IMG/VR virus record: IMGVR_UViG_3300014494_000005
Span: 124,001 to 188,000 of that record
Direction: 5' to 3' (one strand)
Length of the DNA stretch: 64,000 bases
In this document: positions 1 to 64,000 of the stretch, one piece after another
How positions within the stretch are numbered: the first letter of the stretch is position 1
How the letters are laid out: each line of letters starts with the position of its first letter
Notes under the pieces: model-generated
What the model saw: only the letters and a program-made list of their open reading frames with translations
Database searches by the model: none
What the model was told of the DNA's origin: nothing
Position numbers and translations under genes: made by a program

Positions 1-375
1 TCGTATTTACAAACACCATTTGTTGCACCAGTAACTGAAGTATTTAATGTGTTTTGTGTAATTGTAGTAAGACAAACATTATGACTATCGTATTTACATA
101 TACCATTTGTAGCACCTGTTAATACTGAATTAAAAACAGTACCATCAAGACAAATATTATGATTATCATATTTACAAATGCCATTTGTTGCACCAGTAAC
201 TGAAATATTTAATATGTTTTGTGTAATTGTACTGAGACAAGCATCATGACAACTATATTTTGTTAATCCACCAGTTACACCCGTTAATGTAGAATTAAGT
301 ATTGTTTGAATTGTATTATCGAGACAAACATTATGACTATCGTATTTACAAACACCATTTGTTGCACCAGTAATT
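1..375 (-). repeat. Intragenic degenerate tandem repeat, 78-87 nt period, about 5 copies visible
   Basis: Recurring tttgttgcaccagt / gacaaacattatgactatcgtatttac near 19, 106, 184, 271, 358. Confidence 0.8.
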
Positions 376-1409
376 GTAACAGCAAGTATATCTTGTGTTG
401 CATCATTAAGACTAATAATATGTGTTGTACCTGAAGTTGTAACAGTAATTCCTGTTCCTGCTTTAACATCAGTAACATGATTAAAATAAACAAATAATAA
501 TGGAGTAGTGTCAACAATTATAGGGTCATCCGTTGCTAATACCCATGAAGTATTTTTATTTGTATCACCACTTAAAACCCATGCATATGAACCAGAAACT
601 ACTTCACCACTTGGTGTACCATCGAAATCTATTGCACGTGTCCACGTACTTGCACTTGCAATCCAAATACCATTTGTTTTACCACTTGGTATAAATGGTA
701 TTTGATTTTTTATTAAAACTCTATCACCATTTAAAAGTATAATACCATCAATTGTTGATAATCCACTGAAAGGATATGTTAAATTTGTTGTAGTAGCTAC
801 TTTAACTACTTGTTTAGGTTTTAAACCAGTAACTATTTCATCCGCATATTGTTTAGTTATAAGAGAACGATTAGTGAAATAACTTTCATAATCACCACCA
901 TATTTTATACCACCATTGTCTTCATAAGAAAATGAACCACCTGAAAATAAAAAAAGTAAACCAACATTATCAATACCAAAAATAGTTGTTAAACCACTTG
1001 TAGATACTTGAAAATCGGTGAGATTTGATAAACTTATATTATGTAAACCAATACCATTAATTGTTGTTCCACTTAAAAGATTACCACCTAATGCAACTGT
1101 TGTTCCACTATTTGCAAGATGTAAACCATTTGTTGCACCAGTTAATGTACCACTTCCACTTCCAACTTTTATCCAACTACTTGTTGAAGTATAGTTGTTA
1201 GCATCACATAAATAGAATAATCCTCTATTTACACCTGAAGCAACTGAAACTACTGCACCATCATAAAGCCAAACACTACCACTTCCACACCATGTTGCAG
1301 GTAATGTTAGGTCAGCATATGTACCAACTAATTGTTTTGCATCGATAGGTGCTTTTAAAAGACCTTCGAAATTTGCTGCAAAATTAAATGTACCTATATT
1401 TCTTGACAT
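1..1409 (-). CDS. Tail fibre-like structural protein, runs off the left edge; ~29-aa Cys-containing repeats
   Basis: Not in ORF track (no stop in window). ATG at 1409 gives MSRNIGTFNFAANFEGLLKAPIDAKQ; contains VKVATT..IDG..L.NGDRVLIKNQ..NGIW..WTRA motif typical of phage fibre proteins and TGATNGxCKYDxHNxCL repeats. Confidence 0.7.
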   Translation of the reverse strand, partial: MSRNIGTFNFAANFEGLLKAPIDAKQLVGTYADLTLPATWCGSGSVWLYDGAVVSVASGVNRGLFYLCDANNYTSTSSWIKVGSGSGTLTGATNGLHLANSGTTVALGGNLLSGTTINGIGLHNISLSNLTDFQVSTSGLTTIFGIDNVGLLFLFSGGSFSYEDNGGIKYGGDYESYFTNRSLITKQYADEIVTGLKPKQVVKVATTTNLTYPFSGLSTIDGIILLNGDRVLIKNQIPFIPSGKTNGIWIASASTWTRAIDFDGTPSGEVVSGSYAWVLSGDTNKNTSWVLATDDPIIVDTTPLLFVYFNHVTDVKAGTGITVTTSGTTHIISLNDATQDILAVTITGATNGVCKYDSHNVCLDNTIQTILNSTLTGVTGGLTKYSCHDACLSTITQNILNISVTGATNGICKYDNHNICLDGTVFNSVLTGATNGICKYDSHNVCLTTITQNTLNTSVTGATNGVCKY

Positions 1410-1419
1410 ATTTTATATT

Positions 1420-3387
1420 TTAAAAAACTAATCTTATGCATACTGCGCTTCTATCAACACCATTATATGTATATCTACAATAACCAATTGAATTTCCTTG
1501 TATTGTTTCTGATGATGTGCTACAATTCCATAATGCTAATGAACTTCCTTGTGAACCACCCGGATATTCCCATTGTGCTGAAACAGTATTATATTGTTGA
1601 ACACCTACTAATGGTCTATTAGTTGGTGTACTGAGCCAAGCACATGGAATTTCAAATTTTTGTTTATTTGGACTACTATCTGAAACTAAATTCATTTGAA
1701 CATTATTTGCTGTGGTCATATCTACTAATGATTGTTTAGTTAAAACAGTAATACTTGAAGTTGTTCCAAAAAGAGGATAAACACCTACAATTGAACTGTT
1801 TGCAGCACTTGTACAACCTGCTGATAGTGCTGTACAATATTGTGTACCTTTACTACCTAAAGCAGGACTACCTGCATCATAACAAGTACAAACTCCCCAA
1901 CTTTGTGAACTTATTATAACACTATAACTTGGATTTGTTTGTATTGCAGGTGATGATGCACAACTCTGAAAACCAGAAGGCATTCCACAACCAGTAAAAC
2001 AATATGAAATTGCACAACCACTTCGTTTATCTGAACTACTACAATATTGTGGATTAATACAACCTCTATTAAATGTTCCAGTAACTGTTTGAGAAAGACT
2101 ACAACCAATTTCATATAATCCTGAAGCAGTTAATCCAATTCCAATTGAAGGTGCTGTAATTGTACCACATAATTCTGGAACTAAAATTTCTGCTAATATT
2201 TGATTTGCTGTTAAACCTGTTAATGTTGAACCAGCAGGTAAACCACCAACAGTACATACTGAAGGTGAACCATATGTATATTTTTCACTACCAGTACCAC
2301 CACTTGAATATATTACAACTGTACTACCACTTTGAATTACTGTGGTATTACCACTACCTTTAAGACTTCTAAATAATAATGAAGCACCAACTTTAGTACT
2401 ATAAATACCAGTACCAATACCAATATTAGCACCTATTGTTGTACCACCACTACTTGAAGATATGAGAATTGTACCACCATTATTTGTTACAGTAGTACCA
2501 CCTGTTCCAAGAATACTCCTGAATTGTAATGTATTTCCAGTTACACCAGTATAAATACCAATACCAATACCAAGATTTTGACCTCTTGTTAATGATGAAC
2601 CTGAAAAATATATAAAGCTATCATCGTTTGTTATTTTAATAACACCCGGATTTTTTGATTTTATTGTTCTAAATCTAAGTTCATTATATCGTATATTATT
2701 AAACACTGGATTACCTACTGTAATTGTTACACCTGTATTTAAACTACCATATGCTGTAACTAAAACAGAACCATTATATGTACTTCCACTCCATGTTGCA
2801 TTTGTAAATCCACTACCAGTATATCCAATAATTGGAACATAATTTCCAATATATGAAGTAATATCAACACTACTTAATTGCCATGCATTTAAACCTTGGT
2901 CAAATAACCATGAAACTGTTCTTGCAGAATTTATATATGCACGTCTAAGTGCCCCATGATATGTTGGTGTACCAAGTCTTACAATTCCTGAACTATCTCT
3001 ATAATAATTATTATATTCAGAATAATAATTACCAATATATGAACCAAAACCAGCACCACTTAAATTAAGTGTTTGTATACCTGTTTTTCCGCTAAAAAAT
3101 CCAATATTTGTTGCACCAGTTATTGCATTAATAATATTAACTGTTCCACCCGTAACTGTTTTTAATATCAAATTACCATCAGCAACACCATTTTTAAACC
3201 AATAATCAACATTATTAATGTTGACTGTTAATCCAATATATCTTTCACTTGAAGGAATTATTGCAATTACCTCTGTTGTTGCGGAATATGGCAATGGACT
3301 ACCACCAACTGTTCTTTCACTTAAATATCGTTTATCAATTGGTGCAGGTGCTGAAACTTTTATATTTGTATTTAATTGTGTTGCCAT
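1420..3387 (-). CDS. Gly/Ser/Thr- and Cys-rich virion structural (fibre-like) protein
   Basis: 655 aa; GxNxGxGxGIY..LxFRSxxGxG repeats; N-terminal APID motif shared with the 1409 gene; C-terminal half resembles 3390..4505. Confidence 0.6.
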   Translation of the reverse strand: MATQLNTNIKVSAPAPIDKRYLSERTVGGSPLPYSATTEVIAIIPSSERYIGLTVNINNVDYWFKNGVADGNLILKTVTGGTVNIINAITGATNIGFFSGKTGIQTLNLSGAGFGSYIGNYYSEYNNYYRDSSGIVRLGTPTYHGALRRAYINSARTVSWLFDQGLNAWQLSSVDITSYIGNYVPIIGYTGSGFTNATWSGSTYNGSVLVTAYGSLNTGVTITVGNPVFNNIRYNELRFRTIKSKNPGVIKITNDDSFIYFSGSSLTRGQNLGIGIGIYTGVTGNTLQFRSILGTGGTTVTNNGGTILISSSSGGTTIGANIGIGTGIYSTKVGASLLFRSLKGSGNTTVIQSGSTVVIYSSGGTGSEKYTYGSPSVCTVGGLPAGSTLTGLTANQILAEILVPELCGTITAPSIGIGLTASGLYEIGCSLSQTVTGTFNRGCINPQYCSSSDKRSGCAISYCFTGCGMPSGFQSCASSPAIQTNPSYSVIISSQSWGVCTCYDAGSPALGSKGTQYCTALSAGCTSAANSSIVGVYPLFGTTSSITVLTKQSLVDMTTANNVQMNLVSDSSPNKQKFEIPCAWLSTPTNRPLVGVQQYNTVSAQWEYPGGSQGSSLALWNCSTSSETIQGNSIGYCRYTYNGVDRSAVCIRLVF

Positions 3388-3389
3388 GT

Positions 3390-4505
3390 TTAACTATTTT
3401 TAAATGTTATATTATAAGGAGTACCACCAGCTATTGTACTTGTTGGATAATTACTAATGTAAAATTTATAATTTACTCCTGACCAACAAGAACTTGGAGA
3501 ATTTACTGATACTGTTGTTGGTGCATTAAATAATCCACCCGGTATTGATTCTGTATTTGTTGTTGGTGCATTTGAACCTTCCCACTTAGTTTTTGTTGTT
3601 GATGTTGCGGGAGTTGCAAGCCAAATATATTTGCTTGTAACATTATAATTTACTATGACATTACTACTACTATCAATTACACATTTAGTACCTGTTGTAA
3701 GTAATGCTGAACCAGCAGTAGGAACACTTACACTATTTCCATAAAAATATGGATATATACCACAAACAACAGCACATGATGAAATTGTATCTGCAGAACA
3801 TGTACAACCTGTCATTAAATTTCCATCACTTTTTGTAGGTGCTATTCCTGCAGTATAATCAACAACACCAAATGCAGTATTATTACCAGATGATATTGTT
3901 ATACTTGGCATTATGCATGTATTAGTTATTCCCGAATATTGATTACCACCCATATCTGTAAAAACATAACAATCAGCAACGCCTGTTCTATATTGAGTAC
4001 CACCACAATATACGGGAAATACACTACCCCTGTCAAAATTTATTGTTCCAGTAAATGCAATACTACAACCTATTTCAAAAATTGTTGTTGTTGGTGATAA
4101 TGAAAGTGAACTACTTGGCGATATTAATGTAGGATAAAGTACTGGTGCAACCATCATTTCAATTATACATGATAATTGACAACCTATAATAGGAGTATTA
4201 ATATCTAATCCACCAACAGAACATGTTGTAGGTGATGCACCATTATATATTGTCGAACCACCTGATGCAGATGATTGTGCTAATGATATTGTTTTTGTAG
4301 TATCACAATATGTTAAAACATATCCATCTGTTGAAAATGATGCACCACTTGCAGTAAGTAATACATTAGTTGGAATTGGATTACCATCAGTAAGTGTTAA
4401 ACCAGATACAGATGCTATTTGAGTCTGACCTTCTAAGGTTAGTGTACTTCCACTTAATTGCTTAAATTGAGTATTCTCTAAGTTTGGTCTTGCGAAAAAT
4501 GGCAT
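3390..4505 (-). CDS. Cys-rich virion structural protein, paralog of the C-terminus of 1420..3387
   Basis: 371 aa; shared blocks CxVGGL, FxRG, GxYPxF. Confidence 0.55.
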   Translation of the reverse strand: MPFFARPNLENTQFKQLSGSTLTLEGQTQIASVSGLTLTDGNPIPTNVLLTASGASFSTDGYVLTYCDTTKTISLAQSSASGGSTIYNGASPTTCSVGGLDINTPIIGCQLSCIIEMMVAPVLYPTLISPSSSLSLSPTTTIFEIGCSIAFTGTINFDRGSVFPVYCGGTQYRTGVADCYVFTDMGGNQYSGITNTCIMPSITISSGNNTAFGVVDYTAGIAPTKSDGNLMTGCTCSADTISSCAVVCGIYPYFYGNSVSVPTAGSALLTTGTKCVIDSSSNVIVNYNVTSKYIWLATPATSTTKTKWEGSNAPTTNTESIPGGLFNAPTTVSVNSPSSCWSGVNYKFYISNYPTSTIAGGTPYNITFKNS

Positions 4506-4506
4506 G

Positions 4507-5235
4507 TCATTTTGTATTTATTAAAATACTTATATTATTTTTTAATATTTCTGAAAGATTTTTCTTTTCAGTATATGGAATACGCAATAATTTAATATTA
4601 TTGTTTAATGCATATTCTGTTTTTAATTTATCGTTTAATTTAGTTTTTTCAAATTTTATATTACCGCCAAAATGTTTAAAAATTTTATGGTGTTGTTCAC
4701 CATCATATTCAATTAATAAATTTTGATTTGGCAAATAAAAATCAAAAAATAATTTATATTTATTATTTTTACAATCATCAAATTTTTTTTGATATTCAAA
4801 TAAAACATTATTTTCTTTTAAATATTTTATAATATTTTCTTCGCCTTTCGAATTTTTACAAATAGGACAACCTTGACTACACAAATGAGCATTAGGTTTT
4901 TGTAAAAATTCACCATGTTTTTTACAAATTATATTTATCTTTTTATGTGCATTAACATATTTTACTAATGAATAATTATACTTATTATCATGTATAATAT
5001 TTGCCTTTTCAATAAATTCCTCTATCGTTGATTTTTTACTTGGATGTGAACACTTTGAACAACCATGACCATCTAAATGGTCAAATGGTATTTGCTCAAA
5101 TATTCCATGTTTTGAACAAACTATTTTAATTTTATTTCTATTACCCGTATATTCAACCAAAGAATAATCATAAATATTATTATGTATTTTATTTGCTTTT
5201 TCAATAAATTCTAATGTAGTTAATTTATTTTTCAT
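4507..5235 (-). CDS. Putative homing endonuclease (zinc-ribbon repeats + Vsr/PD-(D/E)xK-like nuclease)
   Basis: Repeats FIEKA..IH..YDYS..I.C..HG.F.Q....HL...GC..C; C-terminal FDFYLP..LLIEYDGEQH. Confidence 0.75.
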   Translation of the reverse strand: MKNKLTTLEFIEKANKIHNNIYDYSLVEYTGNRNKIKIVCSKHGIFEQIPFDHLDGHGCSKCSHPSKKSTIEEFIEKANIIHDNKYNYSLVKYVNAHKKINIICKKHGEFLQKPNAHLCSQGCPICKNSKGEENIIKYLKENNVLFEYQKKFDDCKNNKYKLFFDFYLPNQNLLIEYDGEQHHKIFKHFGGNIKFEKTKLNDKLKTEYALNNNIKLLRIPYTEKKNLSEILKNNISILINTK

Positions 5236-5350
5236 AATCTTTGTAACTATATGACCGTACCCCTAATTACCAAAACTGAAGTTTTTGCTTCAGTTTTATT
5301 TATAATAAATACAATTAATTTAATTTAAAATCGAGATATATGTAAAATAA

Positions 5351-5379
5351 AAAACCCGTAAGAATTTCTTACGGGTTTT
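5351..5379 (-). terminator. Intrinsic terminator after the ARPP-like gene
   Basis: aaaacccgtaag/cttacgggtttt perfect inverted repeat with A/T tails. Confidence 0.8.
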
Positions 5380-5397
5380 AAATAAATAATTTAAATT

Positions 5398-6504
5398 TTA
5401 TAAAGTAAATTTTTCTTGCTTTCTAGCTTTTTTTCTCAATTCGTTAACTTCTCTATAAGCATTAGGGTCAAATTTTTCTCTTTTAACTATACTTACAAGA
5501 TGATTAAATTCATTTTCAGTAATCACTTGACCAACATAACTATTATTAGTTTCTTTTAAAACATAAGATTTTGGTGCTTTTGCAAAAGTTGATTGTCCTT
5601 CTGTATCAAGAGTTGCATCAAAAGTAAGTTCAAGTAGTTCTTGAATCTTTTCCTGAACATTAGCTGTCATATTCTGTTTTGTTTTCTTTAATGCTTTTTC
5701 AAGTAAATCAACAATATTTTCTTGATGAGTTTTTTTCATTTCATTATATGTTGAAGTAAATTCTTTTCCAGAACTTTTCTTCTTAATTTCAGAAATGATA
5801 GCCAAAGAACCATAACAGTCACGAATCATCAAATCCCATACCTGTTCAGCATATGTGAATGAAGGAAATTTGTCTATTGCAACAATTTCACCATCTATTA
5901 AAACAATAATACCAATAAGATTACGTGGACGTTCAAAATGTGCAATAAACTGTTCAAGTTTCTTATCATATTTTTCGAAATATACATTCAAGTAATTACC
6001 TGTACCAGATTGAGTATCACTACCCAATTTCTGAATAGCAGGATAAATTCTTGAATAACCACCTGTTTGTCCAATTGTATCAAATAACATTTCACGCATT
6101 GATACGGGTATCATACGAAATTCATTAGTTCCACAAAAATAACCTGTTTGTCCACCTTGTACACAACCTGCATCATGATAAGTGGTATTTGCATATTTTT
6201 CCAAATAACCCGCCTTTATCATACCATGATTTTGAGCACTTTGTTTAGTCATAACAGCCATTTGAGTAGGTACAATAACTTCTTTATTTTCTTTATTAGT
6301 AAAACTAATTTGACCATAAGTTTGATTACCTGCTTGAAGCGAAGTTAATGGATTCGCAAATCTAGTATCCAATGAGTTTTCTTCATCAGTTGTCAATGTT
6401 ATTATTGACATATTCATAATAGATTGAATAATAATATTTCCATTTGAATCTTTATGTGGTCTACATCCCTTTAAAAGTTCAGTAAATTCTCTTTGATTAT
6501 TCAT
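5398..6504 (-). CDS. ARPP-1 / DUF6569-like protein
   Basis: 368 aa; KQSAQNH...GCVQGGQ and GIIVLIDGEIVAIDKF resemble the family's KQNR...CVEQGRW and G....I.G.....D.F motifs (recognised by eye). Confidence 0.6.
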   Translation of the reverse strand: MNNQREFTELLKGCRPHKDSNGNIIIQSIMNMSIITLTTDEENSLDTRFANPLTSLQAGNQTYGQISFTNKENKEVIVPTQMAVMTKQSAQNHGMIKAGYLEKYANTTYHDAGCVQGGQTGYFCGTNEFRMIPVSMREMLFDTIGQTGGYSRIYPAIQKLGSDTQSGTGNYLNVYFEKYDKKLEQFIAHFERPRNLIGIIVLIDGEIVAIDKFPSFTYAEQVWDLMIRDCYGSLAIISEIKKKSSGKEFTSTYNEMKKTHQENIVDLLEKALKKTKQNMTANVQEKIQELLELTFDATLDTEGQSTFAKAPKSYVLKETNNSYVGQVITENEFNHLVSIVKREKFDPNAYREVNELRKKARKQEKFTL

Positions 6505-7067
6505 AATTTTTTAATTTTAATGTTATTAATTTTACATTCGTTTAAATATGCCTCATATGCTAATTTTTCATTCGAATATCTACCAATATATTTAATCTTT
6601 CCATTAATTGTAATTCTACTAACCCAAGGATTAGTTTTATCGTTTGGAGAAAATGAAACTCCAATATAATTAGAACTACTTTTCATTTTCTGTCTTGCAT
6701 GATGAGTATTTTCTCTTGCAGTACACCATTCTAAATTATTTAATATATTATCTTTTTTATTACCATTTTTATGATTAATTTGTTTATAATTAAATGGATT
6801 TAAAAGAAATGCATTTGCTACTAATTTATGTACTAAATATGCTTTATTAATACCTTTCTTACCTAATGAAACCATTAAATATCCACCATTTATTTGATAT
6901 GTATTTTTCAATGAACCTTTTAATTTTCGTTTAACACCCATTTTATTTATCACAAATCTATCAACACTTCTTAATCTACCAAAATTACTTATTTGATAAT
7001 ATCCTTCATAATCAATAACATCCTTCCATTTTTCAAATAAAAATAATTTTAATTTATCAAGTATCAT
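6501..7067 (-). CDS. NUMOD4-HNH(-AP2) homing endonuclease
   Basis: WKDVIDYEGYYQISNFGRLRS (NUMOD4); VHKLVA..F...INHKNGNKKDN..NLEWCT..EN (HNH); YIGVS...W...I...YIGRY (AP2-like). Confidence 0.9.
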   Translation of the reverse strand: MILDKLKLFLFEKWKDVIDYEGYYQISNFGRLRSVDRFVINKMGVKRKLKGSLKNTYQINGGYLMVSLGKKGINKAYLVHKLVANAFLLNPFNYKQINHKNGNKKDNILNNLEWCTARENTHHARQKMKSSSNYIGVSFSPNDKTNPWVSRITINGKIKYIGRYSNEKLAYEAYLNECKINNIKIKKL

Positions 7068-7075
7068 ACAAATTA

Positions 7076-8710
7076 TTAATCGTTTATATTAATTTTTTTA
7101 ATTCTTTTAACAGGTGCTGCTTCAAGAGCCAATACCTGATTTTCCAACCAACGTTTTGTATCAATTTCAAGCAATCTTGCATTGATTTGAGGCTGTAATG
7201 CGACTGGATTATTTATTGCCATTGTGACAACACCTTCACCCAATTTTCTTACATTAGCACCCATTTCAGCACTTGTAATTGGTGATATTTGGAACATTGG
7301 AATATTCCTACCACTTTCTGCTTTCCAAATTGAAATAACTTCATTAGTCAATCCATCATAAGCATTTTCATAACCATCTGTTAAAATAAAAATTGCATCA
7401 TATGGTTTTAAAGAATTTTCTTCTTTTAACAAATCAATAAATGATGTTGCCAAATCAGTAATTTCACCTCTAGTATTTACTCTGTTAGATTCTTTTGCTG
7501 AAGCAGTTAGAACCAATGCAGTAAAATCTGCAATAGCCATTGGTGTATTTTTTGATTCATTTTTATCACCAGTCATAGATACACTTTTATCGACAATAAC
7601 ACCAATATTCTGGTAAAAGAATCCCTGAATTTTTTTCTTTTGTGCAAGTTTTACAATTGCTGACCTAATTTCGTCAGTAAAACCATTTTCATAACCAGTT
7701 TTGTAAAGTGCAAGAAAATCAGTTGCTTTTTCCAAATCAACAGTTTTTTCAACACCCAACTTTGCAGTTGATTTGGTTTGACGAACCTGCTGATTTACAG
7801 AAGTAACTTCAACATTCTTACGAATAAGTGCTTTTGTTGCTTCTTTCTGAATATCAGTTGACCACATTGAATGATATTGTGGATGTTTTACACTTGAAAT
7901 TAAACCAAGTAAAACTTCTTCTGGTACATTTTTAATACCAGTAATATCAATTTTTGCTTTCTGATATTCACTTAAAAGAGGAAATTCAGTTGCATTATAT
8001 GCTACGCCACTATCTTTTTTAAATAAAAATAATAACAATTTGAATGCTTTAATTGAATCACCATTGAAATATTTCAATATACATTCATTTACAATACTCA
8101 TTTCTTTTTCACTTCCAAGCAAAGTTGCTCCATTAATATTTATTTGTTTTTGAGCAATTGAAAGTAATATTGATGTTTTCTTAACACCATATGCATGCCT
8201 AAGTACTTCAGCAATTTTATTACGATATTTCATTGAATAGAATTCAAGATTTGCTTGACCCCAAATAAAACCAAGCATAATTTTTCTTGTTCTTTCATTG
8301 TTTACTTTTTCATTCTTCAAATCAATGAAAAGACGTAATACATATGGTAAACCATTTTCGCCAAGATTGTTTAATGCAGAAAGTACTGCCTTATCACTTA
8401 AACCATTATCATACCAATCAATTGGATTAACAATATTACATGCTCCACCCCTTAAAGTATTTTTGAATTCATTCAAAAGTACTTCAGAAACAAATCTACC
8501 AGTAGCTCCTTTTTGACTTGCTATAATCAATGGGAGTTCCTTTGAAAGTTTATACAGGTTCTTTATTTGACCCTGAATTGCTTTCATTTGTTCGTCTTTA
8601 CTGTGATAGTAAGTTGCTGAACTTTTACTACCAGATGCAATAGTAAGACCATCAATTAATGATTGCTTAACTGTTGCCAACATTTTCTGTGTTAATACCA
8701 AATTTTCCAT
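7076..8710 (-). CDS. Divergent Ro60/TROVE-like RNA-binding protein with C-terminal vWA domain
   Basis: MIDAS VDKSVSM, TDLA, IFILTDGYEN; N-terminal SGSKSSATYY and MKYRNK...VLRHAY echo Ro60 GxxxGTYY and KYxxR..DLLRLxH; likely start MENL at 8710 (8770 overlaps upstream gene). Confidence 0.65.
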   Translation of the reverse strand: MENLVLTQKMLATVKQSLIDGLTIASGSKSSATYYHSKDEQMKAIQGQIKNLYKLSKELPLIIASQKGATGRFVSEVLLNEFKNTLRGGACNIVNPIDWYDNGLSDKAVLSALNNLGENGLPYVLRLFIDLKNEKVNNERTRKIMLGFIWGQANLEFYSMKYRNKIAEVLRHAYGVKKTSILLSIAQKQININGATLLGSEKEMSIVNECILKYFNGDSIKAFKLLLFLFKKDSGVAYNATEFPLLSEYQKAKIDITGIKNVPEEVLLGLISSVKHPQYHSMWSTDIQKEATKALIRKNVEVTSVNQQVRQTKSTAKLGVEKTVDLEKATDFLALYKTGYENGFTDEIRSAIVKLAQKKKIQGFFYQNIGVIVDKSVSMTGDKNESKNTPMAIADFTALVLTASAKESNRVNTRGEITDLATSFIDLLKEENSLKPYDAIFILTDGYENAYDGLTNEVISIWKAESGRNIPMFQISPITSAEMGANVRKLGEGVVTMAINNPVALQPQINARLLEIDTKRWLENQVLALEAAPVKRIKKININD

Positions 8711-8720
8711 AATATATAAT

Positions 8721-9551
8721 TTATTTATTAAGTGCAAGTTGAATTTTCTTTGATTTTTCAACAAAATCACGTAATCTATTTGTTACATTTTTACTCATTT
8801 CATCAGTAAGATGACCACCCTTTGCCATAAGCATTGTTTCAGCAACTACCGCAATACCTTCTAATATTATTGCTTGGTCATGTTGCATTTCATCAATCCT
8901 CATTTTCAGTTCCAAATAATCCTCAGAAACATTTTGTTCAGGATAAAACGCTTGATTTAACCATTTTAATCCTTCTTCACCAACCATAATACGTTTTATA
9001 TATTTGTTACTTTCTAATGGTTCGCATGTAAAATAACCTTTATTAATAAATTCTGGAAAAGGTTTATTATGTTCATCAAGAATTCCTCTCAAACGTAATT
9101 GTTCATAAATTTTATATCTTCCGGTCTTACAATTACTATTATTCTTCAAAACATTTGTTGCTTCACTTAAAGAAAAAACAATTTTTCTTATTTTTTCTTG
9201 TGTTGCAGTAATTCCATATTTGAACAACTCTTTTATTCTGTCATTACACCAAAAATAAAATTCTGGTGAAAGCCACTGTGCAAAAATTAAAGCAATATCT
9301 TCATGTATCCAAGTTCCTTGTGCAGATTTATCATTACCACCCTGCCTAATCATCACTAAATCAGCCGTATTGATATTCTTCAACTCGGCATATTTAGCAA
9401 TAATTCTTTGTGCAGTATCAGTTTTTAACCAAAAATTTGGTTTAACATCAAAAAGATTTGCCATTTCCGTGGCATTTATCATAACATTACTGCCTGTGAG
9501 AAATGAAATTTCATTTCCTTCAAATTCAAATTTTTTAATTTCTTCTTTCAT
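8721..9551 (-). CDS. KilA-N domain DNA-binding protein with antirepressor (ANT/KilAC-like) domain
   Basis: INATEMA...GTWIHEDIALIFAQWLSPEF; GRYKIYEQLRLRGIL..P..EFINKGYF..GEEGLKWL. Confidence 0.85.
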   Translation of the reverse strand: MKEEIKKFEFEGNEISFLTGSNVMINATEMANLFDVKPNFWLKTDTAQRIIAKYAELKNINTADLVMIRQGGNDKSAQGTWIHEDIALIFAQWLSPEFYFWCNDRIKELFKYGITATQEKIRKIVFSLSEATNVLKNNSNCKTGRYKIYEQLRLRGILDEHNKPFPEFINKGYFTCEPLESNKYIKRIMVGEEGLKWLNQAFYPEQNVSEDYLELKMRIDEMQHDQAIILEGIAVVAETMLMAKGGHLTDEMSKNVTNRLRDFVEKSKKIQLALNK

Positions 9552-9603
9552 GATATTTTAAATTGAATTTTTATATTATCAAAATCTAATTAATTTTTGA
9601 TGC

Positions 9604-9634
9604 CAAATATATAAAAAGTTTATTTAAAATCCAA
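9604..9634 (-). promoter_or_regulatory. Bacteroidota-type promoter for the KilA-N / Ro-like / HNH / ARPP operon
   Basis: Minus strand TTG (9632-34), 20 nt, TATATTTG (9604-11). Confidence 0.7.
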
Positions 9635-9676
9635 CTATTATACCAAAAGAATATCAAAATATTACAAAAAACAAAA

Positions 9677-9723
9677 AAATGGGCAAGTATTGATTAATTT
9701 CTTAATCAAATCCCCGCCCATTT
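9677..9723 (-). terminator. Terminator-like hairpin closing the ncRNA array
   Basis: AAATGGGC/GCCCATTT outer and TTGATTAA/TTAATCAA inner stems, followed by a T-run on the minus strand. Confidence 0.65.
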
Positions 9724-9755
9724 CTATTTTAGAAAAACACTTCTTTCAAATAAGA

Positions 9756-9847
9756 GAAGAAGTTTAGTTGTAATTTGGTAAGTTTGTCCCCTCTCTCACG
9801 AAGGGGATTTCATTTTTACAATTTACTGTATTCACAACAAGTTCTTC
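9756..9847 (-). ncRNA. Y-RNA-like structured RNA C (conserved stem + TCCCCT/AGGGGA hairpin)
   Basis: GAAGAA/TTCTTC and GTTGTGA/TTACAAC stems; motif AAGAACTTGTTGTGAATACAGTA shared with neighbours. Confidence 0.7.
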
Positions 9848-10013
9848 AGTATTCCTTTTTTAGAAAAAAAAGCACTTCTGCTCGAAAAACCATTTTTAAC
9901 CAATTAAATGTTAGGTGATATAATTTGTTTTTGTAAAAAACTCTGATATCAACAACTAAAAACTTGCGGGTTTAATTTGTTATTATTAACAACTTTTTAC
10001 CGCTTTATAACTT

Positions 10014-10158
10014 AGGGAACAATTTTAAAGTATTTGTTGTTTTTGTTTTGCAAGTTTAACTGACTTGTGACTTAACCAGCTTGTCTAATTATTCAATTTT
10101 GGCGAATAATGATGGACTCGAACCATCGAAATTACTGTAAACACTTTACGTTTTCCCT
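10014..10158 (-). ncRNA. Y-RNA-like RNA B containing a circularly permuted tRNA-like domain (YrlA-like)
   Basis: AGGGAA/TTCCCT and TAAAGTGTTT/AAATACTTTA stems enclose T arm GATGG-TTCGAGT-CCATC, acceptor ATTATTC-GCCA-AAATT-GAATAAT, D arm GAC-AAGCTGGTTAA-GTC, anticodon arm CAAGT-CAGTTAA-ACTTG. Confidence 0.8.
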
Positions 10159-10196
10159 TTGTACTATTATGCAATTATATATCGCATTTAAATTTG

Positions 10197-10333
10197 TGGG
10201 GAGAGCAGGATTTGAACCTGCACATCATTGTTTTAACGACAATTGCTTTACCTTTTACTGAAAATACAATCAGTTCTCTCTGTTAAGAGAGCAGTGAGAT
10301 AGTATTTTTTGTTTTTTATTTTGCTATCTCCCC
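10197..10333 (-). ncRNA. tRNA-like RNA D with ~65-70 nt D-loop insertion carrying the shared stem motif
   Basis: Acceptor GGGGAGA/TCTCCCC, T arm GCAGG-TTCAAAT-CCTGC, anticodon arm ATTGT-CGTTAAA-ACAAT; insert AATACTATC..CTCTCT-TAAC-AGAGAG-AACTGATTGTATTTTCAGTA. Confidence 0.8.
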
Positions 10334-10359
10334 ATATATTTTAAAGAACTTTAAAAATT

Positions 10360-10448
10360 AGAAGAAATTTGTTAGTATTGTTTTTCTGCCGTCACTCATG
10401 GACGGCATACATTATTTTTCAACTGCTGTAAACACTATCAGTTCTTCT
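10360..10448 (-). ncRNA. Y-RNA-like structured RNA A (conserved stem + TGCCGTC/GACGGCA hairpin)
   Basis: AGAAGAA/TTCTTCT and TAGTGTT/AATACTA stems; motif AAGAACTGATAGTGTTTACAGCA. Confidence 0.7.
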
Positions 10449-10525
10449 CATTTTGATTAAGTTGGCGCAGTCTTCTTTTGTGACTTACTTTCAACGGAGT
10501 GTATGCCGTGACCTCTTAATCTTTG

Positions 10526-10597
10526 TAGCGGGAGAGGGACTTGAACCCCCGACCTTTTGGTTATGAGCCAAACGAGATGCCTCTTCTCCACCCCGCA
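10526..10597 (-). tRNA. tRNA-Met(CAT), initiator-like
   Basis: TGCGGGGTGGAGAAGAGGCATCTCGTTTGG-CTCATAA-CCAAAAGGTCGGGGG-TTCAAGT-CCCTCTCCCGCTA; T1:T72 mismatch; CCA not encoded. Confidence 0.92.
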
Positions 10598-10644
10598 ATA
10601 TACTTTTTAATCTTTTTAAAGAACGTTATATCATTTTGACGATG

Positions 10645-10675
10645 CAAATCTATAACACATTTTTTAATTGTGCAA
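10645..10675 (-). promoter_or_regulatory. Bacteroidota-type promoter for the tRNA/ncRNA array
   Basis: Minus strand TTG (10673-75), 20 nt, TAGATTTG (10645-52); GTATTTAT motif also at 10721-28. Confidence 0.7.
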
Positions 10676-10768
10676 GTTTTTTTCAAAAAAAATAAAAAAT
10701 ATTTTACAACGTCTGGAAAAATAAATACGTAGAAATTTCAAAAAAGTTATTGTTTTTTATAAAATATT

Positions 10769-13700
10769 TTAATCATCTTTTATAACTCTCTGATTTTGAC
10801 GTGCTTTATTTAAAATATTAAATACATTTTTTTCATTTTCTTGTGGCTCATCAGGGTCAATTAATAATTTATTTTCCAATTCTTTTATATTAATATTTTT
10901 ATTTGTTCTTTCAATTAATGGTTTTATTGTTAAATTTTCTTCTTTAATCTCACGATTTTTTTCAACAATATTATTATCAATTTCTTTAACAAAAACTCCC
11001 GGTGGAACAAATTTAGTTAAATCTAATGATTTTTTAATATCTTCTAATTTTACTTCTGGTTGATTAATAATTTCATTAATTGTACTACCTGATTCACCAT
11101 TCCATTCAAATGGTTCTTTTTTTTCATCCCTTTTTATTTGTTCTTCATGAAATATTACTTCAGGATGAATTATTTCTTCATTTAATTCTTCAACCACACC
11201 ATTAATTTCCAGTATTGCTTCGTTGGCAATATCAATTATTTGTTTAATTTCATTTTGATTTAAATCTATTCTTGTAGTACTAATATGAATATTTTCTATT
11301 TGTTTAACAGGAACACCATGTATCTCACCTTCAATCTCTCTTCTCATTTGTTCAATAAAATCACTACTTTCAGCTTTAATCGGTTCGGTCTTAACAATAG
11401 GTTCTTCTTTTTTTACAATAGGTTCGTCAGTATTTGTTTTTATTACAGTTTCATTTTCTTTTACTGTATTTTGTTCAATTTCAAATTCAGAATTGTTTTG
11501 CAATAATCTATTAATTTCAGTAGAAGATAAATTTACAACATCAACAGCATTTTTAGAATCTTCAGCAAGTTGACTAACAACAACATGCATTTTATTTGCA
11601 GTACTTTCAACTTTATTTACATCATTTTCATCGTAATGTTTCAGTTTATTCTTTACAGGATATTTTGAGTCAGTTATAATAATTTGCATTGTATCATTAT
11701 TAAAAATACAATCTTCAAATGTTTGTCCATCTTTTGCAAATCTTGCTTTAAGAATACTAATATTAGCAAAATTTGCATCTTGTTGTGCTGGTGTTTTAGC
11801 AACTGACATAAAAAAATGTGCTTTTTGAATTCTTTTAATATTGCCACCTGTTTGTTGTGCTCCAACAATTGCAGCACCAAAACCAGAACGATTAGTTTGA
11901 ATTGCTGACCATGCAGGTATATCAAAATCTGAAGCAAGTGCTTCAAAAGATTTTACTATTTGTAATTCAGCTTCATTTCTATCTGGTGATTTTTTATGAG
12001 ATTCAAGGCAATCAAGATAATCTATTACAAGTATATCAAATTTAAAACCATATTTTTTTTGATATCCTATCATCCAATTTTTAATATCCAACATTGTAGT
12101 ATTTTCCTGACTAAATTGTTTAATCAAAAGTCTACCTTTTCCTTCTAATGATTCTGCTTTTTCTGTTGCAATTTTAAAAACTCTTGCATTTTCATCCTCA
12201 TCATCAAGTTTACTTAATGCAGATTTTGCCCAAATAGTATAATGTTTACGTTTAATCTGTTCTTTTGTATCTTCAATTATAATTTGTGCAACATTTTTTT
12301 CTTGTTCATAAGCAGTATTAGCAATAATTGTAAGTGCAGTAGTATTATGTGTTAAAATATAATCATCAATTATATATAAATGGTCATTATTTTCAACATA
12401 TATACATGTTGCATCTTCTTCATGTGAATATTCAATATTTTTTATAAATTTATTATATTCATATTTATCACGAATTACAATTCTATCAAGTTTGGTAGGT
12501 AAAGTACATGGTTTAATACCATTGTTTGGAAAACTTATGGTTAAACAATAATTTTTTTTACCTAAAACTTTTACACCATTTTTATTATACGATTTAATTT
12601 TTTCGTTAATTCTACATGTTCCACCCAATGATAATACTAATTCTCGAACATTTTTTGATAATTCTTTTGAAACTGTAGAATAAATAATTGAATGATTTTT
12701 ACCAACACCACCATCTGAATCAATTAAACCTTGTAATAATTTTTCTCTATATTCGATACAATTATATAAATAAATATTAGGAATAAATTTATTAGTTGAA
12801 TCAGTACCATATAAATTAAGTTCTGTTTCTAAAACATTTCTCGAATTTATTAATGATATTCGATATAATTTTTTATAATTTTCTTTTCTTCCTTCATATT
12901 CATGAACAATAACATTTTTTTCAAGATTACATATTTTATCAACAATAAATAAATCTGATGTTATAATGTGTGGTTGATTTTTTCTTGTTAAACATCCATC
13001 ACCCAATAATACCCCCATTATATAAGGGTCAATTTTAACCTCTAATTTATTAAATTGAATTGGTAATACATTAGGTAATCTATAATTTAAATTATTTTTT
13101 ATTTTAATATCTTCCATAATTTCAGACGTTTTTAATATCTGAAATGTATGGTCAGGAATACTTAATGTTTTACCATTTATATTAGTTTTTTGATTTCTTT
13201 GTTTAAATGAATTAACTGCCCATAAATGTTCTACATCACAATAAGATATTGTTTGGTCTGAAAAAGTAACTTTATATATTTTTCTTTTACCTTGTGGATA
13301 TACTGCTAATATTTTTTGTTTTTTTCCGTCACTACCAAAAATATAATCATTAACTTTTAATGTACCATTTTCAACCCAACCATTTGGTGTTAATACTTTA
13401 TGGCTATTTGGCAAGGCTTTTCCTACACCTGATGGTGTTAATATTAAACCAATTTCACCTTTACCAAGACCACCACCAGTCAATGAATCTATTACACCAA
13501 TTCCAGTAGGTATTGGTTGTCTAAATTCTTTTCTTAATGCTTTTTCAATACCTTCTATTACTTCTTCACAATCATCTTCATCCTCACCAATATGTGTAAT
13601 TTTTTGAAATTTTTCTTCAATTGCTGCAATAACATATTTACTTTTAATTTCACCATTTTTTACTTTATCAATAATACCTTCAGCTAATTTACGATATTCT

Positions 13701-14089
13701 TGTTGTTTAATAAAAGAATTTGTAGATTTTTGTATAACATCTCCATCATAAAGCATTTGTTTATTAATAATTCTTTCATTCCAAAGTTCAATACGTTTAA
13801 TTACAGCAAATAATGATTCTTCTTCAATTACATTATTTGGAGTTTTATATTTATTAATTGCTTGATGAATACTTTGATTTTGAAGATTTGGAACTTTCTG
13901 AAATTCTTTAAAATATTCTAAAATAATTAAAAATAATCTTCTAAGATTTGGGTCATCAAAATATTCAATTGCTATATCTGGAATTATTTTTTCTGCAAAC
14001 TCTGGTTCAACTAACAACTGCCACATAAGATGTTGTTGAAATTCAGGACCTAAATATGATGATAATGTATTTTCTGTTATATCTGCCAT
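10769..14089 (-). CDS. Replicative DNA helicase (gp41/DnaB family) with intein and acidic C-terminal extension
   Basis: IPTGIGVIDSLTGGGLGKGEIGLILTPSGVGK|TT Walker A split by intein; DILVIDYLD; WSAIQTNR; ILKARF. Confidence 0.92.
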   Translation of the reverse strand: MADITENTLSSYLGPEFQQHLMWQLLVEPEFAEKIIPDIAIEYFDDPNLRRLFLIILEYFKEFQKVPNLQNQSIHQAINKYKTPNNVIEEESLFAVIKRIELWNERIINKQMLYDGDVIQKSTNSFIKQQEYRKLAEGIIDKVKNGEIKSKYVIAAIEEKFQKITHIGEDEDDCEEVIEGIEKALRKEFRQPIPTGIGVIDSLTGGGLGKGEIGLILTPSGVGKALPNSHKVLTPNGWVENGTLKVNDYIFGSDGKKQKILAVYPQGKRKIYKVTFSDQTISYCDVEHLWAVNSFKQRNQKTNINGKTLSIPDHTFQILKTSEIMEDIKIKNNLNYRLPNVLPIQFNKLEVKIDPYIMGVLLGDGCLTRKNQPHIITSDLFIVDKICNLEKNVIVHEYEGRKENYKKLYRISLINSRNVLETELNLYGTDSTNKFIPNIYLYNCIEYREKLLQGLIDSDGGVGKNHSIIYSTVSKELSKNVRELVLSLGGTCRINEKIKSYNKNGVKVLGKKNYCLTISFPNNGIKPCTLPTKLDRIVIRDKYEYNKFIKNIEYSHEEDATCIYVENNDHLYIIDDYILTHNTTALTIIANTAYEQEKNVAQIIIEDTKEQIKRKHYTIWAKSALSKLDDEDENARVFKIATEKAESLEGKGRLLIKQFSQENTTMLDIKNWMIGYQKKYGFKFDILVIDYLDCLESHKKSPDRNEAELQIVKSFEALASDFDIPAWSAIQTNRSGFGAAIVGAQQTGGNIKRIQKAHFFMSVAKTPAQQDANFANISILKARFAKDGQTFEDCIFNNDTMQIIITDSKYPVKNKLKHYDENDVNKVESTANKMHVVVSQLAEDSKNAVDVVNLSSTEINRLLQNNSEFEIEQNTVKENETVIKTNTDEPIVKKEEPIVKTEPIKAESSDFIEQMRREIEGEIHGVPVKQIENIHISTTRIDLNQNEIKQIIDIANEAILEINGVVEELNEEIIHPEVIFHEEQIKRDEKKEPFEWNGESGSTINEIINQPEVKLEDIKKSLDLTKFVPPGVFVKEIDNNIVEKNREIKEENLTIKPLIERTNKNINIKELENKLLIDPDEPQENEKNVFNILNKARQNQRVIKDD
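12344..13417 (-). mobile_element. Class 3 (Ala1, WCT) intein with LAGLIDADG endonuclease, 358 aa
   Basis: Starts ALPNSHKVLTPNG, ends ILTHN|T; HLW (block B), ATCI (block F); VLLGDG and GLIDSDG motifs. Confidence 0.88.
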
Positions 14090-14159
14090 TTTAAAATATG
14101 TGTGTGAAAAATCATTACAATTTTAATAAAAAATAGTAATAATAATATTATTTTTCTAT

Positions 14160-14702
14160 TTAGTTTCGTCTAATTTTTTTTAATATTTCTTCTCTTTTAG
14201 AAATAGAAAATTCTCTGATTTGATTAATTGATAAGCCACCCAAATTAATTAAATCATAATCATCCCACATATTTTTAATGTCATTCTTTTTTATTTTATC
14301 AAAAATAGTATCAGCAATTTCAATAACTGCATCTGTTAAATCAAATGACCATCTTGCCACAGGATTAAATCCATCAACATAAAATAATCGTTCAACAATT
14401 GGATTACTGTTTATATAAAAACCGATTTTACATTCAACTCCTTTAATTGTTTTTTCTTCAATTTGTTGTACAATAGGTTTTGGATTATAATGTGTATCGA
14501 CTTTATCACTAATAACGTAATAATTTCGTTTTGATAAAGTTTTTTGTAATTTTGTTATTGCACGTGGAAGAATATCTCTAATATCAATTGAATATCTCGT
14601 AAATGGATTAAATTTATCTGCATTAAATGCTTTTTCACATAACAAAATATTTTCTTGATATAATGAAAATCTAAATTCGTTATTATTTTCTTTTTCGCTC
14701 AT
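14160..14702 (-). CDS. Hypothetical protein
   Basis: 180 aa ORF in the replication block; TATATTTG at 14735-42 upstream. Confidence 0.7.
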   Translation of the reverse strand: MSEKENNNEFRFSLYQENILLCEKAFNADKFNPFTRYSIDIRDILPRAITKLQKTLSKRNYYVISDKVDTHYNPKPIVQQIEEKTIKGVECKIGFYINSNPIVERLFYVDGFNPVARWSFDLTDAVIEIADTIFDKIKKNDIKNMWDDYDLINLGGLSINQIREFSISKREEILKKIRRN

Positions 14703-14771
14703 TTTGATTATTTTTAAATTGTTAATAACTATGACAAATATAGTGTGAATCTACTAAAAGTAAAAGACTTT

Positions 14772-15830
14772 TTATAAATTACCACGATTATTTTTTATAT
14801 ACTCTGTAAATAATTGCTTTTCATTCATAATAACTGTATAAAATGGTTCAACATATTGAACAAATGTACTACCATACACTGATAAGAACTGGTCTTCATT
14901 CATCATTTTAAGTAAATTTGTGCTTCCTCGACCTTCTGGAGATAATGGTATTTCTAATTGTTTTAATTCTTCAATTGCTTGTTCATTAAGCATTGGTTCT
15001 CTTAAATTAACTAGTTGAAAATTTGTTTTTAATCTTTCAACACCTTCTGGACTTATTAATTTTTCTAATGCTTTTAATGGTTTCTTTTTATTGGCAATTC
15101 GTTCTTTATTTATTTCATCTGCTCTTCTACAAATTTCCCTAACACTAATATGTTTGAATTTCAATTCAGGAAAATGTTCTAATAATGTTTTTTCACCAAT
15201 ACCTTCAATACCTTTAATATTATCGGCATCATCACCACATATTATTTTTAAAACAAGTGCATTCGAATAATGATGATTAAAATGCATTAAATAATTAGAA
15301 CGAGTTACTGGTTGGTCAATGTTTGGAAATATTATTGTAATATTTAAATCCAATAATTGAGCGAAATCCCTGTCATTAGAATATAGGTGAATGGATTCGA
15401 GATTATTATGTTGTAAACAGTATGCAGCAATCAGGTCATCAGCCTCTACCTCAACTACTTCAATCTGTCTGAGAAACAATTCCTCGACATATGCTTGTAC
15501 TCTTTTTCTTTGTTTTAATATTGATTCTTCCTTCTCCCTTTCTCTACGAATTTCAACATCACTCATTTCAATTTTTTCATACCAATTTTTGCTTTTTCTA
15601 TTAGATTTATAGTTAGTATCTATTTGGTGGCGCATAATCCCACCCATTTCTCCGTCCCAGCATATAATGACCTTTGTTATCATATGGTTTTTAATTAATT
15701 TACGTGTTGTAGTTAAAAATTGATAAACTGCTCCAAAATGTCCAAAATTAGAAGTATATATATCTTTAGCTCCATGATATGAGCGTTGAAGTAAATATGA
15801 CCCATCAATTAATAATGTGCGTATTTTCAT
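14772..15830 (-). CDS. 5'-3' exonuclease / flap endonuclease (T4 RNase H / PolA N-terminal-like)
   Basis: LLIDG, WDG, YKSNR, EADDLIA, SNDRDFAQL, GDDADNIKGIEGIGEKT. Confidence 0.92.
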   Translation of the reverse strand: MKIRTLLIDGSYLLQRSYHGAKDIYTSNFGHFGAVYQFLTTTRKLIKNHMITKVIICWDGEMGGIMRHQIDTNYKSNRKSKNWYEKIEMSDVEIRREREKEESILKQRKRVQAYVEELFLRQIEVVEVEADDLIAAYCLQHNNLESIHLYSNDRDFAQLLDLNITIIFPNIDQPVTRSNYLMHFNHHYSNALVLKIICGDDADNIKGIEGIGEKTLLEHFPELKFKHISVREICRRADEINKERIANKKKPLKALEKLISPEGVERLKTNFQLVNLREPMLNEQAIEELKQLEIPLSPEGRGSTNLLKMMNEDQFLSVYGSTFVQYVEPFYTVIMNEKQLFTEYIKNNRGNL

Positions 15831-16600
15831 ACTTCAATTAATTTCAAATTTTGACATATTTCACCCAACCAATTATTTTTACATGCAATTCTATATGCGC
15901 AAGTAAATTCTTTTTCAAAGTCTCTCATTTTTGTAAAATTTTTTGCAAATTCAATTATATTTTCTTTAGTCCAAAATAATGTTGGATATCTTTTTTTATA
16001 ATTCAACATTGGGTATATAATATCTCTCCATCCATTATCTCTTATTTTTAAATATAATGCGTTATTCTTTTTCATTAAATCTCCAACCGATTTATATTCA
16101 ATTATTATTGATTTAACATAATCTAAATCATCATATTTGTGCTTTTTACCTGTCCACCCAATAGAACCAGTTTTTGCTCGATTTAATATGTCCCAACCAT
16201 TATTTTTATATTTATTAAGATATTCTTCTTCTAATTTAATTGCTAGTTCTACTTCGACATAATCAGTTAATTGTTTATATATTGGAATATAACTCGTTTT
16301 ATTAATATAACTTGTTACAGTATCACCACTTTTATTCATTCTTTTTATTTGCCTTTGTTCCATGAAATATGTTAAACCTATATATACCGAATGACTTTCA
16401 ATAAATTCAACAGCATATATACATCTATAATGTGCATTATTTAGTGGTTTCATGTGTAAACAAATATCATTAATATATTTATATCTCTTTGCTGCATTAT
16501 ATGCACACGAATCAAACAATCTAAAATCACGTTTATTATTATATTTTAATGCTTCTTCTTTACATTTTTCTTTAGTCCAATATCCTCTAGGTTTTCTCAT
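15827..16600 (-). CDS. GIY-YIG-like homing endonuclease with short repeats
   Basis: CIYAVEF...VYIGLT; WTKE repeats; paralog of 25837..26604; likely start MRKPRG at 16600. Confidence 0.7.
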   Translation of the reverse strand: MRKPRGYWTKEKCKEEALKYNNKRDFRLFDSCAYNAAKRYKYINDICLHMKPLNNAHYRCIYAVEFIESHSVYIGLTYFMEQRQIKRMNKSGDTVTSYINKTSYIPIYKQLTDYVEVELAIKLEEEYLNKYKNNGWDILNRAKTGSIGWTGKKHKYDDLDYVKSIIIEYKSVGDLMKKNNALYLKIRDNGWRDIIYPMLNYKKRYPTLFWTKENIIEFAKNFTKMRDFEKEFTCAYRIACKNNWLGEICQNLKLIEV

Positions 16601-16653
16601 AATAAAAAAAATAAAAAATCTTTGGTTAAATTTATTAACCAAAGATTTAAATA

Positions 16654-17757
16654 TTATTCAGCTTTTTCTATAATATCAAATACTACTTTTCCATCAGTAT
16701 TTTCAATACGTTCACCTGTGCCAATATCATCAACATTTAAATCATCATTACCAAATAAATTACGAAAATATAATATATTTTTCTTTTTATATTCTTCAAC
16801 ACCTTCAGGAGTTATAAATCCTTGTGGTACTGAAATTATTGACCCTTCCATCGAAATACCACCAAGCGGTCCATCTATTTGATTTTTTAATACATTAACT
16901 TTTACTGACACACCATATGATATTTCACGTTTTTTTGAAATAGCTGTAATTTTCTTAACACCTTTTGACACAATACCACCAAAATAATACTGCAATCGAG
17001 GCGTGTATTCCCATGTACGTCCACCTTTCATAGTAATTGAATTATTCATTGCATCACGACCAATTTTCTGAACAACAAATACTGTATTTGTATATTGTTT
17101 TGTTGCTTTCCTACTATTTGGAATAACATCATTAAATAAATACATAAATTCTTTTTCATACGCACCTGCATTCCAAAAATTGGAATCTGATTCATTTTTT
17201 TCTGCAGCATTAATTGTTTTATTGCAATTCAACGTACCAATTGAGTCAATTGCAAATGCTAAATCAAATGGTAAATTACCATCGCTTTGTTCACGTAATA
17301 AGAAACGAACACAATTCGCTAAATCTTCAATTGAAGCATAATTTCTATTTTTATCTAAAACTCTTCCAAAATGTTCTAACAGATATTCATTATCAATAAA
17401 AATATGTTCTTTATCCCAATCAAAACCCATTGTAGTTAATCGATATTTACTTAAGTTATTTTCTAAATCAATTATTATTGGAAGCAATCCCATTTTTTGT
17501 GCATTAACAATACCTAACGCTACTGCAGTGGATTTTCCGCTATTAGAAAATCCGCAACATGCTGATACGTAGCCCTTTGGGAAGCCCGGAATTCCAGTTA
17601 CCTCCTCCATAGCATCATCAATTTTTATCCATTGTAGTGGTTTATCTGGAATATCTTCAACTCCTACCTTCTTTTTAAAATTTTCAAGACTAAATGTTTT
17701 TTTTGCAGTCGGTTTTCTTACCTCATTTGAAGGTACTTCAATTTCATTTTTTTTCAT
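16654..17757 (-). CDS. uvsX: RecA/UvsX-like recombinase
   Basis: GIPGFPKG, Walker A GFSNSGKST, IIDLEN, AIDSIG, MKGG, VLKNQ. Confidence 0.85.
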   Translation of the reverse strand: MKKNEIEVPSNEVRKPTAKKTFSLENFKKKVGVEDIPDKPLQWIKIDDAMEEVTGIPGFPKGYVSACCGFSNSGKSTAVALGIVNAQKMGLLPIIIDLENNLSKYRLTTMGFDWDKEHIFIDNEYLLEHFGRVLDKNRNYASIEDLANCVRFLLREQSDGNLPFDLAFAIDSIGTLNCNKTINAAEKNESDSNFWNAGAYEKEFMYLFNDVIPNSRKATKQYTNTVFVVQKIGRDAMNNSITMKGGRTWEYTPRLQYYFGGIVSKGVKKITAISKKREISYGVSVKVNVLKNQIDGPLGGISMEGSIISVPQGFITPEGVEEYKKKNILYFRNLFGNDDLNVDDIGTGERIENTDGKVVFDIIEKAE

Positions 17758-17786
17758 AAATTTTTAATTTTTTTAAAATAGATTAA

Positions 17787-17813
17787 AAAAGGGGAAATAA
17801 AAATTCCCCTTTT
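17787..17813 (-). terminator. Intrinsic terminator after the SSB gene
   Basis: aaaaggggaa/ttcccctttt inverted repeat. Confidence 0.7.
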
Positions 17814-17830
17814 ATTTAATTAATTACTTT

Positions 17831-19051
17831 TTAAAAAGGAAGGTCGTCATAATCTGGACTACCTGATTGATTTTCTTCTGCAGTAATGACATTTTCTGCG
17901 GTTTCTGCAAGTATTTCCTTACCTAAATCAGTAGCATCATCTTCAAATGTACCGACTTTTGATTCAGTAATATTACTTATAGTAACTCTTGGATATTCAT
18001 CATCTAAATCTGAAGCATATTCAAAGTTTTCTTCATTTGCATCAAGATTACGAGTACGAGTATTAGCTGCTTCTTCCAAGTCAGGACGACCCGGAAATAC
18101 CCAATGTTTATTATTTGCATCAGTATCATCCCAATAAGGACTTGTACCGTTAGCCACTGCTTCAAGAAATTCATATGGTGGCATTCCGGGTGCTTGTTTT
18201 GGTTTAAATACATCTCTCCATGTTATATCATCTTCAAGCCATGCTCTCATAATCAATGGGTCATTATTTAATAATGATTTACCTTTTGCTGTGATTGCAG
18301 AAATTGCTTTATAAATATAACCATTGAATTCACTATCAGTCATAGTTAAACTTAAATCAGTACCATTATTCTGGTCGGAAAAATCTGCTTGATGATTTGA
18401 CATATAATCTTCCAGAATTGGAAGAAGTTTGTCAAGAGTACCCTGATTTTTGTAGTTGTGTTTAAATCTCCAAAATTTAACACCATCTTTTTCAGCACCT
18501 TTATCAATTCCACGAACAATATAAAATTTCTTGGCTTCCCATTTAATGGCTTCCTTATAAATTTCATCATTCTTAGCTTTGATTGCTTTTTGTGCATCAT
18601 TCATATTTTCCTTTTTAATTCCTTTTAAGGATTGGTCTTGTTTTGCAAGCCATTTTTTATGTCTTACACAAAGAGGACATGGCGCAGGTACAAGAATAGG
18701 ATTACCAGTTGCTTGGTCGATTAATGGCTTATTATCTGCTCCCAATTTAGGAACTTTAGGGTCATTATGAGCAGGACAGTAAATTACCGTTCCATGTTTC
18801 TTTTTTCCACCAGCAGCATTAGTAGTAACAACATGAAAAAATGCTTCTTCAATATGTTTTTTATTGGGTTTTGGGGGAAGAATTCTGAAGATTTCTTTTG
18901 CTTTACGTGGTACAAAGTACTTTGCTAAAAGGTCTTCACGTGATTTTCTTTTGTTTGTTTGAGATTGTTTTTTCTGATAATCAGAAAACATTTTTTTTAA
19001 ATCTGACAAATTACCACCTTGGGCATTTGTCGTTGAATTTTGATTTTCCAT
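17831..19051 (-). CDS. gp32-like single-stranded DNA-binding protein
   Basis: FRILPP, H..CPAH..CPLC zinc ligands, KFWRF, acidic tail ending DDLPF; next to recA. Confidence 0.8.
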   Translation of the reverse strand: MENQNSTTNAQGGNLSDLKKMFSDYQKKQSQTNKRKSREDLLAKYFVPRKAKEIFRILPPKPNKKHIEEAFFHVVTTNAAGGKKKHGTVIYCPAHNDPKVPKLGADNKPLIDQATGNPILVPAPCPLCVRHKKWLAKQDQSLKGIKKENMNDAQKAIKAKNDEIYKEAIKWEAKKFYIVRGIDKGAEKDGVKFWRFKHNYKNQGTLDKLLPILEDYMSNHQADFSDQNNGTDLSLTMTDSEFNGYIYKAISAITAKGKSLLNNDPLIMRAWLEDDITWRDVFKPKQAPGMPPYEFLEAVANGTSPYWDDTDANNKHWVFPGRPDLEEAANTRTRNLDANEENFEYASDLDDEYPRVTISNITESKVGTFEDDATDLGKEILAETAENVITAEENQSGSPDYDDLPF

Positions 19052-19162
19052 TTCAATTTTAAATTACAGTAAAGTTATTTTTTCAATTATAAAAATTGCA
19101 ATACAAATATATTTCACATTTTACATAAATACAAGGATTTTTAAAAATAAACCTTTTATATT

Positions 19163-20578
19163 TTATACATTAGTTAAATTATTAGAAACTATTGTAAAAG
19201 AAAGTGTTTGTTTATTTTCATAATAATTACCATTTTTTAATCTTATTTGTAAATGATAATCTTGAGGTATTAACCATGATGTATCAAGATTAAATTCATA
19301 ACCAGTATTTGTTCTATTTACCGATGTAAATGGTATTACATCAATTTCATATTTATTAGCTATTGTAGTAAATAATCTATATTCAATATCTAAAGGTAAG
19401 AAATTATTTTGATTTGGATATAATTCTTTTATTGTTAATTTTATTTTTTTTACTACACCTGAAATAATATTTTCTCTTTCACCAATTCCCCAAAAATAAA
19501 AGAAATAATTATCAAATTGAATTTGATTTGATTGGTCAAATGTATAATATTTATCAGGAGATATTAAATAAAATTCTCCAACATGTTCACTTTGTCTACT
19601 GTTTATTGTAACAGTCCACACATCTTTAAATAATACAGCATCTGGATAATTTTGTGAATCAACAAAATATGTTATTTTATAAATACCTTTACCCACATTA
19701 ACAATTGATGTTCCACTTAATATATCAATTAAATTATCTTCATTATCATATATATTGACTTTATTTACTATAATATCTTGTGAAAATGCACCAATATTTA
19801 TATATAAGTACAAATCATTACTTTTATCTAAATAAAAATAATTTCTATCATCAGTAATGGTATCATCAATAATAGTTTCAACATATGGTTCATACCAAGT
19901 ATTAGTATTTTTTGCATGAAAAGCAACCGCTTCTCTATATGCTGTTTCTTGTGATTCAAGATTATTTGGAAATTTAAGACCAAGACCATATGAAGAACCA
20001 GTAAATGCAGATGTTCCAGTATAACCAGTACCAAATAATCTTTGATTTATATAATTAGTAATATCAATATCAAGACTTTCATTTCCTTTTTCAAATCTTT
20101 CAGTAGCTATTGTTTGAGTTACACCACTAATATATGCACCAGAATTTATCCATAAAGTATTTGTTCTTGCTGAATACCAATTTGATGCTTCAATAATTGG
20201 TACAGCAATTACTGTATCATCATATATAAAATCATAACCACTACCTTCATCCCAATCTTGATTAATATTAAACAAATTTAAATCAAAACTACTTGCTCTA
20301 TTAATTGCTTGTGTATATGATTTTTGTCCAAGATATTGCGAAGCATAACTAATTGTATTAGTCATATGTAATATGTGTTTCACAATTCTATTTGGATTAA
20401 TAAGACCATCAGTAATTCTATTATGTAATTCAGTTAAGTCAATATCAAAAATAAATCGACTAACCTGTTTATTAGATGTACCATATGATACTTCTGTAAC
20501 AGGATTCTGCGAGTTATTGGTCTTATTATTAGTAATAAGAGTTGTGTTCTTTTTAAAATAACTTCTAAATATCGACAT
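19163..20578 (-). CDS. Putative virion structural protein
   Basis: 471 aa beta-rich; WDEGSGYD; GTATTTAT motif upstream. Confidence 0.55.
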   Translation of the reverse strand: MSIFRSYFKKNTTLITNNKTNNSQNPVTEVSYGTSNKQVSRFIFDIDLTELHNRITDGLINPNRIVKHILHMTNTISYASQYLGQKSYTQAINRASSFDLNLFNINQDWDEGSGYDFIYDDTVIAVPIIEASNWYSARTNTLWINSGAYISGVTQTIATERFEKGNESLDIDITNYINQRLFGTGYTGTSAFTGSSYGLGLKFPNNLESQETAYREAVAFHAKNTNTWYEPYVETIIDDTITDDRNYFYLDKSNDLYLYINIGAFSQDIIVNKVNIYDNEDNLIDILSGTSIVNVGKGIYKITYFVDSQNYPDAVLFKDVWTVTINSRQSEHVGEFYLISPDKYYTFDQSNQIQFDNYFFYFWGIGERENIISGVVKKIKLTIKELYPNQNNFLPLDIEYRLFTTIANKYEIDVIPFTSVNRTNTGYEFNLDTSWLIPQDYHLQIRLKNGNYYENKQTLSFTIVSNNLTNV

Positions 20579-20595
20579 CTTTTTAATTTATTATT

Positions 20596-20612
20596 GTATT
20601 TATTATAAATAC
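20596..20612. promoter_or_regulatory. Back-to-back GTATTTAT motifs (palindrome) between divergent genes
   Basis: gtatttat-t-ataaatac between starts at 20578(-) and 20619(+). Confidence 0.6.
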
Positions 20613-20618
20613 TAAAAC

Positions 20619-21722
20619 ATGAAATATAATACAGAAACATTTATTGAAAAAGCTAAAGAAATTCATGGCGATAAATATGACTATTCTTTATCGGAATATA
20701 AAAAAAATCATTTAAATGTATCAATTATTTGTAAAAAGCATGGAGTTTTTAAACAGATACCTGCTAATCATACAAGAAAAACTAATCCACATGGTTGCCC
20801 TAATTGTGCGAGTAATAAAAAATTAACAACCAAAACATTTATTGAAAAAGCTAAAGAAATTCATGGCGATAAATATGACTATTCTTTAGTTAAATATATT
20901 GGCGCACATGATATTATAAAAATTATTTGTCTTAAACATGGAATTTTTGAACAAAAAGCATTTGCCCATTTGCAAAATTATGGGTGTCAAATTTGTGGAA
21001 ATAATAAAAAATTAACAAAAGAAATATTCATTAAAAAAGCTAAAGAAATTCATGGCGATAAATATGACTATTCTTTATCGGAATATAAAAATAGTCACAC
21101 TAAAATAAAAATAATATGTCCCAAACATGGAATTTTTGAACAAAAGCCAAATAATCATTTATCAAAACAAGATTGTTATAAATGTGGAGAAATTATTAGA
21201 AGCAATAATAAAATTTTAAAAGCTAAAAATAGTTTTATTGAAAAAGCTAAGAAAACGCATGGTGATAAATATGACTATTCTTTAGTTAAATATATAAACT
21301 GTAGGTCTAAAATAAAAATTATTTGTCTTAAACATGGAATTTTTAAACAATCACCGCATTCACATATAAATAATCATGGATGTCCTGATTGTTATATTTC
21401 AAAGGGTGAATTTAAAATTAAAGAAATTTTAAATAATAAAAATATTAATTTTATATTTCAAAAATCATTTGATAATTGTAAAAATGAAAATAATAAAAAA
21501 TTAAAATTTGATTTTTATTTACCAAAACAAAATATTTTAATTGAATATGATGGAAAACAACATTATGAACCTATTGAATATTTTGGTGGCTTGAGTTCTT
21601 TTAAAATTACAAATGAATATGATAATATTAAAAATAATTATGCTAAAAATAATAATATTAAATTAATAAGAATACCATATTATAAATATAAAATTATTAA
21701 TAAAATATTAAATTTTTTATGA
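20619..21722 (+). CDS. Putative homing endonuclease (4 zinc-ribbon repeats + Vsr-like nuclease)
   Basis: Four FIEKAKEIHGDKYDYS repeats, near-identical at DNA level; FDFYLP..ILIEYDGKQH; paralog of 4507..5235. Confidence 0.8.
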   Translation: MKYNTETFIEKAKEIHGDKYDYSLSEYKKNHLNVSIICKKHGVFKQIPANHTRKTNPHGCPNCASNKKLTTKTFIEKAKEIHGDKYDYSLVKYIGAHDIIKIICLKHGIFEQKAFAHLQNYGCQICGNNKKLTKEIFIKKAKEIHGDKYDYSLSEYKNSHTKIKIICPKHGIFEQKPNNHLSKQDCYKCGEIIRSNNKILKAKNSFIEKAKKTHGDKYDYSLVKYINCRSKIKIICLKHGIFKQSPHSHINNHGCPDCYISKGEFKIKEILNNKNINFIFQKSFDNCKNENNKKLKFDFYLPKQNILIEYDGKQHYEPIEYFGGLSSFKITNEYDNIKNNYAKNNNIKLIRIPYYKYKIINKILNFL

Positions 21723-21726
21723 AAAC

Positions 21727-21756
21727 AATAAAGACTACTATTAAGTAGTCTTTATT
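21727..21756. terminator. Bidirectional terminator
   Basis: aataaagactact/agtagtctttatt between convergent genes. Confidence 0.75.
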
Positions 21757-21759
21757 TTT

Positions 21760-21981
21760 TTATTCAAAAACAATTATTTCTTGTTTCCTGTGCTGCTTTT
21801 TATGTTTTGAAACATCCTTATGAATTTTATTTACGGTTTTAGAATAATTTTTACGTGCTGTATATTGTGATGTATTTTTTTTTGAATGACATCCAATTAA
21901 TAAAAATACAAATAATATAATTAATATAATATTAAGTATTTTTATATTTATTCCAAAGTTCAAAAAATTCTTCTTTTTCAT
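21760..21981 (-). CDS. Small predicted lipoprotein
   Basis: Hydrophobic stretch ending LLIG-C then basic tail; start uncertain (overlaps upstream gene). Confidence 0.4.
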   Translation of the reverse strand: MKKKNFLNFGINIKILNIILIILFVFLLIGCHSKKNTSQYTARKNYSKTVNKIHKDVSKHKKQHRKQEIIVFE

Positions 21982-24313
21982 TATCTTTTAAAGAATTAAA
22001 ATCTTTTTTTTGATATTCTTGATATTTTTTCAAACTATCGGCATTTTCTGCTTCAACATTTGAATTTGAACCGACCACTGATTTTGCACTACTTGCACCA
22101 ATAATATTTTCTTCTACTTTAATACCACGTTTAGCTAATATTTCTCTTGCTTCTTCTTTTGTCATTCCACCCATAACATTAGCCATAGCACCCGGCATTT
22201 TTATTGTCTTTTTTGCAATTTGAATTTGATGCCACGTTGCTGGGTCTTTTTGCTTTAATTCACTTTCACTATCTTCTTTAATTGTAAGGGCTTTAGGAGT
22301 TTCATCATCTCCAATATTATCTCCAACATTTTTTGGTTCATATCCAAGCAAAACATCAGTCATTTCTTTATCATCTGGTTCATTATTAAATTTTTTTGCA
22401 AATTCAACTGGTGAACCCATGTCCATATCTGGATTTGTTAAACCATTTTCTTCATTTCCTTCTTCAGCATCTTTTGCTGCTTCAGCTTGTGCAGAATCTT
22501 GTGGAGTATCTTTAACAGTATAATATTCAGGATTTTCAGTAAGATGGTCTAATACAATTTCAATTGCAACTAATGGGTCATCAGTATGTTCTTTTTCAAC
22601 TTCCAAACCCTTTGTTACTTGGTCTGGGTCAAATTCAAGTAGAGATTTACCATCACCCTTACCACCTTGAATAATTTCACCTTGTTCTTCTTTTTCTTTT
22701 GCAAGTTGTTCAATATTTGGTTCTTCATTATCAAATGACTGATGTGACATTTGTTCATCATCTTCATTTAACTTCGATAAATCATATTGTAAACCAATAT
22801 AACCAATACTTGAATTCCATGACATAATATAACCATCTTTTTCATAAGTTTGGTCACCAGTGCCATGTCCTAATTCTTGACTACCTTGATGTTCTCCGGG
22901 ATAATGCCATTGTTTTAAATATTCTAATGCAGCATCTTTACCTTTTGTACTAAGTATTTCCAAAGGTTGATATGCTTCATCACCTTGTAAAAAAACAATA
23001 TCTTCATATTTATCTTGGTCAGTACTTTCACTAACACCAGTTTTAATTTTTAATTTTTTTATTTTATGTTTTTTTTTCGGTTTTGGATATTTTGTTATTG
23101 TTTTAATTTCTTTTGGAATACCCATTTCTTCTGGATAATCTGTTTCATTTAATTTTGCTAAACTCGCATTATATATTTCCAATGCCACGTTTTTAACCAT
23201 TGCAATATAATCTTCTTTTGATGTTTGAAATTTTTTAGCACCTAATTGCATATCAATATATGTTTCAGCATTATTAATTATTATTTTTTTCTTTTCTGGA
23301 CTTAATTGTTGTTCATAAGTTCTTGAAAGTAAATTTGTTGCATCTAAATTTTCTAAAAATGGTTCAGCCATACTTGGATAAACTCTTTTCTTTCCAGCAG
23401 CCATATGACTTTCAGGGTCTGGTTTTTCTAAAGCAGGTGGATTTATTTTATCAATTTCTGCCAATATTTGATTTACTGTTGGTGCAGAAACACCTTTTGC
23501 AATCAAATTATCATATGCTTGCATAATTATTTTTTCCTTTTCTGGAGAAATTGGTTCATCGGGTTCTGATGGTTTAATATTATCTGGATTAACAATATCT
23601 GGTTCATCATCAGTAGAAATATCTGTATCACTATAATCTGGTGGCAAATCCAAAACATCTCCTTCAGGTTGTTCTTCTTCAGGATTATATTCCTGTATTT
23701 CACTTACATATTTTTCCAATTCAGGTGAATTAACTCTTACTTCAGGATTTGTTGGTTTTTCATCTGCATATGCTTTAAGTATTTGCATTCCTTCTCTATT
23801 TTTAGCACCAAATGGATAAGAATCAATTTTTTTTATAGCTTCTTCATAAAGTTCATCAACTTCAGGTTGTTCAGATTCAACATCAACAAATTCACTAACA
23901 ATATCAACTAATTCTTGACCATGTTGAGCATTAAATTGTTTCAATGCATTTACATCCATTTCAATAGTTTGACCACCACCTTTTGTATTAAATGTGAAAC
24001 CATCTAATTGTGCTGAATCAACATTAAATACCCCATCTTGTTCACTTTGACTTGAAGTAACTTTGAATTTGAAATTTACATTATTACCACCTTTATCAGT
24101 GCCAATTATTTCAACAAAACTTTCATCACCACTAACTTGATTATTTGTATGTTGAATATTTAATTGATTGTTTTTTAATTCTTGAAATGCATTTTCAAGA
24201 ACTGAATTTGAATTATTGTTTTGTACAATTTCTTCATTCAATTGTATTTTATTAACCCTTTGGTACATTTCAAGAAATCTTTCTTTACTACCAACTTGCG
24301 TAAGTATTTTCAT
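21932..24313 (-). CDS. Large acidic protein, probable internal head protein with DUF5661-like segment
   Basis: GLEVEKEHTDDP..AIEIVLDHL.E.PEYY motif; several LNE/xSE sites. Confidence 0.55.
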   Translation of the reverse strand: MKILTQVGSKERFLEMYQRVNKIQLNEEIVQNNNSNSVLENAFQELKNNQLNIQHTNNQVSGDESFVEIIGTDKGGNNVNFKFKVTSSQSEQDGVFNVDSAQLDGFTFNTKGGGQTIEMDVNALKQFNAQHGQELVDIVSEFVDVESEQPEVDELYEEAIKKIDSYPFGAKNREGMQILKAYADEKPTNPEVRVNSPELEKYVSEIQEYNPEEEQPEGDVLDLPPDYSDTDISTDDEPDIVNPDNIKPSEPDEPISPEKEKIIMQAYDNLIAKGVSAPTVNQILAEIDKINPPALEKPDPESHMAAGKKRVYPSMAEPFLENLDATNLLSRTYEQQLSPEKKKIIINNAETYIDMQLGAKKFQTSKEDYIAMVKNVALEIYNASLAKLNETDYPEEMGIPKEIKTITKYPKPKKKHKIKKLKIKTGVSESTDQDKYEDIVFLQGDEAYQPLEILSTKGKDAALEYLKQWHYPGEHQGSQELGHGTGDQTYEKDGYIMSWNSSIGYIGLQYDLSKLNEDDEQMSHQSFDNEEPNIEQLAKEKEEQGEIIQGGKGDGKSLLEFDPDQVTKGLEVEKEHTDDPLVAIEIVLDHLTENPEYYTVKDTPQDSAQAEAAKDAEEGNEENGLTNPDMDMGSPVEFAKKFNNEPDDKEMTDVLLGYEPKNVGDNIGDDETPKALTIKEDSESELKQKDPATWHQIQIAKKTIKMPGAMANVMGGMTKEEAREILAKRGIKVEENIIGASSAKSVVGSNSNVEAENADSLKKYQEYQKKDFNSLKDNEKEEFFELWNKYKNT

Positions 24314-24324
24314 ATTAAATATTT

Positions 24325-24777
24325 TTATTCAAAAATTATTGAATTCATTTTACCGAATTCTCTCATTAATGCACCTGCAAGTGCATTCGCTTCATTTTCT
24401 TCAGGACTACCAGTATCATTTGAACTTGAAGTTAATCTTCCATCTAAATATTGTCTATAATGTATTAACTCATGCACTAATGTTCTCAAAATATCTGCTA
24501 AATTTCTATTAGCAATAACAATTCTAATTTTTTTTATCTCTGGTGTATTCTTTCCAAAAGAATGCATTTCTTGTGCTTCTTTTTCATCATTAGATAACAC
24601 AATTTCTGGTAAATCTTTATCTAATTTTAATTTTTTATCAACAAATTTAATAAAGTCATTAATTATTGCTATTCTTTTTTCTTTAGGAAGCAATGCTTCA
24701 TTCAATCCCATTCGACCAACTTTTTGCATCATTTCAAAAAGTCTATCCTTTGAGCCATATTGATGAAAAATTCTCAT
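24325..24777 (-). CDS. Zincin-like (HExxH) metallopeptidase
   Basis: LRTLVHELIHYRQ...ENEANALAG. Confidence 0.7.
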   Translation of the reverse strand: MRIFHQYGSKDRLFEMMQKVGRMGLNEALLPKEKRIAIINDFIKFVDKKLKLDKDLPEIVLSNDEKEAQEMHSFGKNTPEIKKIRIVIANRNLADILRTLVHELIHYRQYLDGRLTSSSNDTGSPEENEANALAGALMREFGKMNSIIFE

Positions 24778-24779
24778 TA

Positions 24780-25502
24780 TTAAATCATGTCATTAAAACT
24801 ATTTTGCACATCTGTTTTAGACTTTTGTGGCAAATCATCAAAATCTGCAACAAATGTACCATCAGGTAATTCTTTTATACCCTTTTCCATTTCCTGATTA
24901 CGTTTTTCATTAAACCAATTTCCCGACCAAAAATCATTTAAATTAAAATAATATGGATAACTTACATTGGTTTTGTTCATTAACTTTTCAGAATTAGTTG
25001 GTTCTCGAACTTCCTGAACATCTGCATTAAGTGCTTCTAATTTAGTATTTATACCTTGAACAACATTATTCAAACCTTCTAATTGGTCATGAATACTTTT
25101 CATGGCTTCAATATTGTGTTTTATAATTTCATTTTGAACGTCATTAACCTGATTATCAGGTTCAGGAGCACCCATTGGATTCGCCATAAGGTCTGAGGGT
25201 TCACCAGTCATAGGTTCTGCTGGAATTTCACCACTATCACCACCTGTTTTATCAAAAGCAGGTATTGGTGCATCAGTACCAATAGGTTGGTCATTTGAAG
25301 GTGCTGGAGGTTGTTCTCCACCACCCGGTTTTTCTGCATCTTCTTGTTCACCAGCTTCATTTGTTAATATAGGAACTTTATCAAATTCCTCATTACTACT
25401 AACTAATGGACGATATTTAGGGGATTCGTTGATTTTATAATCAACACGATAGTTAATCTTTCTTATTTCTTCTGAAAGATTAATTAAATTTTCATTTTTC
25501 AT
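24780..25502 (-). CDS. Hypothetical acidic/proline-rich protein with coiled coil
   Basis: 240 aa; SYPY motif. Confidence 0.65.
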   Translation of the reverse strand: MKNENLINLSEEIRKINYRVDYKINESPKYRPLVSSNEEFDKVPILTNEAGEQEDAEKPGGGEQPPAPSNDQPIGTDAPIPAFDKTGGDSGEIPAEPMTGEPSDLMANPMGAPEPDNQVNDVQNEIIKHNIEAMKSIHDQLEGLNNVVQGINTKLEALNADVQEVREPTNSEKLMNKTNVSYPYYFNLNDFWSGNWFNEKRNQEMEKGIKELPDGTFVADFDDLPQKSKTDVQNSFNDMI

Positions 25503-25516
25503 TTTAATGAATATTT

Positions 25517-25711
25517 TTAATATACTTCTCTAAGTAATTGTCTTCCATCCGATGTAACGAACTGTTTATCAATACGTTCAATAATAAGACCGTCTCTTTC
25601 ATCGAGAACAACTTTTTTAATCTTATCAAGTTTTGCTTTTTCTTCTAATTCTTCATCAGTTTTAAGAGTTTCAACAAAATCTTCAAGTGCTTTTTCTACT
25701 TTATTTTCCAT
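25517..25711 (-). CDS. Hypothetical protein
   Basis: 64 aa; GTATTTAT at 25730-37 upstream. Confidence 0.65.
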   Translation of the reverse strand: MENKVEKALEDFVETLKTDEELEEKAKLDKIKKVVLDERDGLIIERIDKQFVTSDGRQLLREVY

Positions 25712-25747
25712 AGTACTTATTTTTTAATAATAAATACTATCTTATAA

Positions 25748-25813
25748 TCATTTTGACAATATCACAACAAGATATCTTTTAAGAAGAGTAAAATTTGGGA
25801 ATATTTTATAATT
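25748..25813 (-). pseudogene. Orphaned duplicate of the 3' end of gene 26661..27311
   Basis: Reads NYKIFPNFTLLKRYLVVILSK* versus YYKIFPNFELLKRYIVIII*. Confidence 0.8.
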
Positions 25814-25836
25814 CAAATTCACATTTCTTGATTTTA

Positions 25837-26604
25837 TTAAAAAGAACTACCACCAATACCGCCAGTTTTATTTCTATTTAATGGTATCCAACCCTCTAAT
25901 ATATATTTTTTAAGAAAATCTCCCTCTAATTTAATTGCCTCATTAACTGAAATATAATTCGTCAATTGTTTTCTAATTGGTATTATTCCGGTTTTTCTTA
26001 TATGTATTGTAACACTATCTTTTTCATCAGAATTTCTATTATATTCTCTTTTAATTAAATTATATGTTAACCCAACATAAACATGATTATCAGAAAATTC
26101 ATATGAATATATACATCTTTTATATTTACTTCCAATTGGAATCATATGTTGACAAATTTCGTCAAGCCATTTGTTTTTTAACGAAATATAATATACGTGA
26201 GGCGACTTTTTTATAAATTCTGTTTTTGTGTTATATTGTAATGCTCTTTGTTTACAATTTTTTATATTATTCCAATATCCATTCGGTAATTTTTTAAATT
26301 GCATGTGCTGACAAATTTCATCAAGCCATCTATGATTTTTTGCTGCCTCATATGCCTTCTTATCATTTTTTTGAAATTCTATTCGAGAATTATATTTCTT
26401 TGCATTTTTTTTACATTTATTTATACTCCATTTAATAGCAGAATAATATGGTTTTTTCATATGACTACATCCAATATTCAATAAATTATTTTTTCTCAAT
26501 ATCTCATATGCTCTTGAAGATTTTTTATAAAAATCGTTTCTATTATTATATTTTTTTACTTCCAATAATGAAGAATCAACATCCCACTTTTTATATTTTT
26601 TCAT
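25837..26604 (-). CDS. GIY-YIG-like homing endonuclease
   Basis: CIYSYEFSDNHVYVGLT; WLDEICQHM repeats; LNRNKTGGIG. Confidence 0.75.
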   Translation of the reverse strand: MKKYKKWDVDSSLLEVKKYNNRNDFYKKSSRAYEILRKNNLLNIGCSHMKKPYYSAIKWSINKCKKNAKKYNSRIEFQKNDKKAYEAAKNHRWLDEICQHMQFKKLPNGYWNNIKNCKQRALQYNTKTEFIKKSPHVYYISLKNKWLDEICQHMIPIGSKYKRCIYSYEFSDNHVYVGLTYNLIKREYNRNSDEKDSVTIHIRKTGIIPIRKQLTNYISVNEAIKLEGDFLKKYILEGWIPLNRNKTGGIGGSSF

Positions 26605-26660
26605 AAAAAAACCGTTAGTTTAAATAAATACTAACGGTTTATAAATTTTTTAATTTATTT

Positions 26661-27311
26661 TTATATTATTATTACAATATACCTTTTTAATAATTCAAAG
26701 TTTGGAAAAATTTTATAATATTTTTCGTATATCGAACCATCTATATCACATATACAACTATAATTCTCTGAATTACCGTTAAATGTTAGTTTTTCAATTT
26801 CTATTATTAATTTATCAACATCAAATTTAAAAAATCGATACATATCAAAATTAAGACCATATATTTTTTTATCGCATAAAATATATAACATACTATTTTT
26901 TAAAAAATAATATTTGTCAATACTTTTAGGAATAACATCAATTATGTCTTGAACATCTTTTAATTGAAAGAAAACGGGGTCTAAATTAACATAAGAATAT
27001 TTTGGTGTAAAATAAAATTGTGGTGCAAAATTTACAAAAGAATCAACTCCTTTAACATGTGATGCTTTACCTTCCTCAAAATTACATTCCCAATATAATT
27101 CATTGGTTATGATTCTTTTCTTAAGAATATCTGCATTTTGAATTATTAAATTATCGGGATTACAGGCTTTCATAAATGACCAACCCACATATAATGTTGG
27201 CATGGTTTTGTCTAATGTATCATATATAATAGATTCATTATAATAATTTACATATTCAACCCTTGTATGATTTACTAATTCTTTTTCAAAAATAACATTA
27301 GCAATTTTCAT
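26661..27311 (-). CDS. Hypothetical protein
   Basis: 216 aa; PTLYVGW. Confidence 0.7.
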   Translation of the reverse strand: MKIANVIFEKELVNHTRVEYVNYYNESIIYDTLDKTMPTLYVGWSFMKACNPDNLIIQNADILKKRIITNELYWECNFEEGKASHVKGVDSFVNFAPQFYFTPKYSYVNLDPVFFQLKDVQDIIDVIPKSIDKYYFLKNSMLYILCDKKIYGLNFDMYRFFKFDVDKLIIEIEKLTFNGNSENYSCICDIDGSIYEKYYKIFPNFELLKRYIVIII

Positions 27312-27349
27312 ATTCTATTTTTTTAATAATAAATACTTTAATAAAATAT

Positions 27350-27637
27350 TCATAATTCTTCAATTCTTTTACTTTTATCATCAATTAATAAATCATAAGC
27401 GGGTTTTGAATTCATAATGACATCATGAAATTTGCAACCCCAAACAGTTAATTGTTGACCAGTTAGTTCTGACCAATCAATACCTGTGTTTTTACCTCTG
27501 GAAGTCCAGTAGACAATAATATTACCTTCATCATAAAGTTTATTAATTTTATCTATATTCTCTTTAATTGGTTTGGCATTCATATAACCGCCTTTGGTAT
27601 CACATATTGTGCCATCAACATCTACATAAATTAACAT
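27350..27637 (-). CDS. HAD-superfamily phosphatase (capsule-biosynthesis phosphatase-like)
   Basis: VDVDGTIC, WTSRG, KPAYDLLIDDK. Confidence 0.85.
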   Translation of the reverse strand: MLIYVDVDGTICDTKGGYMNAKPIKENIDKINKLYDEGNIIVYWTSRGKNTGIDWSELTGQQLTVWGCKFHDVIMNSKPAYDLLIDDKSKRIEEL

Positions 27638-27639
27638 AC

Positions 27640-28233
27640 TTAATTATATTTACTATCTAATTTAATTATTAATCTTTTTTTATTTGACCTAACATCTGGC
27701 ATGTAAAAATAACTAATAATTCTATTTTTCAATACATCTAATATATTTTTTTCATTTATTCCTGTCCATGATACTTGAGAATCAACAAATTCAAACAAAT
27801 CAGCATCATCAATAATTATTAAACCATCATTAATATATTTTTCCTCAATAATTATTAATTCTTCTATTAATGGAACATCTTTATCCCCCTTACCAGTAGT
27901 ACCTGCCGAATAATGCCCATCTAAAAAAAATATAATTCGTTTATCATTAAATCTATTAATTAATTTAGGCATTTCTACAACTGAATCACCCCAAATTATT
28001 TCAATTTTATTTTCATTAATAAATCTTTCCTTTGATACTTTATAAAGATTTTCAACAATTTCTATTGAAACTAATTGTTGAAATTCCGATTTAATATTAT
28101 TAATGGTATCGCCTATTAATGTACCTGTTTCAAGAAATAAATCAAAATCATTTTTAGATTTATTTATCATTAGAAATATTTCATTTAATTCATGTAATTG
28201 CATCTCAATTATTATATTTTTGATTTTTATCAA
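27640..28233 (-). CDS. SAM-dependent methyltransferase-like protein
   Basis: FLETGT..GDT, SIEI, GDS, FFLDGHYS, IIIDD. Confidence 0.7.
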   Translation of the reverse strand: MIKIKNIIIEMQLHELNEIFLMINKSKNDFDLFLETGTLIGDTINNIKSEFQQLVSIEIVENLYKVSKERFINENKIEIIWGDSVVEMPKLINRFNDKRIIFFLDGHYSAGTTGKGDKDVPLIEELIIIEEKYINDGLIIIDDADLFEFVDSQVSWTGINEKNILDVLKNRIISYFYMPDVRSNKKRLIIKLDSKYN

Positions 28234-28789
28234 TTATTATAAAATAATCATACTGTCCCATTTGTATATCCAATTCTTTTGTTCTAATTTTTTGAATTGA
28301 TATTGCATATGGCTTTGCCATCTCAATAAATTCATGAATATCTTTATAACCAATTGATATAGAATCTGACCAAAAATTACAATGACCTTCCGGTAGTGGG
28401 GCAGAATCATTATATGATTGTTCAAAAGGAATTGTAATAATTAATCTCTTTCTTGTTAATGTCAATAAATTCATAAATGCTTCCTTATAATTAATTAAAT
28501 GTTCTAAAACTTCAGAACATATTACACTTTCAGCATTTTGAATTGGAAATGAATTGAGATTAAATATATTACTGTGATAGTAATTTAATATGGAAAAATA
28601 TTCTTCCATATTTTTTCTAAACTTTTCTGCTGTTTGATAATCTGTCGAATATACTTTATAATTCATTTTAATTAGATGATAATCAATTTTACAATCACCG
28701 CATCCAACAGTTAATACTTCTTTTTCAGTATTATATATTGGTAATGCATCTATTATTGAAACATGTCGTATATCTAATATTGGTATCAT
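28205..28789 (-). CDS. Class I SAM-dependent methyltransferase
   Basis: VLTVGCG, VICSEVLEHL, LIITIP. Confidence 0.8.
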   Translation of the reverse strand: MIPILDIRHVSIIDALPIYNTEKEVLTVGCGDCKIDYHLIKMNYKVYSTDYQTAEKFRKNMEEYFSILNYYHSNIFNLNSFPIQNAESVICSEVLEHLINYKEAFMNLLTLTRKRLIITIPFEQSYNDSAPLPEGHCNFWSDSISIGYKDIHEFIEMAKPYAISIQKIRTKELDIQMGQYDYFIIIDKNQKYNN

Positions 28790-29550
28790 ATGTTTGGTAT
28801 TGAATAATTTACATTCTCTGTTATTTTATTATTTAGATTTCTTACTCTATTATATACATCAACACCTCTTCCAAAATAAACAAAATCAATATTTTTATCT
28901 AATCCACTACATGCATGATAAAAAACTGAATCTGGAATACAAACTGCAGATGCTCTACGTAATATTTCAAATTGAATATTAATATTGTATTCATCATATT
29001 TAAAAGTTTTACCAATTTCGATAAAATATTTTAAATTCTTTTCTTTTCTCAACCATTTTTCACCAAATCCATTAGGTAAATCTTTAGTAACACCTGCACC
29101 AGTTGTTGTTTGTATAAAACCAAACGGATTTAATCCAACATATTTATTAATAATTTCATTAGTAATCTTTTTTTCTTCATCAGAAATAAATATATCAATA
29201 TGTGTCGATTCTAAAGTCAATCCAAGTAATCCTGCATTTTTAAATATCTTATGTATTGGTGGTGGTTGATTTAAAAATATTGAAATTAAATCATTTTGTG
29301 CTGCAATTATTTCTCCAGCTTTTTCTACTTCAACGAAACCAATATTTGCATTATCATAATCATTCCAAGGGTCTTGTACATAAAATATTTTATCCACATA
29401 TGGATTATTTGCAAAAATTTTAGAAGATTCAAATCTTTTCATTATTGCAACATTAACCCTTGTATTATTTTTTCTATACCATTCTCTTAATGATGGAGTT
29501 AGCATCAAACAATCCCCCAAACCATGTGGATATGTTATTAAAATATTCAT
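28786..29550 (-). CDS. GT9 (heptosyltransferase)-like glycosyltransferase
   Basis: HGLGDCLMLTP, NNPYVD, DSVFYHAC. Confidence 0.7.
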   Translation of the reverse strand: MNILITYPHGLGDCLMLTPSLREWYRKNNTRVNVAIMKRFESSKIFANNPYVDKIFYVQDPWNDYDNANIGFVEVEKAGEIIAAQNDLISIFLNQPPPIHKIFKNAGLLGLTLESTHIDIFISDEEKKITNEIINKYVGLNPFGFIQTTTGAGVTKDLPNGFGEKWLRKEKNLKYFIEIGKTFKYDEYNINIQFEILRRASAVCIPDSVFYHACSGLDKNIDFVYFGRGVDVYNRVRNLNNKITENVNYSIPNI

Positions 29551-30242
29551 TTTTTATATTTATTAAGTAATTCATCATCTATTGCACAAATTAGATGTTT
29601 TTTATTTTCATAATCTTTATAATTAAACCATCCTTTTTCATAAATATTTAATTGTATTGTCAAATCAACCATCTTATGACAAATTACTATAGAATTATCA
29701 TTTTTACTTTCTTGCATATTATTAATTTCAAAATCCCATGCAGTATAATTCGGTTTTAACATTTTTTTAAAATATTCTGTTCTCCAAATTGATGGTTTCA
29801 ATGTTGTTCTGTAGTCCATTTCTTTATGAAGTGATAATGAACTATTAGTAAATTGTGAAGAACCAATTAACATGTTATTTGGAAGTGCACCAAGAATATA
29901 TTTATCAAATCGTTTTTTTTCTATTTCTGCTTCATCAAATACATTAAACAATTTTTCAATTTCTGTTGGTCTAATAAAAAATAAATCATCTAATAATATA
30001 CAAACAAATTCACTTTTAATTTTATCAAAATATGGTATAAGTGCATTTGTCCAATAACTTCCAAAATTATTTTGGTCGCCCAATGAATGAAAAATAAAAT
30101 TATTTGGTAATTCATTTGATGGCAATGTGTAACCTAAAATAGTTACAAAAATATTATCACTCCAATATTTATTAAAAAATTTAGCATAATCTTCCATTAA
30201 ATGAACATACTTATCACAAGTTATTACAAAAAATTCAATCAT
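29547..30242 (-). CDS. Putative GT-A glycosyltransferase
   Basis: ILLDDLF (DxD-like), PSIWR, AWDFE; cluster context. Confidence 0.55.
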   Translation of the reverse strand: MIEFFVITCDKYVHLMEDYAKFFNKYWSDNIFVTILGYTLPSNELPNNFIFHSLGDQNNFGSYWTNALIPYFDKIKSEFVCILLDDLFFIRPTEIEKLFNVFDEAEIEKKRFDKYILGALPNNMLIGSSQFTNSSLSLHKEMDYRTTLKPSIWRTEYFKKMLKPNYTAWDFEINNMQESKNDNSIVICHKMVDLTIQLNIYEKGWFNYKDYENKKHLICAIDDELLNKYKK

Positions 30243-30928
30243 ATTAATTTAAATAAAAAATCTTTATGTGTTCCTTCTATTTTTCTTGATGTTAAACTAA
30301 CAATATTATATTTTAATAATAAATCAATTACTTCTTGAGCAAGACAATGATTTGGTGCTTCTCTATAATCTCTTAATTCCATATTAAGTCCAGTAATTAA
30401 ATTATTTTCTAAAGTTTTTTGTGCCCCATATAACATATCTAATTCACTTCCTTCAATATCTGCCCAAATAAATATTTTTTTATTTAAAAGATTATATTCA
30501 TCAACAATCTTATCTATTGTAACACTATTTAATTTAACCTTTTTATATGCATTATTGTTTTCAGCATCTCCACCATAAAGCCAAAAATCTGATTTGCCAC
30601 CATCTTCATATCCCATATAACCTTCGATTTCTTCACAGTTTTTTCCAACAACTAATTTTAATAAATTTCCGGGATATAAATTACTTTTTAATATTTCATA
30701 TCTTTCATTTTGTGGTTCAAAACCAATAATTACACAATTTGGTTTTAAATCTCTTACAGACCATGCTTCCGACCCAACATTACCTACACCGCAATCAATG
30801 AAACAATCAAAATCAATAACATTAATAATTTCAAGTATTTCGCTATGATGAGTTCTATCAGTTTGTTTATAGTTTTTTATTCTATTCCAATCCCATAATC
30901 TTTGATTTTTTATTGAATCATTATTCAT
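30239..30928 (-). CDS. FkbM-family methyltransferase
   Basis: IDCGVG, IGFEP, VTIDKIV, WADIEGSE; ORF-track start 30955 also possible. Confidence 0.8.
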   Translation of the reverse strand: MNNDSIKNQRLWDWNRIKNYKQTDRTHHSEILEIINVIDFDCFIDCGVGNVGSEAWSVRDLKPNCVIIGFEPQNERYEILKSNLYPGNLLKLVVGKNCEEIEGYMGYEDGGKSDFWLYGGDAENNNAYKKVKLNSVTIDKIVDEYNLLNKKIFIWADIEGSELDMLYGAQKTLENNLITGLNMELRDYREAPNHCLAQEVIDLLLKYNIVSLTSRKIEGTHKDFLFKLI

Positions 30929-31770
30929 ATTTTTTCTAAAATTTTTTTTGCCCAATTTATTCTATCAAACTTCAATACTGTTAAATATCCTTGTTCTGCA
31001 ATTTTCAATCTTTCATCTTCATGCCCAAGATAATATTTTATTTTATTTCGTAATTCTTCAACATTTATGAATATATCAAAATCTTGACCAACAGTAAAAT
31101 CATTTTCCATTGAAGTCCAAGGTTCTGTTAATAAGAATCCTTTACTGGCAAGTATTTTATATGTTCTATCTGAAGTACCACCTTCCGTAAAATTTAAATT
31201 AATTTTTGTCTGTGAAACTACTTTAGAATGTTCGGCACTATATGCTTCAATTATTGGAAAATTGATTGCTTTATGATATTTAAATCTATTATTTCTAAGA
31301 TTACCAATAAATGATACATCATATAAATAAGGTAATTTTATTGGATAATTACATAAATGGTCATAACCTTCTTGTAAGAAGAATACTTTATCACCACCAA
31401 CTTGTTTTGCTGCTACATATGAATCCCAAATTGAACAAAAAATTAAATTACATTTCTGAATTTTTTCAATCAACATTTCATTATAATTTGCATTCATAGT
31501 ATCCATATACCATAAAACCGTTTTAGAAATTTTATTACATTCATCAACCACCCAACTCATTATTTCATTACATTTACTGAATACCACAGCATTAGGTTTT
31601 TCTTCTTGACATAATTGAATTAATCGTCTATCACGTTCATAATCACCATATTTTTCGCCAATTTCTCTATAATTAAATTCTAATACTTCACAACCATTTT
31701 TTCTAAATCCATCTGCTTGTGATACATTAGTTGAATTAAGATTAAAAACTGCTGCAAATATTATTTTCAT
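30925..31770 (-). CDS. CgeB/Glyco_trans_1_2-like glycosyltransferase
   Basis: DVSFIG, TKINLN, SDRTYKILASKGFLLT, YYLGHEDERLKIAEQG; ORF-track start 31788 possible. Confidence 0.8.
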   Translation of the reverse strand: MKIIFAAVFNLNSTNVSQADGFRKNGCEVLEFNYREIGEKYGDYERDRRLIQLCQEEKPNAVVFSKCNEIMSWVVDECNKISKTVLWYMDTMNANYNEMLIEKIQKCNLIFCSIWDSYVAAKQVGGDKVFFLQEGYDHLCNYPIKLPYLYDVSFIGNLRNNRFKYHKAINFPIIEAYSAEHSKVVSQTKINLNFTEGGTSDRTYKILASKGFLLTEPWTSMENDFTVGQDFDIFINVEELRNKIKYYLGHEDERLKIAEQGYLTVLKFDRINWAKKILEKI

Positions 31771-31771
31771 T

Positions 31772-32611
31772 TTATTTAAGAATTTCAACTATTTTATTAT
31801 AAATAAAATTAACTTTTGGATTCCAACCCATTTCCGAATAAAAATATACTGGAGTATTATGGGGATTCCAATATTTTGTATATCTATTTCGATTATATTC
31901 TTCTGACCAAACTAAATGTGGTGTACCGCAAAGGCTTGCTAAATGAAGTGGTCCTGATGATTGTCCAACAACTAATTTACAATTATTCATCAAAGCAACA
32001 GTATTCTCAATTGGTATATTTCTAAAATCCTTAACACCTTTGAGTTCAAAAGTTTCAGTAGTACCAATAATACCAACAATATATTTTTCAGATAATAATT
32101 GTATAAGTGATTGCCAACTATTTAAATCCCAATTTCTATGATTTCCAACTTCTCTATTTCTCGGATGTACAAGAATATCAACTTTTTCACATGGTAAATC
32201 GGATTTATACTTAATGTAATGTTGTCCTAAAAATCTATCATCAAATAATGAAAGATAACCAGAACCATTCATTTCAAAACCAATATTAACTGCTGGTTGC
32301 CTAAAATCATAATTAATGCCATTAATTTGAGATAATAAATATTCCTCATTAATACCAGCACAAGACCAACCATCAAATTGTAAATTATTGGGTGGTAAAT
32401 TAATTATATGATATTCATCACAAAAATCTCGATATAAAAATTCATGACCTGCTTTACTTACTACAATAGTTTTTTTAAATTCTTTTGATAATCTACGAAT
32501 AAATCCTTGCCAACAGCAAAGTTCCCATCCAAATTCACCTATCCAAGGACCAGCTAATAATATTTTTTCACTATTTGGTTTAATTTCGAAAGTTGTTCCT
32601 GCAATAACCAT
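31772..32611 (-). CDS. GT9-like glycosyltransferase
   Basis: GPWIGEFGWEL, RNW..W, VVGQSSGPLHLASLCG; likely start 32611. Confidence 0.7.
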   Translation of the reverse strand: MVIAGTTFEIKPNSEKILLAGPWIGEFGWELCCWQGFIRRLSKEFKKTIVVSKAGHEFLYRDFCDEYHIINLPPNNLQFDGWSCAGINEEYLLSQINGINYDFRQPAVNIGFEMNGSGYLSLFDDRFLGQHYIKYKSDLPCEKVDILVHPRNREVGNHRNWDLNSWQSLIQLLSEKYIVGIIGTTETFELKGVKDFRNIPIENTVALMNNCKLVVGQSSGPLHLASLCGTPHLVWSEEYNRNRYTKYWNPHNTPVYFYSEMGWNPKVNFIYNKIVEILK

Positions 32612-32612
32612 A

Positions 32613-35123
32613 TTAATTAATTGTTTTAATTCCAATATTATTTGCTGTTGATTTTTCTCTTTTTTGCCTATCAAATACAACAACACTATCATAAAAATGA
32701 ATTCCCGTTGTGTTTTTTGTAAATTCTGTTACTTTTAATTCAGGTGCTTCGCTATAAAAAGAATGAAGTTCATCAATTAAATTCTTAGTATATTCTATAA
32801 ATGTTAATGATTTCTTATAACCACCATTATAACGTGCCCAATAATTAGTATGAAGGTCTTCACATAAATATACACCACCATCATTTAATGCGCCATATAA
32901 TTCTTGAAAACTAATTATTTGTTGATGCATATAATGTCCACCATCATCAATAATAATATCAAATTTACCTTCAGATTTAATTAGTTCATGTAAAAAATTG
33001 GTATCAGCTTGGTCACCAATATAAATTTTAATTCTTTCTTCTTCAAATTTTTTACAACGAGGTTCAATATCGACACCAATAATTTCTGCTTGGTCACCAA
33101 AATATTCTTTCCACATTTTAAGTGAACCACCTTGCCAAATACCAATTTCTAACACTTTTATTTTTTTTCCAACAAAAGAACTAAAATGCCTTTCATAAAT
33201 ATCAAAATAATGTAACCATTTATCTATCATATTTCTATTTTGATTTGAATTAAAATAATCAATTAGTTTCATAGAATTTAATTTATTTAATAATTTTATT
33301 TTTATAAGTATTATTCCACCATTTATTACATCATTTGCAAATACAAGTGCTTCATCACCTTCTGACCATGACATTAAATAATCACGTATCTTTTTCATAC
33401 TAATAGTTACATAAGAATCATCAGTTGTTGATGCTACACTATTATTTATTTTAACGGAAAAAGAATTTTTTAAATATGTATAATGATGCATATACATTTC
33501 AGATATTTTATATGTACCTTCATTCATTTTTCTAACGGAGTCTACCAATACGGAAGATTTTGTAACTTCAAATTTTCTATTATCAATTTTAAGTACACTT
33601 GCTACAAAATATGTATCTTTAAAATAATGATTTTCATCATAATAATACGAATAAATTGGAGAATATAATGTATCTATATTATTATCATACATGAAATTAA
33701 TTTCGGATATTAATTCATTTACATTATATCTTTCATCTGAATCCATTGGCATTATGAACGTGCAATCATTTTTTTTACAATAATCTAAACCAATATTTCT
33801 TTTATTTAAAACACCTTGCTGTATATCTTTATCATTAATATCATAATAAACAATATCATTAACCAATTTATTATTTAATAAACGCTCTAAAATTTGTTTA
33901 TTTTCTTCTGGTTCTAAATTTCCTATAAACCCAATTTTTTGATGAACGATAACAATATAATCAACATAATTTTTAATTGATTTTATCGACTTCTCAATTA
34001 ATTCTAAGCCATAAAATGTATTATAAGCAACACCAACTTTAAATCTTTTATATTCTTTATTTTTAAATCTTTTAGATATATTATTATTTTTCCATATATT
34101 ATTTTTTAGTAATAGATTAATCTTTTTAAACATATCTCGTTCATTATCAAACTCATATATTAAATTACCAAAATAATTTCTTTTTGATTTTTCTGACACA
34201 ATTACACTACCATTAATTAATAATTCAAAAAGTCTAACTTGTTCTTGTAAATTAGATTCATAATAGTGTAAATTAACAATAATTTTTGAATTAAAAACAT
34301 ATTTATATAAATCATCACCAAATACTGAATGATTCATACATTTTCCAAAATTATAATTTTTATACTTATTACAATCAACTTCAGGAGCAAGTATACAAAT
34401 TTTATATTTATCATATAATAATGATAATATTTTTGCTCTTTTATCATTAACTGAACCTAAAAATAATAATTCATATTCTGGATTTGTTATATTATTTGTT
34501 CTAATTAATTCTGATACGTATTCTAAAGGAACATGAATTATATTATTAAATCCTTCTGCTTTTAAAAAATTAATATTATCTAAATCATAATCCCAAATTT
34601 CATCACATTCACTTAATGATTTTTGTATATGTTTTGTTCTATTAACAACTTCTCCATTTTTACTATTTATATTGTACCATTGACTTTTATTATCATAAAG
34701 TTGCTCTAATTGATATATAACAATTTTATAATTTGGATATTTTTCTCGATATTCTGAAATATTAAAATCTATATTGTAACTTAAAATAACTAATGTGTTA
34801 TTATATTTAAATTGATTTTGAAATTTAGATAATACCATCGTTCTCACACCTTCAAAAGGATTGTATTTTGTTTTTCGTGTGATAATACATTCCAATGGAC
34901 AATTAGGTAATTGAATGAATGTTTTTTTAGGAATTTGAATATTATGGAAATTACCACCTCTTAATTTAGTACGTTCATCATTAGATAATTTAATATCTGG
35001 TCTTGTAATATCATTATTCATTTTTAATTCATTTTTTTTACTATCAATAAAGGCATGTTGATTCTGATGAATTTCAATTCTTTTTTTTATTGTTCTTTTT
35101 ACTTCATTTCTTGTTTTTTTCAT
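32613..35123 (-). CDS. Multidomain glycosyltransferase(s) + C-terminal SAM methyltransferase
   Basis: LFLGS..R, SKIIVNLH..RL (GT-B-like); MDSDERY (GT-A-like); DKWLHYF..VLEIGIWQGGS..IIIDDGGH..EDLH. Confidence 0.8.
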   Translation of the reverse strand: MKKTRNEVKRTIKKRIEIHQNQHAFIDSKKNELKMNNDITRPDIKLSNDERTKLRGGNFHNIQIPKKTFIQLPNCPLECIITRKTKYNPFEGVRTMVLSKFQNQFKYNNTLVILSYNIDFNISEYREKYPNYKIVIYQLEQLYDNKSQWYNINSKNGEVVNRTKHIQKSLSECDEIWDYDLDNINFLKAEGFNNIIHVPLEYVSELIRTNNITNPEYELLFLGSVNDKRAKILSLLYDKYKICILAPEVDCNKYKNYNFGKCMNHSVFGDDLYKYVFNSKIIVNLHYYESNLQEQVRLFELLINGSVIVSEKSKRNYFGNLIYEFDNERDMFKKINLLLKNNIWKNNNISKRFKNKEYKRFKVGVAYNTFYGLELIEKSIKSIKNYVDYIVIVHQKIGFIGNLEPEENKQILERLLNNKLVNDIVYYDINDKDIQQGVLNKRNIGLDYCKKNDCTFIMPMDSDERYNVNELISEINFMYDNNIDTLYSPIYSYYYDENHYFKDTYFVASVLKIDNRKFEVTKSSVLVDSVRKMNEGTYKISEMYMHHYTYLKNSFSVKINNSVASTTDDSYVTISMKKIRDYLMSWSEGDEALVFANDVINGGIILIKIKLLNKLNSMKLIDYFNSNQNRNMIDKWLHYFDIYERHFSSFVGKKIKVLEIGIWQGGSLKMWKEYFGDQAEIIGVDIEPRCKKFEEERIKIYIGDQADTNFLHELIKSEGKFDIIIDDGGHYMHQQIISFQELYGALNDGGVYLCEDLHTNYWARYNGGYKKSLTFIEYTKNLIDELHSFYSEAPELKVTEFTKNTTGIHFYDSVVVFDRQKREKSTANNIGIKTIN

Positions 35124-35929
35124 TTAATAATTCTATCATAATTACTTAACATTATAATTGGTTCAATTTTTTTTAATTTTAAAAATCCCCATTCATTTAA
35201 ACCAACTAAATTATCTTCATTCCAATTGTTATAATAATCAATTTGTTTTTGAATAGCAACATCATTATCATAATTAAGTCTTTTTGCTGCATTTCTTATC
35301 TTACTATCAATATTCTTCCTAACCAATGTCATATGATGCATTTGTATAACATCAGGTTGAAATATAACATATCTATCATAATTAGGTCTTCTTGTTGGGT
35401 CAACAAGTACTGGCGAAGGATAATCTTGTATAAATGAAACATTATTTCCTTTAATTGGAAAAAATAAACTAACCATAGTATCGTGTGGTTTATCAATTAA
35501 ATACGAGGAAGATTTATAATAATCATTATAATCTGCAAAACCAACAAAATTTGGATTTTCATCATACCATGCCAATAATTTAGCAAATTGTTCTTCAACA
35601 TAAAATTCATCACAATCCATTGACATATGATGGGTACAATATTTTTTTCTTGATAAATTAATACCAATATTTCTTTTAATAATTTGATTCGAATGAGGTG
35701 AAAGTGTTTGTTGATTTTCATAAAATACTAATTCATCAATTAATCCCTCATTTTTTAAATCGTTTAATATTTCTATTAAATTTTCAGAACATTTATTTCC
35801 CCAATATGATTCTGTTTGATATACAACCGATATAAATTCAACCAAATCTCTTATTTGAAGTATTGAATCTTTTAGTAATTCTTGTCCATCAAAAATATTA
35901 TAACATATACCATATTTTGTAAATCCCAT
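35120..35929 (-). CDS. GT2-like glycosyltransferase
   Basis: KRNIG, MSMDCDEFY, VDPTRR, MHHMT; paralog of the middle domain of 32613..35123. Confidence 0.65.
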   Translation of the reverse strand: MGFTKYGICYNIFDGQELLKDSILQIRDLVEFISVVYQTESYWGNKCSENLIEILNDLKNEGLIDELVFYENQQTLSPHSNQIIKRNIGINLSRKKYCTHHMSMDCDEFYVEEQFAKLLAWYDENPNFVGFADYNDYYKSSSYLIDKPHDTMVSLFFPIKGNNVSFIQDYPSPVLVDPTRRPNYDRYVIFQPDVIQMHHMTLVRKNIDSKIRNAAKRLNYDNDVAIQKQIDYYNNWNEDNLVGLNEWGFLKLKKIEPIIMLSNYDRIIK

Positions 35930-35930
35930 A

Positions 35931-37439
35931 TTATTTAATCATTCTAATAATTTTATTTAAAACTTCTTTATTTTTTAGATAAAATGGATGTAATCTTTCA
36001 AAATAATCACTATTTAATTTTTCTAATTTATCATTACTTCTATCTCTTGACATTGATTCATAATGATATGCAACTGCATCACAAACTGTAATATTTTTCT
36101 TACCTTTAATAAGACAATTCAAATTCAATTCAACATCTTCAAAACATTCAATATATGATTCATTAAAATATCCAATATCAATAAATACTTGTTTATTAAT
36201 CAATAAAAATGCTCCTGTATTTCCTAACGAATTATAATTTATTCCAGTAAAATAATTATTTGTTTTTCTAAGGTCAGTATGTGTTAAATGTATATTATCG
36301 GTTGTATCTCTAACAATTGCAATTCCACAATGCTGTACACTGGCATCTGCGAAATGCAATCTAATTCCAATTGTACCAACATTTTCTTTATTTGCATTAT
36401 AAATTTCGACACACCTACTTAATACATCATTTAATAATTTAACATCATCATTACAAAATAAAATTAATTCAGTATCTTCAGATACATGATTTCTCACCAT
36501 ATCATTATTTATTTTACCAAAATTATACCAATCATATTGAATTAATTTAACTTTATCACTTAATATCTCCGAATATCTATTAATAACATTAGGACTACTA
36601 CCAGTATCAGCAATAAGTATTTCATAATTATAATAATTAACACAATCATTCCATGAATTAACATTATTTTTAATTAAATTAAAATTATTTTTTGTTGGTA
36701 TAATTACACTAACTTTAGGTGTTTCTTTTAATTTAATATTAAATTCTTTATATTGTGGTGGTAATGATAATGGTAACTCATCTTTATATTTATTTGCAAA
36801 TTGAATTCTACTATTCTCCCATTCTTGATTGGTCATGCCTATTGATTTATGTAAAATTCTTATTGAAGTGGTTACTCCTATATTACAACCATCAAGGTAG
36901 TTAGGTATTACCATTGAAATTTCGTAAAAATGAAACCCTTTAAATTCTTCATCAAATTTATGCACAATATTATTACAATCAATTGCCATAAACACACCAT
37001 CAATAACTACTACTTCTTTTACATTTGGTATTTCCTTTGAATATTCGCTAACCCAAGTACTTATTCCATTCGTATGCTCTACTATCCCAAACATTTTAGT
37101 TTTATCGGTCCACCAACAGCCATTTTCGTGAAGAAAAGTTGTACCAGCTATTCCAATAATATCAAAATTAGTATTATTAAATTTATTTAATAATATTTTA
37201 CCCCAATTTTTTGTTTTTATTAAAACATCCGGATGTAGGAATACCATAATAACATTATCTTTATTATAATCGACAATTGCTTTATTATATATTGAAGTTA
37301 ATGAATATTGATTATAATTAGTGTAGCACACAACATCATGGTTAACACCAATAGTGTTATGAATATGATTTATAAATTCATTATTCTTTTCATCACCTAA
37401 ATGTGATGAAAATACTACTATTATTTTATTTTTTATCAT
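35931..37439 (-). CDS. Double-domain GT2 glycosyltransferase
   Basis: FLHPDV, IDGVF, FHFY; second domain VSVIIPTKN, ADTGS, FCNDDV, EDVEL, HYES. Confidence 0.85.
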   Translation of the reverse strand: MIKNKIIVVFSSHLGDEKNNEFINHIHNTIGVNHDVVCYTNYNQYSLTSIYNKAIVDYNKDNVIMVFLHPDVLIKTKNWGKILLNKFNNTNFDIIGIAGTTFLHENGCWWTDKTKMFGIVEHTNGISTWVSEYSKEIPNVKEVVVIDGVFMAIDCNNIVHKFDEEFKGFHFYEISMVIPNYLDGCNIGVTTSIRILHKSIGMTNQEWENSRIQFANKYKDELPLSLPPQYKEFNIKLKETPKVSVIIPTKNNFNLIKNNVNSWNDCVNYYNYEILIADTGSSPNVINRYSEILSDKVKLIQYDWYNFGKINNDMVRNHVSEDTELILFCNDDVKLLNDVLSRCVEIYNANKENVGTIGIRLHFADASVQHCGIAIVRDTTDNIHLTHTDLRKTNNYFTGINYNSLGNTGAFLLINKQVFIDIGYFNESYIECFEDVELNLNCLIKGKKNITVCDAVAYHYESMSRDRSNDKLEKLNSDYFERLHPFYLKNKEVLNKIIRMIK

Positions 37440-37455
37440 ATAAGATTTATTTAAA

Positions 37456-37824
37456 TTATAATAATTTTTTTCTTACTTCTAATAAAGCATCATCAATTCT
37501 TTCGCTCATCCTTTTTAAGTTTGTAAATGATGCTCCATTATTAATTAATATTATATCTTCAAATCTATCTTTAGATATTAAAAATTCAATAACTTCTTCT
37601 TTTGATGGACAATCAAATAAATATTCAAAAAATTTTAAATATTTATTATTGTTTAAATTTACTTCAACAATTAAATTATTATACATAATTGTTTTGTCAA
37701 AATATTCTAAATAACATTTACCATCCTTTTCACGAACTCTTGCTCTTATTTCCCTTTCTATTTCATCATCAGTTAATAGTTTAGGATATATCAATTTATA
37801 AAAATTTAATGATATTATTTTCAC
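37456..37824 (-). CDS. Hypothetical protein
   Basis: 122 aa ORF. Confidence 0.5.
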   Translation of the reverse strand: MKIISLNFYKLIYPKLLTDDEIEREIRARVREKDGKCYLEYFDKTIMYNNLIVEVNLNNNKYLKFFEYLFDCPSKEEVIEFLISKDRFEDIILINNGASFTNLKRMSERIDDALLEVRKKLL

Positions 37825-37876
37825 TAATTTAAAAATTATTTCATCTGAAGTTGGTTTTTATTTAGACCAAAGAGTA

Positions 37877-38257
37877 TTAGAAATTACACCAAGGTCGTAA
37901 TTCCTCCCATCCAAGATTGATTTTCACCCAAGCACCTATAAAATCTCTAATTTGATTGTAATTAAGACCATATTTATCTTCAAAAATCTTCCAAATTAAT
38001 GAATGTCTTATAAGAAAATAATTATCTTTATAATCCAATTTAAATAACCACTCATTGTTCTCATTATAAAAAGTTGTTATTTTTTCACCAGTAATCTTAA
38101 GTGTTGAATTATTAAACACACTGAAAAGAAAATCCTGCATTTCCTTTTCTTTTAGTTTATCTAATTTTAAAATTGTTTTGAATTTAATTACTTCTAATGT
38201 GCTATTTTTTATATCAATTTCAAAACCTTCAGGTGCATTAATCTTAATTTCATTCAT
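37877..38257 (-). CDS. Hypothetical protein
   Basis: 126 aa; IKINAPEGFEID N-terminus. Confidence 0.65.
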   Translation of the reverse strand: MNEIKINAPEGFEIDIKNSTLEVIKFKTILKLDKLKEKEMQDFLFSVFNNSTLKITGEKITTFYNENNEWLFKLDYKDNYFLIRHSLIWKIFEDKYGLNYNQIRDFIGAWVKINLGWEELRPWCNF

Positions 38258-38275
38258 AATATTTATTTTTTTAAT

Positions 38276-39115
38276 TTATTTATTTTCTTTAAGAAATTTA
38301 ATAAAATCTTTTTTTAATGCTTCTCCAATAATTTCATAAATTTCATCAGTCTTAACATTTCCATTGATGGGCAAATCAATCAAAACGGGAAACCCAAATA
38401 TTATTCGTTTAAATTTTCTAAAACTATTGGGATGAGATAGTGTGATGTCTTCTTTATAGAATTTAAATTCATCTACGATATGTGGTTTATCATTATAAAA
38501 CCGAACTTCTATCATGTCATCATTTTCTAACTTAGATATTGTTAAATTCGGGTGTAGCGACTCATTTTCATTATTTGTTAATGCGTATTCATATATAGCA
38601 TTTTTTGATTTTAATTCATCAATATGGAAAAATATTATACTACCAACATCAGTAATACGATTCGTTAAAATACCCTCATATATAATATCATTATCATCAA
38701 TAATTCTACCAGACGTAAATTTTTTATTTAAATAATTGCGAATATTTTCTTTGCTTTTCCAAACTTCGGGATATATTTCTGGTAATGGGTTCAAATCTAA
38801 ATTTAGAAAAACATTTTTTTGTGCACTAATCCATTCTTCATCCTTTTGATGATTATATTCATAACATTCAATGCGTAATTTATTATTATTCACATATATT
38901 GAATGTTCTATATCATATCTATAATTTATTATTGGCTTATTTAACCAACTTAGAGATTCTAATAAATCTTTAAGTACATAACTTGCAGAAATAGTGTCAT
39001 TTTCATTAAGAATTGATTCATTAACTTCATTTAATTTACTAATTAATGTTTGATTCCAATCCTTTTGAAATTTTTCGTTAGAATTTTCTGGCATTAAATA
39101 ATTCCATTTTTCCAT
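38276..39115 (-). CDS. Hypothetical protein
   Basis: 279 aa; promoter TTGACA...TATATTTG at 39156-39186. Confidence 0.65.
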   Translation of the reverse strand: MEKWNYLMPENSNEKFQKDWNQTLISKLNEVNESILNENDTISASYVLKDLLESLSWLNKPIINYRYDIEHSIYVNNNKLRIECYEYNHQKDEEWISAQKNVFLNLDLNPLPEIYPEVWKSKENIRNYLNKKFTSGRIIDDNDIIYEGILTNRITDVGSIIFFHIDELKSKNAIYEYALTNNENESLHPNLTISKLENDDMIEVRFYNDKPHIVDEFKFYKEDITLSHPNSFRKFKRIIFGFPVLIDLPINGNVKTDEIYEIIGEALKKDFIKFLKENK

Positions 39116-39205
39116 GATTATTTTAATTTTATATTAATAATATTTTATATGATTACAAATATATAACATTTAAATTAAATTGTCAAGTATTATTATATTT
39201 CTCCG

Positions 39206-40300
39206 TTATTTAAATCCAATATTATTTTTATTTTCAACATAATTTTCATCTTTTTCATAAAAGACATCTGCTAATGATACTTCACTATCATATATTTTAT
39301 TAATATTTAATTCTATAGCTAATTTATTTGCATTTTCAATTGTAAGTGCTTTAAAATTATGTTTAAATAATGTTCTTCCCTTTCTTAAAAGCGCATTATC
39401 TATATTATCTGCAACATTATATGTTAAAATTATTTTTAAATTTAATGCTTCCCCTAATAAACCATCGCCTAAATTTAATAGTGTAGATATATTATTTGTA
39501 TTAATTTTTCTTGATTTAATTAAATTTTCACAATCCTCTAAAATAATAACGCTATTTTTTAAATTATTTAAAATAAATGATTGTAATGATGGGTCATTAA
39601 ATCCTTCAATGTTTTGAATTGAAAGATTATAAAACTTTTTATTAATAATAGATAATAAATATTTTATTAATGTTGTTTTTCCCGAACCCGGAATTCCAGA
39701 AAATAATAAAATACCGCATTTATCATTATTAATAATATCAACTATTTTATTAATATCTAAATCATTATAATAATATTTTTTTATTTCTGGCGCATGAACT
39801 TCATAATCTTGTAATGAAAAATTATTATTCTGATGGGATATTTGATAAAATTTTGGTTTTTTTATATCTTCACAAATTCTATAATTAGATATGAATTTTT
39901 CAATAAATTTATTATGTTCAATATTATTAAGTAAAAATATTAAATAAACACTAAATGTTTTATTATTAGAATTTTTAAAAATTTGAATGAATAAATCTTT
40001 ATTTAAATTTGTAAAAATGCTGTCATTAAAAAATGGTATAACCTCATATCTTTGAATATTATTTCCTATTTCCAATAGATGATATTCATCCCTTTTAAAA
40101 TCAGATGAATTAGATTGAAACATAATTAAATTATTTTTATATAAAAAATTAATTAATTCATCATATTTACAATAATTTCCATTTAAAGAAATAATTTTAT
40201 ACTCTATTGAGTTATTATAATAAATAAATAATTTTTTTATAAATATATCAGAATTACTAACAATATCTAATATATTTGAAGAATTCATAATTTTATTCAT
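39206..40300 (-). CDS. AAA+ ATPase
   Basis: Walker A GIPGSGKT, Walker B IILEDCE, LLNLGDGLLG, IDNALLRKGR. Confidence 0.88.
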   Translation of the reverse strand: MNKIMNSSNILDIVSNSDIFIKKLFIYYNNSIEYKIISLNGNYCKYDELINFLYKNNLIMFQSNSSDFKRDEYHLLEIGNNIQRYEVIPFFNDSIFTNLNKDLFIQIFKNSNNKTFSVYLIFLLNNIEHNKFIEKFISNYRICEDIKKPKFYQISHQNNNFSLQDYEVHAPEIKKYYYNDLDINKIVDIINNDKCGILLFSGIPGSGKTTLIKYLLSIINKKFYNLSIQNIEGFNDPSLQSFILNNLKNSVIILEDCENLIKSRKINTNNISTLLNLGDGLLGEALNLKIILTYNVADNIDNALLRKGRTLFKHNFKALTIENANKLAIELNINKIYDSEVSLADVFYEKDENYVENKNNIGFK

Positions 40301-40683
40301 AATTTTATGTTTTAAATTAACTACAAATATATAAAATTATATTTAAATAATAAATGTTATTATAATATAAGTTTAAATTTTATATTACCACAATTATAGA
40401 TTCTTAAATATTTTCTTTCTAAATTTTATATTTAATTTTTTACTAAAAGTCTTGTTTTAATTAACCAAATATTTTTTGAAAATATGTATACTAAATGTAA
40501 TCCAATATCTGAATAATCATCAATTAAAAATTATGACGGAGAATATTATGTGTTGAAAGAAAATAAAAGCAGTTATATTTTTATTAAATCTTTTTAAATA
40601 AAAATAAAAAATGTTTGTTAAATTGATTTAATTTTGTATATTTGCTCACATAGAAAAAATTTTTTAATCTAAATTAGAATCAT

Positions 40684-41019
40684 ATGAAAGATAATCAAAC
40701 ACATGAATTAAAATTTTTAAATAAAAATAAAAATAATTTTGAAAAATTAAATCAATTTATTAATATTAATCGAAATAATATTCGTTTAATATTAGCATCT
40801 CCCGAAATGTGTGAATATTTAAAATCATCAAATGATTGTGAAAACATTATTCATAAAGGTTATCCAGAATTTACTCATATAAAATATAAAGGAATTTTTG
40901 TTATTGAAATCCCATTAAAATTTCCAATAAATGTAATTAATTTTATATTAAAAAATAATGATATAAAATTCAATATTCCATGTATTTGTGGAATATATAA
41001 AGATGAGAAACATTCATAA
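40684..41019 (+). CDS. Hypothetical protein
   Basis: 111 aa; TTTG-N19-TATATTTG promoter at 40614-40644. Confidence 0.55.
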   Translation: MKDNQTHELKFLNKNKNNFEKLNQFININRNNIRLILASPEMCEYLKSSNDCENIIHKGYPEFTHIKYKGIFVIEIPLKFPINVINFILKNNDIKFNIPCICGIYKDEKHS

Positions 41020-41049
41020 TTATCATGCAAAAGACCTATAATAATTTAT

Positions 41050-41361
41050 TTAATTATTTTTATATGCAGTTAATATTGCCTCATAATCTGCAATTGCTTT
41101 ATTAAGTGGAAATGGAATTCTAATTAAAACACCTTCAGGAATATCAAATTCATTGGCATATATATTATTTCCGTAAAGTATTATAAAATCATAAAAAGGA
41201 TTTCCATAATATTTTTGAGATATTTTATCCAATCTACTTGAAGGAGTCCAATATTCATATTTATCACTAGAATTAACAGGCAAATTTACAAATGGCATAG
41301 AATCTATTGTACCATCTGAATTTTTTAAAATTGAATATCTATCATAGTCTTTGTATGGCAT
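41050..41361 (-). CDS. LysM/tail-X-like baseplate protein
   Basis: RLDKISQKYYGNP..IILYGN..IPEGVLIRIP. Confidence 0.75.
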   Translation of the reverse strand: MPYKDYDRYSILKNSDGTIDSMPFVNLPVNSSDKYEYWTPSSRLDKISQKYYGNPFYDFIILYGNNIYANEFDIPEGVLIRIPFPLNKAIADYEAILTAYKNN

Positions 41362-44300
41362 TATTTTCCTTGTGTATTTTGTGTTTGTAATGTTTTATTT
41401 ACTGCATCTGAACTATTTGCTGTTGGAACATCATTTGATATACCATTTTTATAACTCATTTGCGCTGCTGAAACTTTTGAAGGACGTGCATACATGCCAT
41501 TTTTACTAAATGTTGAATTTGCATATTGATTAAATGATACTGCATTTTGTAATGCATCGATAGGTCCTTCTAATGATTGACCGCCAATTAACTTCATTTG
41601 TAATGTGATTTTAGCCATCATAGGTTGCATACCAAATCCTTCCGGATTCATATCCCAAGTAGTTTCATTATAATCAAAAGTAACATTTTCAATAATAACT
41701 TTTGTATAGAAAAAATCACCTACTCTTAATATACAAATCGGTTGTCTACCAAAAACAGAATTTCTGGCTCTTAATGTACCTGCAGCATCAATTTCAGGAA
41801 TAAATTGTTTCGCAGAACCTTGTCTTGTACATTGCTGTAAAAAAGTTAAACGTCTATGAAAATTTTCTGGCGTTTGTGTATGAAATGCTGGATAATAATT
41901 ATTTTTAATTATTGATTCAAAACCATTCAATATTGCCTTTTCTCTTGTTGCAAAAATATTATCATTTGGAATAATTTGATTATTATATTGTTTAATTAAA
42001 TATTCAGTCGCTGCTATTTCATTTTTTATTTTTTGGACATCTTGTTGTTGATTTGTATTTTGTATTTGTTTTTTTGATTCAATATTTTTATTATTTTTTT
42101 TAATATTAATTGATGCACGTCTTTCTTCTTTCACAGTTTTTAAAGTTATACCATTTACTGTTGCACCTTCAGCACTACCGTCAGCACTACCACTACTTAA
42201 ATTTGACACAATATTGATTCCTAATTCATTTAAACTTACTTTAAAAATCGCTTTTAAACGTTCCTCAACTAAATGTTTTGCTGCTGCAATTCTTCTATCG
42301 CCAAGTGCTTTATTATAAGCAGCTTCATCTTTACCTTGATATAATTTAGATGAACCACCATCAATTATAATATCATAATATTTTCTATTTTCAGGATTAC
42401 TATATACATCAGATAATATTTTATTTAATGAATTATTTTTATTAGATATATTATATTGTGGAATCGAACTACCAGTAAGAACAAATGTTCTATTTTCTGT
42501 ATCAGCACTAAGTCCAACAACTTCATAAATACCACCATTTTTACTATCATTTAATCCAAAACCATTACCATCTTTTTCTGAAATACAACCTTCTCTAATT
42601 TCATAATGAAGTGGATTATTATACATATCTTCAATAACAGTATTAACTTGTGCATCAGTTGGAATATCATTAGGAAAAAATATTTTTATCTCTGGTGCTG
42701 ATATTGGTGCAACATCGGCTTGTTTTGTCGGACCTGTTATTTGAGTAATTTTATCTTGAAGTTGTTTTAATGATAATTCTAAATCTTCAACTGTTTTTTG
42801 AGGTACTAATTCATTACCGCCAAATGCAAAAAAATCAGCAATATTTTTATTTTGATTTTCACCTTGATAATTTCTAAGTTGTTCTGGATAATCAATAAGT
42901 AATGTAAAACTAAGTGTTGCAGTTCTTTCTGAATTCATATAATTATACATTGGTTCATTTCTACCAACCATTACTGTTGATTCATATTTAGCACTTGCTG
43001 TTTCATTAAGTTGTATATCATATGGTGGAAACCACATAATTCGTCCTTTAAACGGTCCAACTTCACTTAATGGTATTATAGAATGCCATTCATCATCAAT
43101 AATACCATAACTATCATTTGGAATTGCAACTATTGCAAGATTTTCAATACTAAACATCATATTTTTAGGATTAAGAAATGGATTACCATTATCATTAGTT
43201 TCCCATTCTGGATGAATTTTTGGAATTACAGTTTTATAAATAACTGAATTTTGATTACCACCATAAACAATATTTCCTTTATATCTTATTGTTTTTGCAA
43301 ATCTATCATACTGGTCTACCATTGTATGTTGACGTATACCTGTTTTCCCAGCTATTTTACTTTCACTTGCATAATTACTATTATTTGCTTGCCATAATGG
43401 AGAACCATTAAAACCAATAATTTCATTATTACTTTCTTTAAATACTTTTCTTGTAATATCAACAAAATATCCAGAACTTGCATTTAATAAATTTTTTGTA
43501 TATTCTAATAATCCACCATTTATTCGATAATCAATAATATTTGATGTTGAATTTAAATTATTTGTTTCATCATCAGCATTACCATGTTGTTGAGCTAAAT
43601 AGCTTTTACTGTCATCATTAATACCATCTCTACCCCAAACTAATTTATCTCCAATATCATCAGTAGTTATATCTGATTTATTATCAACAAAATTATTAAT
43701 ATCTTCTTTAAGTGTAGATTTATTTGCTGTACCAAAATTTTTATAAATAAAATCATAATTTGGAGCATATTCTTGAATAGTATTTCCTAATGTTATATAT
43801 GAATATGCGGTTTTTTCATCATTATTAGCATAATCAATAGAACTTTGAATAAAAACATTACTTGGTTTTTTTAAATAAGGATATGCATTTTTATTATTAA
43901 AATTAAAAAATATTCGATTATTAATAATGTTATTTACTGGTTGAATTGGTTGTTTAATATCAACTCCATTTTGAAGAATTGTTGAACTACTATCATCAGG
44001 TCCGATTTGTTTATAAACATTTAAATTTATTCCTTGATAAAAATACGTTAATTGACCTTTACCAGTATTTTTTATATAATCAGCATTTGTTGAACCAATT
44101 GAACCTGTAGTATGTAAACTTGGTTTAAAAGGATAGTTATTACCAACAGCATCAGTATTAAAAAATATCTTACCAATAAATCCACCCGCTTTATCTAAAA
44201 GACTTTTATCATCTTGATTATTTATTGTAATTGTATTATTAATATTTTTTTCAAAAGGACTTTTTCCTTTTAATACATTTGAAAGATTAACTGTTGGAAG

Positions 44301-44612
44301 GTTTTGTTGTGCAAGATGTGATGCTGAATTATAAAACATTTGTTGACCCAACATTCTTGTACCAATTTCAGTTAATGGTGTATTTGAAAATCCTCTTAAT
44401 AATAAACTATTTTCAATATTAAAATGTTGATATTGTGGTATTACACTTAAAATACTGGCAATAGAATCTGCAACCTTACTTTTATTTCTAAGTGAAAGTT
44501 TATCTGTTGATTCATATTCATTATCAAGATTATATAAATTACGTGGTATTAATTGATTTCTAAATTGTTCACCACTTACAAGTAACCTTGAATTTCCATT
44601 AATATCAGCCAT
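41361..44612 (-). CDS. Baseplate hub / tail-tube initiator-like protein with OmpA-like insertion
   Basis: WFPPY..E..A.Y....VGRNEP.Y.Y.NSER...L.F.L; PICILRVGDF..IENV.FDY..WD..G.QPM; lies between tape measure and LysM genes. Confidence 0.6.
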   Translation of the reverse strand: MADINGNSRLLVSGEQFRNQLIPRNLYNLDNEYESTDKLSLRNKSKVADSIASILSVIPQYQHFNIENSLLLRGFSNTPLTEIGTRMLGQQMFYNSASHLAQQNLPTVNLSNVLKGKSPFEKNINNTITINNQDDKSLLDKAGGFIGKIFFNTDAVGNNYPFKPSLHTTGSIGSTNADYIKNTGKGQLTYFYQGINLNVYKQIGPDDSSSTILQNGVDIKQPIQPVNNIINNRIFFNFNNKNAYPYLKKPSNVFIQSSIDYANNDEKTAYSYITLGNTIQEYAPNYDFIYKNFGTANKSTLKEDINNFVDNKSDITTDDIGDKLVWGRDGINDDSKSYLAQQHGNADDETNNLNSTSNIIDYRINGGLLEYTKNLLNASSGYFVDITRKVFKESNNEIIGFNGSPLWQANNSNYASESKIAGKTGIRQHTMVDQYDRFAKTIRYKGNIVYGGNQNSVIYKTVIPKIHPEWETNDNGNPFLNPKNMMFSIENLAIVAIPNDSYGIIDDEWHSIIPLSEVGPFKGRIMWFPPYDIQLNETASAKYESTVMVGRNEPMYNYMNSERTATLSFTLLIDYPEQLRNYQGENQNKNIADFFAFGGNELVPQKTVEDLELSLKQLQDKITQITGPTKQADVAPISAPEIKIFFPNDIPTDAQVNTVIEDMYNNPLHYEIREGCISEKDGNGFGLNDSKNGGIYEVVGLSADTENRTFVLTGSSIPQYNISNKNNSLNKILSDVYSNPENRKYYDIIIDGGSSKLYQGKDEAAYNKALGDRRIAAAKHLVEERLKAIFKVSLNELGINIVSNLSSGSADGSAEGATVNGITLKTVKEERRASINIKKNNKNIESKKQIQNTNQQQDVQKIKNEIAATEYLIKQYNNQIIPNDNIFATREKAILNGFESIIKNNYYPAFHTQTPENFHRRLTFLQQCTRQGSAKQFIPEIDAAGTLRARNSVFGRQPICILRVGDFFYTKVIIENVTFDYNETTWDMNPEGFGMQPMMAKITLQMKLIGGQSLEGPIDALQNAVSFNQYANSTFSKNGMYARPSKVSAAQMSYKNGISNDVPTANSSDAVNKTLQTQNTQGK

Positions 44613-45014
44613 TAATATTATTTTTAAATAAATACTTGTAGAATAAATTTATAATATCTATTTTTACATTGGTGAAAACTATCCCAATCTATAAAAGATT
44701 AATTACTTATTTTTTTAAAATAAAATTGAGGGTGAAATATTTTTTATTTATAAATAAAATTAATAATTATGAAACTAATTTCAATTATGAAAATAATTGA
44801 ACATAGTTATCCTATGTTGTTAAATTTTTATTAGATTTGAAAAAATTAATAATAAATATTATAATTTTGTTCTTTTATTTAAAAGAAAGAGTTTTTGAGT
44901 GATTAATTAATTTAACTAAAATAGTTTCGTAGAAGTTTAATGAAAAAACTTGTCAAAGTTATAATATTTTATTTTAATAATCAAGACTTTTTATAAATTA
45001 TATGAAAATAAATA

Positions 45015-47522
45015 TTATTTTCCTGCTTTACCTGTTTTTAATGCTTGTTGTTTATCAATTGCTATTACTGTATTATAAACTTTATGCATAAATTTATCAC
45101 CATCAAGATTTAATGTAACATCATTTTGTAATGTAACTTGACCACCATTAGCAAATTCAACTTTTAATGGAGATTTTAATAGTGTTGCTAAATCAGCTAA
45201 CATACCACCACCTTTAGTATTCATTTTTGATATACTTTCAACTGCATTTTGAACTGCAATAAAATCATCTTTACTACCATGCATTACAGCATTTATTTGT
45301 TTAAATGATTCTCCTACTTTTACAAGAGCATCAGCATGTTTTGCTATAGTATGCATAGTTGCAGCAAATGTAATAAATCCTAACGCACCAAAAGTAAATC
45401 CCATCATTGCTAATGATATAGCAGCAATACCAGCACCAACTTCTAACATAGCAGGACCTGCTCCTTTTGATGATTCAACAAGTTTTGCTAAACCCATTGC
45501 CATAAATCCAATACCAGCAGCAGCAATACCAATACCAGCACCAATACCTAATGCTGCAAGAGCTAACATACCTAATCCTTCAGTACTTATTGTAGCTGCC
45601 ATACCAATAGCAATTATTGCAGCAGCAAGTGCAGCACCACCAATTACAAACCAACCTAATGATTTAACAATATCTTTTAATATTTTTGCTTTTTCTGGTG
45701 TTAATTTACTTAAAGAATCAGCAAGTTTACTAATACCAACAGCAGCAACTCCAATACCAGCACCAACACCTAATGCTCCCATTCCAATACCAGCACCAAT
45801 ACCAGCAGCAGCACCACCGCTTATGCCTTTACCTGCACCACCTTCAACTGCTTCAGTAAGTCCACCACCTTTACCAAATTTACCAATATTAGTAATTTTA
45901 CTACCAATACCACTTTTTATAAAACTATCAATACTATTTTTAATTCCAATAGAAGCTATTTTCCATGCACCGCCAGCAGCAAGTAACATTAAACCTGCTT
46001 TCCACCAACCACTAGAACCTTTAGTAAAATCACCAATCCAGTCAGCTATATTAGCAACTGGTTTTAATATTGTATTAATACCTCTTAATATTGGTAATAA
46101 TGCTGCTTTTAATTCATTAATTGTTGCTTTAAATACTTCATCAAATGTTTGTGCTTGTTTTGCACGTTCTTCTAAACTAACTCTTTCCTTAACAAAACTT
46201 TTAGCTTGGTCTTGTGTTAAATTACTAATATCTCGCATTTGACCAGCAAGTTGAACTTGATATTTACCTGTGGTAGTGTTAAAAAATGCAGCACCTTGAA
46301 TAAGTTCTTTTTCACGGTCAGTTAAACCCATACCTTGTAATTTATCTGCCATTGTACTTATATCAAGTTGTCTTAAAGCCATTGCTTTCATTTCATCAGC
46401 ATTAATACCCAATGCTTTACCAACTTGGGTAAGTCTATCCATATCAGCAGGACTAATAAATTTTTGAAATGTACCATCAATATTTTTTCTTAAAGTAGCA
46501 ATACCTTTAGTTAAATCAGCAATTTTTGCTTGTAATTTGGCTGGGTCATTACGAGCGAAATATAAAGTTTCAAACATATCCATTTTTGCAAATTGACCAC
46601 CCATTACTTGTAATTGTGCCACCATACCAATCGCACCTTCAAGTGTTCTTCCCATATCTGCAGCATTTAATGCACCATCAATACTAATTTTAAATTTTTC
46701 AGCATATTCTGCCATTTGAGCAAAACCTTTTACTCCTTGCTGAAAAGTATATCCTTGTAATTTTTTAAAATTATCACTTATATTTTTAAGTACCTTAGTT
46801 GTATTAACACCCATTCTTTCAGAAGTATCAACAACACCTTGAACATAATCCATTGTTGATTTAGCATCAATACCCATTATTTCAAATTGAGCACCAAGTT
46901 TTGTTGCTTGTTCAATTCCAAGACCAGTACCTTTACCAATCATTGTAATATCTTTTACCATATTAGAAGATAAAACACGTGCTCTACCAGTTTCATCAGC
47001 AAAACCTTCCATTATTCCTTGAACATCTTCAAGGCTTCCACCTAATCTTGCAACAAAACCAGCAGATTGTTCAAATGAATCTCTCATCATATCTGCCTTA
47101 GTACCTGACATTCCGAGATTAAGAATAGTACTTTTAATATTTTTATCTTGTGATTGTAAAAAAGTCCAAGTTTGTTTTAAAGCAGAAGCTAATCCACTTG
47201 CTAAATCAACAATTTTTTCTCTGGCTTTTATTTCTTTTTGAAGTTGTTCATTAATTAATTGTTGTTGTTTTGATAATTTTTTTAAAGTATCGTATTCAGT
47301 ATTTTGTAATTTAATTAAATTATTTAAAACACCTTTTTGACGATTATTTAAATCATTATAATTTTGTTGTAATTGATTAATAAGAGATTGTCTTTCACTT
47401 CTTCTTTCTTGTAAATCAGCTACTTGTTTTTCAATATCTAAATTACTTTTATATGTAGTTTGCAATTCCTTAGTTAAATTAAGGAGTTCTTTCATTGCTT
47501 TTGTTCTACTATCATCAGCCAT
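45015..47522 (-). CDS. Tape measure protein
   Basis: 835 aa; coiled-coil N-terminus, Ala/Gly-rich hydrophobic C-terminal repeats; downstream of chaperone pair. Confidence 0.8.
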   Translation of the reverse strand: MADDSRTKAMKELLNLTKELQTTYKSNLDIEKQVADLQERRSERQSLINQLQQNYNDLNNRQKGVLNNLIKLQNTEYDTLKKLSKQQQLINEQLQKEIKAREKIVDLASGLASALKQTWTFLQSQDKNIKSTILNLGMSGTKADMMRDSFEQSAGFVARLGGSLEDVQGIMEGFADETGRARVLSSNMVKDITMIGKGTGLGIEQATKLGAQFEIMGIDAKSTMDYVQGVVDTSERMGVNTTKVLKNISDNFKKLQGYTFQQGVKGFAQMAEYAEKFKISIDGALNAADMGRTLEGAIGMVAQLQVMGGQFAKMDMFETLYFARNDPAKLQAKIADLTKGIATLRKNIDGTFQKFISPADMDRLTQVGKALGINADEMKAMALRQLDISTMADKLQGMGLTDREKELIQGAAFFNTTTGKYQVQLAGQMRDISNLTQDQAKSFVKERVSLEERAKQAQTFDEVFKATINELKAALLPILRGINTILKPVANIADWIGDFTKGSSGWWKAGLMLLAAGGAWKIASIGIKNSIDSFIKSGIGSKITNIGKFGKGGGLTEAVEGGAGKGISGGAAAGIGAGIGMGALGVGAGIGVAAVGISKLADSLSKLTPEKAKILKDIVKSLGWFVIGGAALAAAIIAIGMAATISTEGLGMLALAALGIGAGIGIAAAGIGFMAMGLAKLVESSKGAGPAMLEVGAGIAAISLAMMGFTFGALGFITFAATMHTIAKHADALVKVGESFKQINAVMHGSKDDFIAVQNAVESISKMNTKGGGMLADLATLLKSPLKVEFANGGQVTLQNDVTLNLDGDKFMHKVYNTVIAIDKQQALKTGKAGK

Positions 47523-47567
47523 AATAATATTTTATATTATATAATATAAATACAAAGACCAAGATTT

Positions 47568-47747
47568 TTATTTTCTTGGTCTAAAATTGTTTTTATTTCT
47601 TGCTTGTTCTTGCAATCTTTCAATTTCTTCATTTTCTTTTTGTAATAAAAATAAGAAATGTCGTCTACGATATATTGGTAGATTCTCGATATAATCTGCT
47701 TGAAACTTAGCGTGTTTGGTTAAAATGTATATCTCTTCATTAACCAT
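47568..47747 (-). CDS. Tail assembly chaperone second ORF (gpT/gp51-like), probably reached by -1 frameshift
   Basis: 59 aa MVNEEIYILTKHAKFQADYIENLPIYRRRHFL...; frame stays open back to the T9 run at 47778-47786. Confidence 0.7.
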   Translation of the reverse strand: MVNEEIYILTKHAKFQADYIENLPIYRRRHFLFLLQKENEEIERLQEQARNKNNFRPRK

Positions 47748-47764
47748 TTTTTTATACTCACCCG

Positions 47765-48688
47765 CTAAGTGTTGGGGAAAAAAAAATCAATACCAACTGC
47801 TAAATTTGCAGTAAATTTAAAGCCATCTTTAGCAATAAATTCATATGACATATCAACATCTGGACTGACATCAATTATTTTTCTACGAATAGTAAATGCA
47901 TCAAGTGCTGGCATTGCGTCCACAAATTTATCAATATATGCTCTATCTGATTTTTCATTAATTGCAACAATATGTGCTTTTAATTTTAAAGTATTATATT
48001 GACTATATTCTTCATTATATGCTTCTTTTATTGATTCTGATTTTTTAAAAAGTTTTGTTTCTTCACCAGCAGTAAGTAATTTAATAGTAGCAATTTTTTT
48101 ACGCATTGGTAATTCAATTGTAAAATAACCATATTGGTCTGGCATTTCTTTAGTTTCTTTATATCTGAGTTGAAGTAAATCAACAACTGCTTTAAAAGGA
48201 ACACCTGTTCTTGGGTCAGTTACTTGTACAGTATATTCAGGACCATAGCTTGAACTACGTAGGAATAAGATAATTGCATTACGGTCACCCGGTAATAAAT
48301 CTTCTGGATTAACACCAGCAGTTTTAATTTTTCTTTTTAATAACATATCTAAAACCATACCACTTTCAAGTAATGAAGGAGTTGTAAGTAAATCCTCATC
48401 TTTTGAAGTCATATATTCTACATTAACTTCATTAATTTGATTAGCATAAAATAAACCCTTTGAAGGTAATTTAACAATTTCATATGAAGTCATTAAATCT
48501 GGGTCGGTTTCTTTCATCATAGTTTTTTCAAATTCCTGTGGATTAAATGTTGGTGCTTTTGGTATTTCACCAATAACATTATTAGATATTGGTTGTGATG
48601 GAATTATACCTTCACCACGTTTTTCTTTATATTTTTTAAGCACTTCACCAATACTTTCTTTTGGCTGTAATTCTTCTTCTTTTCCCAT
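47765..48688 (-). CDS. Tail/baseplate hub assembly chaperone (T4 gp26-like)
   Basis: VKLPSKGLFY, YMTSKDEDLL, GDRNAIILFLR..SYG; ends GIDFFF. Confidence 0.75.
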   Translation of the reverse strand: MGKEEELQPKESIGEVLKKYKEKRGEGIIPSQPISNNVIGEIPKAPTFNPQEFEKTMMKETDPDLMTSYEIVKLPSKGLFYANQINEVNVEYMTSKDEDLLTTPSLLESGMVLDMLLKRKIKTAGVNPEDLLPGDRNAIILFLRSSSYGPEYTVQVTDPRTGVPFKAVVDLLQLRYKETKEMPDQYGYFTIELPMRKKIATIKLLTAGEETKLFKKSESIKEAYNEEYSQYNTLKLKAHIVAINEKSDRAYIDKFVDAMPALDAFTIRRKIIDVSPDVDMSYEFIAKDGFKFTANLAVGIDFFFPNT

Positions 48689-48849
48689 GTTTTTATAAAT
48701 TTTTATATTTTATTATTGTTTTCAGTAAATAAATACTACGAAAAAAATTTTCAACATAATTCAAGATTTTTAAATAAAACACGTATTAATATATAATTGA
48801 TACTATTTAGAAAATTTAGTGTTATTTAAAGTAAAGAATTAAATAAAAA

Positions 48850-49155
48850 ATGAAAAAAGAAATTGAAAATAAAATATTAGTTATATATATTGGTGTTGCA
48901 GGTATTCGTAGTGTGGATATTGAAACTTTCACACAAAAAGTTACAAAAAAAATTATACCAGCAACATTTCAAGGTGAAATAATAATAATACCAACACAAT
49001 CAGTAGATACAAGAATTGAATGTATTAATCCTATATATATAGTACAATCAGAATTAATTCAAAAACATACTGAATTAATGAAAGAATTAAATGAACATCT
49101 CAAATATCAATTAAATATATTAAAAGATAATAAAAAAAGAAAAAAAAATGAGTAA
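48850..49155 (+). CDS. Hypothetical protein
   Basis: 101 aa; first gene of the plus-strand operon. Confidence 0.65.
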   Translation: MKKEIENKILVIYIGVAGIRSVDIETFTQKVTKKIIPATFQGEIIIIPTQSVDTRIECINPIYIVQSELIQKHTELMKELNEHLKYQLNILKDNKKRKKNE

Positions 49156-49888
49156 AATAAGAATAGGTATCGTTATTGACGAAATATTAAGAGCAAAATG
49201 GCTTCAATTTGATAGATTTTATGCACAAGAATTTGGTGAAGAAGGAATTCCTGAAAAACAACCATATGTTTATGATTTTTTTAAATATTATCAGTGGAAA
49301 GATACTGAGGAAATAGTTAAAGAAATGCGTGAACCAGAAGAAACACCAGAAAATGTTAATCCAATTGATTATCAAGTAGATGAAAAAACTGGTGAAGCAC
49401 CTGCAGACTTTTTATTATTTAAAAAAGAAGAAAAAATAAAAAAAACAGCACGTGAAGTATATAATCGTTTTATGTATGAGGATTATTTATTTGAAATACA
49501 TGGTGCAGCACCAATAATGTATAAAAATATGGATTTACATGTTAATAATTTTTTATTAAAATATGCAAATTCTGCAAATTTTATAGTAATGAATGTTGAA
49601 AATAGATTTAGTATACCACCCACACTTTTTTTCTTAAGTAAAATATCATGCAGATTTACAAATTATAAATTTGTTGATAAAGCAATAGATATGTGGCGTG
49701 ATGTTGATGTACTTATTACTACTGACCCTGAAATTTTAAATGTAGGTACACCTTGGGGTAAAAAATTAATTAAATTAAAAAGACCATATAATGAAAATAT
49801 TTATACTGGTTTTTTAGAAGTATTACAAATTGCAGATTTAATTGATAACAAATATTTTGAAAAAATAATTAAATATAAAAATAAATAA
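49148..49888 (+). CDS. HAD-like / 5'(3')-nucleotidase-like protein, degenerate catalytic motif
   Basis: IGIVIDEILR, DVLIT, IKLKRPYN. Confidence 0.5.
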   Translation: MSKIRIGIVIDEILRAKWLQFDRFYAQEFGEEGIPEKQPYVYDFFKYYQWKDTEEIVKEMREPEETPENVNPIDYQVDEKTGEAPADFLLFKKEEKIKKTAREVYNRFMYEDYLFEIHGAAPIMYKNMDLHVNNFLLKYANSANFIVMNVENRFSIPPTLFFLSKISCRFTNYKFVDKAIDMWRDVDVLITTDPEILNVGTPWGKKLIKLKRPYNENIYTGFLEVLQIADLIDNKYFEKIIKYKNK

Positions 49889-49889
49889 A

Positions 49890-51056
49890 ATGAGTGAAGA
49901 AATAAAAAATGCAACACAAGTTGCTGAATTAGAAAAAATAGAAAAAATTAAGGTATCATTAGATAGAATAGTAAATAAAAAATCAAAATTTTTATTTTGT
50001 GTACCTGAATCTACTAATCCTGTTGCAAGTGTATATGAACTTTATTTTCATGCCACTGTAGTAAAAAATATGGGATATGAAGTAATAATTATGGTAGAAA
50101 AGGGTGATTATGTTATACCTGTTTGGATTGAAAAAGAACTTACAAATCATAAACATGTACCTATGTCAGACCCTAAACTTACTGTAGGTCCTGAAGATAT
50201 TATGATAATTCCTGAAGTATTTTCAAATGTAATGGAACAAACTAAAAATTTACCTTGTGTAAGAATAGGTCTATTACAATCGGTTGATTATATGATTAAT
50301 TCATTAATTCCGGGTACTGATTGGTCTTCATTTGGTATATATGATATCATTACCACCTCTCCAACACTTAAAGAATGGATTGATGTATTTTATGGTAAAA
50401 AATTCAATATTAAAACATATAATATTGGAATTCCTGAATATTTTGAAAGGTCAAATATTCCACAAAAGCCAATAATTTCAGTAATTGGTAGAAATGCGAA
50501 TGAAATTTCAAAATTTGTAAAATTATTTTTTTGTAAATATCCACAATATAGTTGGGTAACATTTGACCCAATGGTTACAAAAAGCAAACCACCACAACCA
50601 ATGCGTAGAGTTGACTTTGCTAAAAGATTACAAGGCAATTTTGCTGCAGTTTGGATTGATAGAATTGCAAGTTTTGGTACATTTCCTCTTGAATGTATGA
50701 AATCTGGCACAATTCCAATTTGTTTAAAACCAGATATTATGCCTGAATATATGATTGAAAGAGATGAAAATGGTACACCAATTAAAGCAGTTGAAGGTGC
50801 TGGTGTATGGACTGATAATTATTATGACCTTCCTGTATTAGCAGGTGATGTACTTGTTAAATTTTTAGATGATAATATTAGTCCTGAATTATATGATTTA
50901 ATGGAAAAAAATGCATCTAAATATAATCAAAACGATAGTGAAAAGCAATTAGTGGAAATTTATTCTAATTATATAACACAAAGAATTAATTTATTTCAGA
51001 ATGTAATACAACCAATACAAGAAACTAATATAATAGAACCACCTGCTGTATCATAA
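49890..51056 (+). CDS. Putative GT-B (GT4-like) glycosyltransferase
   Basis: IIPEVF; SFGTFPLECMKSG resembles E.FG...LEAMA.G. Confidence 0.65.
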   Translation: MSEEIKNATQVAELEKIEKIKVSLDRIVNKKSKFLFCVPESTNPVASVYELYFHATVVKNMGYEVIIMVEKGDYVIPVWIEKELTNHKHVPMSDPKLTVGPEDIMIIPEVFSNVMEQTKNLPCVRIGLLQSVDYMINSLIPGTDWSSFGIYDIITTSPTLKEWIDVFYGKKFNIKTYNIGIPEYFERSNIPQKPIISVIGRNANEISKFVKLFFCKYPQYSWVTFDPMVTKSKPPQPMRRVDFAKRLQGNFAAVWIDRIASFGTFPLECMKSGTIPICLKPDIMPEYMIERDENGTPIKAVEGAGVWTDNYYDLPVLAGDVLVKFLDDNISPELYDLMEKNASKYNQNDSEKQLVEIYSNYITQRINLFQNVIQPIQETNIIEPPAVS

Positions 51057-51087
51057 AAATAATTATAAAATTTAAATAAAAATAAAC

Positions 51088-51912
51088 ATGAACGTTTCAA
51101 TAATAATTCCAATACATGAATATAATGACCAGATTTCAAGTCTTTTAGATAAGGCAATCGAATCTATTAATAAACAAGAAAATATAACCGAATTACCTGA
51201 AGTACTTATAGTATATCCATTAAATCTTGATGGTGAAATTATTCCATTTAAAGATTCTATGCTTCGTAAGTATCAAGATAAAATTAAATTTAATTTAATA
51301 CAAAATCAAGGTAAAACTGATTATCAATCACAAGTTAATTTAGCAGTTGATGCTGTAACTACTAATTATTTTTCAGTACTTGAATTTGATGATGAATATG
51401 GTACAACATTTTTTAGAAATGTAGAAAAATATATTCAAACATATCCAGAAATTGATATTTTTCTAACCATGATGATTGAAGTTAATGAAAAAAATGAGGG
51501 TATTAAATTAACAAATGAAACTGTTTGGGCACAACAATTTGTTGGTGAAAATGGCGAAATGGGTTATTTAAATGCTAATTCATTAAAACAATATTCTGAT
51601 TTCAAATTAAGTGGCGCAGTAATTAAAAAATCTGACTTTATTAATCTCGGTAAATATAAATCTAATATTAAGTTAGCATTTATGTATGAATATTTACTTA
51701 GAGCATTAAATAACGCAAGTAAAGTATTTACAATTCCAAAAATTGGTTATAAACATCTATCAACACGTGAAGGTAGTATGTTTGATAGCTATTTAAAAAA
51801 TATGCCAGTAGATGAAAGAAAATTTTGGTTTGAAACAGCAACTAAAGAATCTAATTTTTCTAATGATAGAGTAATCGACATGTCAAGACTTCAAAAATTA
51901 ATTGTCGAATAA
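51088..51912 (+). CDS. GT2 glycosyltransferase
   Basis: VSIIIPIH, FSVLEFDDEY, IGYKH. Confidence 0.75.
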   Translation: MNVSIIIPIHEYNDQISSLLDKAIESINKQENITELPEVLIVYPLNLDGEIIPFKDSMLRKYQDKIKFNLIQNQGKTDYQSQVNLAVDAVTTNYFSVLEFDDEYGTTFFRNVEKYIQTYPEIDIFLTMMIEVNEKNEGIKLTNETVWAQQFVGENGEMGYLNANSLKQYSDFKLSGAVIKKSDFINLGKYKSNIKLAFMYEYLLRALNNASKVFTIPKIGYKHLSTREGSMFDSYLKNMPVDERKFWFETATKESNFSNDRVIDMSRLQKLIVE

Positions 51913-51941
51913 ATAATTTGATTATTTTGATTCTATGATAA

Positions 51942-52706
51942 ATGAAAGAAAATGAAAATGAATTCGAAGTTAGTGTACCATATTTTGCAGAAAAGGAAGA
52001 ACAAGCAGTTATAGATTATATAAATTCTAATTCTTTAGAAGAAAAGAATAAAATTTATAATGAAATTCTTATTGAACCTTTTAAAAAAATGATACAATCC
52101 ATATTAAGACGATATCCCATTCATATTGGTAATTACGATATGAGTGAGGTTGAATCAAATGCTCTTACACATTTAATCGAGCATATGGTAAAATTCAATC
52201 CAAATAAAATTACTAAATCGGGAAATAAAACAAAAGCATTTAGTTATTGCCAAACAATAATTAGAAATTATTATAAAGACCATAGCAAAAAAAGTTATAC
52301 TGAAAAGAAAATTAATTTATCTTTTGATGATTATATTGATGAAATTAATCAAAATGTTGAATATACCTATGAAATTGAAACAGAAAGTCAGCATCAACTT
52401 GAGAAATTAATTAATTCTGTAATATCCAAAATTGAAGATAAAATCAATAATGACCCAATAATGAAAAGAAATGAAATTATTGTTGGTGATGCAATTGTTA
52501 ATGTATTAAAAAATTGGCAAGTATTATTTATGGAAGATACTCCAGAAGGAAAATATAATAAAAGAGTTACAAATAAATTTGCTAAAAATAAAATTTTATT
52601 ATATTTAAAAGAACAAACAGGATTATCCACAAAAGAAATAAGAATAGGCATTAAACCATTTAAAGAAATATATTTTTTACAAAAAACAGATTTTTTGGAT
52701 GATTAA
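51942..52706 (+). CDS. Phage sigma factor (T4 gp55-like)
   Basis: YF..EEQAV..Y; KFNP..KAFSYCQTIIRNY region-2-like motif. Confidence 0.6.
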   Translation: MKENENEFEVSVPYFAEKEEQAVIDYINSNSLEEKNKIYNEILIEPFKKMIQSILRRYPIHIGNYDMSEVESNALTHLIEHMVKFNPNKITKSGNKTKAFSYCQTIIRNYYKDHSKKSYTEKKINLSFDDYIDEINQNVEYTYEIETESQHQLEKLINSVISKIEDKINNDPIMKRNEIIVGDAIVNVLKNWQVLFMEDTPEGKYNKRVTNKFAKNKILLYLKEQTGLSTKEIRIGIKPFKEIYFLQKTDFLDD

Positions 52707-53193
52707 AATTTATCAAACAATAATTGATAAAAGTCATGGTAATTGTATGCAAGCAGCAATTGCCAGTTTACTTGAATTATCTCTCGAAGAAGTACCAAAT
52801 TTTAATACATTAGGACACGAATGGTTTAATACGTTTTATCATTTTTTACATAAATATGGATATAATTATGATGGTGGTCTTTATAATAATAATCAATATA
52901 GAACAATAAATAAAAGAGAAGGAATACCAACTGTTAAATTACGAACCGAATTTTATAGATTAAAAAATATGGAAGGAGTTAAAGGATATTTCTATGCAAG
53001 TGTATATTCACCTAAATATTATAATCCAAATGATAAACCACCCACAACACATGCAGTTATTATTGATAAAAATTTAAATATTGTACATGACGTTAATCTT
53101 GAAAATATAAATATTATAAATTATCCAGAAAGTAAAAAACTTAAATATAATGGAATTCTTGATATTTTTATGATAAATCCACTTTCTAATTAA
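52699..53193 (+). CDS. Hypothetical protein (possible Cys/His peptidase-like fold)
   Basis: GNCMQAAIASLLEL..EVPNF ... THAVI ... VHD. Confidence 0.55.
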   Translation: MIKIYQTIIDKSHGNCMQAAIASLLELSLEEVPNFNTLGHEWFNTFYHFLHKYGYNYDGGLYNNNQYRTINKREGIPTVKLRTEFYRLKNMEGVKGYFYASVYSPKYYNPNDKPPTTHAVIIDKNLNIVHDVNLENINIINYPESKKLKYNGILDIFMINPLSN

Positions 53194-53225
53194 TGTGTAT
53201 TTATATGTACTAAAACTATAAAATT

Positions 53226-53618
53226 ATGCCAAGACCAACTCGTAAACAATTAAAATTTGATGAAGAAAGCGTAAATAAATTACTTCAAGAAATTTATGAC
53301 GAATCTCATAACATAAAAGCAAAAATTACTAGACTTTTTACAAAATGGGAAACTAAAGTAAAAGAAAGTGGCGAAGTTCAAGCTATTGGTGACCAAATTG
53401 TAAAATTAATTGCTGCTGAAGCTAAAAACCAAGACCAAAAAATCATGTTACTTCGTTATTTAAAAGAAGTTGTTTTTGATAATAAGGTTGGTGGTTTTAA
53501 TAATAATTATAAAAGCAATAGAGAAGAAGAAAAGAGTGAAGTAACTACTGACAGAAGAAACGAATTACTTAAATTCGTTGCCGATGAATTGGAGAAAAAA
53601 GAAAATAAAAAAAAATAA
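53226..53618 (+). CDS. Hypothetical protein
   Basis: 130 aa; GTATTTAT at 53197-204 upstream. Confidence 0.7.
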   Translation: MPRPTRKQLKFDEESVNKLLQEIYDESHNIKAKITRLFTKWETKVKESGEVQAIGDQIVKLIAAEAKNQDQKIMLLRYLKEVVFDNKVGGFNNNYKSNREEEKSEVTTDRRNELLKFVADELEKKENKKK

Positions 53619-53624
53619 CGAATA

Positions 53625-54950
53625 ATGAGTTTATCTGATAACAAAAGAGGTGTTTTTACCACTATTGGTGCATATACTTCATTAAATCAACAACAAAAAA
53701 CACCAAGGTCAACTGATTTATATCCATCTGTTAATAATAAAAAAGATATAATTCCGTTTTTACTTGATGTATTAAAAACTGTTGCTGGTAGTGAAGCGTT
53801 AAAATTAGTGGTGGGACAAATGCTTACAAAAGTTGTTGGTAATTCAGAACCAAAATTAAAAACAGCACTAAAAAAACAATTTATACATTCAAATTCTGGG
53901 GATGCATTACCATCAACATATGCATCAGACGGTGTTATAATGCCAGTAAAAAATGTTGATACCACAGGTAAATATAAAGTTGATAAAAATTCAAGTGAAG
54001 GTAGTTTATTATATAATACTTCTACTCCAAATTTTGATAGTTCAGCACATGATGCTATTTTAAATTCTGGTACTGATACTCCATATAATAATATGACAAT
54101 TAATTATAATGCAACATCAGATAGTTTTAATATAAAACCCCATAATAGTAGTAGTTCAAATATTGGTGATTATTTTAGTAATTATATTGATAATGCGCAA
54201 ATACTTGACCAGAAAGAAATTGTAAGTAATACTATGGATAGTATTTATGGTACACTTACAAATAAACGAAATAAAACAATACAACAAACATACGATGAAT
54301 TACAAATTCAAAAAATGTTGGAACAATTATTAAATGATGATGATTCATTTACAATTTCACCAAGTGATTATGCAGATTTACTTCAAAAAGCACGTGAAAT
54401 GGTTGATGGTGTTGTAAATTATGATATGGGTTGTGGTATTATGCCAGCACAATTATCGTATGATGATTTTAAAAATTTAGTTTCATCAATATCTGGGTCA
54501 ACTGACCCATTTGCAGTTGGTAATGCCGTAGAAGCAACAATTGACCAAAGTAATAATACAGAAACATCTACAGAAAATAAACAAACAATAAAAGATGGAT
54601 TTTTTCAAAAAATAATTGGTGCAATTACAATGGCAATGTTATTAGCTGTAACTACTGCACCACAAATTAGAGTATTATTGGGTGTAATGAGTGCTTTTGA
54701 AAATAATGGAGTTGTATTAATTAGCAATCCAAAGGATGATATGAAAAAATTTAAGATTTGTATTAAATGTATTGCAAAAGAAATAATAAAAATAGTTGCA
54801 GAATTTATTTTTGCATTAGCAATTTTATATCTAATAAAATTATTAACACCAGTAATAAAAAAAGTAATTAAAGAAAAAATAAATCAATATATTAATATAA
54901 TTTTAAGTTTAACTGGTACAAGTAATATTGCATCAAGTTTAACAGGATAA
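53625..54950 (+). CDS. Hypothetical protein, probably structural
   Basis: 441 aa; hydrophobic C-terminal helices; in baseplate operon. Confidence 0.6.
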   Translation: MSLSDNKRGVFTTIGAYTSLNQQQKTPRSTDLYPSVNNKKDIIPFLLDVLKTVAGSEALKLVVGQMLTKVVGNSEPKLKTALKKQFIHSNSGDALPSTYASDGVIMPVKNVDTTGKYKVDKNSSEGSLLYNTSTPNFDSSAHDAILNSGTDTPYNNMTINYNATSDSFNIKPHNSSSSNIGDYFSNYIDNAQILDQKEIVSNTMDSIYGTLTNKRNKTIQQTYDELQIQKMLEQLLNDDDSFTISPSDYADLLQKAREMVDGVVNYDMGCGIMPAQLSYDDFKNLVSSISGSTDPFAVGNAVEATIDQSNNTETSTENKQTIKDGFFQKIIGAITMAMLLAVTTAPQIRVLLGVMSAFENNGVVLISNPKDDMKKFKICIKCIAKEIIKIVAEFIFALAILYLIKLLTPVIKKVIKEKINQYINIILSLTGTSNIASSLTG

Positions 54951-54966
54951 ATTTTAAATAAATAAT

Positions 54967-55146
54967 ATGATAGTAGACCAAAAATTAAACAAACAGTTTG
55001 TGGGCGTTTATCTCATTGATAATGGTGATATAGAAGGCACACAACTCGCAACAACTGTAAAACCAAATTGGTTCAGGATACTGATGACCAAATGGTTTTT
55101 GGGTTGGAAATGGATTAGTATTAAAGAACTAAAGGCAAATAAGTAA
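54967..55146 (+). CDS. Small hypothetical protein (59 aa)
   Basis: MIVDQKLNKQFVGVYLID...KPNWFRILMTKWFLGWKW; fills the gap exactly; below ORF-track cutoff. Confidence 0.6.
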   Translation: MIVDQKLNKQFVGVYLIDNGDIEGTQLATTVKPNWFRILMTKWFLGWKWISIKELKANK

Positions 55147-55147
55147 C

Positions 55148-55555
55148 ATGGCAATTGATTATAGTAGTATTAATGCAATTATTGGGGGATTTAATAAAGT
55201 ATTAAGTCTTTCATCTCTTGGTGGACCGCCACCTATTCCAACACCAATGATATTAATTGGTGTTCCATTACGTCCCGGTCTATCACCAACTAAAATTGCA
55301 TCACGTATTATTGCCAGAAAAAGTGAAGCGGGATTACCTGTTGGTGTTTTACCTTCAGGTGGTGTTAATCCTGATGAAATTATGGAAAGAATTCGAATTG
55401 AAGAAATAATCAAAGCATTTCAACAGGATGCTGTTATTACTGTAGCAGTTCCACCCGGAATAACTCTCACAGGAACAGGCACTTCACCATCAGGACCTGT
55501 TTCTGTGTATGGTTCAACAATAATAATAATGACTGCATTTGGAGTAATACAATAA
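55148..55555 (+). CDS. Hypothetical baseplate-associated protein
   Basis: 135 aa; RPGLSP..IASRII, PPGITLTGTG...GPV. Confidence 0.6.
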   Translation: MAIDYSSINAIIGGFNKVLSLSSLGGPPPIPTPMILIGVPLRPGLSPTKIASRIIARKSEAGLPVGVLPSGGVNPDEIMERIRIEEIIKAFQQDAVITVAVPPGITLTGTGTSPSGPVSVYGSTIIIMTAFGVIQ

Positions 55556-55560
55556 ATAAC

Positions 55561-55728
55561 ATGAAAGTACAAACTAATTATGAACCCAAAAGAAAAGATA
55601 GATTTGCAATTAAATTTAATGACATTAATATTGAACCATTTGTGGTACAAAATATAATATTACCAAAATTAATTAATAATAAATGGAAGATTATAGCAAA
55701 TATACGCCAATTGAATTACTTAAAATAG
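55561..55728 (+). pseudogene. Truncated tail-tube paralog fragment
   Basis: YEPKRKDRF.....IEPFVVQ...LPKL matches tube N-terminus YEPKRVNRF...LEVWQVQ..RPSL. Confidence 0.55.
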
Positions 55729-55886
55729 GTAATGATATTAAAACAAAACATGATGCTTTAAAGCAAGAAATTGTTGATTATAGTTTTCAAATAGAAGAGC
55801 TTGAAAAATTAATCAATGAAAAACTTGTATTATTAGATGAACTTGAAAAAAATTATGTTGTGATAATTGAAAAAATAACAATATAA
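55683..55886 (+). CDS. Small coiled-coil hypothetical protein
   Basis: 67 aa. Confidence 0.6.
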   Translation: MEDYSKYTPIELLKIGNDIKTKHDALKQEIVDYSFQIEELEKLINEKLVLLDELEKNYVVIIEKITI

Positions 55887-55888
55887 AT

Positions 55889-56809
55889 ATGTCATATAAT
55901 AAACCATATATACAAACAAGTAATCCTAACAAACAACAGCAACCCACAATTACTCCACAAAGAACAATATACTATGGTGAAGTTATGAGTATTGATGATG
56001 ATGCTGATGGTGGTAGAATTAAAGTAAAAATACCAGATTTAGATAATCGTACAACAGATATTAATGATTTACCTTGGTGTTATCCATTAATACCCAGATT
56101 TATTTATCAGTATCCTCAAATTGGCGAATTAGTTAGAGTATTTCTTGAAGATATTAAATTTCCAATGAGAAGTCGATTTTGGACAGGTAGTATCATATCT
56201 CAAATACATAAAATAGGGTTTGATTCTAAATTTACCGCAACATCTACAACAAATTATGCATTAGTTAATCCAGAAAAAGCAGCATCAACATATCCTGATG
56301 CTGATGGCGTATTTCCAATAAAAACTGATATTGCAATTATTGGTAGAATTAATACTGATGTAATATTAAGAATAAATGAAGTACATATTAGAGCAGGTAA
56401 ACATGAAAATGATAACATATTAAAATTAAATACAAAAAATCCTGCTGAAATTAGTTTAGTTTTTGAACCAATAAATAATACAACAACTGCTACTATAAAT
56501 AATACATCAACTTGTTATTATAGTAATACTATAATTACAAGTGATAAAATTGCAATAATTTCACATACTGGAAATCCACAATTTAAAGCAGCAAGACTAA
56601 CTTCTGATGATAGAACAAGAATATTTAATGAAGGACATCCACTTGGAAGAGGGGATATTATTGTCGAAGCATTAAACGTTTTTAGAGATGCAATAATTAA
56701 TCATATACATGGATATTCAGTACTTCCTGCCGATAAATCAGCTATCATCAATAAATTAGAACAATTACAATTAGACCTAATATTACAAAAAAATATTGTA
56801 ATTAATTAA
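55889..56809 (+). CDS. Baseplate spike protein (gp5/gpV N-terminal OB fold)
   Basis: GEVMSIDD...GRIKVKIP..LPWCYPL..PQIGELV.VF; C-terminal HIH. Confidence 0.8.
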   Translation: MSYNKPYIQTSNPNKQQQPTITPQRTIYYGEVMSIDDDADGGRIKVKIPDLDNRTTDINDLPWCYPLIPRFIYQYPQIGELVRVFLEDIKFPMRSRFWTGSIISQIHKIGFDSKFTATSTTNYALVNPEKAASTYPDADGVFPIKTDIAIIGRINTDVILRINEVHIRAGKHENDNILKLNTKNPAEISLVFEPINNTTTATINNTSTCYYSNTIITSDKIAIISHTGNPQFKAARLTSDDRTRIFNEGHPLGRGDIIVEALNVFRDAIINHIHGYSVLPADKSAIINKLEQLQLDLILQKNIVIN

Positions 56810-56831
56810 TTAATTTATACCTTTACAATCT

Positions 56832-57656
56832 ATGAATATTCAAATACCTAATGAATTATTTACATCATTTAATGATATTACATTTTATGATGAACCACAT
56901 AAATATTATATTGATGGTAAAGAATTAATATCTGTAACTACTTTAATTCATAAATATCAAGAAGATTTTGATGAAGAATTTTGGTCTGATTGTAAAGGTA
57001 ATGAATTTAATATAAGTCCCGAAATAATTAAAAGAGCATGGAATTTTATAAATAAAAAAGGTACTATTAAAGGTTCTGCAATACATGATTATGCTGAAAA
57101 TCTATTTCAAAATAAAATATTCGAATATCCAAAACAATTAATTTTAAATGAATTTGGTTTTGACCCTGTATTAAGTGAATATTTAATAACAAAAAAACAT
57201 GTTGATAAATTTTATAATGATGTACATAATAAATTAATACCAATTCGAACTGAAATGATTGTATATGATAAAGAATCATTGATTGGTGGAATGCTTGATA
57301 TTTTATTTTATAATATTAAAATGGGAGTGTTCCAAATTTATGATTGGAAAACAAATAAAAAATTTAGTAAAGAAAATAAAGGAAGACATTTACTTAATGA
57401 ATTATATTTATTAGAAGATTGTGATTTAGAAACATATTCATTACAACTTGGTTTATATAAATATATTATTGAAAAAATTACTGGTGTTAAACTTGGTAAA
57501 TCATATATTGTTTGGTTTTCACATAATAATGATTCATATGAATTAATTGAAGCTAAAGATAGGTCATATTATGTTAATCTAATTATGAATAATAGAATTG
57601 CTGAATTATCTACATTAAAAAAGCCACAATTAAGTGGCTTTTTAATACTTAACTAA
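56832..57656 (+). CDS. PD-(D/E)xK exonuclease (RecB/Cas4-like)
   Basis: HKYY..SVTT, GSAIH, E..GGMLD..IYDWKT, YSLQLGLY. Confidence 0.85.
   Translation: MNIQIPNELFTSFNDITFYDEPHKYYIDGKELISVTTLIHKYQEDFDEEFWSDCKGNEFNISPEIIKRAWNFINKKGTIKGSAIHDYAENLFQNKIFEYPKQLILNEFGFDPVLSEYLITKKHVDKFYNDVHNKLIPIRTEMIVYDKESLIGGMLDILFYNIKMGVFQIYDWKTNKKFSKENKGRHLLNELYLLEDCDLETYSLQLGLYKYIIEKITGVKLGKSYIVWFSHNNDSYELIEAKDRSYYVNLIMNNRIAELSTLKKPQLSGFLILN
57614..57646. terminator. Bidirectional terminator
   Basis: aaaaagccac/gtggcttttt between convergent genes. Confidence 0.75.
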
Positions 57657-57660
57657 TTGA

Positions 57661-58152
57661 TTATAAATTAAGTATACATCTCCAAGGTTGAATTTCTAAA
57701 ACCACGTTTGTTAATTCATCACTACTATAATCATTATCCATAAAATCAATTGATGTAATCATACATTGTTCAAGTGTCCATTTTTCAATTTCAACGCCAG
57801 TTGGGTCTAATGCCTTTAAATAAATATCTTTTTTATATCCTGCAGCATAACCCATACGACCTGTAAGTGATTCAGCGTGTAAACGAACCCATTCCATAAG
57901 AATTTGTGAAGTAGAAGGACCGATTGGGTCAATAAATGTAATTGACATTGTATCCCATGTATATCTACCAGCTACATAGTTTTGTTCATTCATATATTGA
58001 ATTGGAACACTATTGATTTTTAATGAAGGTCTTTTGAACTTTTGTACTTGCCATACTTCAAGTCCGATTGTATCTGAGAATTCCGCAAAGAACCTATTAA
58101 CTCTTTTTGGTTCGTATTTAAACGGAATCGTTCTTATCATTTCTCCTGCCAT
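57661..58152 (-). CDS. Tail tube protein (T4 gp19-like)
   Basis: EPKRVNRF, GRYTWDTMSITF.D, W....TG..GY...YKK, LDP.G..IEKWTL. Confidence 0.85.
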   Translation of the reverse strand: MAGEMIRTIPFKYEPKRVNRFFAEFSDTIGLEVWQVQKFKRPSLKINSVPIQYMNEQNYVAGRYTWDTMSITFIDPIGPSTSQILMEWVRLHAESLTGRMGYAAGYKKDIYLKALDPTGVEIEKWTLEQCMITSIDFMDNDYSSDELTNVVLEIQPWRCILNL

Positions 58153-58226
58153 AGTATTTATATTTATAATTTACGTTAATATTATTATTTTTAAAATTAT
58201 CTTTACATAATTTAATTATAAATACT

Positions 58227-59891
58227 ATGATTGAGAAAAATATATCAAAATCGGAATTAATTAATTATTTTTTAAATAATAATGGTTCGGGATATAAAAC
58301 AAAAGAAAAACACATATTAATTAAATTTATTGGTTTGATTGATTTAATTAACAATTATCATGATAATTTTTTTAAAACAAATGATTTTCCATTTACACAA
58401 AAATTATATAATTATTTATATAATATAATTGAAATTCCTAAATGTAATAATTGCGGAATACATATTAAATGGAGAGGTATATTTAGTGAAGGTTATTTAA
58501 CATATTGTTCAAAACAATGTAAAAATTCTAGTAAAATTAGAATTGAAAAAGCAAAAAAAACCTGTTTGAAAAAATATGGTGTTGATTCACCATTAAAATT
58601 CAATATCTTTAAAAAGAAAAGAAGTGATACTATTCTAAATAAATATAATATTAGTAATATCTTTGAACATCCAGATATTAAAGAAAAAACAAAACAAACA
58701 AATTTATTGAAATATGGGAAAGAATTTGCAATCCAATCAGAAATAATAAAAAATAAAAGAAAAGATAATAATTTCCTTAAATATGGTGTAGAAAATCCAT
58801 TATCATTAACCATAAATAAACAAAAAAAATCTAAACTGAATAAAGATTATTTTGAAAAAAAAATAAAACAAAGAAATTATATTGTTTTAAATTATTTGGA
58901 AAATGATATTATTGTAATAAAACATCCAGATGGTCACATTTTTGAAACACCCAGACATATTGCTAATAATAGATTTAATACAAACGCAGAATTGTCAACA
59001 AAATTACTTCCATTGGGTGGTAGTATCTCAACTGGTGAAATTGAAATTAGAGAATTTTTAAAAACCCTAAATATAAATTATATTACTGGTAATAGAAGTA
59101 TATTGTTTGGTAATGAAATTGATATATATTTACCAGATAATAAATTGGGTATTGAGTTCGATGGACTTTATTGGCATTCAAATTTATTTAAAGATAAAAA
59201 TTATCATCTCAATAAAACTGAAGAATGTGAACAACTAGGCATACAATTGCTTCATATCTTTGAAGATGAATGGATATACAAAAAAGAAATTGTCAAGTCA
59301 ATTATTAAATCTAAATTAGGTATAGTTGAAAATAAAGTTTTTGCAAGAAAATGTGTTATCAAAAAAATTGATAATATAACTTGTTCTAATTTCTTAAATA
59401 ACAATCACATACAAGGTAATATTAATTCTAAGGTTAAAATTGGTTTGTTTTATAATAATGATTTAGTGTCGGTTATAACTTTTGGTAAAAAACGTATTGC
59501 AATGGGTAATAAAACCAATATTGAAGGTGAATATGAGATGTACAGATTTTGTAATAAACTTAATACAAGTGTTATTGGTGGGGCAAGTAAGTTATTAAGT
59601 TATTTTACAAAAAATTATAAACCTAAGTCAATTTTAACATTTGCAGACAGAAGATATAGTCAAGGTAATTTATATAAACAATTAGGATTTAATTATATAA
59701 AAAATACTGAACCTAACTATTGGTATTTCAAAAAAAATGAAATAATTAGATATTATCGTTTTAAATTTAGAAAAGATGTTTTGGTTAAACAAGGTTTTGA
59801 TAAAAATAAAACAGAAAAGGAAATAATGCAAGAAAATCAATATAATTATATATATGATTGTGGTAACATGAAATATATGTTAATTTATTAA
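58227..59891 (+). CDS. Putative homing endonuclease (Vsr-like nuclease + conserved C-terminal domain)
   Basis: KYGV repeats; EIDIYLP..IEFDGLYWHS..HIFEDEW; ARKC..NHIQG..RFCNKL..GGASKL; paralog of 60343..61941. Confidence 0.75.
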   Translation: MIEKNISKSELINYFLNNNGSGYKTKEKHILIKFIGLIDLINNYHDNFFKTNDFPFTQKLYNYLYNIIEIPKCNNCGIHIKWRGIFSEGYLTYCSKQCKNSSKIRIEKAKKTCLKKYGVDSPLKFNIFKKKRSDTILNKYNISNIFEHPDIKEKTKQTNLLKYGKEFAIQSEIIKNKRKDNNFLKYGVENPLSLTINKQKKSKLNKDYFEKKIKQRNYIVLNYLENDIIVIKHPDGHIFETPRHIANNRFNTNAELSTKLLPLGGSISTGEIEIREFLKTLNINYITGNRSILFGNEIDIYLPDNKLGIEFDGLYWHSNLFKDKNYHLNKTEECEQLGIQLLHIFEDEWIYKKEIVKSIIKSKLGIVENKVFARKCVIKKIDNITCSNFLNNNHIQGNINSKVKIGLFYNNDLVSVITFGKKRIAMGNKTNIEGEYEMYRFCNKLNTSVIGGASKLLSYFTKNYKPKSILTFADRRYSQGNLYKQLGFNYIKNTEPNYWYFKKNEIIRYYRFKFRKDVLVKQGFDKNKTEKEIMQENQYNYIYDCGNMKYMLIY

Positions 59892-59898
59892 TTTTATA

Positions 59899-60246
59899 TT
59901 ATTCAGGTAATCTACCAGTTCTTTGATACATTCTAAATTCATCCTTACCAAGACTTTCAATAGTTCTTTTTGGTTTTATTGCAACATCAATTTTTATTTT
60001 AATTGGTTCATTAACTAATTCAATTTTTGGTAATTCATTAATTGCTACTTGTTCATCTGAAAGATTATTATTCTCAATAATTATTTCTTGTGGTATATCT
60101 AAAAGAATTTCTGGTTGTACTTCAGATTTTTCTTCAACAATTGGTTTATTATCAACTTCTTCTATTTCAATTATTTCTTGTTTTTTAGTTTTTTCTATGG
60201 ATTGTTCAATTTTATTGATTTTATCCCTTTTACTTTTTTTTGTCAT
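59899..60246 (-). CDS. Hypothetical protein
   Basis: 115 aa; GTATTTAT at 60278-85 upstream. Confidence 0.6.
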   Translation of the reverse strand: MTKKSKRDKINKIEQSIEKTKKQEIIEIEEVDNKPIVEEKSEVQPEILLDIPQEIIIENNNLSDEQVAINELPKIELVNEPIKIKIDVAIKPKRTIESLGKDEFRMYQRTGRLPE

Positions 60247-60295
60247 TATTTCTTATTTAAAATTATGTTATTTTTATATAAATACTTGAAAATGA

Positions 60296-60324
60296 AAAAG
60301 ACCCACTAAATAAGTGAGTCTTTT
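60296..60324 (-). terminator. Intrinsic terminator
   Basis: aaaagacccact/agtgagtctttt. Confidence 0.65.
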
Positions 60325-60342
60325 CAATTTATAATTTATAAA

Positions 60343-61941
60343 TTATGCTCCAACATCAATAAATTTAATATTGCCACAATCATATATTCTTGGAATTTTT
60401 CTTTCTGACATTATTTGATGTTCAGTTTTATTTTTATCAAATCCTTGTTTAACTAAAACATCTTTTCTAAATAAAAATCTATGTTTTCTTTCCTTTCCAA
60501 CAACATACCAATAATTAGGTGCTGTGTTATATTTTAAATTAAATCCTAATTGTTTATATAAATTACCATTTGAATATCTTCTATTAGCAAAACTAATCAC
60601 ATTAAATGGTTTATATTTTAATTTAAAAAAAGAATATAATTTACTAGCACCGCCAACAACAATAGTATTAAGTTTATTGCAAAAACGTAACATTTCATAC
60701 ACATTATCATTTTTTATTTTATTACCAAGAACGTTTCTTAATTTTCCAAATGTCATAATAGATACTAACTCATTGTTATAATATAATCCTAATTTAATGG
60801 ATGCATTAACATTACCTTGTATATGATTTTTTATTAAAAATTCGAAGGCTATTTTAGGATTAATTTCTTTTATTTGACATTTTCTTGCAAATATTTTATT
60901 ATTAATAATACCTAATTTACTTTTTATCATTGATTCAATAATATTATATTTTTCAAGTAATTCATCTTCAAAAAAATGCAATAATGTAATATTTTTTTCT
61001 TCACATTTTTTTGTTTTATTAATATGATAATCGTCATTTATATAATATTCGGAATGCCAATGAAGTCCATTTATTTCAATTGCTAAATTATATGAAGGTA
61101 TATAAATATCCAATTCACCATCAATTGTTTTTCTATCATTTGGAATATAATTAATATTATTATTTTTTAAAAATTTACATATTTTTAATTCAAATGTTGT
61201 TCTTGGTGACCCAATTGGTTGTAATATTGTTGATAATTCAACATCATGATTTAATCTATTTACTAATAATTTTCTATTGTTTTCAAAAACATGACCATTA
61301 GGATGTGAAACTTTTATATTATCATCATTAAATTCTAATATTGAATATCCTTTTTCTGAAAATCTTTTCTTTAATAATTTATCTCTATTTAGTTGAACTT
61401 TTATTAAACCACGATTTATAATTTTATTACCATGCGTAGCATATGTTTTTTTCATATTATGAGTTGCTAATAATCTAATACTATTAACTTTAAATGTACT
61501 ATCAACACCATATTTTTTAAATACCGCTTCTTTCGACTTTTTAATTCTAATTTCTTTATTTTCTGGAATACTTTGCCAAATTTCTCTACATTTTTTAGAA
61601 CAAAATTTTCTTTCATATTTTATTCTTTCAATAAATAATTTATTACATATTAAGCAATGTCTATTTTCTTTCGATTTTTTCTTTTTATTTAAACCAGAGC
61701 ATTTATATGAACAAAATTTTTTCTTTTCTTTCTTTTTTGATTTAAAAATCTTTTCACAATACTCACACTTTTTTTCAACATAAAATTTATTATCTTCTTG
61801 TGCTCTATGTGCTAATTTACAATCTTTAGAACAAAATTGTTTTTCCCTTCCTTTTTTTACATAAAAAATATTATTACAATGTTTGCAAATTAAATTAACT
61901 ATTGTTGCCATATATGATGAATTTATATTTTTACTAACCAA
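60343..61941 (-). CDS. Putative homing endonuclease with CxxC..FCS..C zinc fingers
   Basis: Three C..C...FCS..C repeats; ELDIYIP..IEINGLHWHS..FFEDE. Confidence 0.75.
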   Translation of the reverse strand: MVSKNINSSYMATIVNLICKHCNNIFYVKKGREKQFCSKDCKLAHRAQEDNKFYVEKKCEYCEKIFKSKKKEKKKFCSYKCSGLNKKKKSKENRHCLICNKLFIERIKYERKFCSKKCREIWQSIPENKEIRIKKSKEAVFKKYGVDSTFKVNSIRLLATHNMKKTYATHGNKIINRGLIKVQLNRDKLLKKRFSEKGYSILEFNDDNIKVSHPNGHVFENNRKLLVNRLNHDVELSTILQPIGSPRTTFELKICKFLKNNNINYIPNDRKTIDGELDIYIPSYNLAIEINGLHWHSEYYINDDYHINKTKKCEEKNITLLHFFEDELLEKYNIIESMIKSKLGIINNKIFARKCQIKEINPKIAFEFLIKNHIQGNVNASIKLGLYYNNELVSIMTFGKLRNVLGNKIKNDNVYEMLRFCNKLNTIVVGGASKLYSFFKLKYKPFNVISFANRRYSNGNLYKQLGFNLKYNTAPNYWYVVGKERKHRFLFRKDVLVKQGFDKNKTEHQIMSERKIPRIYDCGNIKFIDVGA

Positions 61942-61976
61942 TTCGGTTATGCAAATATAAATACTTTAAATAAATA

Positions 61977-62011
61977 AAAAAAGCCATTAAATATATATTT
62001 AATGGCTTTTT
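61977..62011 (-). terminator. Intrinsic terminator after the sheath gene
   Basis: aaaaagccattaaat/atttaatggcttttt. Confidence 0.75.
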
Positions 62012-62027
62012 AATATAAAATTATAAA

Positions 62028-64000
62028 TTATGCCCCAACATCAGCAAATGATGCACCAGAAGGAGTAATTGTAAATGTAATTCCAATAAATTCAACAGCA
62101 CGTGTTGGTTTTAAGAATATTTCACCATACAATTCGTTTCTATCCATTGTTTCTGGAGTATTATTTGAATTATCCATTTTAATTCTAAAGTCATTCAAAC
62201 CTCTTTCTCTCTTAATACTGTCAAGAATAGGATTTGCTTTTGCCAAGAATTGGTCAATTGTTGTTTGGTCATTTTGTTCAAATACAAGTCTGATAGCAAT
62301 ATTTGCAATAAGAACTTTAATTTGAAGTAATAATCTACGAACATTGATTCTATCAAGTGCACTTTCTTTAACTTGTAAAGTTTTTTGTCCGAAGATTGCT
62401 GTACCTGCTTCTGCAAAATCAGCCATTGGGTTAATTCTACCAGCATATAAAATATCACGAGCTTCTTGAGACAATTTGTATCTTGATTTAATTGCATTAG
62501 TTACACCACGATTTAAACCAGCAGGTGCAAACCAAGGAAATTTTACATTATCTGTAAATGCCATTGCTCTTACAACTTCGCCAGTAGCTGGAATATAAAC
62601 ATTAACATTATTTTGATTATCTCTTATTTGAATCCAAGGGAAATATGTACATGAATAACTACTATCAATATCAACATCATTAAGTAATTCCACAACTTGT
62701 TGAGCAGCTTCTACATCATCAGGAACACCAGTATTACCATTATTTGTTATATTTATATCAATATTTGGTGAATCAATTACATATAATGAATCGGTTCTTT
62801 GTTGTTCAATCATATCAATTGTATCTTGAACTAAAATACTTTGGTCTGACCAGTTAATACCCGGAGTTGAGAAAAGATTAATTGTAACTTGTTCTGGGTT
62901 TGAAAATGTATTTATTGCTGTTTGCCATGCATGAAAATCATTTGTTGGTATTGTTTCTGGATGACCGGGATGACCACTAAATATACCACCCTGTTGATAA
63001 CCATCACCATATGAACGGTCTTCACCATTTATACCTCTATTAACATCCCATCCATCAAAACCACGAGCAGGAACAAAAGTGAATTTTCTTGTTTTAATAC
63101 TATAATATGGATTTAGTGGGTCATTGGTATCAAGATATGTTTGTATTTGTCCCGCACCAACTTCAAATTGACCAATATATATTGTACCATTAGTATATAT
63201 ACCAGTTGCACCAGAATCCATATGGAATCCTTTTGTTTTAACAAAACCGTTTTGACCATTATAATTAAAAAAGTTCTGATTAATACCACTACCAGTTGAA
63301 TTGGTACTATCATAACCATGTTCAGAAATACCTAAAAATACTTTATTTACTTTATCAGTTTCGCTATATTTTGTTTTATAGAAAATTTTTGGTGGGATAC
63401 CATTAGTTGTTGGGTCACTTGTTGCTGACATTGCATAGTCATTAAATTCATAACCTTCAAAACCTGCAGGAAATACATCATTTGGAATATCTGTTGCAAG
63501 TTCAACCATAATATATTTACTTGCAAGATTATAAATACCATCAGTAGTACCAATTTTCTGTGCAATATAACTACTAAGTCCTTCAATCATTGTACATTTT
63601 GAATATGTTTCAAGTACTATTGGACTTGCATCAGTATCGTTAAAATCACGAACAACTACATCAAATTCATAAGTGTCTGGATTAATATTAACAATACTTA
63701 TTTTAATTTCATCATTTGCAGCATCACCATCAGAAATACTAATAAATTTGAATAATCTATTAACATGATTACCCATTAATTGAGATACAACCCAAGGAGT
63801 TTCAGGTGTTTGGAATCCAATTTTATAATTTGTAAAATTATTTGAAGTGGCAGTAATTAATGTTGTATTAATACCATAACCAATACCTTCTGAATCTAAT
63901 TTCTGAATAAGGTCAGGATAAATTGCTTGAACCCAAATTTTTGTTTTTTTGTCTTTTGGTGCTGAACCAATTACATTTGGTAAGAAACTACTTGAGTTTG
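62028..64000 (-). CDS. Contractile tail sheath protein (gp18-like), 5' end outside window
   Basis: PWFAPAGLNRG, LY.GRINP, FGQKTLQ..SALDRINVRRLL, FEQND, KPTRAVEFI; frame continues upstream of 63776 (ETPWVVSQL). Confidence 0.93.
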   Translation of the reverse strand, partial: NSSSFLPNVIGSAPKDKKTKIWVQAIYPDLIQKLDSEGIGYGINTTLITATSNNFTNYKIGFQTPETPWVVSQLMGNHVNRLFKFISISDGDAANDEIKISIVNINPDTYEFDVVVRDFNDTDASPIVLETYSKCTMIEGLSSYIAQKIGTTDGIYNLASKYIMVELATDIPNDVFPAGFEGYEFNDYAMSATSDPTTNGIPPKIFYKTKYSETDKVNKVFLGISEHGYDSTNSTGSGINQNFFNYNGQNGFVKTKGFHMDSGATGIYTNGTIYIGQFEVGAGQIQTYLDTNDPLNPYYSIKTRKFTFVPARGFDGWDVNRGINGEDRSYGDGYQQGGIFSGHPGHPETIPTNDFHAWQTAINTFSNPEQVTINLFSTPGINWSDQSILVQDTIDMIEQQRTDSLYVIDSPNIDINITNNGNTGVPDDVEAAQQVVELLNDVDIDSSYSCTYFPWIQIRDNQNNVNVYIPATGEVVRAMAFTDNVKFPWFAPAGLNRGVTNAIKSRYKLSQEARDILYAGRINPMADFAEAGTAIFGQKTLQVKESALDRINVRRLLLQIKVLIANIAIRLVFEQNDQTTIDQFLAKANPILDSIKRERGLNDFRIKMDNSNNTPETMDRNELYGEIFLKPTRAVEFIGITFTITPSGASFADVGA

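What the first reader, a model, noticed from the sequence alone, without database searches (positions are those of the whole stretch)
5398..10728. Candidate phage Ro/Y-RNA-like ribonucleoprotein system: divergent TROVE-vWA + ARPP-1-like protein + array of modular tRNA-mimic RNAs
Seen: a co-oriented locus running promoter, tRNA-iMet, >=4 related structured RNAs, terminator, promoter, KilA-N, a 544-aa vWA protein with Ro60-like TYY and KYR..LR motifs, an inserted HNH gene, an ARPP-1/DUF6569-like gene, terminator. Known: bacterial Ro60 (Rsr) genes are flanked by Y RNAs that have a protein-bound terminal stem plus an effector module, which is tRNA-like in YrlA and tethers PNPase. Rsr loci are linked to RNA damage and repair (rtcB). 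Inference: the vWA protein binds the shared stem and displays interchangeable payloads, perhaps as decoys or sensors for host anticodon nucleases, or as adaptors for host RNases, with the ARPP protein as partner. The stem motif is not the canonical bulged-C Ro site and no rtcB is present, so this may be a distinct system. I cannot confirm novelty without a search.
Basis: partly seen in the sequence, partly recalled or inferred. Interest (0 to 1): 0.93.

Follow-up and report, generated by a model that had tools for sequence, protein, structure and literature searches.

The report
Ro60-like protein, ARPP enzyme, Y-like RNAs
A jumbo phage carries an unannotated, very divergent relative of the RNA-quality-control protein Ro60, always paired with a predicted enzyme (ARPP) and preceded by tRNA-mimicking small RNAs, and the same gene pair turns out to sit inside long tRNA gene arrays of many bacteria, which no paper that my searches of the held library turned up describes.

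Summary
On the minus strand the locus reads tRNA-Met, four structured RNAs, KilA-N, a 544-aa protein, HNH, an ARPP-1 protein and a terminator.

- **Protein.** It hits no Pfam, PHROG, NCBIfam or PADLOC family. A confident AlphaFold model (pLDDT 92.8) matches only Ro60/TROVE structures over its full length. It has an invariant MIDAS motif and Ro60-like motifs in the same order.
- **Gene pair.** It is followed directly by ARPP in every related locus long enough to show it. These include 27%-identical phages and 54 of 61 bacterial loci. KilA-N and HNH are sporadic inserts.
- **Bacterial context.** In bacteria the pair lies in or beside co-oriented tRNA arrays. I counted 426 tRNAs in 554 kb, all on the pair's strand. 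Some arrays also hold a canonical Ro60.
- **RNAs.** One RNA (10158-10014) has a basal stem made by its two ends. That stem carries a permuted tRNA-like module in the order T arm, capped acceptor stem, D arm, as in YrlA Y RNAs. Two others share that basal stem with different payloads. A fourth is a tRNA with a ~75-nt insertion. Covariation supports the first, the fourth and one of the two basal-stem RNAs; the other rests on a model match only.

Best reading: a divergent Ro60/Y-RNA-type ribonucleoprotein with ARPP as its enzyme partner, serving tRNA arrays. RNA binding and enzyme chemistry are untested.

The parts
10525..10597 (-). tRNA-Met(CAU), first gene of the RNA array; its first acceptor pair is non-standard
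   Evidence: ARAGORN; Rfam tRNA 56.3 bits. A tRNA-Met is called at this position in 25 of the 29 related phage-family loci scanned and in the distant locus L072.
10348..10456 (-). Y-like RNA 'A': the shared bipartite basal stem (GAAGAA/UUCUUC and UAGUGUU/AAUACUA) with a short hairpin payload
   Evidence: Full-length match to model R2 through the basal stem only (30.9 bits, E 1e-6 in the 1.3-kb search). Carries motif copy 10424-10435. Only 5 other loci hold a BLAST match to the overlapping stretch 10524-10378. Its structure was not tested by covariation.
10190..10340 (-). 'B RNA': tRNA-like RNA of about 140 nt. It has a 7-8 bp acceptor stem, an anticodon-like arm and a T arm, with a ~75-nt insertion (helices P2 and P3) where the D arm should be
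   Evidence: Alignment A6 and RNAalifold: 19 of 29 pairs with compensatory changes. Model R1 scores 159 bits here and finds 1-3 copies per related phage locus. 98.1% of cells are paired against about 50% in slid controls (that alignment is model-fitted). GC-rich structural homologue at L109:3458-3601 in a Myxococcota MAG (60 bits) with helix P2 fully compensated. Rfam tRNA matches only the 3' part (25 bits).
10014..10158 (-). 'YL RNA': a bipartite basal stem formed by the 5' and 3' ends. It carries a circularly permuted tRNA-like module in the order T arm, capped 6-7 bp acceptor stem, D arm, anticodon-like arm
   Evidence: RNAalifold on MAFFT alignment A14 (20 loci): 35 pairs, 20 with compensatory changes. 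97.6% paired against 38-55% in slid controls; 9 of 16 basal-stem pairs never vary. Model R2 scores 176.7 bits here and gives one strong copy in 45 of 45 related phage loci, always upstream of the Ro60-like gene.
9742..9856 (-). Y-like RNA 'D3': the same basal stem (GAAGAAC.UUGUG / UUACAAC.ACUUCUUC) with a GC-rich hairpin payload
   Evidence: Alignment A12 (23 loci): basal helix and GC hairpin both covary. Full-length R2 match through the basal stem, 28.1 bits. Carries motif copy 9824-9835.
8721..9551 (-). KilA-N domain protein; a sporadic insertion, not part of the conserved module
   Evidence: Pfam KilA-N 1.4e-19. No homologue was detected in most related loci.
7076..8710 (-). Ro60-like protein: a helical TROVE-like domain (about residues 1-360) plus a vWA domain with a MIDAS motif (D374-x-S376-x-S378, T444-D445-G446)
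   Evidence: No Pfam, PHROG, PDB-sequence, NCBIfam or PADLOC hit. AlphaFold pLDDT 92.8. Foldseek top 13 PDB hits are all Ro60/TROVE. MIDAS invariant in 134 sequences. Ro60 motifs in the same order. hhalign matches only the vWA part.
6501..7067 (-). HNH/NUMOD4 homing endonuclease inserted between the two conserved genes
   Evidence: Pfam and PHROG. Present in only a few relatives (L010, L011, L013, L059); elsewhere the two genes are about 20 nt apart.
5398..6504 (-). ARPP-1 family protein, a predicted enzyme and the obligate partner of the Ro60-like gene
   Evidence: Pfam PF20208 9.4e-12. Adjacent in all phage loci long enough and in 54 of 61 bacterial loci. C114, Q116, Q119, H93, R137, R228 and C230 are at least 90% conserved in 54 sequences.
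5351..5379 (-). Intrinsic terminator closing the protein operon
   Evidence: 13-bp stem, 5 G:C pairs, T run.

Best explanation
The locus encodes a divergent Ro60/Y-RNA-type ribonucleoprotein.

Proposed parts and roles:
- The 544-aa protein is a remote member of the Ro60 (TROVE plus vWA) superfamily.
- The RNAs encoded just upstream on the same strand are its Y-like RNAs. Three share a sequence-conserved bipartite basal stem formed by their 5' and 3' ends, which is the likely protein-binding site. They carry different payloads, one of which is a permuted tRNA mimic built like YrlA.
- The ARPP-1 protein, a predicted Cys/Gln enzyme proposed to act on ribose-containing substrates, is the obligate partner. 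It is probably recruited through the vWA/MIDAS domain.

The module is not peculiar to this phage. The same gene pair is embedded in co-oriented long tRNA arrays of bacteria. Its most likely job is therefore surveillance, processing, repair or protection of tRNAs and tRNA-like transcripts made from such arrays, for example under translational stress or attack by tRNA nucleases.

Shown here: the fold, the gene linkage, the RNA structures and their linkage to the protein gene.
Inferred: protein-RNA binding, recruitment of ARPP, the substrate and the biological role.
For: **Fold**
- Model pLDDT 92.8, pTM 0.90.
- Foldseek against the PDB: ranks 1-13 are all Ro60/TROVE, full length, E 1.6e-7 to 3e-3, TM up to 0.46. 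The next hit has E 0.03 and TM below 0.2.
- Foldseek against viral models: Ro-like and TROVE proteins are among the top 8.
- Collinear motifs shared with canonical Ro60 (S.TYY..(D/E)Q, LR.F, N..R, KY(R/Q), PEE/EM, MIDAS).

**Linkage**
- Ro60-like then ARPP in all phage loci long enough, including the 27%-identical L072-L075, and in 54 of 61 bacterial loci.
- 426 tRNAs in 554 kb around the bacterial pairs, 100% co-oriented.
- 33 of 47 eligible loci have a tRNA within 1 kb upstream. 37 have a T-arm motif on the coding strand, against 5 on the opposite strand.
- Canonical Ro60 (Pfam TROVE plus vWA_Ro60) occurs in the same arrays at L085, L103, L106, L099, L108 and L126.

**RNAs**
- YL RNA structure and covariation. 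It is present in 45 of 45 related phage loci.
- The basal stem is shared by two further RNAs.
- B RNA covariation, and a GC-rich bacterial homologue with a compensated helix.
- The Planctomycete RNA directly upstream of the gene is a tRNA-like module on a long terminal stem made from its flanks.
- The T, capped acceptor stem, D order equals that described for YrlA. M. smegmatis YrlA, which has a 7-bp acceptor stem, is cut by RNase P and receives CCA (PMC4201824).

**ARPP**
- Conserved Cys, Gln, His and Arg residues.
- ARPP is predicted to be enzymatic and to act on ribose moieties (PMC9503650).
Against: - No Pfam TROVE hit for any of 66 family members.
- Profile searches against PDB sequences do not find Ro60.
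- hhalign aligns only the vWA domain (probability 63-72%).
- TM-scores are modest (at most 0.46, rmsd about 10 A), and I could not inspect the ring.
- Rfam's YrlA model does not match anything in the window even at E 10.
- YrlA's GNCGAA motif is not conserved here, judged by eye from alignment A14.
- The basal helices are mostly invariant, so covariation for them is thin: 6 of 16 pairs.
- About 10 of 47 bacterial loci show no tRNA-like element upstream.
- No RNA ligase or RtcB is nearby; the neighbouring genes are replication genes.
- Nothing shows expression, binding or catalysis.
Confidence: 0.65

Rival explanations
1. The proteins act on ordinary tRNAs of the array, as maturation, quality-control or regulatory factors. 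The odd RNAs are decaying tRNA genes and spacers, not dedicated partners, so no stable Y-type ribonucleoprotein forms.
For: In bacteria the pair lies among normal-looking tRNA genes. tRNA arrays are known to contain pseudogenes (PMC4758250). The anticodons of the adjacent tRNA-like genes are unconstrained.
Against: The YL and B RNAs are under strong structural selection, with compensatory changes in 20 of 35 and 28 of 29 pairs. The basal stem is sequence-invariant. YL is present in 45 of 45 phage loci. A capped acceptor stem and closed ends do not arise from decay. This phage window holds only one true tRNA.
Confidence: 0.15
2. The vWA-ARPP pair is a conflict or ADP-ribose-processing module unrelated to RNA, with the vWA domain acting as a peptide-binding chaperone. 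It merely travels with mobile tRNA islands.
For: ARPP was defined in systems centred on ADP-ribosylglycohydrolases, where vWA chaperones also occur (PMC9503650). tRNA arrays are horizontally mobile and carry HNH endonucleases.
Against: The N-terminal two thirds of the protein match Ro60 rather than a bare vWA domain. All 426 neighbouring tRNAs are co-oriented with the pair. The association holds from AT-rich phages to GC-rich Myxococcota and Planctomycetes. No PADLOC defence family matches. No ARG, Nudix or phosphatase gene is among the few gene families shared by several of the bacterial loci, which are HNH, canonical Ro60 and unannotated ORFs.
Confidence: 0.1
3. The RNAs are cis-acting leaders, meaning sensors or attenuators that use tRNA-like or tRNA-binding folds to control the downstream genes.
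For: They lie directly upstream on the same strand. A hairpin plus U run separates them from the protein genes (seen by eye).
Against: KilA-N is inserted between the RNAs and the Ro60-like gene in some phages without loss of either. The RNAs have closed ends and tRNA-type processing features. No riboswitch or T-box family matched.
Confidence: 0.05

Closest known systems
Bacterial Ro60 (Rsr) with YrlA/YrlB Y RNAs (Salmonella, M. smegmatis, mycobacteriophages; Chen et al. 2014, PMC4201824)
   Same: The protein has the same two-domain architecture (helical TROVE-like domain plus vWA/MIDAS). The RNAs are encoded within about 1-2 kb upstream on the same strand. One RNA has a stem made by its 5' and 3' ends plus a tRNA-like module in the T, capped acceptor stem, D order. 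Several Y-like RNAs occur per locus. The 6-7 bp capped acceptor stem resembles the RNase P-cleaved M. smegmatis YrlA.
   Different: The protein is not recognised by Pfam TROVE or by profile searches. The RNA is not recognised by the Rfam YrlA model, and no conserved GNCGAA motif is present. The basal stem has its own conserved sequence (AAAGUGUUUACAGUA / AAAUACUUU). The module keeps an anticodon-like arm. The obligate partner is ARPP-1, not RtcB/RtcA or PNPase genes. The pair is embedded in tRNA arrays.
Phage Ro60 homologues (Thermus phage phiLo Ro60, PDB 9l5y, PMC12135203; Ro-like proteins of actinophages)
   Same: A phage-encoded Ro60-fold protein. 9l5y is among the Foldseek hits (ranks 12-13), and the Gordonia phage VanLee Ro-like protein is rank 2 among viral models.
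   Different: Those proteins are recognisable TROVE proteins. None is reported with an ARPP partner in the papers I could read.
ARPP in ARG-centred ADP-ribose systems (Iyer et al. 2022, PMC9503650)
   Same: The same Pfam family (ARPP-1/ARPP-2) with conserved Cys and Gln. vWA proteins occur in some of those neighbourhoods.
   Different: That paper lists two-gene contexts with HIRAN, WYL and a deacetylase. It does not list a Ro60-like partner or tRNA arrays. No ARG, Nudix or phosphatase gene is among the shared gene families found here.
[quoted passage not shown]
   Same: Co-oriented arrays of 13-40 tRNA genes, with HNH endonucleases and non-canonical tRNA-like genes. They occur in the same phyla, including Planctomycetes and Proteobacteria.
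   Different: In the passages I searched, those studies report HNH, peptidyl-tRNA hydrolase, RF-1-domain and hypothetical genes in arrays. They do not mention a Ro60-like/ARPP pair.
tmRNA and other tRNA-like RNAs
   Same: The B RNA has an acceptor stem and a T arm flanking a large insertion.
   Different: The B RNA has no tag-coding region and G3:C70 rather than G3:U70. Rfam tmRNA scores only 7.8 bits, and in another part of the array.

Membership tests
Ro60 / TROVE protein family | Sequence match to the TROVE domain (Pfam PF05731) and the Ro60 vWA domain (PF25045) | tested here: not met
   No hit for the window protein or for any of 66 diverse members. Canonical Ro60s from the same bacterial arrays hit both models (TROVE up to 1e-36, vWA_Ro60 1e-64). 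hhalign against canonical Ro60 alignments matches only the vWA part (E 3e-5, probability 72%).
Ro60 / TROVE protein family | Fold: helical-repeat TROVE domain followed by a vWA domain, similar over the full length to solved Ro60 structures | tested here: met
   pLDDT 92.8. Foldseek ranks 1-13 are all Ro60/TROVE with about 580 aligned columns. TM is only 0.3-0.46, and ring closure was not inspected.
Ro60 / TROVE protein family | vWA domain with a MIDAS motif | tested here: met
   D374, D445 and G446 are invariant and S376 and S378 are at least 90% conserved in 134 sequences. The MIDAS aligns with that of canonical Ro60.
Ro60 / TROVE protein family | Binds Y RNA on the outer surface and RNA 3' ends in the central cavity | not testable with these tools
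   Needs binding assays or a structure of the complex.
YrlA-type Y RNA (Rfam RF02553) | Match to the Rfam covariance model | tested here: not met
   No YrlA match in window 9500-10800 at E up to 10. Only sub-threshold matches in the distant loci L075 (34.9 bits, gathering score 69) and L074. Those may be junctions of tandem tRNA-like genes.
YrlA-type Y RNA (Rfam RF02553) | tRNA-like module with a capped acceptor stem between the T and D arms, on a stem formed by the RNA's ends | tested here: met
   RNAalifold and covariation for window 10158-10014. The defining order comes from PMC4201824.
YrlA-type Y RNA (Rfam RF02553) | Encoded within 4 kb of the Ro60 gene on the same strand | tested here: met
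   45 of 45 related phage loci have the RNA upstream of the Ro60-like gene on its strand.
YrlA-type Y RNA (Rfam RF02553) | GNCGAAN0-1G motif near the 5' end | tested here: not met
   About half of the 20 sequences read ..AACGAAAAG.. and the rest read ACUGAAAG or ACGUAAAG. The initial G-N is absent (alignment A14, read by eye).
ARPP-1 (Pfam PF20208) | Match above the Pfam gathering score, with conserved Cys and Gln | tested here: met
   45.3 bits against a cut-off of 27. The bacterial partner scores 116 bits. C114, Q116 and Q119 are at least 90% conserved.
tRNA (for the B RNA) | Complete cloverleaf recognised by tRNA finders | tested here: not met
   ARAGORN does not call it. Rfam tRNA matches only model positions 9-63 at 25.2 bits, below the gathering score of 29. 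A D stem spanning the insertion is paired in only 52% of cells. The anticodon-like loop of the window copy has G at position 33.

The most novel reading that the evidence does not exclude
A previously unrecognised branch of the Ro60 superfamily, locked to the ARPP enzyme, is the dedicated protein machinery of horizontally mobile tRNA arrays in bacteria and jumbo phages. It is loaded with Y-like RNAs whose shared basal stem docks on the ring. Their swappable payloads (permuted tRNA mimics, and tRNA-like genes whose anticodons are free to vary) act as baits, decoys or guides in conflicts over tRNA integrity. ARPP would carry out a new chemistry on RNA ends or ribose.
Probability: 0.25. Interest if true: 0.9.

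Novelty: new variant of a known kind. Interest (0 to 1): 0.8.

Why it matters
- **Ro60 biology.** Ro60/Y-RNA particles are conserved from bacteria to humans, yet their bacterial roles are known in only a few species. This finding adds a large protein family: 343 clusters at 50% identity. Public sources name its members only 'VWA domain-containing protein' or 'hypothetical protein'.
- **ARPP.** It gives the orphan enzyme family ARPP a concrete RNA-linked context.
- **tRNA arrays.** It supplies the first conserved protein partners that I could find for long tRNA arrays. The function of those arrays is itself open; proposals include a translational-stress reserve and anti-defence.
- **Testability.** The modular RNAs give a simple, testable binding code: one conserved stem with variable payloads.
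- **New RNA families.** At least two RNA families here (B and YL) match no Rfam model above its gathering score, and no Rfam family matches either over its full length.

Tried and rejected
- **Family searches.** Pfam, PHROG, NCBIfam, PADLOC and PDB-sequence searches of the 544-aa protein gave nothing useful.
- **First structure model.** The AlphaFold model built from 25 close homologues was poor (pLDDT 66, pTM 0.40). I replaced it with one built from a 134-sequence alignment.
- **Profile comparison.** hhalign against canonical Ro60 reached only the vWA domain. My canonical alignments were shallow (Neff about 2), so this is weak negative evidence.
- **Nucleotide search.** A search of GenBank phages found only homing-endonuclease and tRNA-sized matches.
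- **Promoters.** The promoter scan is uninformative in this AT-rich DNA.
- **B RNA as a tRNA with a D-loop insertion.** A D stem spanning the insertion is paired in only 52% of cells, so this is inconclusive.
- **Element C as a separate small RNA.** I first treated it this way. It is in fact the 5' half of the YL RNA.
- **Permuted modules in L074 and L075.** These hits may be junctions of tandem tRNA-like genes with matching acceptor arms, so I do not count them as evidence.
- **Neighbour clustering.** Clustering of neighbouring ORFs in GC-rich loci was polluted by antisense ORFs. Only HNH and canonical Ro60 emerged as recurrent neighbours.
- **Nearby RNA repair genes.** No RNA-ligase or RtcB-type gene lies near the locus.

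Full report
**1. What is there**

All features lie on the minus strand. They follow a DnaB helicase gene that carries a LAGLIDADG intein (10769-14089). In order, the features are:

- tRNA-Met(CAU) at 10525-10597;
- about 800 nt of non-coding DNA with no minus-strand ORF of 40 aa or more clear of the tRNA gene;
- a KilA-N gene (8721-9551);
- a 544-aa ORF (7076-8710);
- an HNH/NUMOD4 homing endonuclease (6501-7067);
- an ARPP-1 family gene (5398-6504; Pfam 9.4e-12);
- a strong terminator (5379-5351).

Promoter-like sites are at chance level.

**2. The protein**

It has no hit in Pfam, PHROGs, NCBIfam, PADLOC or PDB sequences.

It is nevertheless common. More than 360 close homologues (about 80% identical) lie on contigs of up to about 360 kb, which look like jumbo phages. 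A further 343 clusters at 50% identity match a profile of the family.

Structure prediction:
- With 134 diverse sequences, AlphaFold gives pLDDT 92.8 and pTM 0.90. The model has about 20 helices (residues 1-360) followed by an alpha/beta domain.
- Foldseek against the PDB returns only Ro60/TROVE structures as ranks 1-13. These include Xenopus and human Ro60, Deinococcus Rsr and Thermus phage phiLo Ro60.
- All are full-length alignments with E 1.6e-7 to 3e-3 and TM up to 0.46. The next hit has E 0.03 and TM below 0.2.
- The viral library gives Ro-like and TROVE proteins among its top 8.

Sequence evidence:
- The MIDAS residues are invariant or nearly so (D374, S376, S378, D445).
- A joint MAFFT alignment places S.TYY..(D/E)Q, LR.F, N..R, KY(R/Q) and PEE/EM motifs in the same columns as canonical Ro60.
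- Profile methods see only the vWA part, and Pfam TROVE is never hit.

I therefore call it a remote member of the Ro60 superfamily by fold, not a demonstrable TROVE-family member by sequence. Public sources name its homologues only 'VWA domain-containing protein' or 'hypothetical protein'.

**3. The conserved pair**

In 75 viral loci the Ro60-like gene is followed by the ARPP gene in every locus long enough to show it. Usually the gap is about 20 nt. This includes four distant loci with about 27% identity.

KilA-N and HNH are sporadic insertions.

Among the phage relatives the pair is 72-86% identical in protein. DnaB is mostly 40-75% identical.

The ARPP subfamily keeps H93, C114, Q116, Q119, R137, R228 and C230. 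This fits the enzyme predicted by Iyer et al. (PMC9503650).

**4. The unexpected context**

A scan of one genome per species found 61 bacterial or MAG loci with about 27% identity. They come from Pirellulaceae and other Planctomycetota, Myxococcota (including the complete Minicystis rosea chromosome), Saprospiraceae, Pseudohongiella and Phycisphaerales. ARPP follows in 54 of the 61. Five of the other seven are cut by contig ends just after the match, and the remaining two (L133, L136) are weak matches with no detectable ARPP.

The pair lies inside or beside long tRNA arrays:
- Up to 40 tRNAs lie within 5 kb either side of the pair.
- In total there are 426 tRNAs in 554 kb, and every one is on the strand of the pair.
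- Of 47 loci with at least 1 kb upstream, 33 have a tRNA within 1 kb.
- 37 of the 47 have a T-arm motif on the coding strand, against 5 on the opposite strand.

Canonical Ro60 genes (Pfam TROVE and vWA_Ro60) occur in the same arrays in six Myxococcota loci. HNH endonucleases occur in nine.

The tRNA-array papers I searched mention HNH and other genes but not this pair. Full-text searches for Ro60, vWA or ARPP together with tRNA arrays found nothing relevant.

**5. The RNAs**

*(a) YL RNA, 10158-10014.* I used an ordinary MAFFT alignment of 20 loci.

- RNAalifold predicts a bipartite basal stem made by the two ends: AGGGAA/UUCCCU, and AAAGUGUUUA/AAAUACUUU.
- On this stem sit, in order, a T arm, a capped 6-7 bp acceptor-like stem, U-A plus a D arm, and an anticodon-like arm.
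- 97.6% of cells are paired, against 38-55% when partners are slid, and 20 of 35 pairs show compensatory change.
- The tRNA-like arms covary, while 9 of 16 basal pairs never vary. That is the pattern expected of a protein-binding stem.
- The T, capped acceptor stem, D order is the one that defines YrlA. M. smegmatis YrlA, with a 7-bp acceptor stem, is cut by RNase P and receives CCA (PMC4201824).
- In many phage copies the capping loop begins RCCA. In others it is a 3-nt loop, so cleavage is not implied for all.
- A covariance model (R2) finds one strong copy (107-182 bits) in 45 of 45 related phage loci, always upstream of the Ro60-like gene.

*(b) Two further RNAs, 10456-10348 and 9856-9742.* Both match R2 end to end through the basal stem only, with short hairpin payloads in place of the tRNA-like module. 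The second has covariation of its own.

*(c) B RNA, 10340-10190.*

- It is a tRNA-like RNA with a normal acceptor stem, anticodon-like arm and T arm. About 75 nt (helices P2 and P3) are inserted in place of the D arm.
- 28 of 29 pairs show compensatory change.
- A Myxococcota homologue with 60% GC keeps every helix with different sequence.
- Helix P2 uses the same AAUACUA/UAGUGUU pairing as the basal stem of the other RNAs.

The four copies of the shared motif are the only ones in 64 kb. None of these RNAs matches an Rfam family above threshold.

*(d) Bacterial counterparts.* In Planctomycetes the RNA just upstream of the gene is a tRNA-like module (D, anticodon and T arms). It sits on a long interrupted stem made by its flanks, with covariation. 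Its anticodon triplet differs between otherwise nearly identical orthologues: CTT, TTT, TAG, ATG, ACG and CGT. Related phages have a similarly variable tRNA just before tRNA-Met.

**6. Interpretation**

The simplest account of these observations is a Ro60/Y-RNA-type particle in which ARPP replaces the partners known elsewhere (PNPase, RtcB), and which serves tRNA arrays. The observations are:
- the fold;
- the strict pairing with ARPP;
- the co-oriented tRNA and tRNA-like genes;
- the occurrence of canonical Ro60 in the same arrays;
- RNAs built like Y RNAs.

Binding of the RNAs, recruitment of ARPP by the MIDAS face, and the chemistry are inferences.

Weaknesses: there is no sequence-level TROVE signal in the helical domain, TM-scores are modest, covariation in the basal stem is thin, about a fifth of bacterial loci lack upstream tRNA-like elements, and there are no expression data.

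**7. Verdict**

It is also broadened: the module is a widespread, unannotated companion of tRNA arrays. I rate it a new variant of a known kind, with high interest.

Noticed in passing
window 10769-14089 (-): DnaB-like replicative helicase interrupted by a LAGLIDADG/Hom_end intein (Pfam). Relatives have shorter matches, which suggests the intein is not always present.
   Followed up: no
window 4507-5235 (-), 6501-7067 (-), 20619-21722 (+): At least three homing-endonuclease-type genes lie within 20 kb: phrog_559 HNH, HNH/NUMOD4 and a DUF723/treble-clef gene. One is inserted exactly between the Ro60-like and ARPP genes.
   Followed up: partly
window 3390-4505 (-): A 371-aa ORF with no family hit follows ARPP, beyond the terminator, in nearly all related phage loci (33-57% identity). 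It is absent from the bacterial loci.
   Followed up: no
L033, L040, L047, L049, L051, L053, L056, L057, L059, L069, L016 (about 35 nt upstream of tRNA-Met): An orthologous 73-77 nt tRNA is called with a different anticodon in almost every phage: tca, ttc, tta, atc, gtt, aca, tat, cgt and caa. The D and T arms stay conserved. The window itself lacks this gene.
   Followed up: partly
L080, L087, L089, L091, L095, L097, L105, L111, L081, L082 (directly upstream of the Ro60-like gene): A Planctomycete tRNA-like RNA is 84% conserved overall, yet its anticodon triplet varies (CTT, TTT, TAG, ATG, ACG, CGT). Its acceptor stem has two central mismatches and is extended by a flanking helix.
   Followed up: partly
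L085:74-1465, 1723-1847, 1852-1975 (Minicystis rosea chromosome): A canonical Ro60 gene heads a tRNA array of about 40 genes. It is followed by a 125-nt mini tmRNA-like RNA (acceptor stem with G3:U70, T arm, ACC end) and by a tRNA with a 54-nt insertion in the anticodon loop.
   Followed up: partly
L119:1439-1877 and 7602-7820: A GOLLD RNA (165 bits) and a group I intron (81.6 bits) lie on the same tRNA-rich 204-kb contig as a Ro60-like/ARPP pair. The contig is binned as Bacteroidales but is probably a phage.
   Followed up: no
L073:5559-5633, L099:4233-4307, L101:4450-4522: In three unrelated loci, ARAGORN gives a two-base anticodon (a shortened anticodon loop) to the last tRNA called upstream of the Ro60-like gene.
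   Followed up: no
window 10457-10524 (-): Between tRNA-Met and RNA 'A' lies a further hairpin (GAUUAAG...CUUAAUC enclosing about 50 nt) seen in the minimum-free-energy fold. Its conservation was not examined.
   Followed up: no
L076 (JBAZIW010000001.1, 362,763 bp): A contig deposited as a 'Candidatus Paceibacterota' MAG carries the phage-type locus at 82% identity. It has the size of the related viral contigs, so it is probably a misbinned jumbo phage genome.
   Followed up: no

What the first reader, a model, noticed from the sequence alone, without database searches (positions are those of the whole stretch)
9756..10448. Four RNAs share an ungapped 23-nt motif and a covarying two-part stem
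Minus-strand 5' arms align without gaps: A AAGAACTGATAGTGTTTACAGCA; B GAAAACGTAAAGTGTTTACAGTA; C AAGAACTTGTTGTGAATACAGTA; D GAGAACTGATTGTATTTTCAGTA. Each forms a purine/pyrimidine outer stem, a small internal loop and an inner stem with a GT(G/A):TAC core. Compensatory changes are visible: TAGTGTT/AATACTA, AAAGTGTTT/AAATACTTT, GTTGTGA/TTACAAC, GATTGTATT/AATACTATC. An unpaired (A/T)CAG(C/T)A follows the inner stem, and an A/C-rich linker precedes its 3' strand. G.U wobbles in A, B and C fix the strand as minus. This looks like a constant protein-binding handle with a variable insert.
Basis: seen in the sequence. Interest (0 to 1): 0.87.

Follow-up and report, generated by a model that had tools for sequence, protein, structure and literature searches.

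The report
Phage Y-like RNAs carrying tRNA modules
The four RNAs share a conserved two-part stem that most likely binds a very divergent Ro60-type protein encoded just downstream, and what hangs on the stem is tRNA material (a whole tRNA split by the stem, a circularly permuted tRNA, or simple hairpins), so this is a new, phage-borne version of the known Ro60/Y-RNA system.

Summary
The 23-nt motif occurs four times in 64 kb, all on the minus strand within 625 nt (0.06 expected by chance). The two-part stem is recovered by folding and covaries across about 90 related phage elements.

One correction: in D the 3' strand lies upstream of the motif, so D is a circular permutation of the handle.

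The variable inserts are not arbitrary:
- B is a complete, circularly permuted tRNA (T arm, closed acceptor stem with G-CCA, D arm, anticodon arm).
- D is a complete tRNA with the capped handle inserted in its D loop.
- A and C carry GC hairpins.

In all 53 arrays with enough downstream sequence, a ~545-aa gene follows on the same strand. Pfam does not recognise this protein. A high-confidence AlphaFold model (pLDDT 92) matches only Ro60/Rsr structures in the PDB, and the protein has a DxSxS MIDAS motif. Relatives down to 26% identity still have diverged handle RNAs upstream.

Best reading: these are Y-RNA-like RNAs of the YrlA kind, with the handle as the Ro60-binding module. I class it as a new variant of a known system. 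Binding itself has not been tested.

The parts
10645..10652 (-). TAGATTTG, a candidate Bacteroidota-type -7 promoter element (TAnnTTTG) upstream of tRNA-Met. It is the likely start of the RNA array transcript.
   Evidence: Read directly from the sequence. The consensus is from my own knowledge of Bacteroides promoters and was not tested.
10525..10597 (-). Ordinary tRNA-Met (CAU), the first gene of the array. It is conserved at this place in related loci.
   Evidence: ARAGORN; Rfam tRNA 56.3 bits; present next to the arrays in related loci.
10359..10450 (-). RNA A, flanking-type handle. 5' arm 10424-10450 (outer AGAAGAA, inner UAGUGUU, UACAGCA); cargo 10380-10423 with hairpin GCCGUC-CAUGAGU-GACGGC; 3' arm 10359-10379 (AAUACUA, ACAAAU, UUCUUCU).
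   Evidence: MFE fold gives exactly these helices, z = -3.45.
10197..10333 (-). RNA D, a complete tRNA. It has acceptor GGGGAGA/UCUCCCC, a D region, an anticodon arm with loop CGUUAAA (anticodon UUA, G33), a 5-nt variable loop and a T arm. The handle sits in its D loop as a closed insert (linker plus handle about 10255-10322; inner strands 10298-10306 and 10262-10270; outer stem capped by UAAC).
   Evidence: Rfam tRNA positions 9-63, 25.2 bits. MFE fold, z = -4.58. ARAGORN calls a tRNA once the handle is removed in silico, as in 31 of 33 such elements. Model R1 scores 85.5 bits.
10015..10157 (-). RNA B, with handle arms (5' 10133-10157, 3' 10015-10035) flanking a circularly permuted tRNA. In order: T arm 10111-10127; acceptor 3' strand 10104-10110; G73 10103; CCA 10100-10102; loop AAAUU 10095-10099; acceptor 5' strand 10088-10094; D arm 10069-10085; anticodon arm 10051-10067 (loop CAGUUAA, GUU with A33); A/C-rich linker 10036-10050.
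   Evidence: Read. The MFE fold gives a permuted cloverleaf. All 43 unique cargos of this class become ARAGORN tRNAs when circularly rejoined.
9862..9965 (-). X, a fifth conserved structured RNA without the handle motif. It has a covarying stem UGAUAU/AUAUCA, the invariant CACCUAACAUUU...GGUUAA.AAUGGUUUU, and then a hairpin plus U run.
   Evidence: Alignment A4 of 18 loci; 5 of 6 stem pairs show compensatory changes; no Rfam match; single-sequence fold not significant.
9754..9850 (-). RNA C, flanking-type handle and always last in the array. 5' arm 9824-9850 (GAAGAA, GUUGUGA, AUACAGUA); cargo 9775-9823 with hairpin CCCCUU..GAGGGG and ACAAACUUACC; 3' arm 9754-9774 (UUACAAC, UAAAC, UUCUUC).
   Evidence: MFE fold, z = -2.95.
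9671..9722 (-). Conserved GC hairpin followed by a U run, the likely terminator of the RNA array.
   Evidence: Read; the same element follows C in L005, L053 and L067.
7076..8770 (-). Gene for the divergent Ro60/Rsr-like protein (ORF 563 aa). The conserved start is Met20, at about 8713, giving about 544 aa. The N-terminal ~380 aa form a helical-repeat domain and the C-terminal part is a vWA domain with a DxSxS MIDAS motif. It is the proposed partner of the handle.
   Evidence: Conserved neighbour in 53/53 informative arrays. AF2 pLDDT 92, pTM 0.90. Foldseek top 12 PDB hits are all Ro60/Rsr, E 1.8e-7 to 3.7e-4. Invariant D393, D464 and G465, with DxSxSMxG and SDGYEN. No Pfam or PDB sequence hit.

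Best explanation
The four RNAs are Y-RNA-like noncoding RNAs of a large phage, probably one that infects Bacteroidota. They are transcribed as an array: tRNA-Met, A, D, B, X, C, terminator. The array lies just upstream of, and on the same strand as, a gene for a very divergent Ro60/Rsr protein.

The shared handle consists of:
- an outer stem;
- a fixed 2x4 internal loop (CU opposite RAAY);
- an inner stem with a conserved GU(G/A)UU:AAUAC core and a G.U position;
- an unpaired UACAGUA;
- an A/C-rich 3' linker.

I take the handle to be the Ro60-binding module. This corresponds to the conserved bulged helix formed by the 5' and 3' ends of known Y RNAs. The cargo would then be the effector module. 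As in bacterial YrlA it mimics, or is, a tRNA:
- B has the YrlA order (T arm, closed acceptor stem, D arm) plus a full anticodon arm.
- D is a tRNA carrying the handle in its D loop.
- Related loci also have unpermuted tRNAs whose leader and trailer form the handle, and bare anticodon stem-loops.

Inferred working model: the RNP tethers the Ro60 ring to tRNA-binding partners or to host RNA-decay or repair enzymes during infection, as Y RNAs tether Ro60 to PNPase.

Shown here: the motif, the structure, the covariation, the tRNA identity of the cargos, the gene linkage and the Ro60-like fold. Inferred: physical binding, the processing of the RNAs and the downstream function.
For: - Motif and structure.
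- tRNA cargos: all 43 permuted cargos become tRNAs when rejoined, and 31 of 33 interrupted ones do so after the handle is removed.
- Gene linkage from the RNA side: the ~545-aa gene lies 171-1726 nt downstream on the same strand in 53 of 65 arrays, and the other 12 loci simply end within 723 nt.
- Gene linkage from the protein side: 68 of 77 loci fetched through the protein have at least one handle upstream on the same strand. Of the other nine, two lack upstream sequence, and four relatives at 46, 39, 28 and 26% identity (L290, L295, L298, L299) show recognisably diverged handles, including insert-type and tRNA-cargo forms. Model R1 finds an insert-type handle in L290 at E = 5.6e-4.
- Protein fold: with a 102-sequence alignment AF2 gives pLDDT 92.0 and pTM 0.90. 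The 12 best PDB matches are all Ro60/Rsr, including Thermus phage phiLo Ro60. They align over 537-604 columns with TM 0.41-0.51, and the next hit is at E = 0.016. An earlier shallow model gave the same 12 families. A DxSxS...DG MIDAS signature is invariant or nearly so.
- Literature: YrlA RNAs lie within 4 kb of Ro60 on the same strand and have the T - acceptor-like - D order. M. smegmatis YrlA, which has a 7-bp acceptor stem, is cut by RNase P and receives CCA. YrlA RNAs occur in 22 phages (PMC4201824). Phage phiLo has two Y-like RNAs upstream of its Ro60 and forms a complex with host PNPase (PMC12135203).
Against: - No binding data exist.
- No Rfam family, Y_RNA or other, matches any of the four RNAs at E up to 10.
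- The handle does not carry the GNCGAAN0-1G / CGAA motif of YrlA on its 5' strand. The window copies read AACUGAUAG, AACGUAAAG and AACUUGUUG. CGAA appears only in some B-type 5' arms of other loci and in some 3'-strand loops.
- The protein is not recognised by the Pfam TROVE model, nor are 10 distant relatives. A sequence profile search of the PDB finds no Ro60.
- TM-scores are about 0.45, so the fold match is to a distant relative.
- A terminator-like hairpin separates the array from the gene, and in this window a KilA-N gene is inserted between them.
- All loci come from related phages, so part of the linkage could be plain synteny. Its persistence down to 26% protein identity argues against that.
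Confidence: 0.7

Rival explanations
1. The handle is a splicing and circularisation signal. Cuts at its base followed by ligation would remove it from D (acting as an intron) and join the ends of B's cargo. That would yield a circular intermediate which RNase P and 3' trimming open into a normal tRNA, as for the permuted tRNA genes of Cyanidioschyzon and Thermofilum.
For: B is a true permuted tRNA with an encoded G-CCA, and D is a tRNA interrupted in the D loop. Without joining, neither is a contiguous canonical tRNA. The handle occurs in both circular permutations, as an intron and a permuted intron-exon arrangement would.
Against: No bulge-helix-bulge motif is present. The junctions are long single strands whose lengths differ between loci (2-7 nt on one side and 12-16 nt on the other, with a non-constant sum), so fixed cuts would not give a canonical variable loop. 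Many cargos are bare hairpins or anticodon stem-loops that need no joining. No splicing endonuclease, RtcB or other RNA ligase is recognisable in the 64-kb window, although most of the phage genome was not seen. M. smegmatis YrlA shows that a permuted tRNA-like RNA can be cut by RNase P and remain unligated (PMC4201824). This rival is compatible with Ro60 binding rather than exclusive of it.
Confidence: 0.1
2. The handle is a small self-cleaving (or cleaving and ligating) ribozyme that processes the polycistronic RNA array.
For: It has invariant unpaired nucleotides (C after the outer stem, CAG, the AA of the 3' loop), rigid spacing and natural circular permutation. These traits are shared with hammerhead and twister ribozymes. 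Phage tRNA regions are known homes of ribozymes (my own knowledge).
Against: No ribozyme family in Rfam matches at E up to 10. The two internal loops are stacked in series with no junction that would let them dock. A cut inside D's D loop would destroy the tRNA. The tight co-occurrence with one protein family is better explained by protein binding.
Confidence: 0.05
3. The handle is only a leader-trailer processing stalk, for example a double-strand RNase site or a stabilising clamp, for unusual phage tRNAs. The neighbouring protein would be unrelated to it.
For: In related loci, unpermuted tRNAs sit so that ARAGORN places their 5' end inside CAGUA. There the handle is literally the leader-trailer duplex. 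At about 16 bp with an internal loop it resembles phage RNase III sites (my own knowledge).
Against: This does not explain the sequence conservation of unpaired positions, the handle inside the D loop of D, or the cargo-less hairpin forms. It also does not explain the co-variation of handle sequence with protein clade.
Confidence: 0.08
4. The repeats act at the DNA level (recombination sites or miniature mobile elements) rather than as RNA.
For: There are four similar copies in 700 bp with inverted-repeat arms, and homing-endonuclease genes lie nearby.
Against: Pairing depends on G.U and U.G pairs that would be A-C mismatches on the other strand. Pairs change in a compensatory way while the sequence drifts. 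The order of elements in the array is conserved across loci. The cargos are oriented tRNAs on the strand of tRNA-Met.
Confidence: 0.02

Closest known systems
YrlA, the tRNA-like bacterial Y RNA bound by Rsr/Ro60 (Chen et al. 2014, PMC4201824; also found in mycobacteriophages)
   Same: It is encoded within a few kb of a Ro60-type gene on the same strand. Its ends pair into a stem that carries the protein-binding site, and the other module mimics tRNA in the order T arm, closed acceptor-like stem, D arm. B has a 7-bp acceptor stem like M. smegmatis YrlA, which is cut by RNase P and receives CCA. More than one Y RNA per locus is usual.
   Different: - The stem has a different conserved sequence: AAC..GURUU-UACAGUA / AAUAC..RAAY instead of GNCGAAN0-1G.
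- Neither Rfam nor the Pfam TROVE model recognises the parts.
- B keeps a full anticodon arm and opens at the variable loop.
- The same handle also occurs inside the D loop of an otherwise normal tRNA (D), around unpermuted tRNAs, around bare anticodon stem-loops and around GC hairpins (A, C).
- There are usually 3-5 handles per locus, and up to 7.
- Anticodons are hypervariable.
Thermus phage phiLo Ro60 with Yrl1/Yrl2 (PMC12135203; PDB 9KOP, 9L5Y)
   Same: It is a phage-encoded Ro60 with Y-like RNAs directly upstream, each a stem - bulge - stem. phiLo Ro60 is among the structural matches of the window protein.
   Different: phiLo has two RNAs with a CGAA motif and no reported tRNA cargo. The proteins share about 12-14% identity over the structural alignment.
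Metazoan and Deinococcus Y RNAs with Ro60
   Same: The RNA is modular: a conserved bulged helix formed by the two ends binds Ro60, and a variable loop or module recruits partners (PNPase in Deinococcus).
   Different: The binding helix shows no sequence similarity, and the Rfam Y_RNA model does not match.
Circularly permuted tRNA genes of Cyanidioschyzon merolae and Thermofilum pendens
   Same: In B the 3' half of the tRNA is encoded upstream of the 5' half, with paired flanks.
   Different: Those genes use a bulge-helix-bulge motif, a splicing endonuclease and a circular intermediate. None of these is seen here. The break point is at the variable loop, and the flanks form a conserved protein-type handle.

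Membership tests
Y RNA (Ro60-associated noncoding RNA) | Encoded close to, and on the same strand as, a Ro60/TROVE gene (the criterion used for bacterial and phage Y RNAs) | tested here: met
   The gene lies 171-1726 nt downstream in 53/53 informative arrays. 68/77 protein-anchored loci have handles upstream. In the window the array spans 9754-10450 and the gene 7076-8713.
Y RNA (Ro60-associated noncoding RNA) | 5' and 3' ends pair into a stem containing a conserved helix interrupted by a bulge or internal loop | tested here: met
   Outer stem, fixed 2x4 loop and inner stem are present, with covariation and in the MFE folds. In D the same module is circularly permuted.
Y RNA (Ro60-associated noncoding RNA) | Physically bound by Ro60 | not testable with these tools
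   Needs co-purification or EMSA.
Y RNA (Ro60-associated noncoding RNA) | Match to the curated family model or the canonical binding sequence (GNCGAAN0-1G / CGAA on the 5' strand) | tested here: not met
   There is no Y_RNA or other relevant Rfam hit at E up to 10. The 5'-strand consensus is GAAGAACUG... CGAA occurs only in a subset of elements. I did not verify whether Rfam 15 holds a separate YrlA model.
YrlA subfamily | tRNA-like module in the order T arm - acceptor-like stem-loop - D arm, with tRNA tertiary nucleotides | tested here: met
   Met for B: GGUUCGAGUCC T loop, 7-bp closed acceptor stem, U8, A14, G18 G19. All 43 unique cargos of this class are called tRNA after rejoining. A and C lack it, as YrlB does.
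YrlA subfamily | The Y stem takes the place of the anticodon arm (no anticodon arm of its own) | tested here: not met
   B has a complete 5-bp/7-nt anticodon arm, and the handle leaves from the variable-loop position.
Ro60 / TROVE protein (the neighbouring gene) | Helical-repeat ring followed by a vWA domain with a MIDAS motif | tested here: met
   AF2 pLDDT 92. The 12 best PDB matches are all Ro60/Rsr over the full length. DxSxS and DG are invariant or nearly so.
Ro60 / TROVE protein (the neighbouring gene) | Recognised by the Pfam TROVE profile or by sequence similarity to solved Ro60 | tested here: not met
   There is no TROVE hit for the protein, its 24 orthologues or 10 distant relatives. 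No Ro60 appears in PDB profile searches. Membership therefore rests on the fold.
Permuted or intron-containing tRNA genes matured by bulge-helix-bulge splicing | Bulge-helix-bulge motif at the exon junctions | tested here: not met
   By reading, the junctions are unpaired UACAGUA plus 2-7 nt on one side and a 12-16-nt A/C-rich strand on the other, of variable length.
Permuted or intron-containing tRNA genes matured by bulge-helix-bulge splicing | A splicing endonuclease and an RNA ligase are available | tested here: inconclusive
   None was found by Pfam among 47 ORFs of the window. Most of these proteins have no Pfam hit, and the rest of the phage genome was not examined.
Small self-cleaving ribozymes (hammerhead, twister, hairpin, pistol, hatchet, HDV-like) | Match to a family model | tested here: not met
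   No such hit at E up to 10 with permissive filters.

The most novel reading that the evidence does not exclude
The Ro60-like RNP is a counter-defence device that displays tRNA anticodon loops. The handle tethers whole tRNAs, permuted tRNAs or bare anticodon stem-loops to the Ro60 ring. Their fast-changing anticodons, including G34-U35 loops that almost always lack U33, would act as decoys or sensors for host anticodon nucleases and other tRNA-targeting immunity. Alternatively, they may be Ro60-tagged replacement tRNAs that such nucleases and queuosine insertion cannot touch. On this reading the handle is a portable tag that makes any tRNA-shaped RNA a Ro60 client.
Probability: 0.2. Interest if true: 0.85.

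Novelty: new variant of a known kind. Interest (0 to 1): 0.66.

Why it matters
Ro60 and its Y RNAs are conserved from bacteria to humans, yet what the tRNA-like module of bacterial Y RNAs does is still open.

This finding adds:
- a large, previously unrecognised clade of Ro60-like proteins (360 clusters at 50% identity, invisible to the Pfam TROVE model);
- a new binding-stem consensus;
- a natural series in which the same stem is attached to tRNA material in several topologies, four of them tRNA-derived, with anticodons that turn over quickly.

That series works like a ready-made structure-function experiment. It points to the anticodon stem-loop as the part that matters, and it links phage Ro60 systems to the conflict over host tRNAs.

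On the practical side, tRNA finders miss B and D entirely, so tRNA counts for such phages are underestimates.

Tried and rejected
- Rfam with gathering and with permissive thresholds: only tRNA-Met and a partial tRNA hit in D, and no Y RNA, ribozyme or riboswitch.
- blastn of the region against GenBank phages: only the tRNA-Met matched.
- Hammerhead (CUGAUGA-like CUGAUAG in A), K-turn, integron attC, CRISPR-repeat mimic (Cas12a, Cas13b) and hairpin-ribozyme loop B were considered by eye. All were dropped because the resemblances are not conserved across the family.
- A palindromic UACAGUA kissing dimer was dropped because positions 14 and 18 do not covary.
- A genome-contig scan found 120 loci, but only one (L167, a 2.3-kb contig in a Bacteroidota MAG) has real handles. 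The rest are chance hits without a 3' arm, so no cellular counterpart was found.
- Pfam on 47 window ORFs found no TROVE, RtcB, RNA ligase, PNPase or splicing endonuclease.
- The first AF2 run, from 25 close orthologues, was poor (pLDDT 64.7). It was repeated with a 102-sequence alignment.
- A molecular-ruler test for precise splicing of B failed, because the linker sums are not constant.
- Literature searches for permuted or intron-bearing tRNA genes in phages found nothing relevant.
Full report
**1. The observation**

Read on the minus strand, the interval 9400-10800 holds a canonical tRNA-Met (10525-10597). Four copies of the reported motif follow it. A degenerate 23-mer built from the four copies matches only these sites in 64 kb, even with two mismatches allowed, against 0.06 expected. 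The 12-nt core GTRWWTWCAGYA behaves the same way. Because the pattern was derived from the copies, the stronger support is external. A narrower pattern that fits only A and C found 105 viral contigs. Of these, 59 carry two to five copies on one strand, spaced as in the window and usually next to a tRNA-Met.

**2. The structure**

Energies are 2.3-4.6 sd below shuffles.

In an alignment of 57 distinct small elements, 91.8% of cells pair, against 41-61% when partners are slid. Inner pairs switch among UA, AU and GC. One position is G.U, U.G or U-A.

Thirty contiguous insert-type handles give the same picture. Between classes the outer stem covaries: GAAGAA/UUCUUC, GGGAA.A/U.UUCCC and GAGAG.A/U.CUCUC.

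The geometry is rigid. Six nucleotides separate the inner and outer 3' strands in 131 of 133 flanking elements. Several unpaired positions are near-invariant: the C after the outer stem, the CAG, and the AA in the 3' loop.

The G.U pairs and the orientation of the tRNA parts put the RNA on the minus strand. In D the partner strand lies upstream and the outer stem is capped by a tetraloop, so D carries the handle as a closed insert.

**3. What the inserts are**

B reads, in order:
- T arm with GGUUCGAGUCC;
- a 7-nt acceptor 3' strand;
- G, CCA and a 5-nt loop;
- the acceptor 5' strand, then UA;
- D arm with GG;
- a 5-bp/7-nt anticodon arm (loop CAGUUAA);
- an A/C-rich linker.

This is a circularly permuted tRNA opened at the variable loop. 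All 43 distinct cargos of this class from other loci are called tRNA by ARAGORN once rejoined head to tail.

D is a full tRNA. It has acceptor GGGGAGA/UCUCCCC, Rfam tRNA positions 9-63 at 25.2 bits, and an anticodon loop CGUUAAA. The handle sits in its D loop. After in-silico removal of the handle, 31 of 33 such elements are called tRNA.

A and C carry GC hairpins with CAUGAG-type loops. Related loci add two more classes: unpermuted tRNAs whose leader and trailer form the handle, and bare 5-bp/7-nt anticodon-like stem-loops.

Standard tRNA finders report neither B nor D.

**4. The partner**

I clustered ORFs around 65 arrays. This showed one protein of about 545 aa downstream on the same strand in 53 of them. 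The other 12 loci end within 723 nt of the last motif, so the count is 53 of 53 informative.

In the window this is the ORF 7076-8770, with its conserved start at Met20. It is separated from the array by a KilA-N gene that only some relatives have.

Pfam, PHROGs and PDB sequence searches find nothing for this protein. The alignment does show an invariant DxSxS...DG signature typical of a vWA MIDAS site.

AlphaFold from 25 close orthologues was weak (pLDDT 64.7), yet its 12 best PDB matches were all Ro60/Rsr. With 102 diverse relatives from an exhaustive HMM search, the model reached pLDDT 92.0 and pTM 0.90. The 12 best matches were again exclusively Ro60: human, Xenopus, Deinococcus Rsr and Thermus phage phiLo. 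E-values ran from 1.8e-7 to 3.7e-4 over 537-604 aligned columns, and the next hit was at E = 0.016. TM-scores of 0.41-0.51 mark a distant relative, and membership rests on the fold.

**5. Linkage across divergence**

Starting from the protein, 68 of 77 viral loci have at least one handle upstream on the same strand. Two of the other nine have no upstream sequence.

Relatives at 46, 39, 28 and 26% identity lack the exact pattern. They nonetheless show, directly upstream, RNAs with a recognisably diverged handle: G-rich outer stem, (A/G)AC-UG, inner stem, UU-NCAG-NA. These include insert-type and tRNA-cargo forms. A covariance model of the contiguous handle finds further copies, one of them in the 46% relative at E = 5.6e-4.

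So RNA and protein travel together well beyond the range where simple synteny would be expected.

**6. Comparison with what is known**

Bacterial YrlA RNAs lie within 4 kb of Ro60 on the same strand. They have a T arm, a closed acceptor-like stem and a D arm in that order. In M. smegmatis, where the acceptor stem has 7 bp, YrlA is cut by RNase P and receives CCA. YrlA RNAs were reported in 22 phages (PMC4201824). Thermus phage phiLo has two Y-like RNAs upstream of its Ro60 and assembles with host PNPase (PMC12135203). Jumbo phages with a TROVE protein and a tRNA-like partner have been noted as possible RNA-repair platforms (PMC7824862).

The window fits this kind of system but differs in several defining details:
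- No Rfam match.
- No GNCGAAN0-1G motif.
- A full anticodon arm in B.
- Topologies not described for YrlA.
- Three to five handles per locus in most loci.
- A protein outside the Pfam TROVE model.

I therefore class it as a new variant of a known kind, not as a YrlA member.

**7. Rivals**

A splicing or circularisation role would make B and D canonical tRNAs. However, there is no bulge-helix-bulge motif, the linkers vary in length, many cargos need no joining, and no endonuclease or ligase was seen in the window. This role could coexist with Ro60 binding.

A ribozyme, a plain processing stalk and a DNA-level repeat fit the data less well. Details are given under rival explanations.

**8. Spread**

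Among the first 120 hits of a scan of cellular genomes, only one short contig from a Bacteroidota MAG has real handles. GenBank phages hold a single 28%-identical, unannotated relative of the protein, in a 462-kb uncultured phage. The contigs carrying the system reach 150-540 kb. The window encodes a tail sheath and a T4-type baseplate protein, so the carrier is a large myovirus. Its host is probably Bacteroidota, judged from a TAnnTTTG promoter-like element and from the bin names. This host assignment is an inference.

**9. Verdict**

The most likely mechanism is Ro60 binding by the handle, with tRNA-type effector modules (confidence about 0.7). What remains open, and is the most interesting part, is why the anticodon loops are displayed and why they change so fast.

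Noticed in passing
window 9862-9965 (-): A fifth conserved structured RNA (X) lies between B and C and lacks the handle motif. Its stem UGAUAU/AUAUCA shows compensatory changes in 5 of 6 pairs over 18 loci. It has the invariant CACCUAACAUUU...GGUUAAGAAUGGUUUU and ends in a hairpin plus U run. There is no Rfam match and its function is unknown.
   Followed up: partly
window 10056-10062 (B) and 10229-10235 (D); loci L003-L105: The anticodon loops of the tRNA cargos are hypervariable on an otherwise conserved body (CUU, GUU, AUU, AUG, UGA, UUA, UUU, CGU, GUA and others). When the anticodon starts with G34-U35, position 33 is not U in 6 of 7 distinct loops. Among all other loops U33 is present in 58 of 63. 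The window has A33 in B (GUU) and G33 in D (UUA, which would read the UAA stop codon).
   Followed up: partly
window 10769-14089 (-): The DnaB-like helicase upstream of the array (1106 aa) contains LAGLIDADG and Hom_end homing-endonuclease domains in its middle, which suggests an intein.
   Followed up: no
window 8721-9551 (-): A KilA-N domain gene sits between the RNA array and the Ro60-like gene. It is present in only about 21 of the related loci, so it looks like an insertion into the array-gene unit.
   Followed up: partly
window 9736-9761 (-): The outer 3' strand of C (CUUCUUC) can also pair with a downstream GAAAGAAG. Equivalent alternative hairpins occur in L005, L053 and L067. This may be a structural switch at the end of the array.
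   Followed up: no
window 5398-7067 (-): Downstream of the Ro60-like gene lie an HNH/NUMOD4 homing endonuclease (6501-7067) and an ARPP-1 domain protein (5398-6504). Pfam describes the ARPP-1 family as associated with conflict systems. This protein is a conserved neighbour in 32 loci.
   Followed up: no
loci L291, L279 and others: Some related arrays carry handle-flanked tRNAs with anticodons UCA or UUA (stop-codon suppressors). This hints at stop-codon recoding in part of this phage group.
   Followed up: no
window 58227-61941: Two large proteins carry Mom-family domains fused to endonuclease-like domains (Vsr, MTES_1575). This suggests DNA base modification in this phage.
   Followed up: no

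Follow-up and report, generated by a model that had tools for sequence, protein, structure and literature searches.

Y RNA genes lie within 4 kb of the Ro60 gene and share its strand; there are several paralogues, and they may be co-transcribed with tRNAs (PMC4201824; bioRxiv 10.1101/312249). The known bacterial and phage Y RNAs have been found beside TROVE-annotated genes. For YrlA, Chen et al. gave a definition that combines same-strand proximity to Ro60 with a stem of the 5′ and 3′ ends carrying the sequence GNCGAAN0-1G, and with the module order V, T, acceptor, D, in which the tRNA tertiary nucleotides and the Levitt covariation are retained (PMC4201824). A structure paper described YrlA as a tRNA in circularly permuted form, its acceptor stem closed and its anticodon loop absent (10.1101/312249). 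In M. smegmatis, YrlA is cut by RNase P and CCA is added in vivo, and the resulting two-piece RNA stays bound to Rsr (PMC4201824). Among phages, Ro60 genes with upstream Y-like RNAs have been reported in mycobacteriophages, CcrColossus, Bacillus phage G and Thermus phage phiLo (PMC12135203, PMC7824862).

Here we describe a permuted tRNA-like RNA of an uncultured phage which, with a probability of about 0.62, is a YrlA-like Y RNA, that is, a tRNA mimic, of a divergent phage Ro60-like particle. Y RNAs as a kind are already known; what is new is a permuted, Y-RNA-like design in which the anticodon arm is kept.

Genomic context

The window, i.e., the whole stretch of 64,000 nucleotides analysed here, has a G+C content of 26% and encodes a tail sheath, a T4-type baseplate, a UvsX-like recombinase, homing endonucleases and glycosyltransferases, together with a DnaB helicase that carries a LAGLIDADG intein. 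An exact-pattern scan for the permuted RNA recovered identical copies only, on IMG/VR contigs of up to 349 kb. Based on this gene content and on these identical copies, the window is part of an uncultured jumbo myophage genome. The RNA cluster lies in a noncoding region with the following neighbourhood:

9552-10768, minus strand: noncoding region of 1.2 kb with the RNA cluster, between the helicase and KilA-N genes
10769-14089, minus strand: helicase gene, flanking the noncoding region
8721-9551, minus strand: KilA-N gene, on the other flank of the noncoding region
10526-10597, minus strand: canonical tRNA-Met with which the RNA cluster begins (ARAGORN, and Rfam with 56.3 bits)

The RNA cluster, the tRNA-Met and all neighbouring genes are on one strand (minus), and the tRNA-Met gene does not encode its CCA. 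A 10-nt complementarity between 10509-10500 and 10411-10402 is at about the chance level for a region of 1.2 kb.

Architecture of the permuted RNA

The permuted RNA is made of a closing stem of two helices, P1 and P2, that encloses four hairpins:

10015-10157, minus strand: full extent of the permuted tRNA-like RNA with its scaffold (type I), 143 nt (covariance model R1, 153.8 bits)
10153-10157, minus strand: 5′ strand of P1, GGGAA, paired with 10015-10019 (UUCCC); 100% paired in 53 sequences and nearly invariant
10150-10152, minus strand: invariant loop nucleotides AAC between P1 and P2 (from the alignment)
10139-10148, minus strand: 5′ strand of P2, paired with 10026-10035; 96% paired, two pairs changed on both sides
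10128-10138, minus strand: junction ACAGUAAUUUC, the last C of which (10128) is the equivalent of position 48; ACAG(UAA) invariant
10111-10127, minus strand: T arm with a 5-bp stem and the loop UUCGAGU; 99.2% paired, both-side changes in 3 of 5 pairs
10088-10110, minus strand: closed acceptor hairpin, both-side changes in 7 of 7 pairs; 3′ strand at 10104-10110, GCCA at 10100-10103, 5-nt linker at 10095-10099, 5′ strand at 10088-10094
10068-10087, minus strand: U8-A9, D arm with A14, G18-G19 and A21, then A26; invariant tertiary nucleotides, three D-stem pairs covary
10085-10069, minus strand: D arm proper, with GG
10051-10067, minus strand: anticodon-like arm with a 5-bp stem and the 7-nt loop CAGUUAA; both-side changes in 5 of 5 pairs
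10036-10050, minus strand: A-rich junction from the anticodon arm to P2; ACAA(C)AA segment conserved

These arms had been proposed in an earlier note on this DNA, made from its letters, and all of them are found, on the minus strand, at the positions given there. Its further claim, that the closing stem occupies the variable-loop position while the anticodon arm is kept, also holds, as the stem joins the tRNA-like body between positions 44 and 48 and the anticodon arm covaries. In the window, the acceptor stem consists of seven perfect pairs. The minimum-free-energy fold (RNAfold) contains all four hairpins inside the closing stem, with z = -2.5 and an equally good energy in 4 of 200 shuffles; such an energy is weak evidence when taken alone for a single sequence, and the comparative data decide. 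The RNA was assigned to the minus strand because of its conserved G-U pairs and because the covariance model scores 153.8 bits on this strand versus 19.4 bits on the plus strand.

Because the order of the arms is permuted, tRNA finders miss the RNA, as expected. ARAGORN called no tRNA at its position, and the Rfam tRNA model gave a partial match of 16.2 bits, with no contiguous cloverleaf with free acceptor ends. Apart from such partial tRNA matches, the Rfam scan returned no tmRNA, known ribozyme or other family.

Covariation among homologues

Homologous loci were gathered by means of the flanking helicase and a degenerate pattern of the 5′ stem, and yielded an alignment (A2) of 53 distinct homologues from uncultured jumbo phages, across which the identity of the flanking helicase is 43-84%. 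Full-length matches to the covariance model number 57, at 114-154 bits, which corresponds to about 57 related giant phages. In A2, 95.7% of the pair cells hold standard pairs versus 79.5% in shuffles, and 21 of the 36 pairs show changes on both sides. These include all seven pairs of the acceptor stem, all five of the anticodon stem, three of the five T-stem pairs and three of the four D-stem pairs. The covariation score was 0.417, as compared with 0.124 in shuffles and at most 0.086 in slid registers. The permuted order, whose conservation the earlier note had made its touchstone along with the formation of the arms, is kept in the 53 homologues together with this covariation.

Outside the helices, mutual information picked out two tertiary pairs, 15:48 and 26:44. 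The first is the Levitt pair, between D-loop nucleotide 15 and the nucleotide just 5′ of the T stem, and reads G:C in 46 sequences and A:U in 7. The covariation of both pairs indicates that a true L-shaped tRNA fold is under selection.

Bacterial genomes carry the permuted RNA on short contigs of Bacteroidota bins only, and these contigs are probably phage DNA. A search for close relatives of the RNA in GenBank phages returned tRNA-Met matches only.

The anticodon and acceptor loops

The anticodon loop is 7 nt long in all 53 homologues and takes 25 different sequences. GUU, the anticodon in the window, is present in 6 of the 53, and position 33 is U in 39 and A in 5, the window among the latter. 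The acceptor loop varies in length from 5 to 22 nt; after the acceptor 3′ strand, 37 of the 53 have NCCA, 18 have a discriminator G followed by CCA, and in nine the loop is a closed pentaloop that lacks CCA.

The earlier note had taken the GUU anticodon and the discriminator G as identity elements of tRNA(Asn). Since the anticodon loop, position 33 and the acceptor loop all vary, this reading fails: a GUU anticodon in only 6 of 53 homologues, 25 different loop sequences, and G with CCA in only 18 of 53 are not what an Asn tRNA would keep, and a canonical tRNA(Asn) was rejected on the lack of conservation of its anticodon loop sequence. Two further elements on which that note had relied are real in the window but not general in the family, A33 being a minority state beside U33 and the internal GCCA belonging to a frequent, not universal, NCCA. 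Its suggestion of a mimic rather than a participant in translation fits the variable anticodon loop, and the permuted RNA does not behave as a decoding tRNA.

A display of stop codons in the anticodon loop was also considered. UAA, UAG or UGA can be read in 50 of the 53 loops, and column-preserving shuffles give 47 ± 1.8, so these triplets reflect composition only.

A scaffold common to several RNAs of the cluster

The closing stem is a scaffold common to several paralogous RNAs of the same intergenic region. Three of these were located in the window:

10360-10448, minus strand: paralogous scaffold RNA in which a G+C-rich hairpin replaces the tRNA-like body (R1, 31.6 bits, both model ends)
9755-9848, minus strand: another scaffold paralogue, its module again a G+C-rich hairpin (R1, 26.0 bits, both model ends, filters off)
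10200-10333, minus strand: tRNA-like RNA with normal acceptor ends and the scaffold inserted in the D region (Rfam tRNA model, 25.2 bits, partial)

In the RNA at 10333-10200, the scaffold forms a P2-P1 unit closed by a tetraloop. This RNA has 61 distinct nhmmer matches, and according to RNAalifold on 59 of them, its acceptor stem, P2-like stem, P1-like hairpin, anticodon arm and T arm covary. The relatives of the window have two to four further scaffold copies each, which come in a form of 70-83 nt with a small hairpin, a form of 87-95 nt with a G+C-rich hairpin, and a form of 118-127 nt with a normal-topology tRNA-like unit that the scaffold clamps at the acceptor end. For the last of these, the proposal of ARAGORN (Glu, Ile, Asp, Arg or SeC) varies between orthologues.

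P1 and P2 covary within the family as well as between the paralogue types; across these types, the AAC after P1 and the (A/U)CAG after P2 are fixed. Given these fixed loop and junction letters, the covarying helices and the three positions at which it is grafted, the scaffold looks like an independent protein-docking module.

A predicted Ro60-like protein encoded downstream

A 544-aa protein is encoded downstream of the RNA cluster:

7076-8710, minus strand: 544-aa Ro60-like protein with a helical N-terminal domain and a C-terminal vWA domain with MIDAS (predicted structure)

The AlphaFold2 model, built from the alignment of relatives, has a pLDDT of 90.3 and a pTM of 0.88, and consists of 21 helices, in an all-helical part of about 360 residues, followed by an alpha/beta domain. 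When this model was compared with the PDB by Foldseek, places 1-12 were all taken by Ro60, at full length, with probability 1.00 and E-values from 1e-7 to 2e-3; the next match was partial, with E = 0.018. The Ro60 entries include those of human (9nf8, 9nep, 9nfa, 9nen), Xenopus (2i91, 1yvp, 1yvr), Deinococcus (2nvo) and Thermus phage phiLo (9kop, 9l5y). The TM-scores against Ro60 are modest (0.41-0.49); superpositions between bona fide Ro60 rings are poor as well (PMC12135203). In BFVD, the model matched phage Ro-like and TROVE proteins.

The sequence evidence centres on the C-terminal domain. The DxSxS...TDG MIDAS motif is invariant in the protein alignment, and weak matches to vWA models were found among the relatives. 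A profile of 57 diverse relatives, compared by hhalign with a Ro60 profile built around gp220 of mycobacteriophage Bxz1, matched the Ro60 vWA domain with 91% probability (E = 1e-6); the proteins are equally long, and the matching domain has the same place in them. With a laxer alignment setting, the match was collinear over 433 columns. For the N-terminal domain, the profile comparison with TROVE gave a non-significant E = 0.023, with reversed controls at about 0.1. Neither TROVE (PF05731) nor vWA_Ro60 (PF25045) of Pfam was found in the protein at E ≤ 10 or in the 57 relatives at E ≤ 1; searches of PHROGs, of PDB sequences and of PDB profiles with the 544-aa protein were all negative, and hhalign of a shallow profile against a single Ro60 sequence returned nothing. 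Judging from the predicted structure, the 544-aa protein is very probably a divergent Ro60-like protein.

Linkage of the RNA, the Ro60-like gene and ARPP-1

The Ro60-like gene is downstream of the RNA, on the same strand, in 46 of 47 assessable relatives. Counted by distinct loci, 46 of 58 have the gene 104-1864 nt after the RNA (median 436), and 11 of the other 12 loci end within 1.1 kb. In the window, about 1.3 kb, including the KilA-N gene, separate the 3′ end of the RNA from the 544-aa gene downstream. Because the genomes of this clade are highly syntenic, adjacency within it is weak evidence alone. Distant homologues of the protein in other gene contexts were also examined.

Locus L169 encodes a protein with 30% identity to that of the window, in a different gene context and with a 950-nt noncoding stretch upstream. 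This stretch holds at least four RNAs with AAC-UGAUAG...ACAG scaffolds, one of them with a T arm and a closed acceptor. In the huge phage LR756500.1 (L175, 28% identity), a scaffold-clamped tRNA-like RNA is located 1.5 kb upstream. Upstream of L173 (21% identity) is a region of 1.2 kb in which a different 5′ motif occurs as four repeats, and L172 and L174 (24% and 40% identity, respectively) are without an upstream noncoding region. Among 50,697 GenBank phage records, one has a homologue of the Ro60-like protein.

A second gene accompanies that of the Ro60-like protein:

5398-6504, minus strand: ARPP-1 domain protein (Pfam PF20208, E = 9e-12)

The ARPP-1 gene is found directly after the Ro60-like gene in every case seen, the distant loci L169-L173 included, and in the window an HNH gene is inserted between the two. 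The literature links ARPP to ADP-ribose conflict systems (PMC9503650).

Comparison with YrlA and other RNAs

The permuted RNA shares with YrlA (RF02553) a long stem of the 5′ and 3′ ends, the order of T arm, closed acceptor and D arm, the tRNA tertiary nucleotides with the Levitt covariation, and a position upstream of a gene of the Ro60 type with the same orientation, beside tRNA genes and with several paralogues per locus. Of the features by which Y RNAs are recognised, the RNA has the proximity to its partner gene (within about 4 kb, on the same strand, the partner being Ro60-like by predicted structure), the end stem with an internal loop (P1 paired in 100% and P2 in 96%) and the YrlA-type order of tRNA-like modules with their tertiary nucleotides. 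The likeness to YrlA that the earlier note had drawn was thus right, and is strengthened by the structurally Ro60-like gene downstream on the same strand.

There are also differences. In YrlA, which lacks an anticodon loop, the stem extends the anticodon stem (10.1101/312249), whereas the phage RNA has a full arm of 5 bp and 7 nt, and its stem leaves from the variable-loop position. The partner protein, moreover, is undetected by the Pfam TROVE model. The GNCGAAN0-1G motif is not conserved: CGAA is present in 16 of the 53 homologues and absent from the window, the corresponding positions reading C-G/U-N-N, and in the paralogues they read AACUGAUAG. The Rfam model RF02553 had no match in 9500-10800 at E ≤ 10, while it found the YrlA of Bxz1, used as a positive control, with 32.5 bits and E = 3e-5. 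Conversely, R1 recognises only the T arm of the Bxz1 YrlA. As the CGAA motif, the joining place of the stem and the RF02553 match all fail, the permuted RNA, which would work like YrlA, stands outside the curated family.

Other described RNAs resemble it in part. M. smegmatis YrlA likewise has a 7-bp acceptor stem, but its CCA is added, whereas in the phage family it is already encoded in 37 of 53. D. radiodurans Yrn1 has been modelled with a T arm and possibly a 5-bp anticodon arm, and is co-transcribed with a tRNA (PMC4201824); it differs in its 6-nt loop and in having no full D arm, while the phage RNA is a complete cloverleaf. Thermus phage phiLo, whose Ro60 is among the structural matches of the 544-aa protein, encodes the stem-bulge-stem RNAs Yrl1 and Yrl2 directly upstream of its Ro60 gene (PMC12135203), but these are CGAA-bearing hairpins without a tRNA-like body. 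The permuted tRNA genes of Cyanidioschyzon merolae also have the 3′ half upstream of the 5′ half, with a short linker after the acceptor. Unlike the phage RNA, in which the anticodon is not conserved, they yield decoding tRNAs via a circular intermediate, by means of a splicing endonuclease and a ligase (10.1101/312249). In P1 and P2 of the phage RNA, no bulge-helix-bulge motif is evident. Bacteria are not known to possess enzymes of the C. merolae type.

The succession of T arm, acceptor-CCA, intervening loop and acceptor 5′ strand is also that of two-piece tmRNA, which is processed into two pieces. The phage RNA, however, has neither a tag reading frame nor pseudoknots; ARAGORN found no tmRNA, and the Rfam tmRNA model reached 7.8 bits elsewhere in the region. 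Finally, RNAs C and D of phage T4 (species 1 and 2), which are stable RNAs with no assigned function, are similar in size and lie within a phage tRNA cluster. Homology to rnaC and rnaD was rejected, as in the T4 region R1 gives partial scores at the level of tRNA only, and rnaC has normal topology.

Proposed function of the permuted RNA

Taken together, we suggest that the permuted RNA is the tRNA-mimic member of a small phage-encoded set of Y-RNA-like noncoding RNAs. Each of these RNAs consists of two modules, namely a basal scaffold formed by the 5′ and 3′ ends (P1, the AAC internal loop, P2 and the ACAG junction) and an apical module that differs by paralogue, which here is a complete L-shaped tRNA body with a looped acceptor end. 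The scaffold may serve as the docking site of the Ro60-like protein encoded downstream, and the tRNA body may recruit, occupy or gate a tRNA-recognising factor, as has been proposed for YrlA and Ro60. In most members, host RNase P would nick the 7-bp acceptor stem with its NCCA and produce a two-piece RNA with a CCA end, as in M. smegmatis YrlA.

Alternative explanations

Four alternatives were weighed, and all of them are less well supported than the reading as a Y RNA. The first, which is improbable, is that the RNA is a free-standing decoy or sponge for host defences that target tRNA, such as anticodon nucleases or tRNA-modifying or ADP-ribosylating effectors, and acts independently of the Ro60-like protein. 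An intact tRNA body with a fast-evolving anticodon loop would suit this role, as would the jumbo-phage context with a conserved ARPP-1 gene nearby and the link of ARPP to ADP-ribose conflict (PMC9503650). In addition, U33-G34-U35 is found in none of the loops, although there are 10 cases of N-G-U in which N is not U. However, a decoy should copy particular host anticodon loops, and there is no such conservation; it would also leave unexplained why the same scaffold is mounted on non-tRNA modules and why the linkage to the Ro60-like gene is so tight.

The two following alternatives are, to about the same degree, slightly less probable than a decoy. According to one, the RNA is a split tRNA precursor whose acceptor loop is opened at NCCA by RNase P and 3′ trimming, after which the two pieces, still joined through the acceptor stem and the scaffold, are aminoacylated for translation or for some other aminoacyl transfer. 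The perfect 7-bp acceptor stem, the retention of all tRNA tertiary nucleotides, and an NCCA encoded in 37 of 53 homologues while the neighbouring tRNA-Met encodes none, are in keeping with such a precursor, and so are the cleavage of M. smegmatis YrlA by RNase P and its acquisition of CCA in vivo (PMC4201824). A tRNA in use would hardly show 25 anticodon-loop sequences among close relatives, 14 of 53 without U33 (the window included), or a closed pentaloop without CCA in nine homologues, and the invariant scaffold that it has in common with hairpin-only RNAs would be left without explanation.

According to the other, the scaffold is a mere leader-trailer processing stem, for RNase III or a similar enzyme, that frees the units of a polycistronic transcript, and the adjacency of the Ro60-like gene is inherited gene order. 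The tRNA-Met at the head of the cluster, the single strand for all units and the presence of the scaffold around ordinary-looking tRNA-like units in relatives agree with this. Nevertheless, invariant loop and junction nucleotides combined with covarying helices point to sequence-specific recognition and not to a plain duplex, and the RNA at 10333-10200 has its scaffold in an internal position, capped by a loop, so that a leader-trailer pair is impossible there. Scaffold RNAs also recur beside protein homologues of 28-30% identity in other gene contexts.

That the RNA is a decaying, functionless remnant of a tandem tRNA duplication, which would be expected to leave a 3′ tRNA half, a short spacer and a 5′ half and has been proposed as the origin of YrlA (10.1101/312249), is extremely unlikely, since it is contradicted by the compensatory changes that all helices and two tertiary pairs show among the 53 sequences.

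Possible extension to a clade of huge phages

If the permuted RNA is a Y RNA of a Ro60-like particle, Ro60/Y RNA systems would reach a large clade of uncultured jumbo phages, and tRNA mimicry would extend to a complete permuted cloverleaf. A family of scaffold RNAs such as this one would be overlooked because its Ro60-like partner escapes Pfam.

A wider proposal, which we put forward tentatively and consider doubtful, is that the proteins of these huge phages form a new, very divergent Ro60 clade that works with four to six scaffold RNAs, in which ARPP-1 is the effector and the tRNA bodies are baits or substrates in conflict. The docking stem would then be attached to tRNA bodies at the variable loop, at the acceptor end and inside the D loop, and the fast-evolving anticodon loops would face a conflict over tRNA cleavage, modification or ADP-ribosylation. 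Such a clade, if real, would have a Ro-type particle of a new kind, with an effector that differs from that of the Ro60-Y RNA-PNPase machine. The attachment of a single docking stem to a tRNA body at three places would also amount to a natural experiment that probes the role of the tRNA module of Y RNAs.

Scaffold RNAs of the intergenic region

The intergenic region that holds the permuted tRNA-like type I RNA also contains the following elements:

10449-10524 (-), conserved stretch with hairpins, 65-75% identity in relatives
10360-10448 (-), paralogous scaffold RNA with a G+C-rich hairpin module
10200-10333 (-), second tRNA-like RNA, whose acceptor ends are normal (GGGGAGA...UCUCCCC-A)
9850-10013 (-), conserved stretch with hairpins, 65-75% identity in relatives
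9755-9848 (-), paralogous scaffold RNA with a G+C-rich hairpin module

In the second tRNA-like RNA, the P2-P1 scaffold, capped by a UAAC tetraloop, forms an insertion that separates the acceptor 5′ strand from the D-loop GG. Using nhmmer, we identified 61 distinct matches to this RNA, and RNAalifold analysis of 59 of them showed covariation in all of its helices. Its anticodon-like loop is likewise variable. The two hairpin-module RNAs are analogous to YrlB.

A further type, absent from the phage of the window, consists of tRNA-like units of normal topology, in which the scaffold of the type I RNA clamps the acceptor end. Examples are found in three relatives and at L175, the locus of a distant Ro60-like homologue:

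L031:6766-6889
L056:7956-8080
L066:7990-8114
L175:1355-1475

ARAGORN called these scaffold-clamped units as Glu, Ile(tat), Asp(atc), SeC(tca) or Arg(cct); units at orthologous positions differ in their anticodon.

Upstream of a Ro60-like gene of 21% identity, on a 330-kb contig, four repeats beginning with GG(G)GCC..GUUGWUUAGAAAU were located (L173:2812-4001); these may represent a different, co-evolved scaffold.

Anticodon-loop positions 33-35 of the type I RNA

The UGU motif is recognized by tRNA-guanine transglycosylase and is located at the site where colicin E5 cleaves. Among the 53 distinct homologues of the type I RNA alignment, U33 is present in 39, and G34-U35 is present in 10, in all of which position 33 is A, C or G; U33-G34-U35 occurs in 0 of 53. 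Given the small counts and the relatedness of the sequences, we regard this only as a lead.

Neighboring genes

The protein-coding genes flanking the RNAs and the Ro60-like gene are as follows:

10769-14089 (-), DnaB-type helicase (1106 aa) with LAGLIDADG / Hom_end homing-endonuclease domains
8721-9551 (-), KilA-N gene, inserted between the RNA cluster and the Ro60-like gene
6501-7067 (-), NUMOD4/HNH endonuclease gene, inserted between the Ro60-like and ARPP-1 genes
5398-6504 (-), ARPP-1 domain protein

In most relatives, the Ro60-like gene directly adjoins both the RNA cluster and the ARPP-1 gene. The ARPP-1 gene is always immediately 3′ of the Ro60-like gene, an arrangement that holds even at 21-30% identity in other gene contexts. 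ARPP has been linked to ADP-ribose conflict systems (PMC9503650), and the ARPP-1 protein is a candidate effector of the Ro60-like system.

The homing-endonuclease domains of the helicase, together with its length of 1106 aa against a median of ~690 aa in relatives, indicate an intein that is present in only some of these relatives.
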